Below, one piece after another: positions 1-61,161 of a stretch of 61,161 bases of DNA. Position numbers and translations under genes: made by a program. Source of the stretch: an uncultured Candidatus Saccharibacteria bacterium (GTDB taxonomy: Bacteria > Patescibacteriota > Minisyncoccia > Phycocordibacterales > Phycocordibacteraceae); NCBI GenBank assembly GCA_964577025.1, contig CAZNVT010000001.1, forward strand, positions 1,135-62,295. The letters are read 5' to 3'. Under the pieces are notes generated by a model. It saw only the letters and a program-made list of their open reading frames with translations, did no database searches and was not told the origin of the DNA. How positions within the stretch are numbered: position 1 is the stretch's first letter; every line of letters begins with the position of its first letter.

Positions 1-50
1 CCCCCCCCCAAACCCCCCCCCCCCCCCCCGCCCCGCCGCCCCCCCCCCTC
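1..50. repeat. near-homopolymer C tract at window/contig edge (probable assembly or sequencing artefact)
   Basis: About 50 nt almost entirely C with a few A/G interruptions. It abuts the stop of the first minus-strand gene. Confidence 0.6.
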
Positions 51-53
51 GGC

Positions 54-491
54 CTAGCTGGCCTTCGATGTGTAGAACGCCGTGGCAAGTTCCTTGATGA
101 ACGGCTGGTAGGTCCAGAGCAGATCTGGACGTTCGAAAGCCTCAATCAGCCTGATGGGCTCGACCAGGAGAGTGTCGCCGTTTTCGTCGCCGAAGCGGTC
201 GTGACGGTCGAAACGTTCCTGCGAAATCTCTGCCTTGCAGAGATACGGGTAGTAGGGCTTGCCCGGGCGCTCCTGGTGAACGAGTTCGATCTCATCCTCT
301 GTGAGGACAATCCCGGTCTCGTCCCTGATTTCCCGGACGGCGGCCTGTTTCAGGGTCTCGCCGTCTTCGATTGAACCTCCGGGGAGGGCGTTTTTCGGAT
401 CTGGTCTATTGGGATTCTTGATGAAGAGCACCTCCCCCTTGGGAGAGATGATGGCCACCTTTACGGCGCCGTTTTTGGTATGAGCTTTCAA
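54..491 (-). CDS. NUDIX hydrolase
   Basis: Nudix box GGSIEDGETLKQAAVREIRDETG in the 145-aa ORF. Confidence 0.85.
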   Translation of the reverse strand: MKAHTKNGAVKVAIISPKGEVLFIKNPNRPDPKNALPGGSIEDGETLKQAAVREIRDETGIVLTEDEIELVHQERPGKPYYPYLCKAEISQERFDRHDRFGDENGDTLLVEPIRLIEAFERPDLLWTYQPFIKELATAFYTSKAS

Positions 492-610
492 AGGTGCCTC
501 CTGGCGGTTGGGGAGGCACCATAGCCTCTGCTATATATAATACTACTTTTCTGTATTTTTGCAAGTATATGATGCGGCTGTTCGCAGGCGCCGTTTGCTA
601 TACTCACCCT

Positions 611-1483
611 ATGAATCCTGAAGAGCGCATAGCGGAAATAGAAGCGCTTATGGCGTCTCCCACATTTTGGACAGACAAGGACGAGGCCCAGAGAGTGGTG
701 CGAGAGTATCAAAGCCTTAAGGAGGGAGGAGATAGTGGGGACGGGCACGACGGCGGGCCAGCCACACTCGCGATTCTTGCAGGGGCCGGTGGAGACGATG
801 CAGAGGATTTTGCAGCGATGCTTCGCAGAATGTACGAAGGGTACGCCAGTCTAAAGGGTTGGGGCGTGCGCGAGCTTGATATGAGTGAGAACAATCACGG
901 AGGCTTCCGCAGTTGTCTCATAGAAATTACGGGGAAGGGAGTGTACGGCAGACTACGCCGAGAATCGGGCGTGCATCGCTTGGTGCGCATTTCGCCATTC
1001 AATGCCAACGACAAGCGCCAGACATCTTTTGCGCTGGTGGAGGTATTGCCCAAGCTCACCGCACAAGACCAGGTAGACCTGCGACCAGATGACCTCGACA
1101 TTCAGTTTGCCCGGTCCGGAGGAGCGGGCGGCCAGAACGTAAACAAGCGCGAAACAGCAGTGCGCATTACCCACACCCCATCGGGAGTGTCGGTGCACGT
1201 ATCAAGCGAGCGCAGTCAGCAAGCTAACCGCGAAAAAGCTATGGAGTTGGTGCGCGCAAAGCTGTATGCGCGCGAGACTGCGCGTCTAGAAGCTGAAGCA
1301 AAAGGGCGAGGAATTGCGAGCACCACCGACAACAGCTGGGGAAGCCAAATGCGCTCATACATCCTGCATCCGTATAAGCTGGTGAAAGACCACAACAGCG
1401 GCCACGAATCACACGATCCAGACGCTGTACTGCGCGGAGAAATAGACAGTTTCATAGACGCTTCAGTCTCTGGCGGGGTATAA
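611..1483 (+). CDS. prfB: peptide chain release factor 2, short N-terminal domain
   Basis: SPF tripeptide (RISPFNA) and GGQ motif (SGGAGGQNVNK). ATG at 611 (MNPEERIAEIE) is chosen because ORF residues from 494-610 look non-coding. Continuous frame, no internal UGA. Confidence 0.85.
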   Translation: MNPEERIAEIEALMASPTFWTDKDEAQRVVREYQSLKEGGDSGDGHDGGPATLAILAGAGGDDAEDFAAMLRRMYEGYASLKGWGVRELDMSENNHGGFRSCLIEITGKGVYGRLRRESGVHRLVRISPFNANDKRQTSFALVEVLPKLTAQDQVDLRPDDLDIQFARSGGAGGQNVNKRETAVRITHTPSGVSVHVSSERSQQANREKAMELVRAKLYARETARLEAEAKGRGIASTTDNSWGSQMRSYILHPYKLVKDHNSGHESHDPDAVLRGEIDSFIDASVSGGV

Positions 1484-1503
1484 TACTAAGCGAAACCTGC
1501 CCT

Positions 1504-2184
1504 ATGATTTATTTCGACAAGGTCACCAAACAGTATCGAGACGGAACACCCGCGCTCGAGGACGTGACCCTCTCGATAGCTCCCAAAGAATTTGTTTCGA
1601 TAGTTGGCCACTCGGGAGCGGGAAAGACCACGCTCCTTAAAATGCTACTTGCAGAGGACGCTCCGACAACCGGCACCGTATTTTTTGAGTCCGTAGACGT
1701 GAACTCTATTCCAAAGGGGAGCTTGCATCACTACCGTCGCAAGATTGGCACCGTGTTCCAGGATTTCCGTCTAATTCCCAACAAGACCGCATACGAAAAC
1801 ATCGCCTTTGCTATGGAAGCAGCTGGTCGCCCGCAGGACGAGATAGAGACCGACGTACCGCACTTCCTCAACCTCGTAGATCTTGCAGACAAGGCACACC
1901 ATTTCCCGCACCAGCTTTCAGGAGGGGAGCAGCAGCGTGTTGCTATTGGTCGCGCCATCATCAATCAGCCCGATGTGATTGTGGCAGACGAACCAACGGG
2001 AAATCTAGATCCGACGAACACCTACGAGGTGATTGAGATTCTCAAAAAGATTAATCAACTGGGTACCACCGTGGTAATTACCACCCACAACAAGGGCGTG
2101 GTAGACGCACTCGGCAAGCGCGTGATTACGATGGACAAGGGTCGCATCGTGCGCGATGACAGTCAGGGTCAGTATCAAGTGTAA
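1504..2184 (+). CDS. ftsE: cell-division ABC ATPase FtsE
   Basis: Walker A GHSGAGKTT, signature LSGGEQQR, Walker B VIVADEPTGNLD. Immediately followed by ftsX. Confidence 0.9.
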   Translation: MIYFDKVTKQYRDGTPALEDVTLSIAPKEFVSIVGHSGAGKTTLLKMLLAEDAPTTGTVFFESVDVNSIPKGSLHHYRRKIGTVFQDFRLIPNKTAYENIAFAMEAAGRPQDEIETDVPHFLNLVDLADKAHHFPHQLSGGEQQRVAIGRAIINQPDVIVADEPTGNLDPTNTYEVIEILKKINQLGTTVVITTHNKGVVDALGKRVITMDKGRIVRDDSQGQYQV

Positions 2185-2195
2185 TTTCTAGTACT

Positions 2196-3122
2196 ATGCT
2201 TTCAACTTCACTCAAACGCGTTCTATCTGCCGGAGCAAAAAGTTTTGTACGCAGTGGCGTCGTATCATTTGCCACCGTGCTCATTATGACGGTGACAATG
2301 ATCATCATTGGTTCACTCGTGTTCCTCTCGGCAATGCTTGGGAACACCCTCACCGTTATCAAAGACAAGGTGGACGTAAACGTCTACTTCGTTACGAATG
2401 CAGACGAGGCCGACATTCTCTCGGTGCAGCGAAAGCTTGAAGCACTCCCGGATGTTGCAAAGGTCACCTACACGTCCCGCGAGGACGCACTCGCTAGCTT
2501 CCGTGAGCGCTACAGCAACGACCAACTCACACTCCAGGCACTCGATGAACTCGGAGACAACCCACTGGGTGCATCTCTTGCGGTAAAGGCAAACGACCCA
2601 TCTGAGTACGAGGGCATTGTGAAGTTCCTCTCGGACGATCCATCAGTATCACCAGAGTCGGGTCCCATCATCGACCGTATCAACTACTACCAGAACAAGA
2701 CAGTGATAGATCGCCTTACGGCAGCAATTGATACCACTGAACGCGCAGGTCTTGGTATTGTGCTCCTGTTCGCACTGGCGTCTCTCATTATTGCGTTTAC
2801 CACCGTGCGCCTTGCTATCTACACAGCGCGCGACGAAATCGCCGTAATGCGTCTCGTGGGTGCGTCTAATATGTACATTCGCGGACCATTTGTTGTGGCG
2901 GGGGTAATGTCGGGAGTACTGGCGGCACTCTTAGCTCTTCTGTTCTTCTACCCAGCTACGTATTGGGCGGGCAGTTCGCTCTCGGCGTGGCTTGGCGGAT
3001 TTAACCTCTTCTCCTATTACCTTGATCACTTCCCACTGGTATTCCTTTTGCTTGTCGCGTCAGGATTTGTGATAGGAGGTCTCGCTAGTTTCCTTGCGGT
3101 GCGCAGATACTTGAAGGTCTAG
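2196..3122 (+). CDS. ftsX: cell-division permease-like protein FtsX
   Basis: N-terminal TM, large extracytoplasmic loop and 3 C-terminal TMs. Sits next to ftsE. Confidence 0.85.
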   Translation: MLSTSLKRVLSAGAKSFVRSGVVSFATVLIMTVTMIIIGSLVFLSAMLGNTLTVIKDKVDVNVYFVTNADEADILSVQRKLEALPDVAKVTYTSREDALASFRERYSNDQLTLQALDELGDNPLGASLAVKANDPSEYEGIVKFLSDDPSVSPESGPIIDRINYYQNKTVIDRLTAAIDTTERAGLGIVLLFALASLIIAFTTVRLAIYTARDEIAVMRLVGASNMYIRGPFVVAGVMSGVLAALLALLFFYPATYWAGSSLSAWLGGFNLFSYYLDHFPLVFLLLVASGFVIGGLASFLAVRRYLKV

Positions 3123-3132
3123 GTTCTCGGAT

Positions 3133-4779
3133 ATGGCACTCGACGGACACAAATACCTATTCGTACTCGGGGGAGTAATGTCGGGAGTCGGGAAAGGAAT
3201 CGCATCATCATCGATGGCGCTCATATTGAAGCAGCGCGGGTACGAGGTGAATCTCGTAAAGATTGATCCGTACTTAAATGTGGACGCAGGTACGATGAAT
3301 CCCACCGAGCACGGCGAGGTGTTTGTGCTGAAGAGTGGTCTTGAGACCGACCAGGATATGGGCAACTACGAGCGATTCCTCAATCGCGACCTGGGGCCCG
3401 AAGACTATATGACCAGCGGTATGGTGTACCAGACGGTAATTAACAAGGAACGCGCACTCGAATATAAGGGAAAGTTTGTTGAAACTATCCCGCACGTGCG
3501 CGATGAAATCATTGAGCGCCTCGAGAGAGCCGCTGGTCACAATGGCAGTCAGATATCGGTGATTGAAATAGGAGGAACGGTGGGGGATTTCCAGAATGGT
3601 CTGTTCATAGAAGCGGCGCGCGTTATGCGCTTGAAGCATCCAAACGATGTGCAGTTCGTATTGGTGTCGTATCTGCCGGTGCCAAACACTATCGGTGAGA
3701 TGAAAACAAAGCCTACACAAAGCGCCGTGCGTGAGCTCAATTCCTACGGAGTGCAACCTGATTTCATTTTGGCTCGAAGCAACGATCCTATGGACGAGAA
3801 GCGAAAGGAGAAGCTGGCAATTTGGTGCAATGTTCCTGCTCAGCACATAATCTCAGCGCCAGACGTGGCGAGCATTTACGATGTGCCGCTTAATTTTGAA
3901 AAAGACAACCTTGGCGACCTGCTGCTTGATGCGCTACGGCTTCCTAAAGATACTCCTGCGGACTTTACTGCGTGGGGAGATTTTGTGGATCGTGTAAAGA
4001 AAGGAGGACCCGAAGTGCGCATTGGTATTGTGGGAAAGTACTTTGATACCGGGGACTTTGTATTGTCAGACGCGTACTTATCGGTCATAGAGGCGCTGAA
4101 GTTTTCGGGAGCTAGCATTGGCGTGAAGCCAAAAATTGAGTGGCTCAACGCAAAAGACTTCCAGAATGGGGAAGGAGTGGAAAAGCTCGGTGAGTACGAC
4201 GGCATCATTGTGCCAGGAGGATTTGGTGAGACGGGTATAGAGGGCAAGCTACACGCTATTCGATACGCACGTGAGAACAAGATTCCATACTTTGGCCTTT
4301 GCTACGGTATGCAGCTTATGGTGGTGGAGTATGCACGCAACGTGCTTGGACTTAATGGCGCACACACCGTGGAAATTAATCCCGATGCAGAGCACCCCGT
4401 TGTCGCAATGATGGACGCACAAAAGGAAATTCTCGCGAAAGGGCAATATGGCGGCACGATGCGTTTGGGTAATTACATCGAGCACGTGGTTCCGGATACT
4501 ATTGCTCATAGTGCATACGGCAAGGAAGAAGTAGAGGAGCGTCACCGCCACCGCTACGAAATAAATCCCGCATACGTAGAACAGCTCAAGGCTGCAGGAC
4601 TCGTGTTCTCAGGCACCAGTCCCGACGGCGTACTTATGGAAATAGCAGAGCTGCCGCAGTCGGTGCACCCGTTTTTCCTCGGAACCCAGGCACACCCAGA
4701 ACTTATTGCGCGCCCACTCGACCCGCACCCACTGTTTTCCGCATTTCTTGCAGCTTCTCGAACAAAGCGTGGGGTGTAA
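3133..4779 (+). CDS. pyrG: CTP synthase
   Basis: N-terminal GGVMSGVGKGIASSS. Glutamine amidotransferase GLCYGMQ cysteine and HRHRYE motif. 548 aa. Confidence 0.95.
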   Translation: MALDGHKYLFVLGGVMSGVGKGIASSSMALILKQRGYEVNLVKIDPYLNVDAGTMNPTEHGEVFVLKSGLETDQDMGNYERFLNRDLGPEDYMTSGMVYQTVINKERALEYKGKFVETIPHVRDEIIERLERAAGHNGSQISVIEIGGTVGDFQNGLFIEAARVMRLKHPNDVQFVLVSYLPVPNTIGEMKTKPTQSAVRELNSYGVQPDFILARSNDPMDEKRKEKLAIWCNVPAQHIISAPDVASIYDVPLNFEKDNLGDLLLDALRLPKDTPADFTAWGDFVDRVKKGGPEVRIGIVGKYFDTGDFVLSDAYLSVIEALKFSGASIGVKPKIEWLNAKDFQNGEGVEKLGEYDGIIVPGGFGETGIEGKLHAIRYARENKIPYFGLCYGMQLMVVEYARNVLGLNGAHTVEINPDAEHPVVAMMDAQKEILAKGQYGGTMRLGNYIEHVVPDTIAHSAYGKEEVEERHRHRYEINPAYVEQLKAAGLVFSGTSPDGVLMEIAELPQSVHPFFLGTQAHPELIARPLDPHPLFSAFLAASRTKRGV

Positions 4780-4861
4780 GCACTGTGCACGTGTGCGTAA
4801 GAGTGCCTGTGAGCAAGCGTTATACTAGTAAGGAACACTAGTAATTACCTAATCAGTACGT

Positions 4862-5131
4862 ATGTCGCCACATCTTAAGTCTTTGGTAGCTATTCTCGTT
4901 GTTGTACTCGTTATCGCCGGAGGATACTTTGGCTGGCAGTGGTATGACAGTAAGTACGGAGGGGGTTCGGCCGTCTTCACTGAAGTACCCGCAACGCTTC
5001 CAAGTGGTACCAGTACCACCGACGATTCACTTGCAAAGGATGCAGCTTCGATAGATGCAGAGCTAAAGGCGCTCGATACTGACAGTGCCTCAGCAGATGC
5101 AAGTATCAAGGAGGCGCAGACGGTACAGTAA
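4862..5131 (+). CDS. small membrane-anchored hypothetical protein
   Basis: 89-aa ORF with one N-terminal TM helix (LVAILVVVLVIAGGYFGW) and an acidic Ser/Ala-rich tail. Confidence 0.5.
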   Translation: MSPHLKSLVAILVVVLVIAGGYFGWQWYDSKYGGGSAVFTEVPATLPSGTSTTDDSLAKDAASIDAELKALDTDSASADASIKEAQTVQ

Positions 5132-5160
5132 TTTGTCATTTTGTAACCTACTGAAATTTC

Positions 5161-6087
5161 ATGAAACCAACACAAACAGCGCTCACGCTACTTCTGGGAG
5201 GCATACTCGCCGTAAGTCCAGTTGCAGCGCTTGCAAACGAATCTGGTGATGATTCGGTATCAGCTTCTGCAACGGTAGAAGCGAATGCAGACGTCCGCGC
5301 CGGAGATCGCGAGCACCCACGTGGGGGCATCCTAGATCGTGTGCTCAAGGACCGTCCAGGAATCGAGGATCGCTTCCGTCTAGGAAATGGAAGCTCGACT
5401 CAGGGTCGCCCTGCGTCCACGACGCGCCCTGAAAGGGAGCATATGGAGAAGCCTGAGCATCCGGCAGATCCCGCAAAGGCACAGGAGCGCGGAGGAGAGA
5501 AGATAGACGAGCGCATCAAGAAGATGCAGGAGCAAATTACCCGCATCGCAAAGATGGAGCGCTTGTCTGACGAGCAGAAGGCATCTATTACTGCAGAGTT
5601 GAATGCGCAGATAACGGCGCTTACCACACTCAAGGCAAGTATTGGCACCGAGACCGATCCTATAAAGCTAAAGGATCTTACTCAGTCCATTACTAAGGCC
5701 TATCGTGTGTACGCAGTCACGATGCCAAAGGCAGCTATCACCGCTGCAAGTGATCGCATTATGAAGGTTGTAGCGCAGATGGAAGCGATCACAGTAAAGC
5801 TTGATACTCGCGTAAGCGCATCAAGCTCGACTGAAGCCGCCACTGCACTTACTGACTTCAAAGCAAAAGTAGCTGATGCAAAGGTGCAGGCACAGGCAGC
5901 TGCAAGCCTCGTGGCAAACCTTTCAGCCGATAATGGCGACGCTACGGTAGCAGCTTCAAACACGGCTGCCATGAAGAGCGCAAAGGAAAAAATTGACCTA
6001 GCCCAGAAAGACCTCAAGGACGCCCGCAAGGACATCGGGACTATCCTGAAGGCTGTGAAGGGAACAGAGACTCCGTCTAATTCCTAG
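5161..6087 (+). CDS. secreted alanine-rich coiled-coil protein, function unknown
   Basis: Signal-peptide-like N-terminus (LLLGGILAVSPVAALA) and a long helical Ala/Lys/Thr-rich region. Followed by a strong terminator. Confidence 0.6.
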   Translation: MKPTQTALTLLLGGILAVSPVAALANESGDDSVSASATVEANADVRAGDREHPRGGILDRVLKDRPGIEDRFRLGNGSSTQGRPASTTRPEREHMEKPEHPADPAKAQERGGEKIDERIKKMQEQITRIAKMERLSDEQKASITAELNAQITALTTLKASIGTETDPIKLKDLTQSITKAYRVYAVTMPKAAITAASDRIMKVVAQMEAITVKLDTRVSASSSTEAATALTDFKAKVADAKVQAQAAASLVANLSADNGDATVAASNTAAMKSAKEKIDLAQKDLKDARKDIGTILKAVKGTETPSNS

Positions 6088-6105
6088 TACTGGAATAGAG
6101 GCAGG

Positions 6106-6139
6106 AAAACCCCACCAGCTTGAAGCTGGTGGGGTTTTC
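6106..6139 (+). terminator. intrinsic terminator
   Basis: AAAACCCCACCAGC-TTGAA-GCTGGTGGGGTTTT hairpin with U-tract. Confidence 0.85.
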
Positions 6140-6182
6140 TAGTATTGTGCACACAGCAGGCACGTTTTACGTGCCTCGCTAT

Positions 6183-6256
6183 TGCGGGATCGTCTAATGG
6201 TAGGACTTCGGTTTCTGGTACCGACTATCTAGGTTCGAGTCCTAGTCCCGCAGCCA
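6183..6256 (+). tRNA. tRNA-Gln (anticodon CUG), CCA encoded
   Basis: Acceptor TGCGGGA/TCCCGCA with U1:A72. Anticodon stem TCGGT/ACCGA with loop TTCTGGT. T arm CTAGG-TTCGAGT-CCTAG. Discriminator G, then CCA. Confidence 0.9.
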
Positions 6257-6353
6257 ACTCGAGCTAGGTTATCGCGCACGAGACGCGTCGATAACTTGGG
6301 GGAAAGTTTCTCCATCCCGAAAAGGCATACCGGCTGAGAGCCGTATTCAGAAC

Positions 6354-6381
6354 AAAAAACCGCCTTATGGGCGGTTTTTTG
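6354..6381. terminator. A/U-flanked hairpin (bidirectional terminator-like)
   Basis: AAAAAACCGCC-TTATG-GGCGGTTTTTTG, just upstream of the first CDF gene. Confidence 0.6.
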
Positions 6382-6394
6382 TTATTATGACTCT

Positions 6395-7309
6395 ATGAGC
6401 GGAAATCATAATCACGGCCACGATGCCGGTCGGGGCCTCGGTTTTGGCTTCCTCATTAACACCTCTTTTGTTGTCATCGAGTTCACCGCAGGAATCTTTT
6501 CAAACAGTCTGGCACTCATATCGGACTCGGTACACAACCTAACGGATAGTTTTAGTATTCTGTTGTCGTATCTTGCTAACCGTATTGGAAAGCGTCAGGC
6601 AGATACCACTAAGACGTTTGGGTATGGCCGCGCAACCATTTTAGCGGCCGCAATCAATGCGACCATATTGCTCGTCACTAGCGTCTTCATCTTCTACGAG
6701 GCATATCAGCGACTAATGCATCCAGAGCCAGTGAGCGGAGGTATTGTGGCCATAATTGCCGCTATTGGAATTCTCTCTAATGGAGCGGTTGCTTTTGTGG
6801 TATCTCGCAACAAGCATGACCTCAACTCCCGTGCGATTTTCGTGAGCAATTTGATGGACACGCTTTCATCTCTTGGTGCACTTATCGCCGGTATCGTTAT
6901 TTTAGTAACGCATCAAACATGGGCAGACCCGCTCATCAGTCTCCTCATTGGCGTACTGCTTCTTCGAGCAGCGTGGGAAATAATTCGTGACGCGTCCAGT
7001 GTACTTCTTGAAAGCGTTCCCAAGGGTATTGATGCTCTGAAGGTAAAGGAATCTATTCTTGGGATTGAACACATACGCGACTTGGACGACCTCCATATTT
7101 GGACTATGGGAGCGGGGGAAGCGGCGCTTAGCTGTCATATCGTCATTGACGATTGCTCTGTTAAGGAAGGGGTAAAAATCGTTAGTGTTTTGAAGCAAAT
7201 GCTCTCTACAAAATACAGCATCACTCACTCCACTATTGAGACACAAACCGAGAGCGGTCCTCATGATAACGAGCGCGCGGACGAGGGCCTGTCCGCACTC
7301 CACCTCTAG
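6395..7309 (+). CDS. czcD: cation diffusion facilitator (CzcD/ZitB-type) metal efflux transporter
   Basis: His-rich N-terminus (GNHNHGHD), six TMs, CDF signature region HNLTDSFS...TFGYGRA, C-terminal cytoplasmic domain. Confidence 0.85.
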   Translation: MSGNHNHGHDAGRGLGFGFLINTSFVVIEFTAGIFSNSLALISDSVHNLTDSFSILLSYLANRIGKRQADTTKTFGYGRATILAAAINATILLVTSVFIFYEAYQRLMHPEPVSGGIVAIIAAIGILSNGAVAFVVSRNKHDLNSRAIFVSNLMDTLSSLGALIAGIVILVTHQTWADPLISLLIGVLLLRAAWEIIRDASSVLLESVPKGIDALKVKESILGIEHIRDLDDLHIWTMGAGEAALSCHIVIDDCSVKEGVKIVSVLKQMLSTKYSITHSTIETQTESGPHDNERADEGLSALHL

Positions 7310-7330
7310 AAAAAAGGTATACTTACCACA

Positions 7331-7738
7331 ATGCTCTCTATAAAGAATAGCTTCCTTACCCTCGGAATAGGAACCTTCTTATTTATGAGTCTTTTCGGAA
7401 TGTTCCATTCCGCTATGAGTATGTCGATGGATGGAAAGATGTCCGATTGTCCATTCATGCCTGGTATGAATGTCTGCCCTATGTCTCCACTTGAACATGT
7501 ATCGTTCATGCAGAGTTTCTTCACGAATATCCCTCAACAGGAGAATCCTTTGCTCGCACTTCTGTTCTCACTCGCATTTGTCGCATTCGTAAGCGTCACT
7601 TGGTTTAAAAGATTCTTCTCGCCCCCCGATCCGAATTTAAGAGCGCTACAACATTTATATAGACAGAGATCCTTTTCAATTCTTCGTTTGCTTCAGGAAC
7701 TTTTTTCTCAGGGAATACTGAACCCCAAGCCGTTCTAG
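7331..7738 (+). CDS. Met/Cys-rich membrane protein, putative metal-binding
   Basis: MSMSMDGKMSDCPFMPGMNVCPMSPLEH between two TM helices. Lies directly upstream of copA. Confidence 0.55.
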   Translation: MLSIKNSFLTLGIGTFLFMSLFGMFHSAMSMSMDGKMSDCPFMPGMNVCPMSPLEHVSFMQSFFTNIPQQENPLLALLFSLAFVAFVSVTWFKRFFSPPDPNLRALQHLYRQRSFSILRLLQELFSQGILNPKPF

Positions 7739-7795
7739 GTCGTAGTTATTCTGCTCTCTAGCAGAATATTCTTCTTACTTATTAGAGATATCACT

Positions 7796-10090
7796 ATGGC
7801 TCAATCTAATACCTACAAAATCAAAGGCATGCATTGTGCCTCATGTGCGGGAATCATTGAAAAGACGTTCAAGAAGAAAGAAGGTGTCCATTCAGCGGAA
7901 GCAAACTACGGTACTGAAAGTGTGAAGGTCGCCTACGACGCAGAGAAGACCTCGCCAGAGCACCTCTCCAAGTCCATAGAGCCACTTGGCTACTCGCTCA
8001 TTCTGCCTACCGCAGAAGAGATGGGTATGTCCGCAGACGAACACGCAGGACATCTTGGTCTCAATCAGTCCAAGAAGGAGAAGCTCGCTGAACTTGCGGA
8101 TATGCGAGGCAAGGTGATTGTGTCTATCCCGATGGCTATTATTAGCGGTCTGATAATGGGCTGGGAACTGTTGGCACAGTTCAGTGTGCTTCCACCCGTT
8201 CCCTACGTTTGGAGTGAGTTTTTCCACCACCTCCTGCCACTGATGGCTACGTATATGCTCTTCGTGGTAGGCAAGCCGTACCTCTTGGGCTTCTACCGCT
8301 TCTTGCGCTATGGAAAGGCGAATATGGATACGCTCATCGGTATCGGTACATCAGCAGCGTATCTCTATAGTGCAATCATAATGGCGTTTGAGGAGACACT
8401 GCGCCCATTCATCAACGTAGACCACACGTACTACGACGTTGCGATAGTGGTCATTGCCTTCATAACGCTCGGCAAATACCTCGAGGCGAAGTCCAAGCTC
8501 AAGACAGGCGATGCGATAGAGAAACTACTCAACCTCCAAGCGAAGACCGCGCTCGTTGTGCGCGACGGTAAAGAAGTCGAGATACCTTCAGCACAGATTG
8601 TTCACGGAGATATAGTGGTCGTGAAGCCCGCAGGCAAGATACCTGTAGATGGCGTTATTACAGAGGGTACCTCGTTCGTGAATGAGGCGATGATAACAGG
8701 AGAGCCGATGCCCGCAGAAAAGAAAGTGGGTGATACGGTCGTGGGTGGCACACTAAACACGAGTGGCTCGTTCACCTTCAGAGCTACCAAAATCGGGTCA
8801 GAGACCCTGCTCGCCCGCATCGTGAAAATGGTGGAAGAAGCACAGGGTAGTAAAGCGCCGATACAGGCGCTCGCAGACAGAATATCGAGCATCTTCGTGC
8901 CCGTGGTACTTGTGCTTGCATTCCTCTCGCTCGGCACGTGGCTGCTTCTGGGTACTCCGTATCTTGGTTTCGCCCAAGCGCTCTCGTTTGGTCTCGTGTC
9001 ATTCGTGGGTATCCTCGTTATTGCGTGCCCTTGTGCGCTCGGTCTCGCAACCCCTACGGCTATCATCGTTGGTGTTGGGAAAGGAGCGAAGGAAGGCATC
9101 CTTATCAAGGATGCTGCGACGCTTCAGAAGCTCCATACGGTGAACACCGTCGTTCTTGATAAGACAGGAACGATTACTCGCGGCAAGCCCGAAGTTGCTT
9201 CAGTACGCAGCTTTGCTGGTCTGCCCGAAGATGAGCTGGTAGCTATTCTTGCGACACTTGAGAAGAAGTCGGAACATCCGATTGCACACGCCATTATCTC
9301 CCGAGCCGAAGAAAAGGGTCTTACTTTGCGAGCAGTAGATGGATTTGAGGCGCTCAAAGGAAAGGGTGTAAAGGGGACTATAGACGGTACTGAATACTAC
9401 GCGGGTAATGCAAAGCTCGTAGCTGATTTAGGTCTCGCACTTGATAGCTCGGTTCTCGACGAGGAAACGAAAGCTGGCAATACGCCTGTCCTCCTTGCTA
9501 CGAAGAGCAAACTGCTTGGCCTCGTTATGGTCGCAGATACAGTGAAGCCCGAAGCGAAGGAGGCAGTCGCTGCGCTCCATAAGCTCGGCATCAAGGTCGT
9601 AATGCTCACGGGAGACGATAAGAATGCCGCAGCATACATCGCTAAAGAAGTCGGCATAGACGAGGTGGTTGCAGAGGTGCTTCCTGAAGACAAGCTCAAC
9701 ACGATAAAGAAGCTGCAGGCCGAAGGGAGGATTGTGGCTATGGCAGGAGATGGCGTAAACGATGCACCTGCACTTGCACAAGCCGACGTAGGTATCGCAA
9801 TGGCGACAGGCACGGACGTAGCGATAGAAACAGCAGGCATAGCACTTCTGAATGGAGACATCTCCAAACTCGTGAAAGCCATAAAGCTCTCGAAGATAAC
9901 GATGCGCGGCATCAAGCAAAATCTCTTCTGGGCATTCATCTATAACATCGTCGGCATACCGCTTGCGGGTGGATTGTTCTATCCGTTCTTCGGCTGGCTT
10001 CTCAACCCTGTCTTTGCAGGTCTCGCAATGGCGTTCTCAAGCGTCTCGGTCGTGGGCAACTCATTACGCATCAAGTCGCAATCCCTCTAA
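7796..10090 (+). CDS. copA: copper-translocating P1B-type ATPase
   Basis: N-terminal HMA domain [14 protein letters not shown] motif ([11 protein letters not shown]), DKTGT phosphorylation site, GDGVNDAP hinge. Confidence 0.95.
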
Positions 10091-10094
10091 TCCT

Positions 10095-11114
10095 ATGGAC
10101 ACCTACACATTCCACATCAAAGGGATGCACTGCAATGCGTGCATACTGCTCACTGAAAGCGAAGTCAGCGACCTTCCGCATATTAGCTCCGTAAAATCAG
10201 ACTTGCGGCATCACACGATAGAAGTAGCAGGCGAGTTCGGCGACCGCACGCCTGACGCTATCGCGCAAGAGCTTACCGATGTTCTCTTGAAGCACGGCTA
10301 CACCGTATCCGTTGAGAAGATGGCTACAGAAAAGAAATGGTCTGACTTTGCGATAGCGATACCGATAGCTCTTGGCTTCGCCGTGTTATTTGTATTGCTG
10401 CAAAAGCTCGGCATAGTAAATCTCGTAAATACGGGCACAGTGTCGTATGGCACTGCCTTCCTTATCGGCATCATCGCTTCGCTCTCAACCTGTATGGCAG
10501 TGGTTGGTGGCTTGGTGCTCTCTATGTCTGCTACCTTCGCCAGAGAAAGCGACAAGGTGCGGCCTCAAATCCTATTCCACGTAGGCCGTCTCGCGTCGTT
10601 CTTTATTCTCGGTGGCGTCATTGGTGCTCTTGGCGCGGTGTTTACACTAAACGCGACAGCGACCTTCGTATTGAGCTTGCTCATCGGCTTGGTAATGCTC
10701 GTGCTTGGTATCAACTTATTGGAGGTATTCCATTGGTCAAAGAAGCTGCAGCCCTCAATGCCGAAGTTCTTGGCAAAGCGGGCGTATGGCGCATCGAAGC
10801 TCAATCATTCGTTGACCCCGTTTCTCGTCGGTATCGCCACCTTCTTCTTGCCGTGCGGCTTCACTCAAGCGATGCAGATATATACGCTCGGTACGGGCAG
10901 CTTCCTTAACGGTGCTCTTACAATGGGCTCCTTCGCCCTTGGTACGCTCCCCGTGCTCGGTCTCGTGAGCTTCAGCTCGTTCAGTATCAAGAACGGCAAG
11001 TATTCAGGGGTATTCTTCAAGACCGCTGGTCTCATTGTTATCTTCTTCGCTCTCTTCAATCTGATGAACAGCTTGGTTGTCATCGGTCTTATTCAGCCAC
11101 TCTTTAGTTTCTAA
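10095..11114 (+). CDS. HMA-domain fused to polytopic membrane domain (DsbD_2/TauE-like)
   Basis: ATG at 10095 (MDTYTFHIKGMHCNAC), 5 nt after the copA stop. About 6 TMs follow. The ORF-track start at 9963 overlaps copA and is rejected. Confidence 0.75.
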   Translation: MDTYTFHIKGMHCNACILLTESEVSDLPHISSVKSDLRHHTIEVAGEFGDRTPDAIAQELTDVLLKHGYTVSVEKMATEKKWSDFAIAIPIALGFAVLFVLLQKLGIVNLVNTGTVSYGTAFLIGIIASLSTCMAVVGGLVLSMSATFARESDKVRPQILFHVGRLASFFILGGVIGALGAVFTLNATATFVLSLLIGLVMLVLGINLLEVFHWSKKLQPSMPKFLAKRAYGASKLNHSLTPFLVGIATFFLPCGFTQAMQIYTLGTGSFLNGALTMGSFALGTLPVLGLVSFSSFSIKNGKYSGVFFKTAGLIVIFFALFNLMNSLVVIGLIQPLFSF

Positions 11115-11117
11115 TCT

Positions 11118-11513
11118 ATGAACAACAAACTCGTCCCTATCGCCGTTCTCGTTGGTGCTGTTCTCATCGGAGGTGTACTTCTATTCTCGGGGAAAGCAGT
11201 ACCGCAAGCGTCAGGTGGTATTGCCAATAATGTGAGTATGGTTGACGGTAAGCAGGTTATTGAAATAAACGTAAAGGGCGGATACTCACCAAAGAACAGT
11301 GTCGCAAAGGCAGGTGTTCCGACGGTGTTGAAGCTCAATACGAATGGCACGTTTGATTGCTCATCGGGTGTCCGTATTCCGAGTATGGGTATCAGCAAGA
11401 ACCTACCGCCATCAGGAACCACCGAGATAGATTTGGGAACTCCGAAAGTGGCTACATTGGATGGGGTCTGCGTTATGGGTATGTACTCGTTCAAAATAGA
11501 TTTCCAAGGATAA
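11118..11513 (+). CDS. membrane-anchored cupredoxin-like domain protein
   Basis: N-terminal TM then a beta-rich about 100-aa domain with Cys/Met (FDCSSG, GVCVMGMY). In operon with copA. Confidence 0.6.
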   Translation: MNNKLVPIAVLVGAVLIGGVLLFSGKAVPQASGGIANNVSMVDGKQVIEINVKGGYSPKNSVAKAGVPTVLKLNTNGTFDCSSGVRIPSMGISKNLPPSGTTEIDLGTPKVATLDGVCVMGMYSFKIDFQG

Positions 11514-11538
11514 AACTGACAGAGTACAATGGAGGGTA

Positions 11539-12444
11539 ATGTCAGACCACAATCATCCTCATCCCGAACCACGGAAAGGTTTGGACTTCGCCTTCGCAGT
11601 TAGCGCCATTCTCAACATCACGCTCGTTGTAGTGGAAGGCGGCTACGCGCTCTCTGCTCATTCCGTAGCATTGCTCGCGGACGCAGGACACAACCTCGGC
11701 GACGTGCTCGGTTTGCTTCTTGCGTGGGGTGCGGTCGTGCTTTCTCGGCGCTTGCCGACGAGCAAGTTCACCTATGGCTTCCGTTCAAGCTCGATACTTG
11801 CAGCGCTCCTGAATGGCGCGCTGCTTCTCGTTGCTACGGGAGCCATCATCTTGGAAGCCATCAAACATCTATATGAACCAAGTCCTGTGCAAGGTGGTGT
11901 GGTTATCATCGTCGCAGCAGTGGCTATCGCGGTAAATGCATTCTCGGCATGGCTCTTGCGCGGGAGGAAGCACGACCTCAATGCAAGAGGAGCATTTCTC
12001 CACTTGGCCGCAGACGCAGCAGTGTCGCTTGGCGTGCTTATGGCTGGCATCGTCATTCTCGCAACGGGTTGGTATTGGATTGACCCGCTCATCAGTATTG
12101 TCATTTCTCTCGTTATCGTGTGGAGTGCGTGGGGACTTTTGCGCGAGGCCGTGAACCTCTCGCTTGCTGCCGTCCCGTCTTCAATCAACCCTGCCGAGGT
12201 GAAGGGATACCTTGAAAAGCTGGCTGGCGTAGTACGCGTTCACGACCTACATATCTGGCCGATAAGCACGACGGAGATTGCTCTTACGGCTCACCTGATT
12301 ATCCCCGCAGGACATCCTGACGATGCCTTTATGGTGCGTGTATCGAGCGAACTGAAAGAACGCTTCGGCATCAACCACGCCACCCTGCAAAGCGAACTGG
12401 GTACAGCAGCGGACTGCTCTCTCGAACCTGTAGAGGTTGTATAA
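11539..12444 (+). CDS. czcD: cation diffusion facilitator transporter (second copy)
   Basis: MSDHNHPHPEP His-rich N-terminus, HNLGDVLG...FTYGFRS CDF signature, six TMs. Confidence 0.85.
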   Translation: MSDHNHPHPEPRKGLDFAFAVSAILNITLVVVEGGYALSAHSVALLADAGHNLGDVLGLLLAWGAVVLSRRLPTSKFTYGFRSSSILAALLNGALLLVATGAIILEAIKHLYEPSPVQGGVVIIVAAVAIAVNAFSAWLLRGRKHDLNARGAFLHLAADAAVSLGVLMAGIVILATGWYWIDPLISIVISLVIVWSAWGLLREAVNLSLAAVPSSINPAEVKGYLEKLAGVVRVHDLHIWPISTTEIALTAHLIIPAGHPDDAFMVRVSSELKERFGINHATLQSELGTAADCSLEPVEVV

Positions 12445-12524
12445 GCCAACCCTGTTTACACGGCTGCCATCAAGTCAGGTATGGTGATTTTGTATTGAAA
12501 ACTCGATTTGCCAGCTAAAAGAAC

Positions 12525-12552
12525 GGTTCTAACTTCGTCCAGTGCCCGCAGC
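12525..12552 (+). repeat. degenerate copy of the tRNA-Gln 3' end (T-loop to discriminator)
   Basis: GGTTCTAACTTCGTCCAGTGCCCGCAGC compared with tRNA GGTTCGAGTCCTAGTCCCGCAGC. Followed by the same A(A)TTGAC promoter junction as at 13477. Confidence 0.6.
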
Positions 12553-12554
12553 AA

Positions 12555-12582
12555 TTGACTTTCTATATTAGTGTGCTAATTT
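12555..12582 (+). promoter_or_regulatory. putative sigma70-type promoter of the 195-aa ORF
   Basis: TTGACT, 16 nt spacer, TAATTT. The -35 abuts the tRNA-like junction. Confidence 0.4.
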
Positions 12583-12618
12583 GAATATTGGGTAGAAATT
12601 CGTACAAGGGGAAGTGCA

Positions 12619-13206
12619 ATGCACAGACGAAAGAGTTATTGGAATGTAATTCCGCTCAATCTCCGTCAGGAGAACGGAGCTGAAATTCTAAGGGCTTGGG
12701 GTTTCCGTCCATGGGGCCGGGACTTCGGAGACGAACTTGTCTATAAGGGTTGGCAGCGCGTATCACTGCCGCCGGGATGGGCAATCCTCTTCGAGGAGTA
12801 CGAGCTGATTCTTGTCGATGACAAGGAGCAGCAGCGAGGGCGAATCAGCGTCGGCGACTTCCTTCCGCGCACGGAGCCCACTGGGCTCATGAAAGCTATC
12901 TCCGATGGTCTTACGGAAGCTCACGCAACCGCGGGCGAGAAGAAGTCCGAGCCTCCGGGTCCAGTGCTCTCGCTGATGACGTACATCCGCAAGCAATCAT
13001 CGTTCTGCCTCGGCGATACCGGCCCTTATTCCTACTGGGTCGAGAACGCCCTCGGCGAAAGACTCTTCGGTCTGTACGACGTCGAAGTGTCTGACGCTGA
13101 AGCGGAGGAGAAACTTCCTCAGCTCAAGCAGCAGATCGACGACTGGCTCACCGAGCATTATCCCAACTGGCAGGACTACGCCGCCTACTGGGATGTGTCC
13201 GAGTAA
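12619..13206 (+). CDS. hypothetical cytoplasmic protein (no family recognised)
   Basis: 195-aa ORF with RBS AAGGGGA 6 nt upstream. G/C-rich third codon positions, unlike the neighbours. Followed by two hairpin terminators. Confidence 0.7.
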   Translation: MHRRKSYWNVIPLNLRQENGAEILRAWGFRPWGRDFGDELVYKGWQRVSLPPGWAILFEEYELILVDDKEQQRGRISVGDFLPRTEPTGLMKAISDGLTEAHATAGEKKSEPPGPVLSLMTYIRKQSSFCLGDTGPYSYWVENALGERLFGLYDVEVSDAEAEEKLPQLKQQIDDWLTEHYPNWQDYAAYWDVSE

Positions 13207-13211
13207 GCTGG

Positions 13212-13250
13212 GGCCGCCTGTTTCCGAAAGGGAACGGCGGCTCTTCTATT
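13212..13250 (+). terminator. GNRA-capped hairpin (P1) after the 195-aa ORF
   Basis: GGCCGCC-TGTTTCC-GAAA-GGGAAC-GGCGGC then TCTTCTATTT. Homologous to 14152-14181. Confidence 0.6.
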
Positions 13251-13282
13251 TAATAAAGGTTCCCACGTCGTACCAAACCCCC

Positions 13283-13323
13283 AGCAAATGAGAAGCGCCC
13301 GCAAGGGCGTTTTCTCGTTTGCT
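13283..13323 (+). terminator. intrinsic terminator-like long hairpin (P2)
   Basis: AGCAAATGAGAA-GCGCCC-GCAA-GGGCG-TTTTCTCGTTTGCT. U-G wobbles fit the plus strand only. Confidence 0.65.
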
Positions 13324-13476
13324 GCGGGAAGGAAGCAGAGCTTCCGTCTAGGACTCGAACGCCGGACTGATGTTTTGCTAGCAGGCAAAACCAGGAGGCG
13401 GTGCCCAGAGCCTGGTGAGTGACGACGAGCCAGGACTCGCGGGCGAGAAGTGTAATCACGTTCCTAGTCCCGCAGC
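13321..13476 (+). ncRNA. tRNA-Gln minihelix-mimicking structured element, copy A
   Basis: 5' GCTGCGGGA pairs with 3' TCCCGCAGC. CTAGG (13348-52) pairs with CCTAG (13463-67). P3 hairpin is GGAAGC-AGA-GCTTCC, with internal hairpins at 13364-13440. 15 nt are identical to tRNA-Gln 6240-6254. Confidence 0.6.
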
Positions 13477-13477
13477 A

Positions 13478-13506
13478 TTGACCTTATCCATTTAATATAC
13501 TATAAA
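13478..13506 (+). promoter_or_regulatory. sigma70-type promoter of the ClpP-like gene
   Basis: TTGACC, 17 nt spacer, TATAAA, starting 1 nt after the structured element. Confidence 0.6.
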
Positions 13507-13559
13507 TTCTTACAGACTAGCCTCAGCTAGATAACGAATTACCTTTCAGGAGAATCGCA

Positions 13560-14129
13560 GTGAATCAAGAACTGTCACCGAATCAGTTCGCGTTGCTCGA
13601 ACGCAACGTGCTTTATCTCGAAGGCGAGGTGCGCGGAGAGATGGTGGATCAGGTCCATTTCAGCATTATGGAACTCGATGGAAGGGGGAGTCCTCCGATC
13701 GAAATCCGGATCTATACCGGCGGCGGCGATGTTCATGCAGGGCTCGCTGTCTACGACTTCCTCCGCCGCTATGAGGGCAAGAAGACCGGCGTCGTCTACG
13801 GATACGCGCGCTCAATGGGTGCTGTCATCCTGCAGGCGTGCGACGAGCGTCTCTGTCTTCCGTATTCGACAGTGCTCATTCATCACGTGAGCACAACCAG
13901 TGTGTCGCTCGACGAGCTCGAGGACCCTGATCGTCTAGACCGCCTGCGCAAATCGCTGCAGGCTGACCAGGAGACCCTGTACGAAATCCTTGTCACCCGA
14001 TCCGGCAAGACCAAAGAAGAGGTGCGAGACGCCTGCAAGAAGGACAAGGATATGACAGCAAAAGAGGCCTTGGATTTTGGCCTCATCGACAAAATCGTTG
14101 TATCCGAGCCCGTTAAGCCCTCGGACTGA
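13560..14129 (+). CDS. ClpP-family (S14) serine protease-like protein, orphan
   Basis: GTG start with RBS AGGAGA. Candidate triad residues are ARSMG (Ser), LIHHV (His) and KKDKDMTAKEA (Asp). C-terminal GLIDKIV. Confidence 0.8.
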   Translation: MNQELSPNQFALLERNVLYLEGEVRGEMVDQVHFSIMELDGRGSPPIEIRIYTGGGDVHAGLAVYDFLRRYEGKKTGVVYGYARSMGAVILQACDERLCLPYSTVLIHHVSTTSVSLDELEDPDRLDRLRKSLQADQETLYEILVTRSGKTKEEVRDACKKDKDMTAKEALDFGLIDKIVVSEPVKPSD

Positions 14130-14151
14130 AAACTACATTCGAAGCAGTGGA

Positions 14152-14181
14152 GCCGCCTAGTACCGAAAGGGAACGGCGGCT
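14152..14181 (+). terminator. GNRA-capped hairpin (P1, copy B)
   Basis: GCCGCC-TAGTACC-GAAA-GGGAAC-GGCGGC then TTTCG. Confidence 0.55.
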
Positions 14182-14220
14182 TTCGCAGATATATTCGTTC
14201 GAATATCGTCCCAGACGGCC

Positions 14221-14261
14221 AGCAAATGGAAAGGCCCCGAAAGGGGCTTTTTCCATTTGCT
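14221..14261 (+). terminator. intrinsic terminator-like long hairpin (P2, copy B)
   Basis: AGCAAATGGAAA-GGCCCC-GAAA-GGGGC-TTTTTCCATTTGCT. Compensatory changes relative to copy A. Confidence 0.7.
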
Positions 14262-14404
14262 GCGGGAAGTTGCCGTGGGACGGCAACGGCTAGGACGAGA
14301 AGATGTTGCGAGCATATTCTGGGAGCGGAGCGAGCCAGAATATCCGCAACGTGTACAGAACCCGTAAGGTTCGAGAGTGTAATCACGTTCCTAGTCCCGC
14401 AGCA
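14259..14404 (+). ncRNA. tRNA-Gln minihelix-mimicking structured element, copy B
   Basis: Same framing strands as copy A: GCTGCGGGA, CTAGGAC, GTGTAATCACGTTCCTAGTCCCGCAGCA. P3 is GTTGCCG-TGGGA-CGGCAAC. A different long internal hairpin is GTTGCG..ATATTCTGG/CCAGAATAT..CGCAAC. Confidence 0.6.
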
Positions 14405-14441
14405 ACAGAAGATTTTGAGAAAAATTAGGTAAAATTCATAC

Positions 14442-14897
14442 ATGCAAAAAATACATTTTTCAATCCATATCAACGCACCACGCGAAAAAGTCTGGGATAT
14501 TCTACTTGGAGAAGTTTCGTATACTCAGTGGGCGAGTGCTTTTAGTCCTGGCTCGTATTTTAAGGGAAGTTGGGAAGAGGGTTCAGAAATACTTTTTCTT
14601 GGACCTAATCCTGACGGGACTGGTGAAGGAGGAATGGTGAGCCGCATTAAAGAGAATCGGCTTCATGAATTTATCTCTATCGAGCATCTTGGAACGATTA
14701 ATAATGGTGTCGAAGATACTGAAAGCGAGGAAGCAAAAAAGTGGGCTCAGTCGTATGAAAGTTATACGTTTGTCGACAAGGATGGAGGCACAGAAGTCTC
14801 GATTGAAATGAACACTCTGGATGAGTACAAAACAATGTTTGAAGAAATGTGGCCCAAGGCGCTTCAGGCCCTGAAGGACTTGGCTGAAAAGAATTAG
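14442..14897 (+). CDS. SRPBCC/AHSA1-like domain protein
   Basis: HFSIHINAPREKVWDILL start typical of the Activator-of-Hsp90-ATPase-like/SRPBCC fold. 151 aa. Confidence 0.7.
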   Translation: MQKIHFSIHINAPREKVWDILLGEVSYTQWASAFSPGSYFKGSWEEGSEILFLGPNPDGTGEGGMVSRIKENRLHEFISIEHLGTINNGVEDTESEEAKKWAQSYESYTFVDKDGGTEVSIEMNTLDEYKTMFEEMWPKALQALKDLAEKN

Positions 14898-14977
14898 AGT
14901 CTAGTGTTTTCCTCTTAAGAAAGTTCCAACATTGTCTCAGGCGGCACGCACTCTCAAAATGTGCTACTACTAGGGAT

Positions 14978-15667
14978 ATGATCGTGGTCAAAGATTTGCG
15001 GGTGAACGTACTTGGCGAGCCTCTTTTTGAGAAGGTGAACCTTGTCGTGCGTCCTGGTGAGCGAGTCGCACTTGTGGGTCCTGTGGCGGAGCATATTTCA
15101 ACACTGCTGCGCGTGCTTGCAGGAGAAGAGGATGCAGACAGAGGAACGGTAACTCACGATGGAGAGCGTATCGCGTACGTGTCGCCGGAGATGTTTCGAG
15201 AGGGAGGCCCTGCGCTTGGGCGTCTGCATCATACCCGTCCTACATTCCTTTTCATTGATGCTACTGCGACAGATGCGCCGGAGCAGGCGATCGGCGACTT
15301 GGAGCGTTTTATACAGGGGTATCGTGGCGGTCTTCTGGTTGCGAGTTCTCACAACCGGCTCATTGTTGCCTCAAAGGTGACTAGAGTATTTGAGCTACAG
15401 CCACTGTTACAAACAGTCACAACCTATACGGGGAACTACGCAGACTTCTTGGTTGAGCAAGAAAAGAACCGTGCGCGGCTGACTGAAGCGTACGAAAAGC
15501 AACAACGAGAAAAGCGAAAGCTCGAAGAATACCTCGAGCAAAAAAGACTTGAGGCGGGGAAAGCTAAAAGCTCGCCACAAAAAGGAGCTGTCGTTCGAGC
15601 TAAAACAAAGCAACTTCAGCGTGAAATATTGGATAAAGAAATCCCTGACCCAACGCAGTTTGAGTAG
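14978..15667 (+). CDS. single-NBD ABC-F-like protein with degenerate ATPase motifs
   Basis: ABC fold-like N-terminus, but Walker A is GPVAEHIS, there is no LSGG, and Walker B is FLFIDATATD. ABC-F-type charged coiled-coil tail (EKQQREKRKLEEYLEQKR). Confidence 0.6.
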   Translation: MIVVKDLRVNVLGEPLFEKVNLVVRPGERVALVGPVAEHISTLLRVLAGEEDADRGTVTHDGERIAYVSPEMFREGGPALGRLHHTRPTFLFIDATATDAPEQAIGDLERFIQGYRGGLLVASSHNRLIVASKVTRVFELQPLLQTVTTYTGNYADFLVEQEKNRARLTEAYEKQQREKRKLEEYLEQKRLEAGKAKSSPQKGAVVRAKTKQLQREILDKEIPDPTQFE

Positions 15668-15712
15668 AGTGTTTGCTATGCTTAGTAGACAATACCCGTA
15701 TAGCACTAGCGT

Positions 15713-16237
15713 GTGACTTCATCGAAACCACCAGTTGTCATAGTGAATGATCGAATGCAGCGCAATTATCGCTACGAACTTACTGAGCCCGTGGGAAAAA
15801 ATTTTGCAAAGAATTTTAATCCGGACCTTACCCCGAAGCAGATGCTTCACCTTGGAGTATTTGGTGGAGTATATATGCGCGACTGTAGGGAGGAATTTCC
15901 CGAGGACTGGTTTGAAAAGGCAAAGCTGCAAAAGCCAGATTCTTACAAGCACGATGCCGCACTTAATCTGTTTGGGGTTAACGCAAGTCAGCCGCTTTCG
16001 GTGTGGCGAGCAAAGGGGTGGATTTACGAAGAAGATCCACGGGGATGGTTTCAGTGGTATTGCCGCTATTATATGGGGCGGCGGTGCCCGGACGATGAGC
16101 GACAAATCAAACGCTGGAAAGCGATAGGAAGGCATATTATGCAGATCAAACGAAACTGCAGGGCGGGAGACACGTTGTGTCGGCCGCGACAGAGGCAGGC
16201 AGTCCTGCATTGGGCCTACGACAGTAGAGTGCTGTAG
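15713..16237 (+). CDS. conserved-looking cytoplasmic protein, function not recognised
   Basis: 174-aa ORF, GTG start (alternative ATG at 15755). Trp/Arg-rich motif GWFQWYCRYYMGRR..DERQIKRW. Confidence 0.55.
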   Translation: MTSSKPPVVIVNDRMQRNYRYELTEPVGKNFAKNFNPDLTPKQMLHLGVFGGVYMRDCREEFPEDWFEKAKLQKPDSYKHDAALNLFGVNASQPLSVWRAKGWIYEEDPRGWFQWYCRYYMGRRCPDDERQIKRWKAIGRHIMQIKRNCRAGDTLCRPRQRQAVLHWAYDSRVL

Positions 16238-16239
16238 GC

Positions 16240-16578
16240 GTGTATACTGTAGGTATGATACTTTCTCTTTTCGTGGGCTTTGTGCTTGGGGCGGGGGCAC
16301 TATTATTTGCTCTGCAGAACACTGAGGTAGTGGCACTCACGTTTATGGGGTGGCAGTTTACCAGTTCGCTTGCCGTGGTAGTTCTTGCGAGCCTTGGTAT
16401 GGGAATTCTCATTAGTATTTTGGCGATGGTACCTTCCGCACTTCGCGACAGCTTCAGGATTATGGGACTTAAGAAGCAGAACAAAACACTCGTGCAGGAG
16501 GCAGAAGCAGCGCGCACCGTACACGCTACCGCACAGCAGGGTGAACAGGAAACTACGGTTATCGATTTACGAACCTAA
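16240..16578 (+). CDS. LapA/DUF1049-like small membrane protein
   Basis: Two TM helices followed by a charged tail. GTG start (alternative ATG at 16255). Confidence 0.6.
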   Translation: MYTVGMILSLFVGFVLGAGALLFALQNTEVVALTFMGWQFTSSLAVVVLASLGMGILISILAMVPSALRDSFRIMGLKKQNKTLVQEAEAARTVHATAQQGEQETTVIDLRT

Positions 16579-16590
16579 CGCACGTTTCCT

Positions 16591-17214
16591 ATGACTTTCG
16601 TCTACATTCTTGTTGGTCTTATTGCTGCGTGGTCTGTCTGGGGTTATTTCACGTCGCGCGTAGAGACGGCAGAATATTCAGTGGTTGAGTCGCACGCAGG
16701 ATACGAGGTTCGTCTTTACCCAGCGCACCTAGAGGCGCAAACGACGGTAGCAGGCTCTTACAATGATGCCTTGATGGAAGGATTTCGCATACTGGCAGGG
16801 TACATTTTTGGCGGAAACACAAAGAAGGAAAAGATTGCAATGACGGCACCTGTAGTGGAGCAGGCAAAAGCATCAGAGCCGATTGCAATGACGTCGCCTG
16901 TTCTCGCTACGATGCAAGGGGACACGCACACTATTGCCTTTGGTATGCCGCGCTCGTACACCCTTGAAACGCTCCCAACACCAAACGACTCCCGTGTGCA
17001 TATTGTGGCTGTGCCAGAAAAACAGGTGGCTGCTATTCGTTTCGCGTGGTTTAGGAACGACTCGCGTGTACAAGCGAAGAAGCAGCAACTCCTAGCAAGC
17101 CTCGAGAAGGATGGAAAGACGGTTGTGGGGGAGCCTCAATACGCTGGATACAATGCTCCATGGACTCCACCGTGGATGTCGCGCAACGAAGTACTTGTGG
17201 AAGTGACTAAGTAG
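16591..17214 (+). CDS. SOUL heme-binding family protein
   Basis: N-terminal TM, YEVRLYP...GFRILAGYIFGGN...IAMTAPV motifs typical of SOUL/HBP. Confidence 0.75.
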   Translation: MTFVYILVGLIAAWSVWGYFTSRVETAEYSVVESHAGYEVRLYPAHLEAQTTVAGSYNDALMEGFRILAGYIFGGNTKKEKIAMTAPVVEQAKASEPIAMTSPVLATMQGDTHTIAFGMPRSYTLETLPTPNDSRVHIVAVPEKQVAAIRFAWFRNDSRVQAKKQQLLASLEKDGKTVVGEPQYAGYNAPWTPPWMSRNEVLVEVTK

Positions 17215-17231
17215 TCAGGAAACGACGCCAA

Positions 17232-17264
17232 ATCAATGCCCCGGGACGGGGCATTGATTTTTTA
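17232..17264 (+). terminator. intrinsic terminator
   Basis: AAATCAATGCCCCG-GGAC-GGGGCATTGATTTTTT. Confidence 0.85.
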
Positions 17265-17308
17265 ATACAGTATGATATAATTAATTCACTAACTCACGCT
17301 ACATAGGT

Positions 17309-17857
17309 ATGAACGAATTCAAGAAGAAATTTACAAAAGGTGGTCCTCCGGGCGGATACTCTCGTGGCGGCTCTAGTCGCCCTAGTTTTGGAGGTGACCG
17401 TGGCGGTTCTCGCCGTCCTGACAGTCGCGGGTTTGACGCGCCCAAGGAGCTCTACAAGACTTCCTGTGCTAAGTGCCACAATGCCTGCGAGGTGCCATTT
17501 CGCCCAAACGGAATGAAGCCTGTGTACTGCAAGGAATGCTTCGTAAAAGACGATGAGCGTGCTCCCCGTGATTCATTCCAAAAGAAGAGCTTTGGAAATG
17601 ATCGCCCGAGCTACGGCTCTGAGCGCGCCCCTAGCCGCGCGGCAGCCCCAGAGCCAGATTCTCGCATCGGCGCTATTTTGCGTGAACTGCAGAATGTGAA
17701 TGAAAAACTTGATGCACTCTCTGCACGCCTCGAGAACACTGCCTACTCTGCGATTCTTTCTGCTTCTGTTGAAAAAGCAGAGAAGCCAGCTAAGAAGGAA
17801 GTAGCGGCAAGGACCGCACCCAAGAAAATCGCTAAGAAAGTAGCAAAGAAAAAGTAA
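17309..17857 (+). CDS. CxxC-x17-CxxC zinc-ribbon protein with R/G-rich N-terminus and lysine-rich tail
   Basis: CAKCHNACEVPFRPNGMKPVYCKEC. GGxRGG-type repeats. C-terminal KKIAKKVAKKK. Confidence 0.75.
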   Translation: MNEFKKKFTKGGPPGGYSRGGSSRPSFGGDRGGSRRPDSRGFDAPKELYKTSCAKCHNACEVPFRPNGMKPVYCKECFVKDDERAPRDSFQKKSFGNDRPSYGSERAPSRAAAPEPDSRIGAILRELQNVNEKLDALSARLENTAYSAILSASVEKAEKPAKKEVAARTAPKKIAKKVAKKK

Positions 17858-17876
17858 GCCACGTATCTTTCAATGA

Positions 17877-17912
17877 GAAAATGCCCCGTACGAAACGTAT
17901 GGGGCATTTTCC
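17877..17912 (+). terminator. intrinsic terminator
   Basis: AAAATGCCCC-GTACGAAACGTAT-GGGGCATTTT. Confidence 0.75.
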
Positions 17913-17947
17913 GTCGTGTGCGTATTCCCTGGTAGAATGGGGAAACT

Positions 17948-19339
17948 ATGCAACCGAATCATTCGCCCTGGATACACCAGCTGAACCGCACTCGACCCGT
18001 CACGCCGCTCGAGGAGGATTTGGTGGCAGAGGTTGTTGTCGTTGGCGCGGGAATTGCAGGGACAGCGACCGCGTACTTTACACTTCGCGATACTGATCAC
18101 TCGGTACTGTTACTTGATGCGGACAAGGTTGCACACGGTGCAACGGGTCACAATGCAGGACAGCTCACGACGTATTTTGAGCGGTCATTTGCAAGTATGG
18201 TGGAAGAGTTCGGTCTTACGCTTGCAAGTGAGGGCGTTCGTGCCGTTGAGCACACCTGGGAGTTGATTGATGAAATAGTTGAGGAGGCGAAACTTGCAAC
18301 GCCCATTCACCGATTTACGGGATACGCCGGTGTGTGTTTGTTCGAGCAACTCGTTGAACACTTAGAGGACAATAGACTGCGTAGTGATGGCGGACTTCCG
18401 GTTGAGCGCATTATCGTTGCGAGTGAGTGGAGTGCGCGTGCGAATATTCCGCAGATGTATGCCGACCTATACGAGGTTGCAGCTCACCGTGACATACTCG
18501 ATCTGTTAGAGACCGATACTACGGACTACGTGGCGGTCATTGCGACACAAAAGGGCTGCAGCAACAGTGCACTTCTTGCTGAAGAGTTGGTGGGCTATCT
18601 CCTGGCTACCTATCCAGAGCGCTTTCGACTTCACGAAGGAACGCGCGTACGCGAAATTGACTTGTTTGAACAGAAAGCAGAACTGAGGACCGAGCGCCAC
18701 ACTATTACCGCAGCACGCGTGGTGCTCGCGACAAACGGGTTTGAGAATTTCACTATTCGAAACACTACGGGGACCGACATCGATACCGAATTTCACCACA
18801 GTGTGCAGGGACTTATTGGGTATATGGCGGGGTATTTGGCGCCTGGCGTTTCTGAGCCCACGGCGATTAGTTACTATTCAAATACCGACATACGGTCTGA
18901 CGACGAAATAGGTGATGACTATTTCTATCTCACGCGCAGACCCTACGAGCACGAGGGTTCTACTGCGTGGAGTCTTGTCTGTGCGGGAGGACCAGATCAG
19001 CGACTGCCAAACCTTGCACTGTATTCGCGCGAAGATGAATGCAAAGAAGGTCCGCGAGAAGAAATCACTGAATTTTTGGAACACGACTACAAGCGCTATC
19101 CCGTACAGGGAACTGAGTATGCATTTTGTTGGCACGGACTTATGGGGTACACCCCAACTATGATTCGTCGCGTAGGGGTGGAGCCGCACAACCCAGTGTT
19201 GCTCTACAATTTGGGATGCAACGGTGTGGGGCTGCTTCCGTCCATTATGGGAGGAGCGCGCATTGCTCGCATACTGTCGGGCGAGAACGTACCATCATCA
19301 ATATTTGATCCCGAGCGCTCTGCACAGAACGGTGTATAA
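17948..19339 (+). CDS. FAD-dependent oxidoreductase (DAO family)
   Basis: Rossmann dinucleotide motif VVVVGAGIAGTATAY. 463 aa. Confidence 0.8.
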   Translation: MQPNHSPWIHQLNRTRPVTPLEEDLVAEVVVVGAGIAGTATAYFTLRDTDHSVLLLDADKVAHGATGHNAGQLTTYFERSFASMVEEFGLTLASEGVRAVEHTWELIDEIVEEAKLATPIHRFTGYAGVCLFEQLVEHLEDNRLRSDGGLPVERIIVASEWSARANIPQMYADLYEVAAHRDILDLLETDTTDYVAVIATQKGCSNSALLAEELVGYLLATYPERFRLHEGTRVREIDLFEQKAELRTERHTITAARVVLATNGFENFTIRNTTGTDIDTEFHHSVQGLIGYMAGYLAPGVSEPTAISYYSNTDIRSDDEIGDDYFYLTRRPYEHEGSTAWSLVCAGGPDQRLPNLALYSREDECKEGPREEITEFLEHDYKRYPVQGTEYAFCWHGLMGYTPTMIRRVGVEPHNPVLLYNLGCNGVGLLPSIMGGARIARILSGENVPSSIFDPERSAQNGV

Positions 19340-19398
19340 CTCCGTATGTGTCTCTAGTAAATGCTATCGTTTACGTATACTTACCTTAATTAATCCGT

Positions 19399-19785
19399 AT
19401 GCTTGAAGTATTCATAGCTAAGCTCATTGGTCTCTACCTCCTCGTGATGGGAGTACTGGTGCTCGCAAAGAAGCAGTCAGTGATGCCTGCCATAATGGAC
19501 ATCGCAAAGAACCGCGCTCTTACTATCGTGCTTGGAGCGCTTGATCTCGCCGCAGGTCTCGCGCTCGTTATTACCTATCCTGAAGTGTCAGTAAGTCCCG
19601 TAGGCCTTATTTCACTTCTTGGATATATGGCAATTGTCGAGGGTATTGTATACCTCACGCTTCCAATGAAGAGCATCCAAAAGATGGTGCGTTCCTTTGG
19701 AAACAAGCAATGGTATATGGCAAGTGGTATCGTTGCGGTTCTTACGGGTATCTACCTCAGCGGTTTTGGCTTCGGATTGTTTTAG
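19399..19785 (+). CDS. small polytopic membrane protein
   Basis: 128 aa with four hydrophobic helices. Followed by a terminator. Confidence 0.6.
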   Translation: MLEVFIAKLIGLYLLVMGVLVLAKKQSVMPAIMDIAKNRALTIVLGALDLAAGLALVITYPEVSVSPVGLISLLGYMAIVEGIVYLTLPMKSIQKMVRSFGNKQWYMASGIVAVLTGIYLSGFGFGLF

Positions 19786-19802
19786 GTCTTTCTCCACAGA
19801 CT

Positions 19803-19836
19803 AGTAAGAAAGCGCCCATATGGGCGCTTTCTTCGT
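19803..19836 (+). terminator. intrinsic terminator
   Basis: AAGAAAGCGCCCA-TA-TGGGCGCTTTCTT then CGTT. Confidence 0.8.
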
Positions 19837-19894
19837 TATGGAGGTTGGGTGAGTTAGTTGCTACACTAGTAGCGGGCGAACTAATTTTTACACT

Positions 19895-20350
19895 ATGAAA
19901 ACTACCTATATTTTTCCCGCAGCACTTGGTATCGTATTTCTCATTCTTGTAGGGGCGTACGTATACCAGAATAAGCCTGCCGCACCTGCTTCTCCTGCGA
20001 CAGAAAGTACTACGCAAACGCAAACAAACGAGCAGCCGGGCACCGTGCAGACTACCGGCTCTGCGGTAGTTACACCTACACCCACACCTGCTCCAACTCC
20101 AACACCTGCTCCCACAGGATTTACACGTGCGAGTGTAGCCACTCACGCAAGCAAGGCGAGCTGCTGGACTATTGTGAATGGGTCAGTGTATGACGTCACC
20201 GCGTGGATAGGGCAGTACCCAGGAGGAGCTGGCGCCATTCTCTCTATGTGTGGCAAAGACGCCACGGCACAATTTGAAGGACAGCACGGAGGACAGCGAC
20301 GCCCCGAAGCCGAACTTGCGAGTTTCAAGATTGGAGCTGTTGCCCAGTAG
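19895..20350 (+). CDS. membrane-anchored cytochrome b5-like heme/steroid-binding domain protein
   Basis: N-terminal TM, Pro/Thr-rich linker, SCWTIVNGSVYDVTAWIGQYPGG...CGKDATAQFEGQH. Confidence 0.75.
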   Translation: MKTTYIFPAALGIVFLILVGAYVYQNKPAAPASPATESTTQTQTNEQPGTVQTTGSAVVTPTPTPAPTPTPAPTGFTRASVATHASKASCWTIVNGSVYDVTAWIGQYPGGAGAILSMCGKDATAQFEGQHGGQRRPEAELASFKIGAVAQ

Positions 20351-20352
20351 CT

Positions 20353-20766
20353 ATGACATTTCTTCACGTTGTAGCAATTATTGTGACAGGACTCTGTGTT
20401 CTGTATTCGGATGAGCAGGGGTTTGAGTGGATGGTTGGTAAGAAGCAAACCCTTGATGCCGCAAAAGTAGAGCTACTGCATATCGTGGTCAGTGTAGGAC
20501 TCGCGCTTATTATCCTTACCGGAGGATTACGAGCGATTCCTGCACTCTCGTATTATCTAGCGCAGCCAGCGTTCATAGCTAAAATGGTGTTTGTGCTTGC
20601 ACTCATCATTAACGGCTTCTTTATTGGGAAGCTCTCGCATATGGCCACGACGCGCACATTTGCCTCAATGTCGTCGCGCGAGCGCATCCCGCTCTTTATT
20701 AGCGGGGGAGTATCCGTACTTGGTTGGGCAGGAGCGCTGCTTCTGGGTCTTGCACTCGTGTTTTAG
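20353..20766 (+). CDS. polytopic membrane protein, unknown function
   Basis: 137 aa, 4 TMs. Starts 3 nt after the preceding stop (operonic). Confidence 0.6.
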   Translation: MTFLHVVAIIVTGLCVLYSDEQGFEWMVGKKQTLDAAKVELLHIVVSVGLALIILTGGLRAIPALSYYLAQPAFIAKMVFVLALIINGFFIGKLSHMATTRTFASMSSRERIPLFISGGVSVLGWAGALLLGLALVF

Positions 20767-20781
20767 GAGTATCATAGGAAT

Positions 20782-21204
20782 ATGTGGATATTCTATGCAC
20801 TTGGTTCAGCGGTTGCTGCAGCAGGAGTTGCGGTGTTTGGGAAATTGGGACTAAAGGATATTGATCCAACACTCGCCACTATTGTGCGCGGTGTGGTGAT
20901 GGCACTTATTCTCATTGTGGCTGGGTTCGCGTTCAAGAAGTTTGAAGGGTTTTCGCTTGCGTCGTTTAGTGGCAAGGCGTGGCTCTACATCCTCCTGTCA
21001 GCACTCGCAGGTGCTGCTTCGTGGATACTGTACTTCGTAGCGCTGAAGACGGGGCCGGCTAGTGCGGTGGCGGTGCTCGACAAGATGAGCGTGGTGCTGG
21101 TGATTCTCTTTGCTGCGCTCTTTTTGGGTGAGGCACTAACTATTAAAAGTGTTCTGGGCATCATCCTTACGGTCGCGGGCACACTTCTTATTCTCTTTAA
21201 GTAA
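20782..21204 (+). CDS. EamA-like (DMT superfamily) small transporter
   Basis: 140 aa, 4-5 TMs, single EamA-type repeat. Confidence 0.65.
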   Translation: MWIFYALGSAVAAAGVAVFGKLGLKDIDPTLATIVRGVVMALILIVAGFAFKKFEGFSLASFSGKAWLYILLSALAGAASWILYFVALKTGPASAVAVLDKMSVVLVILFAALFLGEALTIKSVLGIILTVAGTLLILFK

Positions 21205-21210
21205 CACACT

Positions 21211-21609
21211 ATGACTGGATACACTGGAAATATCGAACAAGAGACACTCGAGAACGAGAACTTTAGAAAGGTTTTGTACACCTCTGCCTATATGCAGTTG
21301 GTCGTTATGTCTATTCCTGCAGACAGTGATATTGGTGAAGAAATACACGGACAGGACCAGTTCCTACGTATTGAGGAAGGAGAAGGGAAGGCAATTATTG
21401 ATGGCACCGAGCACGCGCTCTCTGACGGCTACGCTGTAGTTGTTCCAGCATCCGCCAAGCACAACATTATAAACACCTCATCGAGCGAGCCGCTCAAGCT
21501 CTACTCACTGTATGCGCCACCGCATCACGCAGATGGAACCCTTCATACCACAAAGGCAGAAGCAGAAGCGGATCACGAAGAATACTTGGGAGATACAACC
21601 GAAGCCTAA
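21211..21609 (+). CDS. cupin domain protein
   Basis: GEEIHGQDQFLRIEEGEGK...VVVPASAKHNIIN two-motif cupin pattern. Confidence 0.7.
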   Translation: MTGYTGNIEQETLENENFRKVLYTSAYMQLVVMSIPADSDIGEEIHGQDQFLRIEEGEGKAIIDGTEHALSDGYAVVVPASAKHNIINTSSSEPLKLYSLYAPPHHADGTLHTTKAEAEADHEEYLGDTTEA

Positions 21610-21612
21610 GAC

Positions 21613-24600
21613 TTAGACCTGCTCAGTGTGGCTAGCAGCGTAGCGCGCTTCTACCTTCTTTCCTGGCCAGCGGTAGTAGAGAATAGGAATAAGTACCAAG
21701 GTAAGAAGTAGGGAGAAGGCAAGACCGGCCATAATCGCAAAGGCAAGCGGTGCCCAGAATGCTGAAGCAAACACAAGCGGGATCATACCAATCACCGTCA
21801 CCACGGTGGTTAGAAGGATAGGACGCAAGCGCGTAGAAGCAGCAGAAATCACCACCTCCTCGAGTGAGTACTCGGGATGCTCCTCGTGAATACGCGCAAT
21901 GGAGTCCATCAAAATAATGGCGTGATTAATAATCACTCCCGCAAGTGCAATCACTCCAAGCATCGACGTGAGAGAGAGCGGTTGACCCACAAGAGTAAGA
22001 CCGGCAAACACGCCAATAAGTGAAAGAGGAATGATGGCAAGCAAGTAGAATGACTGACGGAACGAGTTAAACTCGAGAATCAAAATCGAAAGCATAAGTG
22101 CAGCTCCCGCGATGAGTGCCACGAAGAGTTCAATGAATGATTTGCCTACGTCCTCACTTGCCCCTCCTAGTTTCATAACTACTCCAGGCTGTACCTTGTC
22201 GGCAGTAAAGAGTTTCTTGAACTGATTGGTAACTTCAATCGCGTTTGCTGTGGGTGCCACATCTGCGGTCACACTGGTAATGCGTGTACCTGCTTCGTGG
22301 GTAATATTCGCCTGCGCAGCGGCATACGTAATAGTCGCAATTGATGAGAGTGGTACAGGGCCGTGAATTCCAGGAATGGTGAGCGAACGCACCGAATCAA
22401 TAGTAGTGTGCGTTGTCTCGGATGGGTCGCGGTACGCGGTATTAAGGTCGAGCTTGGTGCGCACTTCTATATCGTTCTTACCGGTGCGAATAGTGGTTGC
22501 CTTGGTGCTATAAAGCGCTGTGCGGAGCGTATCGGCAACCGTGAGTGGAGACACACCCAGCTCTGCCGCCTTTGCGCTGTCGAGGGTCACGATGAACTCA
22601 GAGCTTGCGTCTTTGGTGCTCGCGTTTACGTTCACTACTCCTGGAATATCAGAGAGCGTGTGTGCGGCGGCGTCTGCGGTGAGGGTAAGTGCATCAAGGT
22701 CGTCGCCTGAGAAGGTAATAGTGACCGGAGAAGACGAAGACGGTCCTTCCGAAGGCTCACTTACGGTGACGGTTGCAGAGGTGACCGCACGAAGTTGTTC
22801 GCGTAGCTCAGTGACAAAGTCGGCACTCGATTGTTTGTGATTCTTTTGCAAGTTCACGGTGATGTTTCCTACATTGCTGCCACTTGCAGGGCCCGAACCC
22901 GTTCCGCCAGCAAACGAGCTACCAGAACCGGCCTCACTTACAAACGATGCCACGTGCTTGTTTGCATAGAGAATTTCCTCTACTTCGCGTACGGATAGGT
23001 CAGTCTGTGCTAGTTCGGTACCGCGTGGCTTTTCAATTTGTACATAGACATAGTCAGAGTCTGAGGCAGGGAAGAAGATGGACTTAAGAAGTCCGGTGGC
23101 AGGAAGCGCGAGCGCCACCACGAAGAGCACCGCCAGAGTGATGAAGAACTTATTTTGTCGCTGCTTGCTGTGGAGCAGTTTCTTGAGAAACGCTTGGTAC
23201 CAGGTCTTTGCAAGCTGGTTATATTTTTCCTGACGGTCCTGCGAAGCTGAGTGGGTGTCGCGAACAAAGAAGACGGCAAGAAGTGGTACAAATCCAAGTG
23301 CCACAAAAATAGAGGCAAGAAGTACAAAGATAACCGTGAACGGAATTGAAGCCAAGAACTTGCCGACAATACCGGAAAGGAAGAAGAGCGGCACGAAGAC
23401 TACGATAGTGGTAAACGTTCCAGCGATAAGCGGCCAGGCATATTCACGAATGGCTGCAACAGCGGCCTGCTGTTTGTCACCGTACGCCAAGAGGCGCGTG
23501 TGGAATGCCTCCACCACCACAATGCCTGAGTCCACCAAGATACCGATGGCAAGAATAAGCGAGAAGAGTGACACATTGTTAAGTGTGTTTCCGGAAGCTT
23601 GTAGACCAATGAAGGCGACAAGGAACGAAAGGGGAATGGAAGCTGCCGCCACAAGCGACTCGCGCCACCCGAGGGTGAACAAAAGCACTATCATCACAAG
23701 GATAACGGTCTCAACACCCGCGCGACTAAGCTCGATAAGGCTCTTATTAACTTCTTCAGCACCGTTGTATGAAATAACCGTGTGTGTGCCGGCAAGAATA
23801 TCACTCTCCATTTCTTTGAGTCGTTTTTCTACTGCGTGACCAGTCTCTACGATGTTTCCGCCGCGACTCTTGTAGAGCGTGAGGGTGAGTGAGGGCTCGG
23901 CAGGGTTGCCTGCCACAGATACGCGCGAATACGTGCGCGGGTCTTCAAGTGCATCTACTACCTGCGCAACGTCGCGAATGTGGAGTGTGCTACCACCGGG
24001 GCCTGCGAGAGACACACCCCCAACTGCCTCAGGAGACAAAATCCCTGACTCAAAGCGCACGCCGTAATTTACGCCGTCCACCGTGATAGATCCGGCCGGA
24101 GAAGCAACACCAGCAGCGCGAAGCGCACTGGTGACGTCTGAAAGAGAAAGTCCGTACTGACGAAGTGCTGCTTGATGCACCACCACCTGCACTTGGTGCT
24201 TGCGCACGCCAGAGACAGATACCTTAGAAATTCCAGGTACGCGCTTTAGCTCGTCCGAAACACTGTCGCCAAGTGTAGTGAGTTCAGCTGGAGTGAGGTT
24301 TCCGGACACTGACACAATAAGAATTGGCTGGTCGGCAAAATTAACATCCGACACTACAGGTGCCACTGCCTCAGTTGGCAGCTCTGGACGAACCTTATCC
24401 ACCGCGTCCTTCAGAAGCTGAATAGATTTGTCGATATTTGCGGTTGAATCAAACTCAACAGACACAACAGAAATACCGTCGCCTGATGTAGAGGTAACTT
24501 TTGAAACGTGTTCTACGCCAAGCACACCGCTTTCAATTTTATCGGTGATGAGACGCTCTACGTCTTTTGCGCCAGCTCCTGGAAGCGCAGTAGAAACAAC

Positions 24601-24738
24601 TCCAAGAGGAATGGAAATATCTGGAGTCGACTCCTTTGGGATACTGAGTACTGAGTACAAGCCCGCTGCCAAGAGGGCACCCATAAGAAACACGGTGAAC
24701 GTGCTCTTTTTGAGGAAGAAGCTCCAGAACGTTGTCAT
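21613..24738 (-). CDS. RND-family efflux transporter permease (AcrB-like)
   Basis: 1041 aa, 12-TM topology with two large loops, typical N-terminus FFLKKSTFTVFLM... Confidence 0.9.
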   Translation of the reverse strand: MTTFWSFFLKKSTFTVFLMGALLAAGLYSVLSIPKESTPDISIPLGVVSTALPGAGAKDVERLITDKIESGVLGVEHVSKVTSTSGDGISVVSVEFDSTANIDKSIQLLKDAVDKVRPELPTEAVAPVVSDVNFADQPILIVSVSGNLTPAELTTLGDSVSDELKRVPGISKVSVSGVRKHQVQVVVHQAALRQYGLSLSDVTSALRAAGVASPAGSITVDGVNYGVRFESGILSPEAVGGVSLAGPGGSTLHIRDVAQVVDALEDPRTYSRVSVAGNPAEPSLTLTLYKSRGGNIVETGHAVEKRLKEMESDILAGTHTVISYNGAEEVNKSLIELSRAGVETVILVMIVLLFTLGWRESLVAAASIPLSFLVAFIGLQASGNTLNNVSLFSLILAIGILVDSGIVVVEAFHTRLLAYGDKQQAAVAAIREYAWPLIAGTFTTIVVFVPLFFLSGIVGKFLASIPFTVIFVLLASIFVALGFVPLLAVFFVRDTHSASQDRQEKYNQLAKTWYQAFLKKLLHSKQRQNKFFITLAVLFVVALALPATGLLKSIFFPASDSDYVYVQIEKPRGTELAQTDLSVREVEEILYANKHVASFVSEAGSGSSFAGGTGSGPASGSNVGNITVNLQKNHKQSSADFVTELREQLRAVTSATVTVSEPSEGPSSSSPVTITFSGDDLDALTLTADAAAHTLSDIPGVVNVNASTKDASSEFIVTLDSAKAAELGVSPLTVADTLRTALYSTKATTIRTGKNDIEVRTKLDLNTAYRDPSETTHTTIDSVRSLTIPGIHGPVPLSSIATITYAAAQANITHEAGTRITSVTADVAPTANAIEVTNQFKKLFTADKVQPGVVMKLGGASEDVGKSFIELFVALIAGAALMLSILILEFNSFRQSFYLLAIIPLSLIGVFAGLTLVGQPLSLTSMLGVIALAGVIINHAIILMDSIARIHEEHPEYSLEEVVISAASTRLRPILLTTVVTVIGMIPLVFASAFWAPLAFAIMAGLAFSLLLTLVLIPILYYRWPGKKVEARYAASHTEQV

Positions 24739-24741
24739 AGG

Positions 24742-26304
24742 TTAGATAGTGGCGAGGTCAGCAACAGAAACCTTTTGTCCCTCAGACAATCCACGTGCGT
24801 CGGTGACGATGCGAGTGTCTGGGCTGACGCCGCTGAGTACTTCGATGCGGTTGCCGCGCACTTCTCCAATGGTGACGGTGTGTCCGATGAGGCGACCCTC
24901 TTCGTTTACGGTGAAGACGATGCGGTCACCAGTGCGAAGCTTTACTGCGGTCAAAGGAAGCAAGAGTGGCCCTGTTGTTTCGGTAACTGTAGCCACCGCT
25001 CCTGGAAGGGTGATGTGCACCGCTTGACCATTAACGAGTGTGGTTTTGGTATCAAGGACGGCAATGTGCACCTCTATCTGTCGAGTAACTGGGTCAAGCG
25101 CCGGAGAAATGCTGGTGATAACACCCGCAAACTTTCCATCAATCGTTACTTTCTCGCCGGTAGAAAGTTGTGTACGCTCGTCTTCAGAAATAGAGGTGAC
25201 AATTTCGAGTGAGCCGTTTTGTGCAACGGTGGCAACGTGCGTAAACGCAGTTACGTAATCACCTACGCGAATAGGGAGGAAGTTTACGGTGCCGCTAATA
25301 GGTGCGCGCACCAGAGTCTTCTCCAGCTGTGCCTGTGCACCGCGAAGACTTCCGAGCGCCTGCTTTACGGACGCGTCAACTGAAGCGGTAGAGCTTACGC
25401 TCTTGCTGCGGTACGCCTCGCGTGCAGAAGCGACAGCTGAAGCTTGTGCGTTTACCGAAGCGCGTGCGCTTGCAAGATTTGCGAGCTGCGTAGCGCTAGC
25501 ACTACCATCGGCCTGATTTGCTGCGGTGTTTAAATTTGAAAGCAACTCGTTTGTCGTACTGATAACTGCGGACGCTTCGGCAAGCAATGACTCGGGATTG
25601 CTACTTTCTGCCGTTGCTAGGTGCGCACGCCACTCAGTCATTTTCTGGTCAATAGAAGAGCGTGTCTGTGAGAAGTAGACTTCAGACTTGTCGCCGGTAC
25701 CAATAAGCAGGCGTGGACCAAAGGCGCCTGCGGCGCCGTATACAGAATCAACCTGACTCTCGAGAGCGTAATCAAGTGCGGCAAACGCACTGCGGTAGGC
25801 GTTTCGCGCGGCTGCACTCGCGTCTACTGAAGACACCCCACTACGCGCGGCAACAGCAGCGTCGTACGCGCCTTCTGCCTGGAGCACCTGTGCGCGCTGG
25901 CTCGCGTTCTCAAGCTCTGCAATAACAAAACCTGCGGGAACACTAGCGCCAAGGGTGGTACGTACACTGCGCACGGTGCCACCGCTTTCCGCGAGGAGGT
26001 TTGCTTCGGTGACCGAGCGAACCGTACCTAGTACGTCTGAACCGCTGGCAATACCACCAAGAGAGCCGGCCGTAGCAAGCGAAACCGTGCGGAGCTGATC
26101 AGCAGTAGCATCTTTCTTTCCAAGACTACCTAGACCAACAATGATGGCCACAAGTAGAGCAATAGCGACTACGGCGATAGCTATTTGCTTCCAGGTTTTC
26201 TGAGCCCGAAACCAAACCCAGGTAGAAAGGCTGCGTGTGCGAACAAATGAGAGGGCGCTCTGAAGGCGCTGGATAATCGATTTCATACACATATTGTATA
26301 CCAA
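24742..26304 (-). CDS. efflux RND periplasmic adaptor (HlyD/MFP family)
   Basis: N-terminal TM, long Ala-rich coiled-coil hairpin, C-terminal beta-barrel (RAPISGTVNFLPIRVGDYV). Likely start is the ATG at 26286 (MKSIIQ). Confidence 0.85.
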   Translation of the reverse strand: MVYNMCMKSIIQRLQSALSFVRTRSLSTWVWFRAQKTWKQIAIAVVAIALLVAIIVGLGSLGKKDATADQLRTVSLATAGSLGGIASGSDVLGTVRSVTEANLLAESGGTVRSVRTTLGASVPAGFVIAELENASQRAQVLQAEGAYDAAVAARSGVSSVDASAAARNAYRSAFAALDYALESQVDSVYGAAGAFGPRLLIGTGDKSEVYFSQTRSSIDQKMTEWRAHLATAESSNPESLLAEASAVISTTNELLSNLNTAANQADGSASATQLANLASARASVNAQASAVASAREAYRSKSVSSTASVDASVKQALGSLRGAQAQLEKTLVRAPISGTVNFLPIRVGDYVTAFTHVATVAQNGSLEIVTSISEDERTQLSTGEKVTIDGKFAGVITSISPALDPVTRQIEVHIAVLDTKTTLVNGQAVHITLPGAVATVTETTGPLLLPLTAVKLRTGDRIVFTVNEEGRLIGHTVTIGEVRGNRIEVLSGVSPDTRIVTDARGLSEGQKVSVADLATI

Positions 26305-26364
26305 ATTAGGCCATATGTCAATATTTAGTCCAGGCGAGTGGCTATGGTGCTAGAATAAGGAAAT

Positions 26365-26841
26365 ATGTTGAATCACCACAAAAATCCTCATCATACCTTT
26401 ATGTATGTATGGCTGGTTGGGGCAGTGGTCGTATTGGTGGCTGGAATGTGGGCCTATGCAACTGAGCACCCACGCAGTGTTCCTGTCGAGCCTCTCGTAG
26501 AAGAGCCCGCGAGCGCACCTGAAGTTCCTGTGCCTGTTTCAACGCGCACTCTCTCGCTTGGGGAGCGGGGGGAGTTTGATGGTGTGGCTGTCACCATTGA
26601 CCGTGTACTTGAAGACAGTAGGTGTCCGCAAAGCGTGCAATGTATCCAAGCAGGGACCGTGCGGGTGAGTAGTACTGTAGTTTCGGGTACGGGTACCAGC
26701 ACACTAGTACTGAAGTTGGGAGAAACGAGCACGACAGAAACACACACCGTGACGCTTGTGAGTGCGGAGCCGTATCCAAAGACTCCGGGTGCTATTGAGC
26801 AGAGTCAGTATCGGTTTACTGTGCGAGTAGAGAAGCGTTAA
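26365..26841 (+). CDS. membrane-anchored hypothetical protein
   Basis: 158 aa, one TM, then a beta-rich domain with CPQSVQC. Confidence 0.55.
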   Translation: MLNHHKNPHHTFMYVWLVGAVVVLVAGMWAYATEHPRSVPVEPLVEEPASAPEVPVPVSTRTLSLGERGEFDGVAVTIDRVLEDSRCPQSVQCIQAGTVRVSSTVVSGTGTSTLVLKLGETSTTETHTVTLVSAEPYPKTPGAIEQSQYRFTVRVEKR

Positions 26842-26845
26842 TGAA

Positions 26846-27607
26846 ATGAAAGTCATTTCATTAAATACGTGGGGCGGAGAAGCGGGTGTTGATGGTCTTG
26901 TTGATTTTCTGCAAGCGCACTCTGACGCAGATGTGTTTTGCCTACAGGAAGTGTGGAATGGCGGCGAGCATATGTTGGAAAAGAAGAGCGGAGGCTCTTG
27001 GCTTGAGCGAAGAGTACCCACGCTACTTACGGATATGAGTGCTGCTCTCCCTCAATTTAAACACCACTTCCGGCCTCACTTTTTTGATTTCTATGGGATG
27101 GCAATGTTTGTTAAGGAGGGGATAGAAGTCATAGAAGAAGGTGAACAGTACATATACAAGGAAAAGGGATGGGTTTCGCCTGAAGAATTTGGAAATCATG
27201 CGCGCATACTTCAGTTTGTAACAGTCCGAACGGATTCTGGTATTCAAACGATTTTGCATTTGCACGGACTTTGGAATGGTCAAGGAAAGGGTGATTCCAG
27301 TGACCGGTTGGAGCAATCAGACCGTGTGTTGAAGTTTGCGTCACAGCTTACGAACCCATACGTGATTCTTGGCGACTTCAATTTGCGTCCCGACACAGAA
27401 AGTCTCAAGAAGTTTGAAGAATTCGGACTACGAAATCTTATTGCAGAACATGGGATCACCTCTACACGTACGAGTCATTACACGAAGCCTGAAAAATTTG
27501 CAGACTACGCATTTGTGAGCGAAGGAGTCGACGTGAAGAAATTCAAGGTGTTGCCAGACGAGGTGTCTGACCACTCACCCCTGTATCTTGAGTTCACTAC
27601 ACTATGA
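26846..27607 (+). CDS. endonuclease/exonuclease/phosphatase (EEP) family protein
   Basis: MKVISLNTWGG, FCLQEV, ILGDFN, SDHSPL catalytic motifs. Confidence 0.85.
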   Translation: MKVISLNTWGGEAGVDGLVDFLQAHSDADVFCLQEVWNGGEHMLEKKSGGSWLERRVPTLLTDMSAALPQFKHHFRPHFFDFYGMAMFVKEGIEVIEEGEQYIYKEKGWVSPEEFGNHARILQFVTVRTDSGIQTILHLHGLWNGQGKGDSSDRLEQSDRVLKFASQLTNPYVILGDFNLRPDTESLKKFEEFGLRNLIAEHGITSTRTSHYTKPEKFADYAFVSEGVDVKKFKVLPDEVSDHSPLYLEFTTL

Positions 27608-29271
27608 CTCAGAACGAAGCGCTTTCCATACTGAAGACCGGTGCCAATGTATTTCTTACGGGAGAGCCCGGAAGTGGAAAGACACACACAGTGAACGCAT
27701 ATGTGTCGTGGCTTCGCAGTCACGATATTGAGCCGTCCATCACGGCGTCCACCGGCATCGCCGCCACCCACGTGGGTGGAATGACCATTCACTCGTGGAG
27801 CGGTATTGGCATTACTGAGCGAATGACGCCAGAATTACTTGATACCATTGCCTCAAAAGAGCACGTAGCCAAGCGACTACAAAAAGCGAAAGTGTTAATT
27901 ATCGATGAGGTGTCGATGCTTTCGGGAAATGTACTTGAAATGGTGGATGCGGTATTGCGAGAAGTGCGACACAGCGAACTGCCAATGGGTGGTGTGCAGA
28001 CGGTGCTCGTTGGCGATTTTTTCCAGCTTCCGCCGGTGTCGCGCGGGGAAGTGTCGTTTGCGTTTCAATCGCCTGCGTGGAAAAAACTCAATCCACTCGT
28101 GTGCTATCTCACCGAGCAGCATCGCCAGGAGGACTCAGTATTTCTTGATGTGCTTTCTGCTATACGTAGTGGGGAATGGGACCACACTCACGTGTCAGTA
28201 ATAACTTCGCGTGAAGCGGAGCTCGATACGGTGGACATAGATACTCCTAGACTCTTTACGCATAACGCAGACGTGGACCGTATCAACGATGAAAAGCTGG
28301 CGTCGCTTCCTGCCCGTCAGCATTCCTTTCCTATGGATTCGACGGGCCCCGCGGTACTTACCGAAGCACTCAAGCGCGGGTGTCTGTCGCCTGAGCTGCT
28401 CAACCTCAAAGAAGGCGCCATAGTAATGTGCACCAAAAATAATCCCGCAGTCGGATACGTAAATGGCACGCTTGGGTGTGTGATTGGGTATGAGGTGGGA
28501 ACCGGGAATCCTATTATTGAAACGCGTGATGGTCGCGAGCTTGTGATTGCACCCGTTGATTGGGCGGTGGAGGAAAACGGCAAAGTGCGCGCAAAGCTTG
28601 CGCAGGTGCCACTGCGCCTTGCCTGGGCTATTACGGTGCACAAAAGTCAGGGAATGAGTATGGACGCAGCGGCTATAGATTTGTCGCGAGCATTTGAATA
28701 CGGGCAAGGATATGTTGCGCTCTCGCGTGTGCGCACGCTCGACGGTTTGCAGCTACTGGGGTGGAGCGAAAGCGCGATGCAGGTGCACCCGCAGGTATTA
28801 ACTATTGATCGTTCGTTTAAGGAACAGTCAGAAGCAGCACGCCGCACCTTTGATGCACTCGACGCGGGTGGTGAACGCGAAGAAATGGAAGCGCGTTTTA
28901 TACGAGCATCAGGCGGATCTGTCGAAGCACGTACGGCAGAAGAAATACGCGCACCCAAAAAGTCTACCTATGACGAAACGCTCTCGCTCGTCAAAGCAGG
29001 AAAAAGTCTTGAGGAGATAGTTGCCGCCCGCACGCTCACCTTTGGGACTATATGCGACCACCTGGAGAAACTACGTGAGGGGGGATTGGTGACTACATCC
29101 GAAATAGATGCGCTGCTCCCGGACACCTTGCGCACTGCGCTTCCAAAGATTAAGGCGGCCTTTGAAGCTACCAAGGACGGTAAACTTGCGCCGGTGTTTG
29201 GGAAACTGAAGGGAAAGTACTCATATGACGAGCTAAAGCTTGCGCGCATCGTTATCCTTGGGGAGAACTAG
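27604..29271 (+). CDS. PIF1/RecD-like SF1 helicase with C-terminal helix-turn-helix tail
   Basis: Walker A GEPGSGKTH, LIIDEVSM, VGDFFQLPPV, TVHKSQGM. ATGA overlap with the EEP gene. Confidence 0.85.
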   Translation: MTQNEALSILKTGANVFLTGEPGSGKTHTVNAYVSWLRSHDIEPSITASTGIAATHVGGMTIHSWSGIGITERMTPELLDTIASKEHVAKRLQKAKVLIIDEVSMLSGNVLEMVDAVLREVRHSELPMGGVQTVLVGDFFQLPPVSRGEVSFAFQSPAWKKLNPLVCYLTEQHRQEDSVFLDVLSAIRSGEWDHTHVSVITSREAELDTVDIDTPRLFTHNADVDRINDEKLASLPARQHSFPMDSTGPAVLTEALKRGCLSPELLNLKEGAIVMCTKNNPAVGYVNGTLGCVIGYEVGTGNPIIETRDGRELVIAPVDWAVEENGKVRAKLAQVPLRLAWAITVHKSQGMSMDAAAIDLSRAFEYGQGYVALSRVRTLDGLQLLGWSESAMQVHPQVLTIDRSFKEQSEAARRTFDALDAGGEREEMEARFIRASGGSVEARTAEEIRAPKKSTYDETLSLVKAGKSLEEIVAARTLTFGTICDHLEKLREGGLVTTSEIDALLPDTLRTALPKIKAAFEATKDGKLAPVFGKLKGKYSYDELKLARIVILGEN

Positions 29272-29297
29272 TAGGACTAGTTTAGAATACATAGGCA

Positions 29298-30341
29298 ATG
29301 CAACTTGGTCTGGTAGTAGAAAAAATACGAGCGTGGCGCCCGTGGCGCTATCGTCCGCAAAACGGTTGGCGTAAGCCACTTATCATTACGGGCGCAGTAC
29401 TCGTTGCGCTCCTCGTTGGAGGACTTCTCCTGTACGCGCAGTTTTTTGGACCAGTCACGAGTGACACCGTTCCGGTGAGCGAGTTTATCGTAAAGCCAGA
29501 CGCAAGTGTGTTTGAGGTGACGCGAGAACTGCGCCGTGCCGGGTTTGTTAAAAGTAGCACCGCGTTTGCGCTTGCATTTCGCCTGTATGACACGGGGCGA
29601 GGAATACAAGAGGGTGGGTATGAACTCTCTCCTAGTATGGATACTCTCACGGTCGCAAAGCGACTCGCGTCTCCGCCGTACTTAGCGTGGGTCACATTCC
29701 CAAGTGGGTGGCGCAAAGAACAGATTGCTGATTTGCTCACAAAGAAATTGGGCTGGAGTGAGGCCGAGCGCACACACTGGATAGAAATAGACACCGCCCC
29801 TGCCGGAGACCTGACCGAGGGTGTGTACTACGGCGACACGTATCTAATTCCGGTGGATCAAGACCCGGGGTATGTAGCAGGGAGACTTCGCGGCAGATTC
29901 CAAGATGTCTTTGCGCCGTACGCTACAGAAGCTGCGGTACGGGGGATTCCTTGGCAGGACATTGTGACCATGGCGTCTCTCATAGAGCGGGAAGCGGCAA
30001 AAGATGACAAACATCTCATTTCGGGAATTTTGTGGAATCGTATTGATACGGGTATGGGCCTACAGGTAGATGCGACGCTTCAGTACATACGTGGGAAGCG
30101 CGGTGACTGGTGGCCGGTGCCGTCTGTAAGTGATAAGAAAGTGGACTCACTCTTTAATACCTATAAGTATCGAGGACTTCCGCCGCACCCAATTGCAAAC
30201 CCATCACTTGAATCAATTGAAGCAGCACTGCATCCGGCAAAGACAAACTGCATTTACTACTTGCACGACACCGACGGAACTATTCACTGCTCGCAAACGT
30301 ACGCTGGGCAGATTAGAAATGTGAATAAGTATCTAAAATAG
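29298..30341 (+). CDS. mltG: endolytic murein transglycosylase MltG (YceG-like)
   Basis: N-terminal TM, LASLIEREA catalytic region, YNTYKYRGLPPHPIANP. Confidence 0.9.
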   Translation: MQLGLVVEKIRAWRPWRYRPQNGWRKPLIITGAVLVALLVGGLLLYAQFFGPVTSDTVPVSEFIVKPDASVFEVTRELRRAGFVKSSTAFALAFRLYDTGRGIQEGGYELSPSMDTLTVAKRLASPPYLAWVTFPSGWRKEQIADLLTKKLGWSEAERTHWIEIDTAPAGDLTEGVYYGDTYLIPVDQDPGYVAGRLRGRFQDVFAPYATEAAVRGIPWQDIVTMASLIEREAAKDDKHLISGILWNRIDTGMGLQVDATLQYIRGKRGDWWPVPSVSDKKVDSLFNTYKYRGLPPHPIANPSLESIEAALHPAKTNCIYYLHDTDGTIHCSQTYAGQIRNVNKYLK

Positions 30342-30342
30342 A

Positions 30343-30375
30343 AAAAGGGGGCCTGCGCGAAGCAGGCCCCCCTCC
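30343..30375. terminator. bidirectional terminator between convergent genes
   Basis: AAAAAGGGGGCCTGC-GCGAA-GCAGGCCCCCCT. Confidence 0.8.
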
Positions 30376-31056
30376 CTAGTCGAAAGGAATAAGGTTGTTA
30401 TTTCTGAGCCAGTCTGGCAAATCCGCGAACGACTCGATGTGGTCCTTCTCGGGAATATGTTCCTGGTTCGTGTTGAGTGGTCCGGTGCGCACTATGACGG
30501 TGCGCATACCGAAATTTTGGCCCGCGTTCCAGTCGTCGTTCGTGTCGCCGATAAGGAGACACTCGTCGGCTCCGATACCGCGTTCCGTAAGAAGGCGCAT
30601 GGTGCAGTCGAACACGCGAGGGTCAGGTTTCTTGTGAGCCACCGTATCCTCGGATGCGACATGAATGAAGTGGTGGCCGAGCTTCGCGTTTTTCAGGATT
30701 CTGTCTAGCGACACGCTGTCGCGAGACGTAACGACGGTGAACATAATCCCGATTGACGAAAGAATCTCGAATACCGCATGAACCCCTTCAATAGCGTTTG
30801 GGGGATTCTTCATATCGTGACTCGCGAAAAGATCAACCATCGAGGCGATGGTATCGCTGTTGGCGTCGGGAAAGCATTTCTGAAGCAGGGGCACGAGAGG
30901 GTTACCCCACGACCGTATAGCAGTCTGCTCAATTTCGTCTGTGTAGACGTAGCCTGCCGCTTCTGCGGCGAGGCGGAGTTTGTGGAGACCGTGATTGAAT
31001 GAGTCGATAAACGTGCCATCGACATCACAAAGCACTGCCTTAATATATCCGCTCAT
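30376..31056 (-). CDS. HAD-superfamily hydrolase (phosphatase, subfamily IA-like)
   Basis: CDVDGTFIDS motif I, VVTSRD motif II, IGDTNDD motif IV. Confidence 0.8.
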   Translation of the reverse strand: MSGYIKAVLCDVDGTFIDSFNHGLHKLRLAAEAAGYVYTDEIEQTAIRSWGNPLVPLLQKCFPDANSDTIASMVDLFASHDMKNPPNAIEGVHAVFEILSSIGIMFTVVTSRDSVSLDRILKNAKLGHHFIHVASEDTVAHKKPDPRVFDCTMRLLTERGIGADECLLIGDTNDDWNAGQNFGMRTVIVRTGPLNTNQEHIPEKDHIESFADLPDWLRNNNLIPFD

Positions 31057-31185
31057 ACCGCGCTCCTTTCAGCGACCTCGTATTGTTATACCACATACCG
31101 TGGGTTGACTAGGTACCTATATAAAGGTATTGTTTGGATATTAGCCCTTTGGGCTCCGCCTGCAGGCGGATTTATTTTTACCACT

Positions 31186-32970
31186 ATGGAAATACGCAAT
31201 ATCGCCATCATCGCTCACGTGGACCACGGCAAGACCACACTCACCGACGCCATCATGAAGCAGACTGGAGCTGCTGCTGAAGGTGTATCTATGGACTCGA
31301 ACTCTATCGAGCACGAGCGCGGTATTACGATTTACTCAAAGAACACCTCTATTGAGTACAAGGGAACCAAGATCAACATCGTGGACACCCCGGGTCACAG
31401 TGACTTTGGTTCTGAGGTGGAGCGCGTGCTTCGCTCTATTGACTGTGTGCTTCTTATCGTGGACGCGCAGGAGGGACCAATGCCACAGACTCGTTTCGTA
31501 TTGAAGAAGTCACTTGAGCTTGGACTGAAGCCTATCGTTGTATTGAACAAAATCGACAAGCCAGCAGCAAACCCTAGTCTCGCTGAGGAGCAGGTACTTG
31601 AACTCTTCCTAGAGCTCGGAGCTTCCGACGAGCAGTCTGATTTCACTACCGTGTACGCTATTGGACGCGAAGGTGTAGCTATGCGCAAGCTCGACGACGA
31701 GCGCAAGGACCTCTCACCACTTCTGGACGTGATTCTGGAGAAGGTTGCACCTACTTCAAGTCAGGAAAGTGCTGACAAGCCACTCAAGCTCCAGACCTTT
31801 AACCTGGCCTACGATAACTTCCTTGGACGCCTTGCTATTGCTCGCGTATATGAGGGCGTAGTTAAGGCGGGTCAGAATGTGCTTGTAAAAAAGCCAGATG
31901 GGGAAAGCCGTCCCGCAAAGATCACCAAGGTGTTCACCTTTAAGGGTCTTGAGCGCGTTGATGTGCCCGAGGCCGTTGCGGGAGATATTGTGATTATTGC
32001 TGGTATTGCTGACGCGTTTATTGGTGAGACCATCACCACCGACGAGGCAACAGAGCCAATGCCAGCTATTGCCATTGATGAGCCAACGATCACCGTGAAC
32101 TTCTTGGTGAACAACTCTCCATTTGCAGGAAAGGAAGGAAAGTTTGTGACCAGTCGCCAGCTACGCGAGTATCTTGAGCGCGAGCTCGAAGTGAACGTGG
32201 GACTGAAAGTGGACTTTGTTTCTCCAGACGCTTTCAAGGTGTCAGGACGTGGAGAATTGCACCTCGCTATTTTGCTTGAGAATATGCGTCGCGCTGATTA
32301 CGAAATGCAGGTATCACAGCCACAGGTAATTATTCGTGAAATTGACGGCGTGAAGAGTGAGCCATTTGAGGAGGTGATTATTGATACGCCGAGCGAGTAT
32401 CAGGGAGCTATTATCGAGCGTCTTGGTCTTCGCAGTTTCGTATTGCAGAACCTTACGCAAAACGATAACGCGGTGCGTCTTACGTTTGAAGGTCCTACTC
32501 GTGGACTTCTCGGATACCGCGGACAGTTTGTGGTGGACACCAAGGGAGAGGGAATTCTTTCGTCTCGCGTGGTTGGTTTCAAGCCATACGCTGGAGAAAT
32601 CAAGAAGCGTCAGGTAGGTTCCATGATTTCGATGGCGACCGGAAAGGCACTTGGGTACGCACTCTGGGGACTTCAGGAGCGCGGCGTGCTCTACATTACT
32701 CCAGCTACGGAAGTGTATGAGGGTATGGTTATCGGCAACACCTCTAAGGGTGAGGAGATGCAGGCAAACCCTACCAAGGGTAAGAACCAGTCAAACGTGC
32801 GTTCGTCTGGAATGGACGAGGCAATCAATTTGGTGCCGCCATTTATCCTTACTATTGAGCGCGGACTTGAGGTAATGACCGAGGATGACTATTTGGAAAT
32901 TACGCCGAAGAGTGTACGACTCCGTAAGCAGTACCTCACAGATTCAGAGCGCGCGAAGGCCCGCCGATAG
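31186..32970 (+). CDS. typA: translational GTPase TypA/BipA
   Basis: IRNIAIIAHVDHGKTTL, DTPGHSDF, NKID. ATG at 31186 preferred over the TTG-extended ORF at 31105. Confidence 0.95.
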   Translation: MEIRNIAIIAHVDHGKTTLTDAIMKQTGAAAEGVSMDSNSIEHERGITIYSKNTSIEYKGTKINIVDTPGHSDFGSEVERVLRSIDCVLLIVDAQEGPMPQTRFVLKKSLELGLKPIVVLNKIDKPAANPSLAEEQVLELFLELGASDEQSDFTTVYAIGREGVAMRKLDDERKDLSPLLDVILEKVAPTSSQESADKPLKLQTFNLAYDNFLGRLAIARVYEGVVKAGQNVLVKKPDGESRPAKITKVFTFKGLERVDVPEAVAGDIVIIAGIADAFIGETITTDEATEPMPAIAIDEPTITVNFLVNNSPFAGKEGKFVTSRQLREYLERELEVNVGLKVDFVSPDAFKVSGRGELHLAILLENMRRADYEMQVSQPQVIIREIDGVKSEPFEEVIIDTPSEYQGAIIERLGLRSFVLQNLTQNDNAVRLTFEGPTRGLLGYRGQFVVDTKGEGILSSRVVGFKPYAGEIKKRQVGSMISMATGKALGYALWGLQERGVLYITPATEVYEGMVIGNTSKGEEMQANPTKGKNQSNVRSSGMDEAINLVPPFILTIERGLEVMTEDDYLEITPKSVRLRKQYLTDSERAKARR

Positions 32971-32994
32971 GGAGCAGTCACAAAATATTCTGGT

Positions 32995-33070
32995 GCGTTG
33001 TTGCGGGTCCCGTCTGGCTCATCCGTCGTACTGCTAGTACGCCTCCTTCGCCAGCCTTCCCGCGCCTAGC
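32995..33070 (+). repeat. dispersed 3'-of-gene repeat family, copy 1
   Basis: GCGTTGTTGCGGGTCC...CATCCGT-CGTAC-TGCTA-GTACG-CCTCC...CCCGCGCCT. Outer pairings GCGGG/CCCGC and CTGGC/GCCAG. Confidence 0.65.
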
Positions 33071-33101
33071 ACCAAAACATTTTTCGACCGCTCCTGGGAG
33101 T

Positions 33102-33131
33102 GCAAGAACCCTGCATTTGCAGGGTTCTTGC
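33102..33131 (+). terminator. intrinsic terminator after typA
   Basis: GCAAGAACCCTGCA-TT-TGCAGGGTTCTTGC then TATTT. Confidence 0.8.
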
Positions 33132-33156
33132 TATTTAGGGGATTTGGAGCTATAAT
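33128..33156 (+). promoter_or_regulatory. putative promoter with about 170-nt leader for the DEAD-box helicase
   Basis: TTGCTA, 17 nt spacer, TATAAT. Confidence 0.45.
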
Positions 33157-33332
33157 AGATTTATCAACGTTTCTCCTTACGTTTTCCGTCTTTTGGCCAG
33201 CTCACGCGTCGCCTCGAGACCAACCACAGGTTGAGAAACTCGAGACGTTGCAGCCAAGTGCCTATTCGGGCCCTCTGGACCTATCAATCAAGGAAGTAGT
33301 GCGTAAGGCACGCCTCCGCTAGTGAAATACAT

Positions 33333-34748
33333 ATGAATCAATCAAACAGCTCTCGCGGGCCTAGCCGCGCGGGAGGAAACCGTGGAGGTCGTCCAGGAGG
33401 ACGCGCTCCACAAAATAGTTCTGCATACGAAGCAGGTATGCGATTTGCCCTTGAGGGCGGATTTAAGCGTCCTGCAACTGCTCCCGTAGAGCAGCGTCGT
33501 AGCCGTCCATCGTTTAGCAACAGTGGTCCACGCCGTGATTCTCGCGGTGGGGGAGACTCACGCCGTAGTGAAGGACGCGACCGTGGTGCACGCACCAGCG
33601 CGCCTACTCGTGGTCGTCGCAACTATCAGGAAATGGACGTAGACGTATCAAAGCTTATTAACAAGGCCACTGCTCCCGAGCACGTAGAGGCGTATGTACC
33701 AGAGCACGCGTTTGCAGGATTTGCTATCGATGAGCGCTTGAAGGAGAATATTGCGAAGAAGGGCTACACCCTTCCAACGCCTATTCAGGACCAGTCAATT
33801 CCTCACGTACTTAATGGGAGCGACATTGTAGGTCTTGCAAACACTGGTACCGGAAAGACAGCGGCATTTCTTATTCCGCTTATCGACAAGGTACTCAAGT
33901 TCCGTACGCTTAATCAGCCAGAGCGCATCTTGATTATGGTGCCGACTCGCGAGCTTGCTATCCAGATCGAGGAAGAGTTCTGGGGCTTTGCAAAGGGTCT
34001 TGGTCTAGCGTCAGTCACTTGTGTGGGTGGAGCAAACATTGGCCCGCAGGTACGCGTACTTCGTCGCAATCCAGCATTCGTCATTGGTACTCCAGGACGA
34101 TTGAAGGACTTGATGGAGCGTCGTGAGCTCGATCTTACGCACTTTGGTACGCTCGTACTCGACGAGGCAGACCGAATGCTCGATATGGGATTTATCGATG
34201 ATATGCGTTTCATTATGAGCAAGATGCGTGCCAAGCGTCACACGCTCTTCTTCTCGGCTACTATGTCTCGCGACATTGAGCGCCTGATTGGAGACTTCTT
34301 GAACTCACCGGTACGCGTGACTGTTAAGACACGTGAGACCTCGCAGACTATTGACCAGGACGTAGTGCGTGCACACGCGTCCGAGAAGTTCGATAAGCTC
34401 GCTGAAATTCTTCGCGATGAAGCGTGTAAGCGTGTGCTCGTGTTTGGTCGTACCAAGCACGGTGTGGAGCGTCTTACCAAGGATCTGCGTGGACTTGGTA
34501 TTCGTGCCGAGAGTATTCACGGAGACAAGACTCACGGTGCTCGTCAAAAGGCACTTGGACAGTTCAAGCGTGGTGAAGCAAACGTGCTTGTGGCTACTGA
34601 CGTGGCTGCGCGCGGACTCGATATTTCGGGTGTGTCGCACGTAATTAACTACGACCTACCAGCCACCTACGAGGATTACACTCACCGTATTGGCCGTACG
34701 GGTCGCGCCGGCGAAGCGGGGAAAGCCCTCACATTTATTGGGGCATAA
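33333..34748 (+). CDS. DEAD-box ATP-dependent RNA helicase with R/G-rich N-terminal extension
   Basis: Q motif GYTLPTPIQ, AxTGTGKT, DEAD (VLDEADRM), SAT, HRIGRTGRAG. About 100-aa RGG-rich N-terminus. Confidence 0.95.
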   Translation: MNQSNSSRGPSRAGGNRGGRPGGRAPQNSSAYEAGMRFALEGGFKRPATAPVEQRRSRPSFSNSGPRRDSRGGGDSRRSEGRDRGARTSAPTRGRRNYQEMDVDVSKLINKATAPEHVEAYVPEHAFAGFAIDERLKENIAKKGYTLPTPIQDQSIPHVLNGSDIVGLANTGTGKTAAFLIPLIDKVLKFRTLNQPERILIMVPTRELAIQIEEEFWGFAKGLGLASVTCVGGANIGPQVRVLRRNPAFVIGTPGRLKDLMERRELDLTHFGTLVLDEADRMLDMGFIDDMRFIMSKMRAKRHTLFFSATMSRDIERLIGDFLNSPVRVTVKTRETSQTIDQDVVRAHASEKFDKLAEILRDEACKRVLVFGRTKHGVERLTKDLRGLGIRAESIHGDKTHGARQKALGQFKRGEANVLVATDVAARGLDISGVSHVINYDLPATYEDYTHRIGRTGRAGEAGKALTFIGA

Positions 34749-34765
34749 CGCTCTCGTAATGGCAC

Positions 34766-34797
34766 GAAAGCCCGGAACCTTGCGGTTCCGGGCTTTC
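34766..34797 (+). terminator. intrinsic terminator
   Basis: GAAAGCCCGGAACC-TTGC-GGTTCCGGGCTTTC. Confidence 0.85.
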
Positions 34798-34840
34798 TGC
34801 TATACTTGGCTGTATTGCTAATAAGGGATTCACTTAGGGT

Positions 34841-35554
34841 ATGGAACAGACCACTTCAGGAGGATTTATTGAAAAATATCTAACACCAATTGCGGTGCTC
34901 GTTGGTGCAGGTATCATTGCACTTGCGTTTATTTTCGGACACGCAGGCGCACCGAAAGCAGCAGACAATGGAGGACAGCCAGCTGTTGCCGTAGATGTGA
35001 AAGACGTGAAAACAGATGGAGAACCATTTATTGGAAGCCCAACAGCGCCTGCAACACTCGCGCTGTGGTTTGATTACCAGTGCCCATTCTGCAAGCAGTT
35101 TGAGCAGACCATCACACCTCAACTTATTGAGAATTACGTAAAGGCTGGAAAGTTGAAGATCGTGTTCAAGGACTTCCAGTTCCTCGGTGAGGACTCTACT
35201 ACTGCAGCACTCTTTGCCCGCGCAGTGTGGGACGCTTCTCCTGATATGTACTACGATTGGTTGAAGGCCGTTATGGACGCGCAGGACGATGAAGGTGATC
35301 AAGGATTTGGTGACCTTGCCTCTATCGAAAAGGTGACCAAGGAAAAGGTTCCTGGTATCGATATCGCAAAAGTGAAGTCTCTTATGGAGAGCAAGAAGGC
35401 TCAGTACACGCAGGCTATCAACGCCTCTCGTGCTGAGGGAGCAAGCTTCGGCATCAACGGCACCCCTAGCGTGATTGTGGGTACCAAGCTTCTTTCTGGA
35501 GCGGTGCCATACGCAGCAGTTGCTGCGGCAGTAGACGAGGCACTCAAGAAGTAG
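34841..35554 (+). CDS. DsbA-family thiol:disulfide oxidoreductase, membrane-anchored
   Basis: N-terminal TM. Thioredoxin-fold CPFC active site (FDYQCPFCKQF). Confidence 0.85.
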   Translation: MEQTTSGGFIEKYLTPIAVLVGAGIIALAFIFGHAGAPKAADNGGQPAVAVDVKDVKTDGEPFIGSPTAPATLALWFDYQCPFCKQFEQTITPQLIENYVKAGKLKIVFKDFQFLGEDSTTAALFARAVWDASPDMYYDWLKAVMDAQDDEGDQGFGDLASIEKVTKEKVPGIDIAKVKSLMESKKAQYTQAINASRAEGASFGINGTPSVIVGTKLLSGAVPYAAVAAAVDEALKK

Positions 35555-35577
35555 GACTCGAGAGAGCACTTTCTACG

Positions 35578-35605
35578 CAAAAGAGCGGCGCACGCCGCTC
35601 TTTTG
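35578..35605 (+). terminator. intrinsic terminator
   Basis: CAAAAGAGCGGCG-CAC-GCCGCTCTTTTG. Confidence 0.85.
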
Positions 35606-35690
35606 CGTATCGTCAATCACAAGAGTTATCCCCAGACACCCTAGAAGCATCACTGTGGTACAGATAAGAGATATTGGTAGCAATCTCACT

Positions 35691-36230
35691 ATGTCAAAGA
35701 AGATCTATGCGCTGTCGGGAAGCTTGCGAGCAGGTTCATACAATACGGCGCTCCTCAAGGCGTTTGTTGAAAACGCTCCAGAGGGAGTCACGATTGAACT
35801 GTTAGACGTAAGTGCAGTTCCGCTTTATAACCAAGATGCAGAAGCATCATTTCCTGAGAGTGTGAATGCACTAAAGGAAAAAATTAAATCTGCAGATGGT
35901 GTCATCATTGCAACTCCGGAATACAATCGCTCGGTGCCAGGAATGCTCAAAAATGTTATTGACTGGACAAGCAGGCCCTATGGAGACAATGCGTGGAAGG
36001 GTATATCGGTCTATGTTGTGGGCGCGTCCGTCGGACCCATAGCGGCAGCGCTCGCGCAGTATGATCTCAAGAAAATCATGCTGTATCTTGATGCGCGCGT
36101 ATTGGGACAGCCTGAGTTCTATCTAGGAAATGCTGGTGAGAAATTTGATGCAGCGGGTGCATTGACTGATACCACGACGCTCGAGCATGTGCGCAGCAGC
36201 CTTACTACTTTCTTGAAATTCATTGGATAG
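35691..36230 (+). CDS. NADPH-dependent FMN reductase
   Basis: MSKKIYALSGSLRAGSYN, TPEYNRSVPGMLKNVIDW. ATG at 35691 preferred. Confidence 0.85.
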   Translation: MSKKIYALSGSLRAGSYNTALLKAFVENAPEGVTIELLDVSAVPLYNQDAEASFPESVNALKEKIKSADGVIIATPEYNRSVPGMLKNVIDWTSRPYGDNAWKGISVYVVGASVGPIAAALAQYDLKKIMLYLDARVLGQPEFYLGNAGEKFDAAGALTDTTTLEHVRSSLTTFLKFIG

Positions 36231-36264
36231 ATTGTGCAAGTCACCTGAGTGATAGAATACCCGT

Positions 36265-37086
36265 ATGATTCGTCGTCATGCGGGTATTCACTATTACAGT
36301 CACCGGGGTCGAAAAGCCCACGAAGCGACCTTCATAAGTCATGTAGGGAGCGGACTCGTACTGCCGCTAGTGCTGGTATTTGTCGCGGTTGTAGTCGCCA
36401 CTGGCGCAGTAATAATTCCCTGGGAACATTCAAATCAAATGGGTCCGCTCTTGTGGGCGCTGATGCTATCTACGGGCCGTCTTCTCGTTGCCTTTGTCCT
36501 CGCACTTCTATGTGGAGTTGCTCTTGGGTTATTAGCTGAAAAGGGAAGACACACCGAAGCACTGCTCCTGCCTATTTTCGATGTGCTCGAATCGATGCCC
36601 GTACTGGCATTCTTTCCTATAATCATTCTTTTCTTTATTCGGGCTGACTTCATCGAAGGTGCTGCAATTTTCATCATTTTTTTCAGTATGGTCTGGAATA
36701 TTGCATTTAGTGTAGTAAGCGGCCTAAAGCAAACGCCAAGTGAGGTGCGTGCCGTGGGTCGTGTATTTGAACTTTCTCCCTGGGAACGCTTCCAACGCAT
36801 TTTATTACCAGCACTATTTCCGTCCCTTCTTACGGGCTCAATTCTGTCAGTTGCTGATGGTTGGAATATATTAATTGTTGCGGAGGCACTTCATGCCTAT
36901 GCACCTGTTTCCGCAAACGCACACGACTTAAACGGCATTGGTAGTATCTTGGTGGCCGTATCAAGTAATGGTGATATATCCACCCTAACGCTTGCGATGG
37001 GTCTGCTGGTGGTATCCATTGCACTTACCAACATCGTACTGTGGCAGCCGCTGCTAGCGTATGCTAAACGTTTTTCATTCGAGTAA
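36265..37086 (+). CDS. ABC transporter permease (NitT/TauT, SsuC-like)
   Basis: 6 TM. EAA-like loop region ...VAEALHAY... Followed directly by the matching ATPase. Confidence 0.75.
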   Translation: MIRRHAGIHYYSHRGRKAHEATFISHVGSGLVLPLVLVFVAVVVATGAVIIPWEHSNQMGPLLWALMLSTGRLLVAFVLALLCGVALGLLAEKGRHTEALLLPIFDVLESMPVLAFFPIIILFFIRADFIEGAAIFIIFFSMVWNIAFSVVSGLKQTPSEVRAVGRVFELSPWERFQRILLPALFPSLLTGSILSVADGWNILIVAEALHAYAPVSANAHDLNGIGSILVAVSSNGDISTLTLAMGLLVVSIALTNIVLWQPLLAYAKRFSFE

Positions 37087-37820
37087 TGCGTATGCACACA
37101 AACCCCAAAGCGCTTTCGTTTGCTGACGTTGATTTCTCTTTCGAGAAGCATGGTCCGCTTGTACTGCAATCAGTCACGCTTTCGCTAGCACCTCGCACGT
37201 TTACCACAATTGTGGGACCGTCTGGAGGCGGAAAGTCTACGATACTCAAGCTCGCTGCTGGGATTGAAAAACCTGTACGAGGCACTGTAGATCGGACTGT
37301 GCGGACTCGCATGATATTTCAGACGGGCGGTCTTCTGCCGTGGTTGTCAGCGCTCGACAACGTATTAATTGGTTTAGTGGATAACCGCGCTTCCAAAGGT
37401 AAGAAGCGTGAACTTGCTCTTCAAGCACTTGATGAGGTGGGCTTGCGAAGCCATGTTACGAAGACCCCAAGAGAGCTGTCTGGAGGGCAGCGACAGCGAG
37501 TGGGAATAGCCAGAGCGCTCGTAGCAGAACCGGAACTACTTCTGCTTGACGAGCCATTTTCAGCACTCGACGTTGAGTCTGCCGCAGCACTCTCCAAGGA
37601 CGTTATGCGAATGTATGCTGAGCGAGAAATCACTATGCTTATGGTTTCGCACAGTATAGAGGACGCCGTTATGCTGTCCGATGAAATACTCGTCTGTAGC
37701 AATGGAACTATTTCTGCGCGGGTGCCGGTAACCTTTGAGTATCCAAGAGACAAGGAGAGTGCAGAAGTTCGTGCGTTAGTACAAGCAGTTAAGCATCACA
37801 TGCCCGCGACAGAGGAATAG
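37086..37820 (+). CDS. ABC transporter ATP-binding protein (SsuB/TauB-like)
   Basis: Walker A GPSGGGKST, LSGGQRQRVGIARAL, LLLLDEPFSALD. Confidence 0.9.
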   Translation: MRMHTNPKALSFADVDFSFEKHGPLVLQSVTLSLAPRTFTTIVGPSGGGKSTILKLAAGIEKPVRGTVDRTVRTRMIFQTGGLLPWLSALDNVLIGLVDNRASKGKKRELALQALDEVGLRSHVTKTPRELSGGQRQRVGIARALVAEPELLLLDEPFSALDVESAAALSKDVMRMYAEREITMLMVSHSIEDAVMLSDEILVCSNGTISARVPVTFEYPRDKESAEVRALVQAVKHHMPATEE

Positions 37821-37870
37821 TCAGCACGGTCATCGGATAATCCGGTTCGCGGTCTGGTATGCTATGGGGT

Positions 37871-38035
37871 ATGAAACTACCACATATCTCTTGGAATCGA
37901 GTCACCCGCGCCTCGCAGCTTATCGCTATCGTGCTCTTTGTTGGCGTGTTCGTGCTCGGATTTTTCTTGGGAAGGGCATATCAGCGCCACACCTACCTAA
38001 ATGCCACTGAGGCGTATCTAAAGGGAGAACTTTAG
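37871..38035 (+). CDS. possible 54-aa single-TM small protein
   Basis: My own translation: MKLPHISWNRVTRASQLIAIVLFVGVFVLGFFLGRAYQRHTYLNATEAYLKGEL. Below the ORF-track cutoff. Confidence 0.3.
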   Translation: MKLPHISWNRVTRASQLIAIVLFVGVFVLGFFLGRAYQRHTYLNATEAYLKGEL

Positions 38036-38643
38036 CTCTTTTTCCTACGTGACTGCCACACTTCGTATACGAGTGGTGCAGAGGAAGCAATAATTATCGC
38101 CACGATAATAGGGAGTAGGTAGTGCTCCAGATTTGGAAAGACATTTCCAAGGGCGTACCCCAGATAGGTGACACCGGTGCCCCACAGTACTCCACCTACG
38201 ATGTTGTACGTCACAAATGTGCGGTAGCGCATACTTCCAAGTCCCGCAAAAATAGGAACAAACGTCCGCACGGTGGGAACAAACCGTGCAAAAATAATGG
38301 CACGTACTCCGTAGCGCTCGTAAAACGCCTCGGTTTTTTTCACGGTCTTCTCATTAAAAAAGAATGCGCTCTTTCCTTTAAACAAACGCTGGCCAAAATA
38401 ATTGCCCGTCCAGTACCCAATGGTGTCGCCAATGATAGCCGCACTGGTGGTAAGGAGGAGGAGAATCCAAATATTGAATACGCCCTGTGAAGCCAATAAA
38501 CCCGCAACAAAAAGAAGTGTGTCACCTGGAAAGATGAACCCAAAGGGTAGTCCTGTTTCAGACAGCACAATGCCAAAAATGCCTAGATATCCTGCCGCCT
38601 GCACCAGGTCGGTGAGTGGAATCCCAAAGAGATCAGTAATCAT
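38032..38643 (-). CDS. DedA-family membrane protein
   Basis: ATG at 38643 (MITDLFGIPL). GLPFGFIFPGDTLLFVAG and FARFVPTVRTF motifs. The upstream ORF extension covers a repeat element. Confidence 0.85.
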   Translation of the reverse strand: MITDLFGIPLTDLVQAAGYLGIFGIVLSETGLPFGFIFPGDTLLFVAGLLASQGVFNIWILLLLTTSAAIIGDTIGYWTGNYFGQRLFKGKSAFFFNEKTVKKTEAFYERYGVRAIIFARFVPTVRTFVPIFAGLGSMRYRTFVTYNIVGGVLWGTGVTYLGYALGNVFPNLEHYLLPIIVAIIIASSAPLVYEVWQSRRKKS

Positions 38644-38695
38644 ACGTGTGTGCAGTATACAGTAATCTATGCCCTGAATGAGTGTAGTCGAGTAT

Positions 38696-38775
38696 TTCCG
38701 GATACAAGGCGCGAGGGAGTAGCGAACGAGGCGTACTGGAGAGTACGGTGAGTGAGCGACGGAGCGAGCAACGCA
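38696..38775 (-). repeat. dispersed 3'-of-gene repeat family, copy (minus orientation)
   Basis: Reverse complement reads GCGTTGCTCGCT...CTCACTCAC-CGTAC-TCTCCA-GTACG-CCTCGTTCGC...CCCTCGCGCCTTGTATCC. Confidence 0.6.
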
Positions 38776-38852
38776 GTAGCAGGGAATAATACGCTGCACT
38801 CACGTAAAACAAACACAGCCAGACGGATGTGTCTGACTGTGAGGCGAGTGAA

Positions 38853-39098
38853 TTAGAAGCGTCGAATCTGCGATACTTGCGGAAGTCGGAAATCAGTAGG
38901 AGCACGAGGTGTTCCAGATGAAGAGACTTCGATGGCGGAGTCGGCAGAAGCAACAAGGGATGTTGCAACATTTGCAGAAAGCTCAGCACCACGCAAGAAG
39001 GCAAGAGTCGTAGCTTCGAGTTGGTGAAGGACATTTGGGACAAAACACTGTAGGACGAGTATCAGTATCCCAAGTCCAATAGCCTGAAATATAGGCAT
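38853..39098 (-). CDS. small membrane protein, unknown function
   Basis: 81 aa with N-terminal TM (IFQAIGLGILILVLQCFV). Confidence 0.45.
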   Translation of the reverse strand: MPIFQAIGLGILILVLQCFVPNVLHQLEATTLAFLRGAELSANVATSLVASADSAIEVSSSGTPRAPTDFRLPQVSQIRRF

Positions 39099-39230
39099 AT
39101 ATTAGAAATAAATGGATAAAGTACAACAAACGGGCCGGGGCCAGTCTGGTGTATGTCGTCCTGTCAGTGATCAGTCTCTCTATTTTCTAGAACTGGACGG
39201 GCAAGTAAAAGGTTGCGCTATACTGCAGGT

Positions 39231-39698
39231 ATGGAAACAGCGATATTTGCCGGTGGGTGCTTCTGGGGGATTGAGAAGGCCTTTCTCGATGTGGGTGGCG
39301 TGGTGGACGCTGAAAGCGGATACATTGGCGGAAAGCGAGAGAATCCAACGTACCAGCAAGTGTGCACCGGAGCAACGGGGCACGCTGAAGCGGTAAGGGT
39401 AACCTATGATCCTGCTGTGATTTCGTACGAAGCACTCGTGCGAAAGTTCTTTACTATTCATAATCCCACCGAATTGAATCGTCAGGGACCCGATGTGGGA
39501 ACACAGTACCGGTCGGGAATCTTCTATCTAAATGAAGAGCAAAAAGAAATTGCAGAGAAGATAGTGAAAGAACTTGCGCCAAACTATTATCCGCAAACCG
39601 TAGTGACTGAAATAACGGCAGCATCCACGTTCTATCGCGCAGAGGAATACCACCAGCGATATTATGAAAAGCACCCAAACGCGGTGTGTCATATATGA
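39231..39698 (+). CDS. msrA: peptide-methionine (S)-S-oxide reductase
   Basis: METAIFAGGCFWGIEKAF with the GCFWG active site. Confidence 0.95.
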   Translation: METAIFAGGCFWGIEKAFLDVGGVVDAESGYIGGKRENPTYQQVCTGATGHAEAVRVTYDPAVISYEALVRKFFTIHNPTELNRQGPDVGTQYRSGIFYLNEEQKEIAEKIVKELAPNYYPQTVVTEITAASTFYRAEEYHQRYYEKHPNAVCHI

Positions 39699-40123
39699 AA
39701 AAAGGAGAAGACTACATTGGTGTAACTGCTAGTTTTTTCTGTCACGATGGTGAAGGCAATTATGTACTGCAGAAGCGAAGCACCAACTGCAGAGACGAGC
39801 ACGGCAGATGGGATTGCGGAGGAGGAGGTGTGGAGTTTGGCGACACAATAGAAGAAACACTGCGAAAGGAAATTAGAGAGGAGTATGGTGTTGAAGTGGG
39901 CGATATTGAGTTCTTAGGAGTCCGAGATGTGCATCGGGAACACGAAGGAAGAAAGACGCATTGGGTATCTATAGATCACCGAGTGCTCGTGGACCGAAGC
40001 AAAGTAAACAATGCAGAGCCCCATAAGTTTGAGGAGATAGGATGGTTCACCTTGGACGGGCTTCCTGAACCGCTTCACTCCATGCTCCCACTCGCCTTAG
40101 AGAAGTATAGTGACAGGTTGTAG
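39686..40123 (+). CDS. NUDIX hydrolase
   Basis: Nudix box GGGGVEFGDTIEETLRKEIREEYG. Overlaps the msrA end by 13 nt. Confidence 0.85.
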   Translation: MSYMKKGEDYIGVTASFFCHDGEGNYVLQKRSTNCRDEHGRWDCGGGGVEFGDTIEETLRKEIREEYGVEVGDIEFLGVRDVHREHEGRKTHWVSIDHRVLVDRSKVNNAEPHKFEEIGWFTLDGLPEPLHSMLPLALEKYSDRL

Positions 40124-40134
40124 ACTTTACCCGT

Positions 40135-41547
40135 ATGTCATCCGAGAGTATTCCGCCACCGCCGTCACAAAAAGAGAAAAAGCAACCAACTCTGCTCAAG
40201 GAGCGAAGCATCCCAGCCCCTGAAGACCTCTCCGCTCGCAGTCACTCAAAGCAACACATGACGAAAGAGCGAGCAGCGCTCGCGGCAAGTATCCGAGAGG
40301 AACGCCGTGCAGGAAGAGATGCCCTTTCTGAACTCCGTATTAAAACCAGTCTACTTTCAAACAAAATAGAACAGGGAGGACAGAACTACGAAAAGCTCGC
40401 AACCGAAATGACCGAGTTGGAGCAGAAACGTACTGAACGTGCTAATTCGCTTGCTGGGCGCATAAAGGAGGTGTTGGGGCACAAAACGGGCGCCGATAAT
40501 AGCCTTGATCACGCCATCAATGAACACTCGGACGAGCTTAGCATTACCGAGGGCGAGATAGACGATGCTAAAAAAGAACTCGAAGAGAGTATTGTTCAGC
40601 TTGTTGAGGCTGACGCTAACCTAAAGGGGTTGCGACGAAAAATAGAAAATCATTATGCGGAAGCGGGGGATAATATGCACCGTACTGTAGAGCAGACAAT
40701 GATGCGCAACAATGCATTCTTTGTGCACACCATAAACGAAGACGAGAGAACAAGACACAACGCAAACTCTAATGTTTCAAAGGAAACACACTTTGAAGAC
40801 GATCTTAATATCCTGCTTGCCTTGGAACCCTCAGTGTCTGCATCCTCTCTGCTTCCCGGAGTAGATAGTGATGGTTATGTGAGTGGGATATGGACAGGCT
40901 CGGGCGGTGTCTTACTTGGTGGTGGGCAGATATCAGACGCTGAGCACCAAGACCTAGGGACAGTTTCCTGGGGGATAAAACATAGGGGTGCGTATAATGC
41001 GCGACCAAAGAAAACAGCTGGTGAAATAGATGCAGTTATCCATGCTCGTCGAAATTCGCGTTTAGGTGACTATTCAGGAGGATATAACGAGCTCGTGGTA
41101 AACAATCCAGAGATCTCCGGCTACTTTAAGCAGGGGGTGATAGATGAAGCTGGAGTTGCGTGGGTGCATAATATTCAAACAAAAAAAGAACTCGCAACCT
41201 TGCACGAATTGTACGAAAATCCCATGAGAAGGGAGGAGTATCAAGCAGCCCTGAACATATTCAACAGGAATCTATCGCGCTACAGGGATCGCTTTGATTT
41301 GATACGGAGGAAAGGCTTACCATTCTACGTGTTGACTCCAGACCGAAAATTTTTTGAAGTACTCCAAGTAAACGATAACGGAACGCTTAGTTTGGGTGAA
41401 GAACTCACGCCGGAGCGGGCAGCAACGGGTAGGGCAGGTTTTACTTCTGAAGAACGAAAACGAATTGGGTCAGAGTTGTTGCAAAAGAGAGTCTTTAAGA
41501 ATGATGAAGCGCACAACGAAGCGGAGGAGCTATTGCGGGCAACGTAG
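40135..41547 (+). CDS. large hypothetical protein with N-terminal coiled coil
   Basis: 470-aa ORF. The N-terminal 180 aa are charged and heptad-like. The C-terminal domain is not recognised. Confidence 0.6.
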   Translation: MSSESIPPPPSQKEKKQPTLLKERSIPAPEDLSARSHSKQHMTKERAALAASIREERRAGRDALSELRIKTSLLSNKIEQGGQNYEKLATEMTELEQKRTERANSLAGRIKEVLGHKTGADNSLDHAINEHSDELSITEGEIDDAKKELEESIVQLVEADANLKGLRRKIENHYAEAGDNMHRTVEQTMMRNNAFFVHTINEDERTRHNANSNVSKETHFEDDLNILLALEPSVSASSLLPGVDSDGYVSGIWTGSGGVLLGGGQISDAEHQDLGTVSWGIKHRGAYNARPKKTAGEIDAVIHARRNSRLGDYSGGYNELVVNNPEISGYFKQGVIDEAGVAWVHNIQTKKELATLHELYENPMRREEYQAALNIFNRNLSRYRDRFDLIRRKGLPFYVLTPDRKFFEVLQVNDNGTLSLGEELTPERAATGRAGFTSEERKRIGSELLQKRVFKNDEAHNEAEELLRAT

Positions 41548-41688
41548 CTTCTCGTGACGAACATAGCGACACAGTTTCAACACCTGTCAGGATGTTGATA
41601 GTGGGAAGTGTGCAGGGAGTATACTGCCGGCAGGGTGCACTAAGATCTTTTCGCACTCGCAACCACCTAACCGAAAAGGGGTAGGACT

Positions 41689-42195
41689 ATGGGTTGGACT
41701 GACGACAGAATAGCAACACTAAAGAAGTTGTGGCTCGACGACTTGTCCGCAAGCCAGATCGCCAAACAGCTGGGTGGCGTCACACGCAATGCCGTTATCG
41801 GCAAGGTGCACCGTCTGGGACTTTCCGGCCGGGCTGCTCCTTCGCAGCCGGCACGTCCGGTGTTCAAGGCACCGCGTCCTGTTCGTCCGGCGACTCCGGC
41901 CGCTCCTCGGCGCGTTGTTGCCGAAGAAGTGACTACTCCCGCGCCGGGGATGCCTGTGCCTGTTCACCGGATTGAGGAACCGGGATCGGTCACCATTCAC
42001 ACGCTCGGTGCGCATATGTGCAAGTGGCCCATCGGTGATCCGTCCTCGGACGGCTTCACGTTTTGCGGCCGGCGAAACGGCGAGGTGGGTCCCTACTGCC
42101 GCGAACACGCCCAAGTGGCGTACCAGCAGCCGCAGCAAAGCAAGAAGAGGTCAGGGCCGACCGACCTGGCTCGCTCGCTTACGCGCTACATCTAG
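41689..42195 (+). CDS. gcrA: GcrA-family cell-cycle regulator-like protein
   Basis: MGWTDDRIATLKKLWLDDLSASQIAKQLGGVTRNAVIGKVHRLGLSGR N-terminal domain. C-terminal CKWPIGDP...FCG...PYCREHAQVAYQ. RBS AAAGGGG. Confidence 0.85.
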   Translation: MGWTDDRIATLKKLWLDDLSASQIAKQLGGVTRNAVIGKVHRLGLSGRAAPSQPARPVFKAPRPVRPATPAAPRRVVAEEVTTPAPGMPVPVHRIEEPGSVTIHTLGAHMCKWPIGDPSSDGFTFCGRRNGEVGPYCREHAQVAYQQPQQSKKRSGPTDLARSLTRYI

Positions 42196-42218
42196 TATGT
42201 GGCGCACAGTACTCAAAA

Positions 42219-42244
42219 GGGCTCCGCGATTTTGCGCGGAGCCC
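42219..42244. terminator. bidirectional terminator between gcrA-like gene and msrB
   Basis: GGGCTCCGCG-ATTTTG-CGCGGAGCCC flanked by AAAA / TTGAAGTTTTT. Confidence 0.8.
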
Positions 42245-42260
42245 TTGAAGTTTTTATGAG

Positions 42261-42656
42261 TTACTCCTGCTCGAAATTGAGTGCCACTGAATTTATGCAG
42301 TAGCGCTTTCCGCCGGCCTCTTTTGGTCCGTCGTCAAAGATGTGTCCCAGGTGACTATCGCAGTGCTTGCAGTACACCTCGGTACGGCGCATACCGTGCG
42401 AGTCATCACTTCGGGTGCCTACATTTTCCGCTACGGCAGGGTCGGTAAATGATGGCCAACCACTTCCGGAATCAAACTTCTTGTCGGAGGAAAACAGCAC
42501 TGCGCCACAGGCTTTGCAGTGATACATTCCCGTATCGTGATTATCCACGTAATTGCCTGAGTAGGGAGCTTCGGTGCCGGCTTCCCTAAGTACTCGGTAT
42601 TCGTCTGGGGTGAGACGCTCCTTGAGCATTTCCTCGGTGATTTCTGGTTCGATCAT
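42261..42656 (-). CDS. msrB: peptide-methionine (R)-S-oxide reductase
   Basis: CKACGAVLF...GWPSF...CKHCDSHLGHIFDDGP. ATG at 42656 avoids overlap with the upstream gene. Confidence 0.9.
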   Translation of the reverse strand: MIEPEITEEMLKERLTPDEYRVLREAGTEAPYSGNYVDNHDTGMYHCKACGAVLFSSDKKFDSGSGWPSFTDPAVAENVGTRSDDSHGMRRTEVYCKHCDSHLGHIFDDGPKEAGGKRYCINSVALNFEQE

Positions 42657-42669
42657 AGAGGTATGGTAG

Positions 42670-43146
42670 TTAGCCTTTCCTAGCGGCATCAATAGCGGCC
42701 ACGTCTATCTTTTGCATTGTCATCATTGCGGCAAACGCGCGCTCAGACTCGGCTCCGCCAGCGGTAAACGCATCAAGTAGCGTGCGTGGAGTAATCTGCC
42801 ACGAAACTCCCCAGCGGTCTTTGCACCAGCCACACTCACTTTCTTTTCCTCCATTTCCGACGATTGCGTTCCAGTACTTGTCTGTCTCTTCTTGATCCTC
42901 GGTAGTGATTTGGAATGAGAACGCCTCGCTCTGGGGGAACATTGGTCCACCATTGAGTCCTGTGCAGGGAATACCGCAGACGCTGAATTGCACAGTGAGC
43001 ACATCGCCCTTTCTGCCATCAGGGAAATTGTCTGGTGCGTGAAATACCGTTCCTACACTACTGTCAGGAAACGTAGCGGCATAGAAGTTTGCAGCTTCTT
43101 CTGCGCCCTTATCAAACCAGAGACAAACCGTGTTTTTTGAGATCAT
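42670..43146 (-). CDS. VOC/glyoxalase-superfamily protein (PhnB-like, PF06983-type)
   Basis: CLWFDKGAEEAANFYAATFP...CGWCKDRWGVSWQI. Confidence 0.75.
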   Translation of the reverse strand: MISKNTVCLWFDKGAEEAANFYAATFPDSSVGTVFHAPDNFPDGRKGDVLTVQFSVCGIPCTGLNGGPMFPQSEAFSFQITTEDQEETDKYWNAIVGNGGKESECGWCKDRWGVSWQITPRTLLDAFTAGGAESERAFAAMMTMQKIDVAAIDAARKG

Positions 43147-43243
43147 AGCGAATGGTGGTTATGAATTGAGTATACCGTGGGGCGTGAATAGTGGCTCAAA
43201 AACCACCATTGCCCGAGCCCCGTCGTCACGGTACGATTACCCT

Positions 43244-43714
43244 ATGTCACGAACCGTCCTGGTCTGTCTCCTTTTGGTGCTCGCGTTTATGGGAATCGCT
43301 GATGCCTGGTACCTTGCCGCAAGTGCGCTTTCTAACACCGCTCTCTCGTGCGATTTGGGTGCGGTGCTTGATGGCTGCAACGTGGTGGCTAAAAGCGAGT
43401 ACTCGCACTTCCTGGGGCTTCCACTCGCGCTCTATGGTGTTGGATTTTACGCAGTTACATTTGTACTATCAGCACTTCTGTTGATAGTGCGTGACGCGCG
43501 AATTGCACGCTCTCTGTATTTGCTAAGCATTGTGGGCGCACTGGCATCTGTTGTATTTCTTGCCATACAGTTCACGCTCATTCAAGCGTTGTGCATTTAC
43601 TGTATAGCGTCTGCAGTGATTTCGTTCCTTATCTTTTTTGTTAGCCGTGATGTGTGGCGGCTGCACCGCAGGCAGCACACTGTCATCATCTCTACTCAAT
43701 CCACTTCCGTATGA
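43244..43714 (+). CDS. vitamin K epoxide reductase (VKOR) family protein
   Basis: ATG at 43244. Loop cysteines CDLGAVLDGC and active-site CIYC in a TM. 4-5 TMs. Confidence 0.8.
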   Translation: MSRTVLVCLLLVLAFMGIADAWYLAASALSNTALSCDLGAVLDGCNVVAKSEYSHFLGLPLALYGVGFYAVTFVLSALLLIVRDARIARSLYLLSIVGALASVVFLAIQFTLIQALCIYCIASAVISFLIFFVSRDVWRLHRRQHTVIISTQSTSV

Positions 43715-44892
43715 AGCACATCAGCCTTGCGTTGCTTAGTCTTGCCGTAGTACTTCTCCTGCCGTCATCCGTGAACGCCGCGACGGTGCAGTCTGCGCGC
43801 ACCATTGTGGTGTCGGAGCCTGTTACGGACAATCTGTATCTTGCTGGTAGTGACCTTACGATTGCCGCGCCTATTACGGGAGACTTGGTTGCAAGTGGCG
43901 GCACACTGTCGGTGTCTGCACCAGTAAGTGGGGACGCGCTTCTAGCTGGAGGTACCGTGCAGGTGCGAAAGCCTGTTGCGGGAGATGTTCGGGCAGTGGG
44001 CGGTGAACTGACATTTGATAGTACGGTAGGCGGAGATTTGATGATTGCAGGAGGCACGGTGAGCGCGTCTACTACCGCGCTCGATACGCATATTGCCGGA
44101 GGTACGGTTCGAGTTTCAGGGAGTGGTGGAGATGTGATGATTGTCGGCGCAGACGTATATCTCTCGGGAACTATCCGTGGAGATGTAAAAGTCACCGCTT
44201 CTGACAAGATTTTTATTGCTGAGGGAACCGTGATAACAGGCGCCCTTAGGTATGACGCTCCTCAGCAGGTAGCCGTGCCTGCCACTGCCACCATTGCTGG
44301 GGGAGTGACGTATATAGGTTCTTCCTCATTCCTGCCGACAAACGAGGAAGCAAAGCAATTTGCGCTAGCGGGAGCGGGAGTATTGCTCGTCGTGCGTATT
44401 ATGGCCATTGTTATTGCTGCAGGAGTGGTGGTAGGGCTATTTCCACACTTGGCAGAAATGGTGGTGGAGCGCACCATACTGCGCAGTCCACGCAAGTCAG
44501 TACTGTTTACGCTTCTTGGATTTGCCGCGATGGTTGTCACGCCTGTGCTCATACTGTTTCTGCTCATATCGTTTGTAGGATTTGCGCTCGCGCTTTTGCT
44601 TGCGGCGCTCTACGTATTGTTTCTTGTCCTCGCGTACCTCTATGCCGGACTTATTGCAGGAGCGGCATTATCCCGCGCGCTCTTTAAGAAGGACCGGATT
44701 AGCTGGCGCACTGCCGTACTTGGAACCGTTGCGCTCTACATTGTAAGTTCGGTGCCTTTGCTCGGGGCGCTGGTGGTGAGTCTGCTCACCTCGCTTGCGC
44801 TCGGGGCACTCATTGTCATTGCATACCGAGCTGCGTTTAGCAGTGCTGCGCACACTACGGTAGAAACAGAAGAAGAGGACATACTCATCTAA
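43711..44892 (+). CDS. secreted beta-helical-repeat (bactofilin-like repeat) protein with C-terminal multi-TM region
   Basis: ATG at 43711 overlaps the VKOR stop (ATGA). Signal peptide. Repeated G-D-[LV]-x-x-x-G-G-x-[LV] units. 4-5 C-terminal TMs. Confidence 0.65.
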   Translation: MKHISLALLSLAVVLLLPSSVNAATVQSARTIVVSEPVTDNLYLAGSDLTIAAPITGDLVASGGTLSVSAPVSGDALLAGGTVQVRKPVAGDVRAVGGELTFDSTVGGDLMIAGGTVSASTTALDTHIAGGTVRVSGSGGDVMIVGADVYLSGTIRGDVKVTASDKIFIAEGTVITGALRYDAPQQVAVPATATIAGGVTYIGSSSFLPTNEEAKQFALAGAGVLLVVRIMAIVIAAGVVVGLFPHLAEMVVERTILRSPRKSVLFTLLGFAAMVVTPVLILFLLISFVGFALALLLAALYVLFLVLAYLYAGLIAGAALSRALFKKDRISWRTAVLGTVALYIVSSVPLLGALVVSLLTSLALGALIVIAYRAAFSSAAHTTVETEEEDILI

Positions 44893-44905
44893 TTACTTTT
44901 CCGCT

Positions 44906-45373
44906 ATGAAACTTTCTGTTGGACACCCGGCTCCTGACTTCTCCCTCCTCGACCAAGACGGTGTAGTGCATACGCTTGCAGAGGTGCACGGTAAGTGGAC
45001 GCTACTCTATTTTTATCCAAAGGACGCAACGCCAGGCTGCACCATTGAGGCACAGACCATTCGCGATAGCTGGCCTGACTTTACCGGAAGCAATATTACC
45101 GTGTTTGGTATTTCTGCAGACTCTGTAGCAAGTCACAAAAAGTTTGCAGAAAAGCAGGGACTGCCGTTTACGCTGCTTGCTGATGAGAACAAGGAAATGG
45201 TGAATGCCTATGGCGTGTGGGGGAAGAAGAAAATGATGGGAAAAGAATACGACGGTATTTTCCGCACATCGTTCCTGATATCTCCAGACGGAACCATTGC
45301 CAAGATATATGAGAATGTGAAGCCGAGCGAGCATGCGGCTGAAGTCCTCGCCGATGTCAGGGCGCACGCCTGA
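44906..45373 (+). CDS. bcp: thiol peroxidase Bcp (peroxiredoxin)
   Basis: YFYPKDATPGCTIEA peroxidatic Cys motif. Confidence 0.9.
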   Translation: MKLSVGHPAPDFSLLDQDGVVHTLAEVHGKWTLLYFYPKDATPGCTIEAQTIRDSWPDFTGSNITVFGISADSVASHKKFAEKQGLPFTLLADENKEMVNAYGVWGKKKMMGKEYDGIFRTSFLISPDGTIAKIYENVKPSEHAAEVLADVRAHA

Positions 45374-45385
45374 ACGCCTCAGCTA

Positions 45386-45469
45386 CTGCGTTACGGGTCC
45401 CCGATGACTCGTTCATCGTACGTTTCAGTACGCCTCACTCGTCATCTTCCCCGTGCCTTGTATCTGAAG
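45386..45469 (+). repeat. dispersed 3'-of-gene repeat family, copy
   Basis: CTGCGTTACGGGTCC..GATGAC-TCGTTCAT-CGTAC-GTTTCA-GTACG-CCTCACTC-GTCATC..CCCCGTGCCTTGTATCT. Confidence 0.65.
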
Positions 45470-45492
45470 TCGTTCAGACGTACGCTGGTGCA

Positions 45493-46173
45493 ATGTCGGA
45501 ATTATTCCCAGACGTGAAGCACGAAGAGCGAAAGGAGCGCGCAGCACGCATAGTGTCTTACCTCAAGAAGACCTATCCGCTTCCCAAGACCGAGCTTACT
45601 TACACGACGCCGTTTGAACTCTTGGCTGCGGTGATTCTCTCTGCGCAGTGTACGGATAAAAAAGTGAACGCGGTCACGCCAGCGCTTTTTGCCAGGTTTA
45701 ATACGCTAGAGAAATATAGGGACGCAGAACCTTCCGAGCTCATGGAAATGATTTCTTCCATTACCTATTTCCAGTCAAAGGCACGCTATCTCATAGGCTC
45801 TGCAAAGGTATTACTCGAAGAGTTTGGTGGGGTAGTTCCTCGGACCGAGAAGGAGCTGATACGACTACCAGGAGTGGCGTACAAGACCGCACACGTGGTG
45901 CTGGGCGAGCTTTATGGCGTATACGAAGGCATTCCCACAGATACGCACGTGCGCAGGTTTGCTATACGGTTTGATCTCACGGACCATTCGGAGCTTACGA
46001 AGATTTCCAAGGACTTGGAGCAGTTGGTCCCAAAGGAAGATTGGAAGTACGTGAATAATGGCTTGGTGCTCTATGGTCGCTATGTTTGCCCGGCGTTGCC
46101 ACACGAGTGCTATGAACATTCACTCACAAAGCTGTGGCCTGAGGCAATCCACCGCTGGCCCAAGGCAAAATAG
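45493..46173 (+). CDS. nth: endonuclease III-like HhH-GPD DNA glycosylase
   Basis: ILSAQCTDKKVN, HhH LPGVAYKTAHVVL, catalytic D in IPTDTHVRR. The C-terminus has only 2 Cys. Confidence 0.85.
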   Translation: MSELFPDVKHEERKERAARIVSYLKKTYPLPKTELTYTTPFELLAAVILSAQCTDKKVNAVTPALFARFNTLEKYRDAEPSELMEMISSITYFQSKARYLIGSAKVLLEEFGGVVPRTEKELIRLPGVAYKTAHVVLGELYGVYEGIPTDTHVRRFAIRFDLTDHSELTKISKDLEQLVPKEDWKYVNNGLVLYGRYVCPALPHECYEHSLTKLWPEAIHRWPKAK

Positions 46174-46217
46174 AACTGAGTTTCACTTTGCGTGTGACGG
46201 AGGTACCATAGGAGTAT

Positions 46218-46910
46218 ATGGATAAGAAGCGGCCGGTTGCAGTGTTTGATATAGACGGGACGCTGTTTCGGTCGTCGCTACTGGTGGAGCTTTTGCGCGA
46301 GCTGGTGCGCAGGGAGATGTTTCCCAAGAGTGTCGCAAAACTGTATGAGGGGACCGATGGGGAACTCCAAAATAGAAAGGGAGAGTACGGCCCGTATATG
46401 CGCAAACTTATTGATGCGTTTGCGGTGCACGCCAAGGGTTTGCCGTACGGAGAGATTGCTGACATTGCTGGGGAAATAATTGAAGCTAATCGCGACAGAA
46501 CATTTCATTACACGCGCGACCTTGTGAAGGAGCTTAAAAAGAAAGGACACTTCTTGCTTGCCATTTCATACTCACCAAAGTTTATGGTGGACGGGTACGC
46601 GTATGAGCTGGGGTTTGATAAGTCGTACGGAGTGTTTTACGAAATTGGTGCAGCCAGCCGCTTCACGGGAGAGATTGCCGACGAGCATTTGATTATGAAC
46701 AAAGGCGCGATACTGGACCGTGCAATCAAGAAGAACAACTTGTCCCTGCACGATTCTGTGGGGGTGGGGTCTACCGAGTCGGATATTTCAATGCTTGATA
46801 TGACCGAGTCGTCTATCGCGTTTAACCCAAATCGTGTGCTGTATCGTCACGCCAAGCAAAAGCTCTGGGAGCTCGTGGTCGAGCACAAAGACGTGATTTA
46901 TGAGATGTAA
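46218..46910 (+). CDS. HAD-IB (SerB-like) family hydrolase
   Basis: VAVFDIDGTLFRSS motif I. AISYSP motif II. GVGSTESD motif IV-like. Confidence 0.75.
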   Translation: MDKKRPVAVFDIDGTLFRSSLLVELLRELVRREMFPKSVAKLYEGTDGELQNRKGEYGPYMRKLIDAFAVHAKGLPYGEIADIAGEIIEANRDRTFHYTRDLVKELKKKGHFLLAISYSPKFMVDGYAYELGFDKSYGVFYEIGAASRFTGEIADEHLIMNKGAILDRAIKKNNLSLHDSVGVGSTESDISMLDMTESSIAFNPNRVLYRHAKQKLWELVVEHKDVIYEM

Positions 46911-46928
46911 TTTTGTTATACTTCCTGC

Positions 46929-47174
46929 ATGACAAAACGACTCTACAGAAGCACAGAGAATAAGGTCCTTGCGGGAGTGTGTGGAGGACTCGGAGAGTAT
47001 TTTGACGTCGATCCTGTACTCATACGTCTGGTATATCTTATGGCGACCGTATTTACGGGACTCGTGCCTGGACTTCTTTGCTACATCATAGCGGTGGCTA
47101 TAGTGCCAGAACATCCGCACGTAGCTCCATCAAAACCAGTAGCAAGTGCGGTGAATGACCCCAGAGAAGTTTAG
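46929..47174 (+). CDS. PspC-domain membrane protein
   Basis: RLYRSTENKVLAGVCGGLGEYFDVDPVLIRLVY. Confidence 0.8.
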   Translation: MTKRLYRSTENKVLAGVCGGLGEYFDVDPVLIRLVYLMATVFTGLVPGLLCYIIAVAIVPEHPHVAPSKPVASAVNDPREV

Positions 47175-47970
47175 GTCGCTGGTTTGGAAATACTGGAAAG
47201 AATACGGCAGGCACGACTTGCTGTGGCGAAAGACTGCGGATCCATACAAAATACTGGTGTCTGAAGTAATGTTGCAACAGACACAAGTGGAGCGAGTAAT
47301 CCCATATTACAAATCATTCCTGAAGCGCTTTCCCACTGTGCAGAAGCTCGCAGAGGCCCCGCTACGTGACGTGCTCACGCTCTGGCAGGGGCTCGGGTAC
47401 AATCGCAGAGCAAAGATGCTCCACCAAGCTGCAAAGGCCGTAGTAGAGGAGTATGGCGGAAAGTTCCCAAAGACTGCCCAAGAGCTCGAGAAGCTTCCGG
47501 GTATTGGTCCGTACACAGCGGGTGCGGTGGCCGCTTTTGCTTATAACCACGACGGCATATTTATAGAGACCAATATCCGGACAGTGATCACACATCACTT
47601 CTTTAACGACCAGGAAACGGTACCAGACAGCGATGTGCGAGCAGTGTTGGAAAAGATGCATCCAGCGGGGCAGGCGAGGGACTGGTACGCAGCCCTGATG
47701 GACTATGGCGCGCACCTGAAACGCTCTGGTGTGCGCATAAACGCGCGGGCAAAAGGGTACACAAAGCAGTCCAAGTTTGCAGGTTCTGCACGAGAGGTGC
47801 GTGGAGCGATACTGCGCTTGCTTGCCGGCGGCACTGCCACCCGCGCACGGATATACAAACTATTTGATACGCCTCGAAAGCCACAAATTATAGAGCAGCT
47901 GGAAAAGCTGCGGGCTGAAGGGATGATAGAGAAAACTTCTTTCTACTTCTCACTCCCAGGTGGGAAGTAA
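47155..47970 (+). CDS. MutY-like HhH-GPD adenine glycosylase lacking Fe-S and NUDIX-like domains
   Basis: DPYKILVSEVMLQQTQV, LWQGLGYNRRA, HhH LPGIGPYTAGAV, IETNIRTV. There is no cysteine cluster. Short C-terminal winged-helix-like tail. Confidence 0.8.
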   Translation: MTPEKFRSLVWKYWKEYGRHDLLWRKTADPYKILVSEVMLQQTQVERVIPYYKSFLKRFPTVQKLAEAPLRDVLTLWQGLGYNRRAKMLHQAAKAVVEEYGGKFPKTAQELEKLPGIGPYTAGAVAAFAYNHDGIFIETNIRTVITHHFFNDQETVPDSDVRAVLEKMHPAGQARDWYAALMDYGAHLKRSGVRINARAKGYTKQSKFAGSAREVRGAILRLLAGGTATRARIYKLFDTPRKPQIIEQLEKLRAEGMIEKTSFYFSLPGGK

Positions 47971-47977
47971 AATGCTC

Positions 47978-48054
47978 ATATGCGAGGCGCGATTGAGTAA
48001 ACGAGCGAAGCGTACAGATTGGTACGATGAGCGAGTTTGTGATTGAGCAACAAA
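47978..48054 (-). repeat. dispersed 3'-of-gene repeat family, copy (minus orientation)
   Basis: Reverse complement reads TTTGTTGCTCAATC..ACTCGCTCAT-CGTAC-CAATCT-GTACG-CTTCGCTCG..TCGCGCCTCGCAT. Confidence 0.65.
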
Positions 48055-48079
48055 GCAGATGGGCATTTTACAAACACCT

Positions 48080-49237
48080 CTAGAGGTCGTCGATGATGAA
48101 GTAAGTACTGCCCACACCTGCCACGAGAATGAGTACTCCCATCGCTACAAAAAACACGAGGTAGCTGCCCGTGAGTACAAGCAAAATACTGGCTGACACT
48201 GGCGCCACAAGTGCCGCTATGGGGCGGGTCATACGATACAGGGTGACGGTGTTTGCGTCGTCAGTTGAAACGCGCTTGAAGAAGTGGCCTTCCACCATAG
48301 CTTCTACGAGCGCACTACCGACACGTGTTGCGACAAGAATACCAACCAGCACCCACACAGATGTTGCGGTTGTGACAAAGGCAAGCGACGCAAACGACAC
48401 TCCCGTGATAGCGAAGCCCGCAATGAGGAGCTCTTTTTCACCGAGCCATTTATCGGCGATGTATCCGGCAGGGTACTCGATAAGTACAAATGGGAGAAGC
48501 ATAACCGCAAACATCCAGCCTAACTGCGACCACGGCATACCAAGTGCATGATGTAGATAGAGAGGAATATACAGTGGCGCAAGGTGATAGAAGAACTGTA
48601 GTACGCCATTACCCGTGATCACAGCGCGAATGTCTGCCTTGTTAATGAGGCACATACAACTCTCAACTAAGCGCGCGTGCCGGCGGGGCTGATGCTCGGG
48701 AAGCTGTTCAAAGAGGAACAGGGTAATGAAAGGGGTAAGGGAAAGAGCAGCTACGAGAAATACACGCCAGTAGGCGTTGGTGCCGTCGAGGAAGAACGAA
48801 ATAAGAAGTGGCGAGAGAATGAGCGCAACATTTCCCGCCGTAATAAAGAGTGTGCGTACGCGGCCGATTTCTCCGTGAGCCGCTCCTGTGGCTTCGAGTA
48901 GTAGATCAAGCAGGTATTGAATAAATGGCGTAGTGGCACAGACAAATGCCAAACAAAGAGCCGCAAGCCAAAATGGTGGCTGCCCGGCAAGGAGAAAGAG
49001 CGCCACTGCACACATGGAGGCAATGACTATGGCAGTCTTGCGTATGCCGTGGCGCTCCGCAATGCGCGGCATAAACGGGAAAAGAATAAGCGTGCCCACC
49101 GCACCAGCTGCCACCACAAGTCCGGTTTGATTGTCTGGAAGGAACGTAGCCAAGTACGGACCAATCACATACACAATCAAAAAGAAGTGCATTGACGAAA
49201 AGAAGTTGCCGATGGAAAGAACGCGCCGCGGATGCAT
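48080..49237 (-). CDS. MFS transporter
   Basis: 385 aa, about 12 TMs, short charged loop motifs (PRIAERHGIRK) between TM2 and TM3. Confidence 0.8.
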   Translation of the reverse strand: MHPRRVLSIGNFFSSMHFFLIVYVIGPYLATFLPDNQTGLVVAAGAVGTLILFPFMPRIAERHGIRKTAIVIASMCAVALFLLAGQPPFWLAALCLAFVCATTPFIQYLLDLLLEATGAAHGEIGRVRTLFITAGNVALILSPLLISFFLDGTNAYWRVFLVAALSLTPFITLFLFEQLPEHQPRRHARLVESCMCLINKADIRAVITGNGVLQFFYHLAPLYIPLYLHHALGMPWSQLGWMFAVMLLPFVLIEYPAGYIADKWLGEKELLIAGFAITGVSFASLAFVTTATSVWVLVGILVATRVGSALVEAMVEGHFFKRVSTDDANTVTLYRMTRPIAALVAPVSASILLVLTGSYLVFFVAMGVLILVAGVGSTYFIIDDL

Positions 49238-49267
49238 TTTATGTATTCTAGCACCACGCTCGCAGTT

Positions 49268-49406
49268 AAATCTGTGCAGAGCCCGTCCTTCAGGACGCCG
49301 TGATGCATTGTCGTCTCGTAGCGAAAAAGTGACGAGCGCTTCGTTAAATCACTTTTTCTTCTCGACTCCGTGCATCACTGGCTGCTTGCGGTTTAGTGCA
49401 CAGATT
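49268..49406. repeat. 140-nt extended imperfect inverted repeat in the MFS leader region
   Basis: Helices AATCTGTGCA/TGCACAGATT, GTGATGCA/TGCATCAC, GAAAAAGTGA/TCACTTTTTC, plus local hairpin CGTCC-TTCA-GGACG. Confidence 0.6.
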
Positions 49407-49436
49407 CCAACAGCTCGCTCCAGAGTGCAAAACGAA

Positions 49437-49468
49437 GCAGACCGCCGCACGTGAGTGCGGCGGTCTGC
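49437..49468. terminator. terminator after RNase J (minus strand), bidirectional hairpin
   Basis: GCAGACCGCCGCAC-GTGA-GTGCGGCGGTCTGC flanked by A- and T-runs. Confidence 0.85.
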
Positions 49469-49500
49469 TTTTAACTGATTCAATATCTCGATTTCCCCAA

Positions 49501-51432
49501 CTAGACGCCGATGAGAACAGGTATAACCATCGGTGCCTTGTTCGTGCGAGTGAAGAGGTAACCCGCCATCGTATCTGCAAGCGCATTCTTTACGAAGTCG
49601 AGATCTACTGGGTTCATACCTTCGGTTGTGTCTTCAACGGTCTTCTTAATAAGAAGGCGCGCTTGATTCAGCATCTCCTGGTTTTCACGCAGGTAGATAA
49701 ATCCACGACTGATGATGTCTGGACTCTTGCGAAGCTTTCCAGTCTTTAGGTTTACCGTAGCGATGATGACAAACATTCCGTCCTTGGAAAGTGCCTGGCG
49801 ATCGCGGATAACCACCTCCTGAATGTCTCCGATAGAGAAGCCATCCACCACAAGCGGAGAGCTCGGCACTTTTTCCTTATGCACGAACATTGTCTTGCCC
49901 TCGATAAGGTCAATAACCGAACCGTTGTCTGCAAGTACGATTTGGTCGCGTGGGCGTCCTGCTTGCTCCACAGCCTTTGCGTGACAACTGGTCATAGAGT
50001 AGTACCCGTAGGCTGGCATAAAGAATTTTGCGCCTACCTGCTGGTTGATCCATACGAGCTCGCCTGAGTTTCCGTGTCCGGTTGAGTGCACGTCCGAAGT
50101 CTTGTAGTGGATAAGTGTTGCGCCATTGCGGTAGAGCATATCCTTTAGGTTCTGCACTGAGATTTCGTTTCCAGGAATAACCGAAGACGAAAGCACAATG
50201 GTGTCGCGTGGGGAGAGGATGATGTTCTTGTGCTGCTTGGTAGCAATACGCATAAGCGCTGCAAACTCTTCTCCCTGTGCGCCTGTTGCAAGCACCACAA
50301 TTTTATCTGGTGGGTAGTCCTGAATTTCTTGCGCAGAAATAATGGTCTCCTTTTTGATTGCAAGAAGTCCGGTGAGCTGTGCAATTTCAAGGTTGGTCTT
50401 CATTGAACGACCCTCCATCACAATCTTCTTGTTCATTGATTCAGCAATCTGAATGATGCGAATCATACGCTCGAACTGTGACGCAAAGGTGCCGATGATA
50501 AGACGGCCCTGTACGGTGCGGACGATGTTCTCGAGCGTGTCGTTTACGCGCTTTTCTGGAATAGAAAACCCGTCACGCTCTGCGTTTGTGGAGTCTGCGA
50601 TGAAGAACAAGTTGTTGTCCTTACCAATCTCGCCCCACTTCTTCTGCTCGTGGTCGGCTGGGATGCCGCCCTCGTGATCGAGCTTCAAGTCTCCGGTAGC
50701 AACGACGTTGCCCCACGGTGTCTCGATAGAAACACCCATAGAGTCTGGAATAGAGTGCGTGACGGGGAAGAACTTCACGCGTGAGCTACCAATGGTGTGG
50801 GTAGATCCCGGCTCTACCACGCGAATATCAAGCGCCGGCATATCAGGGTATTCCTCCTGACGCTTTGCCACCATCACCGAGGTGAGGTTTTGCGTGTAGA
50901 TAGGTGGATTGCCAAAGCGGCCCATAAGAAATGGGATACCGCCAATGTGGTCGAGGTGACCGTGGGTAATAAATACTGCACGAATACGGTCCTGGTTTTT
51001 CTCCAGGTAGCGCGTGTTAGGGAGGATGTAATCGACTCCAGGGTTTGTGCCACCAGGTACAAACTGGAATCCGGCGTCACACACAAAGATGTCGTCTTTG
51101 GTTTCCACCGCAAACATATTGCGACCCACTTCCTCTACGCCACCAAGTGGCACGATGCGGACGGTTTTTTCGTCGCAGGGAGCAGGGAAGTAGTCGGGTT
51201 TGTTCTTGGCTGCTGTTGTTGCGGCAGAAGACGGAGAGTCGCGACGCAGGGTGCGACGAATATCGCGCCCTACTGCGCCTGGGCGGCCCGCGCCTTGCGG
51301 GCGGGGTCCACGTCCACGTCCTCCACGAGTACCGCGAGGACGCGCACCCTCGGGTCGAGGAGACGGGCCACCTGCTGGTGCACTCTTTGGAAGATCACGA
51401 GGAGCTGGAGCCGGAGCTGGTGCTGCTGACAT
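49501..51432 (-). CDS. rnj: ribonuclease J with Arg/Gly/Pro-rich N-terminal extension
   Basis: Metallo-beta-lactamase HGHLDHIG, beta-CASP and C-terminal domains. About 70-aa N-terminal PAPAPAP/RGGRGRG tract. Confidence 0.9.
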   Translation of the reverse strand: MSAAPAPAPAPRDLPKSAPAGGPSPRPEGARPRGTRGGRGRGPRPQGAGRPGAVGRDIRRTLRRDSPSSAATTAAKNKPDYFPAPCDEKTVRIVPLGGVEEVGRNMFAVETKDDIFVCDAGFQFVPGGTNPGVDYILPNTRYLEKNQDRIRAVFITHGHLDHIGGIPFLMGRFGNPPIYTQNLTSVMVAKRQEEYPDMPALDIRVVEPGSTHTIGSSRVKFFPVTHSIPDSMGVSIETPWGNVVATGDLKLDHEGGIPADHEQKKWGEIGKDNNLFFIADSTNAERDGFSIPEKRVNDTLENIVRTVQGRLIIGTFASQFERMIRIIQIAESMNKKIVMEGRSMKTNLEIAQLTGLLAIKKETIISAQEIQDYPPDKIVVLATGAQGEEFAALMRIATKQHKNIILSPRDTIVLSSSVIPGNEISVQNLKDMLYRNGATLIHYKTSDVHSTGHGNSGELVWINQQVGAKFFMPAYGYYSMTSCHAKAVEQAGRPRDQIVLADNGSVIDLIEGKTMFVHKEKVPSSPLVVDGFSIGDIQEVVIRDRQALSKDGMFVIIATVNLKTGKLRKSPDIISRGFIYLRENQEMLNQARLLIKKTVEDTTEGMNPVDLDFVKNALADTMAGYLFTRTNKAPMVIPVLIGV

Positions 51433-51545
51433 ATGATTCTGTTAGTTAGATTAATAGTGAATTATTTTTAATAACTCGGTGAGAGTCACTAGACGCTAGC
51501 CCCAATGTCCACGTATTGATTGGAGTGGACAGATAGAGCCAATGG

Positions 51546-53267
51546 CTAATGACCAGGCACGAGAAACGGCCAGACGTACGCACGCTCCTTGTACCATGTT
51601 GCAACGGTCGCAAATCGGTCCGCAGGCGCCGCAATCTGTGAAAGACTGACGCCGTAAAGGGTCTTAGGGACAGCATACAGGAAGTCGGGTGCGTGCGTAA
51701 AGGCCGCCGGATAATCAGCTGCTATTTTGTCGCTTGCGCTTTGTGTATAGCTGCGTGCTTTTACCGGATCGCTCTCGGTGCGGGCCTTTTCGAGAAGGGT
51801 ATCCACGGTCGTGTTTGCGTAGCTGGCGATGTTGAGTCCAGGATTTGCTTGCTCACTCGAGTCCCAGAATGCGTACAAATCCTGTTCACGACCCACCACC
51901 ATGCCAAACAGAAGTGCCTCGTACGCGCGTGGGCGGATAATTTCGTTGGTGAGGTCTCCTGGCTCATACAGCTCGACGGTGGTGGGCACCCCAAGCGATT
52001 GCCAGTCTGCCTGTACGGCATTTGCAATGACTTTTAGCTCAGCAGCGCTTGAGGTGCGAATGGTAATGGTATCGAGCGACAACTTTGCTTTTGCGTTCTT
52101 CCAGGTTCCCGCAGTCTCATCGAACGTCCAGCCGTTGTCGGTAAGGATTTTCTTTGCGTCCATAATGCGTGTGGCAGGGTTCGGGAGTGTTGGCGGCGTT
52201 ATGCCGTTACCCTGCGACACGGGGCCTATAAGCGGCGTGGCGTAGCCTCCGAGCACATCGGTAGTGATATGCTCGCGGTCGATGCTGATAGACAGTGCCT
52301 TTCGCATTGCAAGATTTCCAAGTGCAGGATTCTCCTTTTTGTTGAAGAACACGCCAAAGACGCGCGAGTAGGGAGCGCGTAGTGCGCCTGGTGCGTCTAT
52401 ACCGTAGGCACTTTCAACTGCGCCGCTCTTGTACGCACCCTGGAGCAGGGTAGGGGTTTCATAGAAACGCATATGAATAAAGGAAAGGTACGGGCGACCG
52501 AGAGCATATCCCGTGTGCGCCTTCAAATCGTATCCGGTGATGATGCCGTCTTTGTCTTCTATCACTTTACTTACCTTAAATGGACCGGCTCCTACCGGGT
52601 GCTGCATAAGAGGGGAGAAGGGGAACTCGTCATTCTCGATGTTGCGCCACAGATGCGCAGGCAAAATGCCAAGCGTGGTGTCGGCAAGAAACGGAGCGTA
52701 GGACTTTGGCAAAATGAAGCGCACCGTGTGCTCGTCGACGGCTTCTGCGCGAATACTTGCCCAGTTTGAGTACTCGGGACTTTTGAGCGCAGGATCTTGT
52801 GCCTTTTGTACGGTAAACACGACGTCTTCTGCTGTGACAGGAGTACCGTCAGAGAATTTAGCTGCATCGCGCAGTATAAAGGTGTAGATTTTCCCGTCAG
52901 GAGAAACCTCGTAACTTTGTGCAAGCACCGGTACGAGAGCTCCATCTGCGCCAATACCCATAAGTCCCGCATAGGTGAGCGCCGTCATGTCGCGGTCGGC
53001 GTCAGAAAGCGCCAAGAGGGGATTCACAAAGCGAGGAGCACCTACGGACCCTTCGGTGAGTGTGCCGCCGTGCGCAGGCACTTCCACCATAAACCCACGC
53101 GCAAACCCAAACAGGGCAACGATACTGGTGCACACGACGAGCGTGCCAAGAATAACCGCGATGAGTCGGTCGCCAGGAGAAAGGGTGCGGATATAGCTCG
53201 ATAACTTTTTAAATGGAGTGGTTACCAAATGAAAAGGAGTACTCATAAGGAAGCGTAGACGCTTCAT
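51546..53267 (-). CDS. ABC transporter substrate-binding protein, family 5 (peptide/nickel type), membrane-anchored
   Basis: 573 aa, N-terminal TM, SBP_bac_5-like core (FILRDAAKFSDGTPVTAEDVVFT). No adjacent permease genes. Confidence 0.8.
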   Translation of the reverse strand: MKRLRFLMSTPFHLVTTPFKKLSSYIRTLSPGDRLIAVILGTLVVCTSIVALFGFARGFMVEVPAHGGTLTEGSVGAPRFVNPLLALSDADRDMTALTYAGLMGIGADGALVPVLAQSYEVSPDGKIYTFILRDAAKFSDGTPVTAEDVVFTVQKAQDPALKSPEYSNWASIRAEAVDEHTVRFILPKSYAPFLADTTLGILPAHLWRNIENDEFPFSPLMQHPVGAGPFKVSKVIEDKDGIITGYDLKAHTGYALGRPYLSFIHMRFYETPTLLQGAYKSGAVESAYGIDAPGALRAPYSRVFGVFFNKKENPALGNLAMRKALSISIDREHITTDVLGGYATPLIGPVSQGNGITPPTLPNPATRIMDAKKILTDNGWTFDETAGTWKNAKAKLSLDTITIRTSSAAELKVIANAVQADWQSLGVPTTVELYEPGDLTNEIIRPRAYEALLFGMVVGREQDLYAFWDSSEQANPGLNIASYANTTVDTLLEKARTESDPVKARSYTQSASDKIAADYPAAFTHAPDFLYAVPKTLYGVSLSQIAAPADRFATVATWYKERAYVWPFLVPGH

Positions 53268-53282
53268 ATAGGTGTTCGTAGG

Positions 53283-53513
53283 TTAAATAAGGAACCCAGC
53301 CACAGCTGCAGCCACAAAGAGAAGCGCAACCACGATAGTTGCCTGAAATAGGAACTTTTCGGCGCCGCGGCGCTTGTAGAAGGTGGAGGCGAAGTTGTCG
53401 CCACCAAAAGCCCCTCCGAGGTTGGCACCGCGCTGTTGCAGCACAATTCCAACAATAAGGAGTAGGGAAAGCGTTATCTCGATGTGTGGCAGAAATGCCT
53501 TGAGCGATTCCAT
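53283..53513 (-). CDS. secG: preprotein translocase subunit SecG
   Basis: ATG at 53513. 76 aa, two TMs with LLIVGIVLQQRGANLGGAFGG motif. Confidence 0.85.
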   Translation of the reverse strand: MESLKAFLPHIEITLSLLLIVGIVLQQRGANLGGAFGGDNFASTFYKRRGAEKFLFQATIVVALLFVAAAVAGFLI

Positions 53514-53771
53514 CTGTGCCCGTAGGGTATCACGAGAGGGTATCGCGAGCAACCGGTGCGATTTTGGAGTACAGAATATTTTCCTGCTGGAAAATTTCTT
53601 CCTGCTCGGGTCGACACCCTGCGCAAGCCTCCAAAATCGCACCGGTCCCTCTACATAAGGGTTATAGAGTATTGACGGAAATTGGTAGTGTTTTGTACTA
53701 TATCGCCACGGTGCGACCTGTGGATAACTTTTTTGCAGGTTGAAAGGGGACCCACGGGCGCACAAACGATT

Positions 53772-53791
53772 AACGCTGTATCATAAGCGTT
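53772..53791. promoter_or_regulatory. inverted repeat upstream of groES (possible operator, not canonical CIRCE)
   Basis: AACGCT-N8-AGCGTT, 33 nt upstream of the groES start. Confidence 0.3.
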
Positions 53792-53823
53792 CTTACTAGT
53801 CTCACTATAAAGCGCAATATTCT

Positions 53824-54135
53824 ATGGCAAAAAATGAAACAGAACGATTGTCAATTTCTCCACTTGGCGACCGAGTCGTGGTCCTTCCCCTCGCAAAGGA
53901 AGATAAGACTGCGTCTGGGATTTTGATACCCGACTCGGCTAACCGAGAAAAGCCGGAACAGGGAACCGTGGTAGCGGTTGGTCCGGGCAAATATGACGAC
54001 GGTACCCTGGTGCCTATGAGTACCAAGATTGGTGACACCGTGCTGTTCTCGAAGTATGGCTTTGATGAAGTCACGGTGGACGGCAAGGACTACCTCATCC
54101 TCCCCGAGTCGAGCGTATTGGCAATTTTGAAGTAG
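53824..54135 (+). CDS. groES: co-chaperonin GroES
   Basis: PLGDRVVVLP...SGILIPDSA...GTVVAVGPG. Confidence 0.95.
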   Translation: MAKNETERLSISPLGDRVVVLPLAKEDKTASGILIPDSANREKPEQGTVVAVGPGKYDDGTLVPMSTKIGDTVLFSKYGFDEVTVDGKDYLILPESSVLAILK

Positions 54136-54293
54136 ATTACTTCCCTATCAAACTTATTGTATTCGGTGAATGTAGAGACAGTGTGCGTCGAGAAACATAG
54201 GATGCTGCAGTATCGCTCTAAGAATCACTCAAGCAGCACCCAAGTTTCCGACAATAAGAGTTTCTAAATTCGCATTAAGAAATTACTCATTAA

Positions 54294-55946
<1,653 letters not shown>

Positions 55947-55973
55947 GAATCACCCCAGAAAGGCACTACTGCT

Positions 55974-56047
55974 TTGTTGCTTGCTCCGGGACTCGCTCAC
56001 CGTATAACTCATACGGCTCGCTGCGTTCCTCACTCGCGCCTCGCATT
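55974..56047 (+). repeat. dispersed 3'-of-gene repeat family, copy with compensatory stem change
   Basis: TTTGTTGCTTGCTCC..ACTCGCTCAC-CGTAT-AACTC-ATACG-GCTCGCTGCG..TCGCGCCTCGCAT. Confidence 0.65.
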
Positions 56048-56102
56048 AGTATCCATTCAGGTGCGCTTCCAACTTCCCTGTTCTTGGCAAGATAAAACGA
56101 TG

Positions 56103-56130
56103 CGCCCCGGAACCAACAGGTTCCGGGGCG
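56103..56130. terminator. hairpin terminator between groEL and convergent small ORFs
   Basis: CGCCCCGGAAC-CAACAG-GTTCCGGGGCG. The U-run lies on the minus-strand side. Confidence 0.75.
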
Positions 56131-56158
56131 TCTTCGGTGACGGTGCTGAGTCGAGGTG

Positions 56159-56272
56159 TCTAGTTGCGGTCGTCGAGGTCCCCATTGCGGCGTTCGTAGA
56201 CGAACACGACGACCTGCCAGAGCAGCACTGCACCAACGAAGGCCAAAGGAATAAAGCAAAGGTATTTTTCCA
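56159..56272 (-). CDS. possible 37-aa single-TM peptide
   Basis: My own translation: MEKYLCFIPLAFVGAVLLWQVVVFVYERRNGDLDDRN. Its ATG overlaps the stop of the upstream 66-aa ORF (TGATG). RBS GAGGAAAAG. Confidence 0.4.
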
Positions 56273-56473
56273 TCAGCTTTTCCTCTCATTCAGGTCGGTA
56301 CTGTGGTCTTCGGTCGTGCTGAGGACCGTGTTCCAAAAGATCTTCCAGCACCTGGCGATGACGTCTCCGTAGACGATGAGAACGAGGACCAGCGCGAGGA
56401 TACTGGTGATCAGCCATGTCTCCCACGGAGCGCGTTGCAGCAGGTGCGTCGCTTGTTCAGTGACTTCTTTCAT
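56273..56473 (-). CDS. 66-aa single-TM small protein
   Basis: ORF with one TM (WLITSILALVLVLIVYG), coupled to the downstream 37-aa ORF. Confidence 0.45.
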   Translation of the reverse strand: MKEVTEQATHLLQRAPWETWLITSILALVLVLIVYGDVIARCWKIFWNTVLSTTEDHSTDLNERKS

Positions 56474-56551
56474 TGGTGTCTCCTCCCACGTGCGACACTA
56501 CCATCTCTGCTATTTTTGACAATACAACTGGAGTTTATACAATATAGATAT

Positions 56552-57115
56552 ATGACTACGCTATACATTGGTATTGGAGTGCTTGTGGTGCTCGCTGGGT
56601 TTATTGGGCTTTCGTATAACGGGTTTGTTGCAAAGCGCAATCAGGCCAAGGAAGCATGGGCAGACATCGACGTGCAGTTGAAGCGTCGCTGGGACCTTAT
56701 CCCGAACTTGATGAACACCGTGAAGGGATACGCCGCACACGAGGCGTCTGCATTTGAGAAAGTGTCAGAGGCTCGCGCTGCAGCTATGGGTGTGGGAGCG
56801 ACAGCTACTCCAGCTCAGCATGCGGCTGCTGAAAATATGCTGACCGGGGCACTGAAATCAGTCTTTGCTATTGCTGAAGCGTATCCAGACCTCAAAGCAA
56901 ATGAGAACTTCCTTCAGCTCCAGAAAGAGCTTGCAGATACCGAGGACAAAATTCAGGCTGCGCGCCGCTTCTACAACCAGACCGTTATGTCGCTTAACAC
57001 CTCTGTTGAATCATTCCCAGGCAACATTATTGCAGGAGCATTTGGATTCAAGAATATGGACTTGTTTGAGCTGGCAGAAGCTGCTGCACGCGAGCCCGTG
57101 GCAGTATCGTTCTAA
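56552..57115 (+). CDS. lemA: LemA family protein
   Basis: ATG at 56552. N-terminal TM, YNGFVAKRNQAKEAWADIDVQLKRRWDLIPNL, RRFYNQTV. Confidence 0.9.
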   Translation: MTTLYIGIGVLVVLAGFIGLSYNGFVAKRNQAKEAWADIDVQLKRRWDLIPNLMNTVKGYAAHEASAFEKVSEARAAAMGVGATATPAQHAAAENMLTGALKSVFAIAEAYPDLKANENFLQLQKELADTEDKIQAARRFYNQTVMSLNTSVESFPGNIIAGAFGFKNMDLFELAEAAAREPVAVSF

Positions 57116-57117
57116 CC

Positions 57118-57435
57118 ATGTTGAAACAAGCTCAGGAGGAGATTCACGCCTGGGTAAGTGACTACAAAGTTCCCTATTGGTCACCGCTTTCGCAATTTGC
57201 ACGCCTTGCTGAAGAGGTGGGCGAGCTTGGGCGATTGCTAAATCACCTATATGGCGACAAACCAAAAAAGGAGACCGAGGCACGACAAGAACTCGGGAAG
57301 GAAATTATGGACGTGATGTTTACCGCAATGTGTTTGGCCAACGCACACGATATAGATCTCGATGAAGAGTTCAAGGCCACTATGGAAAAGTGCAGAACTC
57401 GAGACAAGGACAGGTTTGAAAAGAAAGACGCATAG
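57118..57435 (+). CDS. MazG-like nucleotide pyrophosphohydrolase
   Basis: LAEEVGELGRLL...ELGKEIMDVMFTAMCLAN EExxE motifs. 105 aa. Confidence 0.8.
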   Translation: MLKQAQEEIHAWVSDYKVPYWSPLSQFARLAEEVGELGRLLNHLYGDKPKKETEARQELGKEIMDVMFTAMCLANAHDIDLDEEFKATMEKCRTRDKDRFEKKDA

Positions 57436-57451
57436 CATCGTCTTACTACGT

Positions 57452-58339
57452 ATGGCTTCTACTCTCTACCAACAGCGCTCAATGAATACCTGGAGAACCG
57501 CTTTTCTTATGGCGGGCTTCTTAGCCATTGTTATTGCTATTGGGTACGCGGTGTCGTGGTACTACCAGTCTCCAGGACTGCTCTACGTGGCTATGGCATT
57601 TGCAGTGGGTATGAACGTGTGGAGTTTCTGGTTTAGCGACAAGCAGGTGCTCACGATGACGGGCGCACGCCCTGCCAGTCGCGAGGAGTTTTTTGACTTC
57701 TACACCGTCACAGAGAATATGGCGATTGCGGCCGGGCTTCCTATGCCAAAGCTCTACGTAATAGAGGACGCTGCGCCAAACGCGTTTGCCACCGGGCGTG
57801 ATGAAAAGCATGCGGTAGTAGCAGCTACCACGGGCTTGCTCGCCATGCTTGATCGTCAGGAACTCGAGGGAGTGATTGCGCACGAGCTCTCACACATACA
57901 AAACCGTGACATGTTGGTGATGACGGTGGCGGTAGTGCTCGCAGGATTCCTCGCCATACTCGCTGACATATTCCTGCGAATGTCGTTTAGTGGTGGAAAT
58001 CGAGATGATAATCGCGGAGGACTCTTTATGATTCTTGCGATTGTGGGAATCGTGCTCGCACCTATTGCGGCACAACTTATTCAGCTGGCTATTAGTCGTC
58101 GTCGCGAATTCCTCGCCGATGCCTCTGGTGCACTGCTGACCCGCTACCCCGAAGGACTTGCTCGCGCACTGCAAAAAATTAGTGGGTATGACGCGCCTAT
58201 GCAGCGCACCAGCCACGCTACGGCACACCTTTTCATAGCCAATCCCTACGGACCAAAAGCAATGAACTTTGTGAACGGGCTCTTTGCCACCCACCCTCCC
58301 GTGGAGGCACGCGTGAAGGCACTCCTCGGCACAGGTTAG
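57452..58339 (+). CDS. htpX: zinc metalloprotease HtpX
   Basis: ATG at 57452. HELSHIQNRD (HExxH), 4 TMs, C-terminal THPPVEARV. Confidence 0.92.
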   Translation: MASTLYQQRSMNTWRTAFLMAGFLAIVIAIGYAVSWYYQSPGLLYVAMAFAVGMNVWSFWFSDKQVLTMTGARPASREEFFDFYTVTENMAIAAGLPMPKLYVIEDAAPNAFATGRDEKHAVVAATTGLLAMLDRQELEGVIAHELSHIQNRDMLVMTVAVVLAGFLAILADIFLRMSFSGGNRDDNRGGLFMILAIVGIVLAPIAAQLIQLAISRRREFLADASGALLTRYPEGLARALQKISGYDAPMQRTSHATAHLFIANPYGPKAMNFVNGLFATHPPVEARVKALLGTG

Positions 58340-58377
58340 TCAGTCCTTACAACTCAGCCCGAAAAAATTTCAACGCG

Positions 58378-58411
58378 CATCAAATATAGCGATGCATCGC
58401 TATATTTGATG
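58378..58411. promoter_or_regulatory. 34-bp perfect palindrome sharing its core with the 58823-58850 palindrome
   Basis: CATCAAATATAGCGATG|CATCGCTATATTTGATG, between convergent htpX and the TrpR-like gene. Confidence 0.6.
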
Positions 58412-58416
58412 TTTCA

Positions 58417-58818
58417 TCAGTTTCTATTTCTGCGCTTCTTAATCACGTAGGCGCGAGGAGGAAGTCCACCGCGCACCACTTTCTCAATACTCTGTACAAG
58501 CTCAACGTGTTTGCGTCTATCTCTAAGCAGTTTCTCAACAGATGGAAATGCGCCACGAACAAGTAGTCCGTGCAGGCGCTTGCTCGTTGATACACTCACG
58601 CCCAGACTCTGCTGTATGCGGTAATACGACTGATCGTCCACAAGCATAAGAATTGTTGCTAAACGTTTTGAAAGCATCAGCCGCTCTACATCGGTAAGTA
58701 GCTCATCAAAAAGAGCTCGAGAGTGGCTACGGTCAATTGCAAATAAAGCACTGTTCATTTGCTCCGCAACCTCATTTCTAGTCTTAGGGTCTAATTCCAG
58801 CTTGCCCACTTGTGCCAT
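58417..58818 (-). CDS. TrpR/YerC-YecD-like DNA-binding protein
   Basis: LTDVERLMLSKRLATILML...SYYRIQQSLGVSVSTSKRL HTH region. ATG at 58818 (MAQVGKLE) preferred over 58839, which lies inside the palindrome. Confidence 0.7.
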   Translation of the reverse strand: MAQVGKLELDPKTRNEVAEQMNSALFAIDRSHSRALFDELLTDVERLMLSKRLATILMLVDDQSYYRIQQSLGVSVSTSKRLHGLLVRGAFPSVEKLLRDRRKHVELVQSIEKVVRGGLPPRAYVIKKRRNRN

Positions 58819-58822
58819 ACCG

Positions 58823-58850
58823 TAATTATAGCGATGCATCGCTATAATTA
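58823..58850. promoter_or_regulatory. 28-bp perfect palindrome with TATAAT on both strands (candidate operator / divergent promoter)
   Basis: TAATTATAGCGATG|CATCGCTATAATTA, 5 nt upstream of the TrpR-like start and about 50 nt upstream of tRNA-Ser. Confidence 0.6.
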
Positions 58851-58900
58851 AGAGGAGTGGGTGGGGAAAATGGTGCGCGTTGTGGTATAAGAAATGTACC

Positions 58901-58985
58901 GGAGGCGTCTCATAGCGGTCTAGTGAGCACGCTTGGAAAGCGTGTGCGGGGAAACCTGCCGAGGGTTCGAATCCCTCCGCCTCCG
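58901..58985 (+). tRNA. tRNA-Ser (anticodon GGA), CCA not encoded
   Basis: Acceptor GGAGGCG/CGCCTCC. Anticodon stem CACGC/GCGTG with loop TTGGAAA. Long variable arm. T arm GAGGG-TTCGAAT-CCCTC. Discriminator G. Confidence 0.9.
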
Positions 58986-59051
58986 CCCGAAGTACTTAAT
59001 ATCGGAAGACCCGAGTACTCAAAGATTCATATTCAAGCTACAATACCTAGT

Positions 59052-59741
59052 ATGATTTCCTTCTTCGGAAAGATATTTACCTCAATAACGATTGGTATAT
59101 CGTCGCTTTTCGGGGTTCATTCGATCGTCCCGGAGGCAGTAGCACCGATCAGTACAAGTACGCAGGCGGTAACAACAGCACCAGAATCCAGCACTGAAAT
59201 AGCTAATCCCGGCACGATAGAACCAACAATGAAAGTTGCTCCGAAGAGTGTGGTTCCTGCTCCAATGCCAATTTCGAGTCCGGCTAAGGAGACATCTACT
59301 CAGGCCACAACTTCGGCCGCTCCGGTGTCAAATACAACTCAAGCGCAGAAACCCGAGCCAGTTTCCATTCAGAAAACGCCAGTAGCACCAATTCTGAAAG
59401 TAAAAGTAACCGCAAACCCTGTAACAGTTGAGTACGGCGGTACTTCGGTTATCAGTTGGGTTGCTACAGACGCTTTGTCATGCACACTAGGATCTTCTCC
59501 TGTTCTTCTTGCTGTTACAGGCTCTCAGTCAGTAAGCCCGACTAATCCAGATTGGTCGAAATCAAATAAGACCACTTACACCGTTACCTGTACTGGTGCA
59601 GGTGGTTCTGCTTCTGGAGAAGCAGCCGTGACTGTTCAGTCGTGGAAGCCTTCTGTTGAATGCCAGAAAGCATTCGATGGATACTATTATCGCAATGAAA
59701 TAACTCTAAATCCAACATTCTGTAGCAAGATGGAAATGTGA
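59052..59741 (+). CDS. membrane-anchored secreted protein with Ser/Thr/Pro-rich linker and C-terminal beta-rich domain
   Basis: ATG at 59052 (MISFFGKIFTSITIG). The ORF-track start at 58857 runs through tRNA-Ser and is rejected. Confidence 0.6.
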   Translation: MISFFGKIFTSITIGISSLFGVHSIVPEAVAPISTSTQAVTTAPESSTEIANPGTIEPTMKVAPKSVVPAPMPISSPAKETSTQATTSAAPVSNTTQAQKPEPVSIQKTPVAPILKVKVTANPVTVEYGGTSVISWVATDALSCTLGSSPVLLAVTGSQSVSPTNPDWSKSNKTTYTVTCTGAGGSASGEAAVTVQSWKPSVECQKAFDGYYYRNEITLNPTFCSKMEM

Positions 59742-59761
59742 ATTAAGAAAACGAATAATCC

Positions 59762-60088
59762 ATGAGCGAAACAAGCAGCACTCTTTTGATAGTTATATCT
59801 ATACCGTTCTTAACGGTGATTATTTGCTGGATTGCGCTCATGGCGACAATGCACAAAACTACCGGAGAGTTGAAGCATTGGTTGACGCCGGACAATCTTG
59901 TAAAAGGTATTGCCATTATATTTGTCATTACCGCAGCGCTTGCCCTTGGAGTTCTCCAAATTCTGGAGGGCGATGTAATTGCTACAATTCTCAGCGGTAT
60001 CATTGGCTATACTTTGGGCACCTCCTTTCCATCTCCGAAAACTAAGCCTGACCCGAGTGCCTCAAAAGATGCAGAGGAAAGCCTCTAA
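59762..60088 (+). CDS. small 3-TM membrane protein
   Basis: 108-aa ORF with three hydrophobic helices. Confidence 0.5.
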   Translation: MSETSSTLLIVISIPFLTVIICWIALMATMHKTTGELKHWLTPDNLVKGIAIIFVITAALALGVLQILEGDVIATILSGIIGYTLGTSFPSPKTKPDPSASKDAEESL

Positions 60089-60100
60089 AGCACCCTTACG

Positions 60101-60169
60101 GTGTCTCATCGTCCTAGTACTGAACCCGAGTAGCCCGCACTTGACAAAATAGTTCAGTGGTGATAATAT
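60101..60169 (+). promoter_or_regulatory. degenerate copy of the cassette junction motif fused to a strong promoter
   Basis: GTGTCTCATCGTCCTAGT..(15 nt)..CCCGCAC-TTGACA, 17 nt spacer, TAATAT. Compare GTGTAATCACGTTCCTAGTCCCGCAGCA-TTGACC at 13450. Confidence 0.55.
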
Positions 60170-60175
60170 ATACCT

Positions 60176-60292
60176 ATCTTTGAAGTGAGCTGTTTACGGC
60201 TTACAACTGGCCTCGTGCTGGAACTTTTTACAACTAGGCCGTAAACAATTCATTTCAACGCAAAACGCCCCGTACCCGCGGGGCGTTTTGCG
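60176..60292 (+). ncRNA. candidate small RNA bounded by promoter and intrinsic terminator
   Basis: 10-bp helix TGTTTACGGC/GCCGTAAACA encloses duplicated TTACAACT(G/A)GCC. Terminator AAAACGCCCCG-TACCCG-CGGGGCGTTTTG. No ORF. Confidence 0.45.
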
Positions 60293-60310
60293 TTGCGGTA
60301 CTATACCGGT

Positions 60311-60772
60311 ATGAAACGCATCAAAATACTTGCGATAGTGCTCGGAGTGGTGTGGGCGCTTTTGCTCGTTGCATTTGTCGTGCTGTCTATCAAACTTTCT
60401 AGCGCACAAAGGGAAGCGCGTACTGCGCCAGCACTGCAGTTTGAAATAGTGCGATCATTCGAAGAGCAGTCGCGCGGGCTAAGTGGGCGAGCAGACATAC
60501 CGCACCAGTACGGAATGTTGTTTGTATTTCCGGAGCCGCAACTCGTGTCGTTTTGGATGAAAGATATGCTCGTGCCCATTGATATACTGTGGCTTAGTGA
60601 CGACGGCACGGTACTTGGTATTGAGGAGTCGGTGAGCCCAGACAGCTTCCCTGCTACCTACAAACCACCGGTGCCGGTCCGTCTCGTGCTTGAAATGCGC
60701 GCAGGGGAAGCGCGCCTTCTTGGCATCACAAAGGGAAGTCGTATAGTACTTCCGGCAGACTGGCAGAACTAG
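60311..60772 (+). CDS. DUF192 (COG1430) domain protein, membrane-anchored
   Basis: ATG at 60311. GLSGR...MLFVF...FWMKDMLVPIDILWLSDDGTVLGI. Confidence 0.8.
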   Translation: MKRIKILAIVLGVVWALLLVAFVVLSIKLSSAQREARTAPALQFEIVRSFEEQSRGLSGRADIPHQYGMLFVFPEPQLVSFWMKDMLVPIDILWLSDDGTVLGIEESVSPDSFPATYKPPVPVRLVLEMRAGEARLLGITKGSRIVLPADWQN

Positions 60773-60792
60773 TACTTCGTGGTATAATAGCG

Positions 60793-61136
60793 AAGGACTG
60801 GTTCAGGCGATCGCTGTAGCTTCTTTCGAGAATGTTATAGAGGAAAGTCCGAACACAGGCAGTGCGAAAGCATTGATCAGCCGGGTAGCGGGTAACGCCC
60901 GTCCGCAGTAATGCGCGAGGTGCGAACAGTGACGCTTGACGCGAAAGCAACAAGCATCTCTTCGAGATGAATTTCTATGGCGACATAGAAAATGAAACGG
61001 CTAAATCCTTACCTCTGTGCAAGGCCGTGTCCAGCTTCGGCTGGAAGTGCCGCTCGAGGCGGTTGGTAACAATCGTCCCAGATAAATGGTCGTCCGTGGC
61101 TTGCCACGACAGAATTCGGCTTATCGAGCCAGTCAA
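60793..61136 (+). ncRNA. rnpB: RNase P RNA (bacterial type A)
   Basis: GAGGAAAGTCCGAACAC, GGTAACGCC, AGATAAATGG, ACAGAATTCGGCTTAT. P1 pairing GACTGG/CCAGTC. Extended -10 TGGTATAAT at 60780-60788. Confidence 0.88.
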
Positions 61137-61161
61137 AAACAATTATGTGAAATCCGCCTCT

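Follow-up and report, generated by a model that had tools for sequence, protein, structure and literature searches.

It is an established pattern that successive integrations leave partial tRNAs scattered through genomic islands (10.1101/2020.12.28.424599). Among the described systems closest to the locus analysed here are tRNA-gene islands such as the Prochlorococcus tycheposons, with their tandem accretion of integrative elements and their cis-mobilisable remnants. The present locus, a stretch of 61 kb from a Patescibacteria (CPR) genome (hereafter the window), resembles them in starting at a tRNA gene, in having full and partial tRNA 3' copies scattered at its unit boundaries, in a content that differs fully between syntenic relatives, and in adaptive cargo, which is here metal resistance (10.1101/2020.12.28.424599). 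Furthermore, in one syntenic relative (L050) the intact tRNA stands at one end of an insert that is bracketed by a direct repeat of the tRNA 3' part. Unlike those islands, the locus consists of units that measure only 0.2–0.9 kb and hold at most one ORF. Neither a tyrosine recombinase nor a replication module turned up in the 61-kb window or among the ORFs examined in related loci, and one type of unit is structured, ORF-less and matched to the tRNA at its far end as well. The units also differ from tRNA-targeting integrative elements in that they encode no integrase, but one non-recombinase ORF or none.

Patescibacteria have tiny genomes, and their gene acquisition and shuffling are poorly understood. 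Recurrent, self-expressed single-gene cassettes with boundaries resembling tRNA 3' ends, found at differing positions in related genomes, offer a testable handle on gene flux.

The tRNA-Gln gene and the variable island

The window was compared with related loci, labelled L003–L050. ARAGORN detected just two real tRNAs in it, one of which is the template of the repeats described below. The features that frame the region are as follows.

6183..6256, + strand: tRNA-Gln(CTG), found by ARAGORN (Rfam tRNA model, 57.5 bits), template of the repeats
6257..12524, + strand: variable island segment downstream of tRNA-Gln with metal-resistance genes (Pfam)
14442..14897, + strand: SRPBCC/AHSA1-like gene 3' of the array (Pfam)

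According to Pfam, the metal-resistance cargo of the island segment comprises two CDF transporters, a Cu-ATPase, a DsbD_2/HMA protein and a cupredoxin, and the segment holds no recombinase. The interval from tRNA-Gln to the zf_Tbcl_2/DAO genes has a wholly different gene content in the syntenic L050. The insertion site at tRNA-Gln itself is "empty" in the window, where a conserved 3' flank directly follows the tRNA; positions 6257–6300 of this flank are homologous to the DNA located 3' of the structured element in L050. An SRPBCC gene likewise lies 3' of a ClpP-like gene in L023, a locus from Saccharibacteria. It is an evenly balanced judgement that the region belongs to a variable island located at an insertion hotspot next to tRNA-Gln, and that this island holds two different things, namely cassettes and a structured module.

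Single-gene cassettes and their boundaries

The initial annotation had described an array of cassettes, each with one ORF behind a sigma70-like promoter abutting a repeat and each ending in a structured element that was likened to a recombination site. Its promoters and ORFs were all found where it had placed them, and the cassettes are made up of the following features.

12525..12554, + strand: J', GGTTCTAACTTCGTCCAGTGCCCGCAGCAA, a decayed tRNA-3'-end-like repeat, left boundary of the ORF195 cassette (junction table)
12555..12582, + strand: predicted ORF195 promoter, sigma-70-type (TTGACT, 16 nt, TGC-TAATTT, extended -10), read from the sequence
12619..13206, + strand: ORF195, 195 aa, of no known family (Pfam and homology searches)
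13213..13241, + strand: P1 of unit 1, a GAAA-capped hairpin with a U-rich tail, intrinsic terminator of ORF195
13258..13286, + strand: J of unit 1, GGTTCCCACGTCGTACCAAACCCCCAGCA, between P1 and P2, right boundary of the ORF195 cassette
13478..13506, + strand: predicted promoter of the ClpP-like gene (TTGACC, 17 nt, TATAAA), likewise read by eye
13560..14129, + strand: ClpP-like serine protease, 189 aa (Pfam CLP_protease, 1.7e-27)
14152..14180, + strand: P1 of unit 2, terminator of the ClpP-like gene, as judged from its sequence
14197..14224, + strand: J of unit 2, GTTCGAATATCGTCCCAGACGGCCAGCA, between P1 and P2, right boundary of the ClpP cassette

The -35 boxes, TTGAC(T/C), begin right after ...GCAGCA(A) at 12555 and 13478, so that the junction reads GCAGCA followed directly by TTGAC; the spacers are 16–17 nt long and the -10 boxes are TAATTT and TATAAA. 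Homologous promoter modules stand before unrelated ORFs in L044, L008 and L003. The promoter of the ClpP-like gene, next to which comes a 5'-UTR hairpin (CTAGC/GCTAG), is conserved in L007, L043, L044 and L045. The sole homologue of ORF195 that was found, with 79% identity, belongs to another Patescibacteria MAG. The ClpP-like family was found only in Patescibacteria; it conserves the serine of ARSMG and the histidine of LIHH, and the protein is ~30% identical to phage prohead proteases.

The P1 hairpin occurs at the same place in both units, as had been proposed, but its supposed cassette-specific role did not hold. The same hairpin lies 3' of the ORF195 homologue in L003 and 3' of the ClpP-like genes in L007, L044 and L045, and since it accompanies homologues of these genes elsewhere, P1 is the genes' own terminator.

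The true unit boundary is J, a second and decayed tRNA-3'-end-like repeat. Its probable derivation from a tRNA-Gln-type 3' end is suggested by similarity, with an ambiguous tRNA frame. The ORF195 block (window 12549–13279) matches L003 4710–5440 and the ClpP block (window 13462–14234) matches L044 528–1293; this shared homology starts and ends at the repeats J or Q (Q being an intact tRNA-Gln copy described below), and the contexts differ between the genomes. Near-identical J copies bracket the ClpP cassette in L044, and both L008, with three repeats, and L044, with two, contain arrays of promoter-ORF-terminator units. The proposed modularity is therefore borne out for promoter-ORF-terminator blocks bounded by short tRNA-3'-end-like repeats, which recur in other genomes. 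In the contigs L003, L008 and L044, all from Patescibacteria, the single-gene units are flanked by the short 28-nt J only, with no large foldable element. The ClpP cassette of L049 directly adjoins the 3' end of a tRNA whose T arm is intact.

Two of the junctions named in the initial annotation have to be reassigned. The "degenerate junction" before unit 1 (12525–12554) is a J-type site rather than a decayed copy of the 28-mer that ends the units, and the junction copy reported at 60101–60146 shows weak resemblance only.

Two neighbourhoods of ClpP-like genes may be mentioned here. In L008, the ClpP-like unit has as its neighbour a prophage-like block that includes an S24 repressor as well as an N6/N4 methylase, and in L026 a partial tRNA-Asp repeat lies beside the ClpP-like gene. 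The surroundings of the units in the window, L003, L007 and L044 showed no prophage-like genes.

The structured module

P2, the folded element and Q together form a separate, ORF-less module of 180–190 nt between J and the next promoter. Both copies in the window have been mapped.

13287..13477, + strand: structured module 1, consisting of P2, left arm of the inverted repeat, hairpin A, CTAGGAC, branched domain, hairpin D, GTTCCTAG and Q
13282–13324, + strand: P2 of module 1, overlapping J (sequence and fold)
13320–13329, + strand: left arm of the inverted repeat of module 1, TGCTGCGGGA (sequence)
13331–13345, + strand: hairpin A of module 1 (fold)
13348–13354, + strand: T-stem-like CTAGGAC of module 1, equal to the tRNA T stem
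13450–13459, + strand: hairpin D of module 1, GTGTAATCAC (fold)
14225..14404, + strand: structured module 2, consisting of P2, left arm, hairpin A, CTAGGAC, helix B, GTGTAC followed by hairpin C, hairpin D and Q
14220–14262, + strand: P2 of module 2 (sequence and fold)
14258–14267, + strand: left arm of the inverted repeat of module 2, TGCTGCGGGA (sequence)

The 28 nt reported as identical in both units, GTGTAATCACGTTCCTAGTCCCGCAGCA, indeed occur exactly twice, at 13450–13477 and 14377–14404 (0/100 shuffles matched). Leaving aside the final A, the last 15 nt (TCCTAGTCCCGCAGC) exactly match positions 6240–6254 of tRNA-Gln(CTG), and this intact 15-nt copy of the tRNA 3' end, Q, is located at 13462–13476 in module 1 and 14389–14403 in module 2. 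The element has, moreover, an inverted 13-nt match to the T loop of tRNA-Gln. Its outer boundary is a perfect 10-bp inverted repeat, TGCTGCGGGA/TCCCGCAGCA, corresponding to the acceptor stem of tRNA-Gln (TGCGGGA in the window) plus 3 bp, and a second stem, CTAGGAC/GTTCCTAG, corresponds to the T stem. A hairpin with a G-rich loop occupies the position of the D arm and a conserved branched domain takes the place of the T loop. The element thus lacks a T loop, as well as an anticodon arm and G3:U70, and its 3' tail in the window is CA, not CCA.

P2 and the folded element of ~150 nt were confirmed at the positions proposed earlier. The tails of both units have a much better fold than shuffled sequences (z = -7.0 and -7.15). 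The two window copies are 67% identical over the aligned tails, and the helices are kept despite this divergence, as had been claimed: compensatory changes occur in 11 of the 47 helix pairs, as against 4.3 +/- 1.5 in shuffles (0/500 of which reach 11) and 0–5 in slid controls, and 87.8% of the cells are paired versus 36–38% in slid controls. The G-U pairs and the better folding favour the + strand in both window units, in L024 and in P2.

No relevant match to the window, L023, L024 or L050 was obtained among all 4227 families of Rfam 15, which include group I and II introns and small ribozymes. The Rfam tRNA and tmRNA models did not match the elements even at E<=10, nor did ARAGORN. Similarities with the group I P/Q boxes and with the hammerhead core that were noticed by eye broke down at invariant positions.

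Copies beside tRNA-Gln in relatives

Module 2 is closely homologous to L050 11236–11456, where the module stands directly 3' of tRNA-Gln as part of a 243-bp insert (11214–11456) that has a 16-nt repeat, TCCTAGTCTCGCAGCC, taken from the tRNA end, on its flanks. The DNA flanking the tRNA in the window reappears 3' of the element in L050, which presents a filled site versus the empty one of the window; the empty site could equally be explained by precise deletion between the 16-nt repeats. The terminal stem is GGCTGCGAGA/TCTCGCAGCC in L050, where the tRNA acceptor is TGCGAGA, as compared with TGCTGCGGGA/TCCCGCAGCA and TGCGGGA in the window. The 10-bp terminal inverted repeat, perfect in both window units and in L050, therefore co-varies with each host's own tRNA-Gln. 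L050 holds extra partial tRNA-Gln copies in addition.

A covariance-model search, as suggested with the initial annotation, recovered further copies in Saccharibacteria. In L023 the copy lies 30 nt downstream of tRNA-Gln, and in L024 it stands between two tRNA-Gln sequences, one partial and the other intact; these matches to model R1 are weak (E about 1e-3, rough calibration). In L050, L023 and L024 the element stands alone beside tRNA-Gln, and every copy is co-oriented with that gene. Loop motifs are common to the copies of Paceibacteria-like and Saccharibacteria genomes (GAGC-N-AGCGAA, GGUGUAC and a YGUAA(G) loop). Only 4–6 family members were recovered, and the copy in L007 lacks the outer stem and right end. 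The family, of 150–250 nt and with no Rfam match, spans at least two Patescibacteria classes and is in every case located beside tRNA-Gln or templated on it.

Presence and absence at the level of units is evident at two sites: at tRNA-Gln, L050 carries the element and the window lacks it, and at the junction of J and the ClpP promoter, the window and L007 carry it and L044 does not. The resemblance to cassette arrays with structured recombination sites that was drawn initially stands as regards modular units and short repeats; the element is not an obligatory part of a cassette, because the cassettes of L003, L008 and L044 have J only and the element of L050, L023 and L024 stands alone, and its role as the recombination site would be hypothetical.

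Could the hairpins be purely transcriptional punctuation, with P1, P2 and the later ones forming a stack of terminators or insulators and the tRNA-Gln match being incidental? P2 scores terminator-like, and the elements are found between convergently insulated transcription units. Nevertheless, the 15-nt exact match together with the 13-nt inverted match is not due to chance (~0.002 occurrences of the 15-mer are expected in the window, by estimate), the L050 element directly follows tRNA-Gln with no ORF upstream, and cassettes elsewhere manage with P1 alone. We regard this explanation as very improbable.

Only slightly better placed, and still improbable, is a non-autonomous miniature transposon (a MITE or a palindromic element of IS200/IS605 type) whose ends would be 10-bp terminal inverted repeats or subterminal hairpins and which would insert 3' of CAGCA by means of a transposase supplied in trans. 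The perfect terminal repeats, the hairpins near both ends (P2 and hairpin D) and the size of 180–243 bp would suit such an element, as would the CAGCA on both sides of the window modules (J ending in CCAGCA and the module in GCAGCA), which is not seen in L007 or L050. Against it, no target duplication of fixed length exists, the 16-nt repeat in L050 being the tRNA end itself; there are two copies only in 61 kb and these are 67% identical, with no burst of near-identical copies; the right end is missing from the L007 copy; neither a transposase nor TnpA or TnpB turned up within the window; and the ends follow the tRNA-Gln of the host, unlike a transposase-defined end.

Direct repeats of a tRNA 3' end with tandem accretion at the tRNA are classic for integrative elements, and the units might be ordinary remnants of tRNA-Gln-targeting integrative elements or prophages that have lost their integrase, with J and Q as att scars and the structured stretch as a functionless arm region next to attR. 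The prophage-like block in L008, the partial tRNA-Asp repeat in L026 and the extra tRNA-Gln copies in L050 are consistent with such decay. Double-stranded att arms would, however, not be expected to keep their helices through 11 compensatory changes, nor to retain, 150–220 nt away, an inverted repeat that fits the host tRNA; another class shows this architecture and these loop motifs again beside tRNA-Gln; and Pfam detected no integrase fragments in the examined ORFs of any island. Decay is unlikely to account for the locus, though less so than transposition.

Searches for a co-occurring recombinase by Pfam gave none of any kind among ~40 ORFs across the 61-kb window, and no integrase or recombinase among the ORFs examined in 21 kb around L050 and near L023 and L024. 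With neither the window nor any related locus yielding a recombinase, "integron-like" is still only an analogy. The proposal built on that analogy is that Patescibacteria have an integron-like yet unrelated cassette system of mini units, be they promoter-ORF-terminator blocks or ORF-less structured elements, that end in a tRNA-Gln 3' copy. The element would act as a folded single-stranded DNA att site, as in integrons or CTX phage, whose inverted repeat rebuilds the duplex 3' end of its own host's tRNA-Gln gene and so mimics attB; a tyrosine recombinase acting in trans would insert it, alone or with a promoter-ORF cassette, at tRNA-Gln or at resident J or Q copies, building up arrays. In its favour, the inverted repeat and the T-stem repeat reproduce the duplex of the tRNA gene, broken by an extrahelical hairpin, the ends co-vary with the host's tRNA-Gln, structure is conserved while sequence diverges, the fold is strand-specific, and the arrays lie downstream of tRNA-Gln. 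The 243-bp ORF-less insert of L050 with its 16-nt repeat is, besides, short for a double-stranded circle substrate. Apart from the lack of a recombinase nearby, the proposal has to contend with the cassettes of L003, L008 and L044 that carry J and no foldable element, with the cassettes' own promoters, and with loop motifs common to Paceibacteria-like and Saccharibacteria copies, which would be unexpected of an att hairpin. We consider it doubtful, if somewhat less so than simple decay.

The preferred explanation, to which we assign a probability of roughly 0.5, combines hotspot cassettes with a tRNA-Gln-derived structured RNA. The anatomy, the homology, the filled and empty sites, the co-variation with the host tRNA, the compensatory pairs and the lack of an Rfam match are direct observations. 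The cassettes would be moron-like single-gene units with their own strong sigma-70 promoter, one ORF and a P1 terminator, and J (decayed) and Q (intact) would be scars left each time site-specific insertion took place at, or beside, copies of the tRNA-Gln 3' end. Insertion would be catalysed by a recombinase encoded elsewhere, a step that we infer because no enzyme was found. The module itself would most likely be a structured RNA, presumably transcribed, in which a functional domain is held in a tRNA-like scaffold. Against this reading, both window modules lie 3' of two terminator-like hairpins (P1 and P2), and no conserved promoter was found for them. The primary site of the module would be directly downstream of, and co-oriented with, tRNA-Gln, as in L050 and L023, where co-transcription with the tRNA and trimming by RNase P and at the 3' end could occur; recognition of the element by tRNA enzymes is speculative because it has neither anticodon arm nor T loop. 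The same tRNA-3'-end-directed recombination that moves the cassettes may duplicate or relocate the module.

Comparison with known systems

Phage morons, like the cassettes, have a promoter, a single ORF and a factor-independent terminator and sit between other genes, and the resemblance of the ClpP-like gene to prohead proteases (~30%) and the position of the L008 units at the edge of a prophage-like block point in the same direction. The units of the window, L003, L007 and L044, unlike morons, show no prophage-like surroundings, such a context being seen in L008 only, and they are bracketed by tRNA-3'-end-like direct repeats. Bracketing repeats of this kind are not known from morons.

A MITE would share the terminal inverted repeats of the element, but here no common target duplication exists and the two copies are only 67% identical. 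The single-stranded attP of CTX phage and IMEX and the pdif modules of Acinetobacter are likewise small modules bounded by short sites of recombinase type, and the single-stranded CTX hairpin rebuilds a duplex copy of its chromosomal target. J and Q, in contrast, have no dif-like XerC/XerD half-sites, the repeats are direct rather than alternating, and the target is a tRNA gene.

Integron attC cassettes are comparable in their tandem single-ORF units, in an inter-unit element with conserved ends and a variable middle, in a conserved single-strand fold with an extrahelical hairpin, and in the existence of ORF-less "cassettes". The present system has no R''/R' core sites (RYYYAAC/GTTRRRY, with crossover between G and TT), no GTTRRRY at its boundaries, no IntI and no attI/Pc arrangement. 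Its cassettes have their own promoters and terminators, their common boundary is the short J and not a folded element, and the element is templated on a tRNA; the initial claims that it is unrelated to attC and modelled on tRNA-Gln were both correct.

From tRNA-like or tRNA-scaffolded RNAs (the tRNA-like domain of tmRNA, the YrlA Y RNAs and viral tRNA-like structures) the element differs in lacking T loop, anticodon arm, G3:U70 and any ARAGORN or Rfam match, and in having stems that copy tRNA-Gln specifically. It is similar to them in that its ends pair as an acceptor-like stem and a T-stem-like helix with a large domain inserted, and it adjoins a co-oriented tRNA gene in three genomes. The locus is best read as a tRNA-Gln insertion hotspot with promoter-ORF-terminator cassettes and, alongside them, a new tRNA-Gln-derived structured RNA or mini-element. 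If the element works as an RNA, it would be a naturally occurring non-coding RNA of the "tRNA-scaffolded" kind; if it works as DNA, it would add a new, third type of folded recombination site to integron attC and CTX-type attP.

Organisation of the tandem units

The initial annotation described two consecutive units, each with a promoter, one ORF and a folded tail ending in a copy of the tRNA-Gln 3′ end, and all the described features were confirmed to be present. The 28-mer GTGTAATCACGTTCCTAGTCCCGCAGCA occurs at the end of both units with no third copy in the window, and 15 of its last 16 nt (TCCTAGTCCCGCAGC) match the tRNA-Gln(CTG) gene, the match spanning T-loop position 60 to C74. As had been claimed, the TTGAC(T/C) boxes start directly after ...GCAGCA(A), each with a proper spacer and a −10 box; the single ORFs encode a 195-aa orphan (ORF195) and a 189-aa ClpP-like protease. 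The tails after both ORFs, in which a folded element of about 150 nt had been seen, fold with z about −7. The supposed degenerate junction before unit 1 exists as sequence, its identity being corrected here to a site (J′) of the J type, J being the conserved sequence GGTTC.AA..TCGTCCCAGAC.GCCAGCA between the two hairpins, P1 and P2, that follow each ORF. The order is J′; promoter, ORF195, P1 and J; P2, element and Q (a 15-nt copy of the tRNA-Gln 3′ end); promoter, ClpP-like gene, P1 and J; P2, element and Q; and an SRPBCC gene. P2, element and Q are together called the module.

Features of the region (window positions)
6183–6256: tRNA-Gln(CTG) gene
12525–12554: J′
12555 and 13478: TTGAC(T/C) boxes of units 1 and 2
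13258–13286 and 14197–14224: J
13348–13360: unit 1 sequence whose reverse complement is exactly the tRNA-Gln T loop and T stem
13450–13477 and 14377–14404: 28-mer

Architecture and folding of the structured element

A perfect inverted repeat of 10 bp (TGCTGCGGGA/TCCCGCAGCA) closes the element; it is the acceptor stem of tRNA-Gln (TGCGGGA/TCCCGCA) extended by 3 bp. Inside it lie hairpin A, whose stem varies and whose loop is G-rich, and, further inward, a second stem (CTAGGAC/GTTCCTAG) that is the same as the T stem of tRNA-Gln and encloses helix B, the motif GTGTAC, hairpin C (YGUAA loop) and hairpin D (GTGTAATCAC). Because these two stems equal the acceptor and T stems, the element is a tRNA-Gln shell without an anticodon arm, in which a branched domain takes the place of the T loop.

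The helices were tested on an alignment of the copies from unit 2, the syntenic relative L050 and unit 1, with shuffles and pairing partners slid by 1–3 columns as controls. Paired cells amounted to 87.8%, as against 31–38% in the slid controls, and two-sided changes were found in 11 of 47 pairs, compared with 4.3 ± 1.5 in shuffles (0 of 500 reached 11) and 0–5 in slid controls. Compensatory changes include five pairs in helix B, U:A to C:G in hairpin D and G:C to A:U in the outer stem; four further compensatory pairs were read from the sequence between the two window copies of P2. The structure of the element is selected. The plus strand folds better than the minus strand for both window elements, P2 and the Saccharibacteria copy at L024, the two strands being about equal for the copies at L050, L023 and L007. 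Readings of the module as plain att scars, a MITE or a terminator stack are each contradicted by at least one tested feature.

Several other identities were rejected. An intron-bearing tRNA-Gln gene was dismissed since no anticodon arm remains once the insert is taken out, and a group I intron since its P/Q-box likeness comes from the acceptor stem and no covariance model matches. A hammerhead core around UGAGC...GCGAAA would break the invariant positions C3, G5 and A6. A dif/Xer site was discarded for want of a XerD half-site, a retron non-coding RNA for want of a reverse transcriptase in the vicinity, and a minus-strand RNA gene because no promoter was consistent and the plus strand folds better. 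Rfam, at gathering and permissive thresholds, returned only true tRNAs and RNase P in the window, L023, L024 and L050, and no copy of the element matches an Rfam family.

Single-gene cassettes and their relatives

The proposed cassette array is borne out in part: the cassettes are promoter-ORF-P1 units bounded by J, and the large structured element lies outside them. The source organism is a Patescibacterium. The sole homologue of ORF195 found (79% identity) lies at locus L003, between alaS and an unrelated gene, where it shares promoter and P1 with the window copy and is flanked on either side by J-like sequence; P2 and the structured element are absent there, and DNA homology extends from 12549 to 13279 of the window, that is, from J′ to J. 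ORF195 gave no match in PHROGs, PADLOC or NCBIfam; the ClpP-like protein gave none in PADLOC and only generic ClpP/head-maturation-protease family matches in PHROGs and NCBIfam. A BLAST comparison of the region with GenBank phages yielded no match at the DNA level; at the protein level, ClpP-like phage proteins, some annotated as head maturation proteases, were about 30% identical.

About 38 relatives of the ClpP-like gene were found, and every located genome belongs to Patescibacteria. A scan of genome contigs with the single protein found nothing, whereas an alignment-based scan gave eight Patescibacteria loci. At L044 a separate promoter-ORF123-terminator unit precedes the ClpP-like gene, which has J copies almost identical to those of the window on both sides; J directly touches the −35 box, and the homology of the ClpP cassette to that of the window runs from Q/J to J. 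A related repeat, TCGAATCTCGTCCCAyAACGmCCGC, occurs three times at L008 (chance expectation 0.22), bracketing the ClpP-like gene and a 100-aa ORF in units that adjoin a prophage-like block. At L049 the ClpP promoter comes after the 3′ end of a tRNA whose T arm is intact, and at L042/L043, L007 and L045 the ClpP cassette occupies other slots of one neighbourhood, near ABC-like and SOUL genes. Promoter modules are homologous among three unrelated ORFs (ORF195, ORF123 and ORF100) and P1 hairpins are almost identical between two unrelated gene families; modules have therefore been shuffled.

The 5′ UTR of the ClpP-like gene (13515–13535) holds a conserved hairpin, CAGACTAGC-loop-GCTAGA, also found upstream of the start codon at L007, L043, L044 and L045; over the five genomes its loop varies and its stem does not, and it may stabilise the mRNA or serve in regulation. 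Both in the window (13560–14897) and in a Saccharibacterium (L023, 10001–11168) the ClpP-like gene is followed by a gene of the SRPBCC fold (AHSA1 or Polyketide_cyc), each time a few kb downstream of tRNA-Gln, and the two may form an old conserved gene pair.

The structured module as a separate unit

Compared with L044, where J meets TTGAC, the window and L007 have 160–190 nt inserted between J and the promoter. L050 is syntenic with the window through RF, FtsE, FtsX, CTP synthase and a 308-aa protein on one side and zf_Tbcl_2 and DAO on the other. It carries a close homologue of the unit 2 element at 11236–11456, 23 nt after tRNA-Gln(CTG), with neither P2 nor an ORF. Since the sequence directly after tRNA-Gln in the window reappears after the L050 element, L050 has an occupied tRNA-Gln site and the window an empty one. 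The insert (11214–11456, 243 bp) lies between copies of the 16-nt direct repeat TCCTAGTCTCGCAGCC. The tRNA-Gln acceptor is TGCGAGA/TCTCGCA in L050, and the outer stem of the L050 element is GGCTGCGAGA/TCTCGCAGCC; the outer stem thus differs from that of the window as the acceptor does, and so both arms track the host tRNA. A folded single-stranded DNA att site of the integron or CTX kind is a live alternative; it accounts for the mimicry of the tRNA duplex and for the tiny insert as well as an RNA does.

The ancestral tRNA position of L050 is taken by a degraded pseudo-tRNA-Gln, and the likeness of its T region (GGTCGAAGAATCGTCG) to J supports the view that J may be a worn tRNA-Gln-type 3′ end; with regard to its source tRNA, the frame of J fits a T stem of non-canonical type as well as an acceptor of 8 bp. 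This pseudo-tRNA (11054–11140) has TGCCAGA as its acceptor, a stretch resembling a D arm, and an extended hairpin whose loop contains CTG; the intact tRNA-Gln lies 87 nt beyond it, implying repeated rearrangement of the locus. Directly downstream of tRNA-Gln the window has a 6-kb metal-resistance block (6257–12444: CDF transporter, 135-aa ORF, Cu-ATPase with HMA domain, HMA-DsbD_2, cupredoxin and second CDF), missing in L050, where unrelated genes occupy the gap. A LAGLIDADG_3 ORF of L050 (1257–2117) is called across a predicted tRNA-Met (1272–1345) and could be an overlapping mis-call or an intron/endonuclease association.

Wider distribution

A covariance model, of the kind proposed initially as a check but built from the three aligned copies, was run on 279 kb of related loci and yielded two further matches, both adjoining tRNA-Gln(UUG) in Saccharibacteria, with weak scores (E about 1e-3, rough calibration). 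One (L023, 7282–7421) lies 30 nt downstream of tRNA-Gln and the other (L024, 7296–7425) between a partial 5′ tRNA-Gln copy and the intact gene. Features in common are an outer stem resembling an acceptor, a hairpin A that has GGG in its loop, GAGC-N-AGCGAA(AU) as apical loop, GGUGUAC, and a hairpin C whose loop is YGUAA(G); the first of these sequence motifs, GAGC-N-AGCGAA, is also present at L007. Two independent matches less than 200 nt from tRNA-Gln are unlikely to arise by chance.

At L024 (7239–7584) two structured modules in tandem, each made up of a hairpin, GCAAGACC, helix B, AAGGTGTAC and hairpin C, come after the partial copy (acceptor, D-arm remnant, anticodon-arm-like hairpin and T-stem 5′ strand) and before the intact tRNA-Gln. 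The 20-nt sequence ATTTCCTCCCAGACAACCAA, which resembles J (TCGTCCCAGACGGCCA), is identical at L023 9391–9412 and L024 9912–9933, at gene boundaries within the variable DNA that runs from tRNA-Gln to the ClpP-like gene and is not otherwise homologous between the two loci. tRNA-Gln end repeats of at least 14 nt were absent from both loci. In a Buchananbacteria MAG (L026, ~850–1105) a 17-nt partial repeat of a tRNA-Asp end (GCGGAGACGAAGGGACT) between the ClpP-like gene and intact tRNA-Asp is an att-type duplication at another tRNA.

A further junction copy had been claimed at 60101; a J-like sequence (CATCGTCCTAGT...AGCCCGCAC) does abut a TTGACA-N17-TAATAT promoter there (60101–60292), its resemblance to J being weak. 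The promoter is followed by about 120 nt rich in inverted repeats and then by a strong terminator (CAACGCAAAACGCCCC...GGGGCGTTTTGCGTTG). The whole has the appearance of a candidate gene for a small RNA and lies shortly before a DUF192 gene and RNase P RNA (60795–61139).

The co-occurring recombinase that had been sought was found neither among about 40 ORFs of the window, nor around L050, nor near L023 and L024, where GIY-YIG and HNH-repeat ORFs occur instead; at L023 (7541–8897) the ORFs directly after the tRNA-Gln-adjacent element carry an HNH repeat associated with homing endonucleases and a GIY-YIG domain. Viral-contig scans with Q and the inverted repeat, the L008 J, and the Saccharibacteria boundary and core motifs gave nothing or one chance match in coding DNA, and a metagenome scan with the P2 pattern gave three chance matches, all inside genes.

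Interpretation

The favoured reading of the module is a putative tRNA-Gln-derived structured RNA, co-oriented with tRNA-Gln, on account of the compensatory evolution of its helices, the strand bias in folding, the loop motifs conserved across classes and the constant orientation to tRNA-Gln. No conserved promoter of the module was recognised; in the window it sits behind P1 and P2, and at the primary site it is predicted to be co-transcribed with tRNA-Gln. To the composite explanation, tRNA-island cassettes together with such an RNA, we assign a probability of about 0.5; that the locus is a new cassette-recombination system appears unlikely. The cassette part fits a known pattern, in which islands at tRNA genes expand through successive site-specific insertions and come to be littered with partial tRNA copies (10.1101/2020.12.28.424599). 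The units of the window differ from such islands in that no integrase was found and in their unusual, miniature scale.

Follow-up and report, generated by a model that had tools for sequence, protein, structure and literature searches.

Patescibacteria (CPR) have tiny genomes, and their gene exchange is little understood. Cassettes of the SCC type, with serine recombinases, are arrayed at the rlmH 3' end. Large serine recombinases act on duplex DNA and, as far as known, not on folded single strands. In the attP(+) of CTX-phi, two inverted copies of the target, located about 90–110 nt apart, fold into a duplex target, and the pair is found at one end after the integration. Tandem accretion at tRNA genes, accompanied by partial-tRNA repeats, has been described for the tycheposon arrays (bioRxiv 10.1101/2020.12.28.424599).

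The window, i.e. the whole analysed stretch of 61,161 nt of DNA from an uncultured Candidatus Saccharibacteria bacterium, contains a hypervariable cassette array which is seeded at tRNA-Gln and punctuated by a conserved structured module. Two copies of the module, units A and B, are present in the array. Judging from the sequence comparisons presented below, the unit is tentatively interpreted as a mobile non-coding attachment (att) or targeting module and not as a tRNA-derived gene. The 5' side of tRNA-Gln is occupied by housekeeping genes (prfB, ftsE, ftsX, pyrG and the gene of a 308-aa protein). The 3' side consists of accessory DNA up to about 26 kb, after which housekeeping genes follow again. 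The accessory part is arranged in the order of metal-resistance genes, 195-aa ORF, unit A, ClpP-like gene, unit B, AHSA1-like gene and further accessory genes. Only tRNA-Gln and tRNA-Ser were called by ARAGORN in the window, and no recombinase genes were detected among its 57 ORFs by the Pfam scan. The features of the locus outside the units are the following:

6183..6256, plus strand: tRNA-Gln(CUG) gene (ARAGORN; Rfam tRNA model, 57.5 bits)
6240-6254, plus strand: X, the last 15 nt of tRNA-Gln, TCCTAGTCCCGCAGC, copied by the modules (exact core repeats)
6256..6390, plus strand: left end of the first insertion behind tRNA-Gln, with the trailer-like motif AACTCGAGCTAGGTTATCGCGCACGAGACGCGTCG, one small hairpin and a terminator
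6395..12444, plus strand: metal-resistance cargo, encoding a CDF transporter, a 135-aa protein, a CopA-type ATPase, a DsbD-like protein, a cupredoxin and a second CDF transporter (Pfam)
12525..12553, plus strand: X_deg1, a degenerate version of the 3' part of the tRNA, GGTTC..CG TCCAGTGCCCGCAGCA, which terminates the first island
12554..13286, plus strand: cassette of the 195-aa ORF, with the ORF at 12619-13206 (function unknown), hairpin P1 at 13212-13242 and the degenerate copy X_deg(A) at 13258-13286
13477..14224, plus strand: ClpP-like cassette, with the ORF at 13560-14129, P1(B) at 14151-14181 and X_deg(B) at 14197-14224

The cassette that follows X_deg1 begins at 12554 with ATTGACTTTCTAT. 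The ClpP-like ORF was identified as Pfam CLP_protease with the E-value of 1.7e-27, and a promoter-like TTGACC-17 nt-TATAAA is situated ahead of it at 13478-13506. The units A and B are composed of the following parts:

13282..13324, plus strand: P2(A), a long terminator-like hairpin with a GNRA loop and a U-tract, joining X_deg(A) to the left arm; an identical copy is found in locus L104
13321..13359, plus strand: left arm of unit A, reverse-complementary to the tRNA-Gln 3' end and broken by hairpin P3
13360..13444, plus strand: core of unit A, with hairpins S1 (13360-13400) and S2 (13403-13444) and the apical loop GAGTGACGACGA, according to the minimum free energy fold
13445..13476, plus strand: right arm of unit A, with a T-loop-like GAGAA, hairpin S3 and the direct repeat X'
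14220..14262, plus strand: P2(B), a terminator-like hairpin differing from P2(A) by compensatory changes
14259..14403, plus strand: unit B, with the left arm at 14259-14267 and 14290-14301, P3 at 14269-14287 and the right arm X' at 14389-14403

In the left arm of unit A, positions 13321-13329 are the reverse complement of the acceptor 3' strand with the discriminator (TGCGGGA at 13323-13329), 13348-13352 (CTAGG) that of the T-stem 3' strand, and 13353-13359 (ACTCGAA) that of the T-loop TTCGAGT. The arm is split by P3(A), GGAAGC-AGA-GCTTCC, at 13331-13345. The right arm begins with GAGAAGTGTAATCACGTT at 13445-13462 and continues with CCTAG, TCCCGCA, G and C at 13463-13476. Its T-loop part includes S3(A), GTG-TAAT-CAC, at 13450-13459, and its end, X'(A) at 13462-13476, is identical to the tRNA-Gln 3' end. 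The corresponding hairpins of unit B are S2 at 14305-14350, S4 at 14358-14372 and S3 at 14377-14386. The acceptor/T-stem stack of 7+5 bp with the discriminator is formed in both units by GCTGCGGGA/TCCCGCAGC and CTAGG/CCTAG. The blocks on which the sequence-only reading had been built (TGCGGGA, CTAGG, CCTAG, TCCCGCA, the discriminator G, both P3 hairpins and GAGA(A)GTGTAATCACGTT) were all found again in units A and B, at the coordinates given for them.

The 27-mer GTGTAATCACGTTCCTAGTCCCGCAGC occurs exactly twice in the window, with none expected from shuffles, and the 13-mer CCTAGTCCCGCAG exactly three times, in tRNA-Gln, A and B. The repeat shared by A and B was determined to be about 270 nt, since P2 and also P1, situated just past the preceding stop codon, belong to it; it is longer than previously given. 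The fold z-scores against dinucleotide shuffles were -6.5 for A and -6.9 for B, and none of the 200 shuffles was as good, which agrees with the previous proposal that the element is structured.

The copies A and B are members of a family of 120-220-nt non-coding modules in Patescibacteria. In total, 11 full units and one partial unit were collected from Patescibacteria contigs, the window copies included. Each is laid out as a terminator-like P2, a left arm, a structured core and a right arm. Scanning metagenome contigs and one genome per species for exact patterns resulted in L034 (a Saccharibacteria MAG), L037 (a Paceibacteria MAG) and the metagenome contigs L044, L046 (the same as L040) and L041. 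L094 and L104 were obtained by contig retrieval with the 308-aa protein as the synteny anchor. A profile search added a second unit of L046 and those of L091 and L110; two of these three were given by nhmmer. The partial unit, on L041, is of the A type with 98% identity over 92 nt, after which different genes follow. The unit of L104 combines the P2 of A with the P3 of B, and its anchor protein is just 63% identical to that of the window.

The units of L034, L037, L044 and L094 are each located directly behind tRNA-Gln. In L046, one unit is situated behind tRNA-Leu(UAG) and the second (3237-3386) behind tRNA-Trp, and the unit of L091 (612-768) stands behind a tRNA with a group I intron. The units of L104 and L110 are positioned within cassette arrays. 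The spacing of the seven units directly behind a tRNA is 17-60 nt and their orientation is always the same. An adjacent unit was found at only about 7 of the approximately 35 tRNA loci examined.

No relevant match was obtained from Rfam at gathering and permissive thresholds, neither with the window (E<=10) nor with L034, L037, L040 and L044 (E<=1). The BLAST search of a 301-nt repeat against phage and plasmid collections gave no match, and two 15-mer scans of viral contigs with the conserved block resulted in chance matches within genes only. No description of such a module was found in the literature searches.

The comparison of related units revealed many compensatory changes. Between A and L034, 16 double compensatory changes were counted against one broken pair, between B and L094 11 against two, and between L046 and L044 seven against four; compensatory changes in the core of unit A were seen relative to L034, L110 and L091. 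RNAalifold detected double changes in 19/33 and 21/48 pairs of the two subfamilies, covering P3, S1, S2, S4 and S3, the last one changing from GUG/CAC to GCG/CGC. The previous observation that P3 changes its sequence and still pairs was thus extended to the other inner hairpins, both pairwise and in the alignment. In the plus-strand folds, 26 G.T pairs were counted as opposed to one C.A 1x1 mismatch, and the plus strand was more stable than the minus strand in 6/8 units; the plus strand had been taken for the folded one on the basis of the window alone. Due to the compensatory changes, the G.T/C.A asymmetry and the stability of the plus strand, it is concluded that the predicted folded plus strand is under selection, either as RNA or as single-stranded DNA. 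The apical loop of S2, GAGNGRCGRCGA, the loop of S3 and GAGGCGG are conserved unpaired motifs, although not universal ones: L110 has neither S3 nor the apical loop, which is also missing in L037 and in the L046 unit behind tRNA-Trp. Such loop conservation characterises functional RNAs more than sites of the attC type.

The arms of the units were found to follow the local tRNA. In every unit adjoining a tRNA, the right arm X' repeats 15-21 nt of the local tRNA 3' end in direct orientation, sometimes including a few bases of the trailer. The right arm as a whole represents the same approximately 22 nt as the left arm in direct orientation, with S3 inserted into the T-loop part, and the stretch (T)CGAGA before the conserved GTGTAATCAC resembles the 5' part of a T-loop. 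The left arm corresponds in reverse complement to the final approximately 22 nt of the local tRNA, from the T-loop to the discriminator, with P3 as an optional hairpin at the acceptor/T junction. The T-loop complements ACTCGAA, AATCGGAA and ACTTGAA of the units correspond to the tRNA T-loops TTCGAGT, TTCGATT and TTCAAGT, respectively. Exceptions to the match were seen in B, L094 and L110, in the T-loop part only. The acceptor/T-stem stack is present in 11/11 units, in some cases with bulges or wobbles, and an extra bulged T was noticed in the left arms of L034, L046, L044 and L037. One acceptor pair differs in the tRNA and in both arms together, the window having GCTGCGGGA/TCCCGCAGC and L094 GCTGCGAGA/TCTCGCAGC.

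The origin of the 5' blocks can be judged from tRNA stems with G.U pairs. Since the acceptor and T stems of tRNA-Gln are all Watson-Crick, the 5' blocks add in the window no information beyond complementing the 3' block. The unit of L037 has CAGGG where its tRNA has TGGGG, and the unit of L046 has AGAGG where its tRNA has GGAGG. At these positions the unit keeps the Watson-Crick complement of the tRNA 3' strand and not the tRNA 5' strand. The derivation of the left arm from the tRNA 5' half, as which the blocks had been read, was ruled out by these stems and the T-loop complement. The complementarity of the left arm often extends upstream, through P2, into the genomic trailer and not into CCA. 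The trailer is paired by the 5' extension of the left arm over GCA in L091 and the L046 unit behind tRNA-Trp and over CAAAAC in the L046 unit behind tRNA-Leu. The discriminator is followed by GCA or CA.., not by CCA. A primer-binding site for the mature tRNA was rejected as a candidate on the grounds that the complementarity tracks the trailer and not CCA.

With the T-loop complemented and the left arm following the complement of the 3' strand, the 'minihelix' is therefore, as far as the compared sequences tell, an inverted repeat of attachment-type sequence which rebuilds the duplex of the tRNA-gene end and is not a T-arm. The statement that the T-loop had been replaced by about 110 nt of unrelated hairpins held in so far as the T-loop is absent; the first 7 nt of the replacement, ACTCGAA, are the reverse complement of the T-loop itself. 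The 5' TGCGGGA/CTAGG blocks, the absence of which from homologs would have counted against the sequence-only reading, are present in them. The argument that an att site normally copies the 3' part of a tRNA gene only does not speak against a role in recombination: the right arm is an att-type direct repeat with junctions at its last base, and the 5' copy is an added inverted copy.

The tRNA-like character of the units was assessed in the same terms. A structured non-coding RNA produced by read-through, the closing helix of which imitates the local tRNA stack for RNase P, RNase Z, the CCA-adding enzyme or some other tRNA-binding protein, is considered the main alternative, although a less probable one. 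It is consistent with the plus-strand-specific fold, which lies on the same strand as the tRNA and all the neighbouring genes, and with the co-varying stems and the preserved sequence of several loops and junctions. The spacing of 17-60 nt makes the co-transcription of seven units with the tRNA plausible. The conserved sequence ends at discriminator+1, the expected RNase Z cut position, P3 occupies the position of the D/anticodon arms, and the recombinases seen at the site, large serine recombinases, do not require a folded strand, so that at the DNA level the fold has no user. The DNA-level repeats would then merely reflect how the RNA gene travels, in analogy with the tmRNA domain, YrlA and mascRNA.

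Several observations disagree with such an RNA. ARAGORN and the Rfam models of tRNA, tmRNA and YrlA gave no match on the units. There is no T-loop, the T-stem 3' strand being preceded by GAGA(A)-S3-GTT, and the left arm complements the T-loop and the trailer, which is needed by no tRNA-binding enzyme; generic recognition by RNase P or RNase Z would not demand arms identical to the T-stem and trailer of the local tRNA. The discriminator is followed by GCA instead of CCA. The terminator-like P2 is located immediately 5' of the left arm in most members and leaves no room for a promoter. When the 3' half of the tRNA was included in the fold, the left arm paired with the real tRNA end (35-45 bp through P2) and not with X'. 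Based on these sequence features, the interpretation of the units as a processed tRNA-like RNA is weakened.

The boundaries of the units were compared among the genomes. Conservation extends as far as ...GCAGC(A), beyond which the DNA varies from genome to genome. In the window, X'(A)|ATTGACC opens the ClpP cassette, so that the 3' end of unit A is a cassette junction. The same ClpP cassette was found in L102 (84% identity over 765 nt), where it immediately adjoins tRNA-Gln at the junction GCAGC|ATTGAC. The trailer behind tRNA-Gln is the same in the window and L109, and a related trailer was found behind X' in L094 and L110. The gene cassettes close with degenerate copies of the 3' part of the tRNA; the window has three of these copies (X_deg1, X_deg(A) and X_deg(B)). 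The cassettes of L102 and L103 end in X_deg without any unit, and because of these the unit is regarded as an entity separate from the island arm. In four assemblies, the sequence breaks off precisely at the 3' end of tRNA-Gln. Of 16 positions, 5 differ between X_deg(B) and X'(B). A target-site duplication was rejected, as X_deg(B) differs from X'(B) and the same X_deg ends the unit-less cassettes of L102 and L103; a crossover at the 5' edge of X was ruled out by the same two observations.

Metal-resistance, ClpP-like and other cassettes recur in differing orders among the relatives. Judging from the mosaic L104 unit and the patchy distribution over tRNA loci, the units themselves look mobile.

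L105-107, L109 and L130 carry islands with a large serine recombinase at this same end of tRNA-Gln. The recombinase family is extremely conserved across CPR, the best 120 database matches all being 77-92% identical. By gene content, the metal block of the window resembles the recombinase-bearing copper islands L109 and L111, but itself lacks a recombinase. It shares about 140 nt of the left end with the L109 island, where the left end (6256..6390) is also located behind the tRNA. The distal part of the left end, a hairpin and a terminator, is shared with L130, also behind the tRNA and with the large serine recombinase gene next to it. A recombinase gene adjoining any unit was not found. A protein scan of viral contigs with a serine recombinase resulted in 13 loci, none of which had a unit; L130, with the recombinase directly behind tRNA-Gln, is one of the 13.

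These islands are relevant for another explanation, according to which the unit is an ordinary double-stranded attR of tandem-accreted tRNA-targeting islands, X' being the att core, the rest arm-type DNA and terminators, and the fold functionless. The direct repeats of the tRNA 3' end, the tandem accretion and the X_deg repeats are as described for tRNA-linked islands, and large serine recombinase islands occupy the same site. P3, S1, S2, S3 and S4, however, stay paired through many double substitutions while their sequences differ between units, the wobble asymmetry would be meaningless for duplex DNA, and the L102 and L103 cassettes end in X_deg alone. A duplex attR is therewith considered improbable.

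As the best explanation, an att or targeting module would be a non-autonomous mobile cassette of small size or, in larger cassettes, their distal att module. Both arms would take part in the recognition of, or the recombination at, the tRNA 3' end (...CAGC|), and the fold would present a duplex copy of the target as in the integron attC or the CTX-phi attP(+). After the insertion, P2 could supply a terminator to the upstream tRNA or gene, and the next cassette would start exactly after X'. The role of the fold in recombination or targeting is what we infer from this arrangement.

The weak points of the att-module interpretation are that no tyrosine recombinase was seen, that the only recombinases seen at the site are serine recombinases, acting on duplex DNA, and that several loops are conserved. 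It also does not account for the way in which the two arms acquire their match to each new tRNA.

The match could also arise by rewriting. A unit in the form of RNA or single-stranded DNA might pair by its left arm with the end of the tRNA gene and direct the insertion, the arms being re-templated at each move. The arms match four tRNA species over about 22 nt, including the T-loop variants, with shared cores. The left arm runs antisense to the flank upstream of it, with the same topology as the guides of introns (IGS of group I, EBS of group II), and the left arm of L044 fits the tRNA better than X'. Against the rewriting, a partner protein could not be identified, and genes for a reverse transcriptase or of the IS110, TnpB or IscB type are not present nearby. 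The left arm of L037 matches its own tRNA partly and resembles that of L044, which suggests inheritance instead of rewriting, and in every predicted fold the left arm is sequestered by X' or the tRNA end. Guide-like arms are thus rated as improbable.

That the units represent an undescribed class of miniature mobile elements with arms templated on the occupied tRNA (Gln, Leu, Trp, intron-containing) is considered unlikely. If the templated arms were true, they would mean nucleic-acid-guided or target-templated insertion, or recombination gated by a folded strand, at tRNA 3' ends with no cis-encoded protein. If the module is a recombination or targeting device, it would represent a new mode of building cassette arrays, with an integron-like logic and the tRNA end as the target. 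Such an element would be compact, with the specificity residing in two arms of about 22 nt, and its target choice would be directly testable and possibly reprogrammable. If it is an RNA instead, a new tRNA-end mimic would be carried by mobile DNA. Either reading accounts for the assembly breaks at tRNA-Gln, and the module can serve as a marker for genomic islands.

Among the known systems, tRNA-like RNAs (the tmRNA domain, YrlA, viral TLS and mascRNA) share with the units a helix that has the length as well as the sequence of the acceptor/T-stem stack, a branch hairpin at the 7/49 junction and the discriminator. In contrast to them, the units have no T-loop/D-loop elbow, no CCA and no Ro/Rsr or SmpB context. 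They are missed by the mascRNA model as well as by the three models named above, and their 5' strand is complementary to the tRNA and not derived from it. The retroviral/LTR primer-binding site is likewise complementary over about 20 nt to the 3' end of a specific tRNA, whereas the unit follows the genomic trailer instead of CCA and has no reverse transcriptase. A MITE or transposon was rejected, as the arms vary with the tRNA, there are no fixed terminal inverted repeats and X_deg(B) does not equal X'(B).

The tycheposon and SCC arrays resemble the locus in the repeated insertion at the 3' end of one gene, where newer elements push the older ones outward, and in the boundary direct repeats, the many elements without a recombinase and the large serine recombinase of some relatives. 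In the window, too, a direct repeat of the tRNA 3' end, as expected of an att repeat, is found at the distal boundary of the inserted DNA. To our knowledge, no structured non-coding module with an inverted target copy and co-varying hairpins belongs to the tycheposon or SCC systems. In the CTX-phi attP(+), the inverted pair beside the junction has the same topology as the unit (left arm-core-X'|downstream). It differs in having dif as the target and XerCD as the recombinases, whereas the units have a length of about 200 nt, a tRNA 3' end as the target and no phage genes, and no link to Xer was seen.

The integron attC differs from the units, which are without the R''/L''-L'/R' boxes (RYYYAAC/GTTRRRY) and have ends, GCTGCGGGA ... 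TCCCGCAGC, that change with the tRNA. No IntI/Phage_integrase match was present among the 57 ORFs of the window, and no attI. The core of the unit also has several conserved hairpins, and the cassettes bring their own promoter-like sequences. On the other hand, in an array both attC and the unit occupy the 3' ends of the cassettes, directly ahead of the next cassette, and both are imperfect inverted repeats with a variable centre, in which the structure is kept over the sequence, a single strand folds and some bases are bulged. In sequence and by analogy, the module thus appears to combine two known kinds of systems, cassette arrays bounded by att repeats and folded att sites.

In the independent metagenome assemblies L091, L093, L099 and L108, the contig end coincided exactly with the tRNA-Gln 3' end. 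Such assembly breaks fit strain-level variation in the DNA which follows the tRNA. The genes below were located in the window, the first two of them within its variable region.

13477-14224: self-contained cassette with a ClpP-like gene (189 aa)
14978-15667: ABC-F-like ORF, just 229 aa long (ABC_tran + ABC_tran_Xtn)
58900-58988: tRNA-Ser, neighbour of the RNase P RNA
60795-61139: class A bacterial RNase P RNA, 117 bits

The ClpP-like cassette carried its own terminator and a promoter-like sequence, TTGACC-17 nt-TATAAA, and was detected again in the related locus L102 at another position of the array. The ABC-F-like ORF is probably a truncated gene. No unit, that is, no folded module ending in a repeat (X') of the local tRNA 3' end, was detected behind tRNA-Ser.

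Three compared loci contained further tRNA-associated sequences.

L091 282-570: tRNA gene with an internal group I intron (Rfam model Intron_gpI; E=4.7e-8, 37.7 bits, under the gathering score)
L094 11054-11100: piece resembling the 5' part of another tRNA-Gln (TGCCAGACTCGTCTAAGGGTGGGA)
L046 3387-3430: second terminator hairpin of the P2 type (AATGAGAAAAGACTGG..CCAGTCTTTTCTCATT) and, after it, TGCGGGGGCC

The intron-split gene, for which ARAGORN gave no call, was directly followed on its 3' side by a unit. The tRNA-Gln-like piece of L094 occupied the position of the real tRNA 5' end in the window and the complete tRNA-Gln was found about 85 nt beyond it, which suggests an earlier replacement or rearrangement of this tRNA locus. 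In L046, the second hairpin came after X' of the tRNA-Trp unit, and TGCGGGGGCC partially resembled a left arm; the stretch is possibly a second, truncated unit, or else the native terminator with a stem reaching into the tRNA end.

Islands with a large serine recombinase were determined exactly behind tRNA-Gln in 3 lineages.

L109 15070-16389, minus strand: large serine recombinase gene, also present in L105, L110, L111 and L130
Window 6300-6390; L109 6680-6755; L130 7330-7260, minus strand: conserved small hairpin (GGCATACCGGCTGAGAGCCGTATTC) and terminator, shortly 3' of tRNA-Gln
L110 7700-7860; L111 9680-9800: conserved hairpin-rich stretch, 5' of the recombinase gene

The small hairpin and terminator, common to 3 lineages, may form the left boundary of the recombinase islands; alternatively, they may represent a small RNA. 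The hairpin-rich stretches of L110 and L111 showed compensatory differences from each other; an att region is one possible identity, a regulatory RNA another. The recombinase of L109 had >8000 database relatives, the best 120 of which were 77-92% identical and bore the names Paceibacterota, Parcubacteria, WS5 and even, in one bin, 'Woesearchaeota'. It appears to be a single highly successful integrase throughout CPR.
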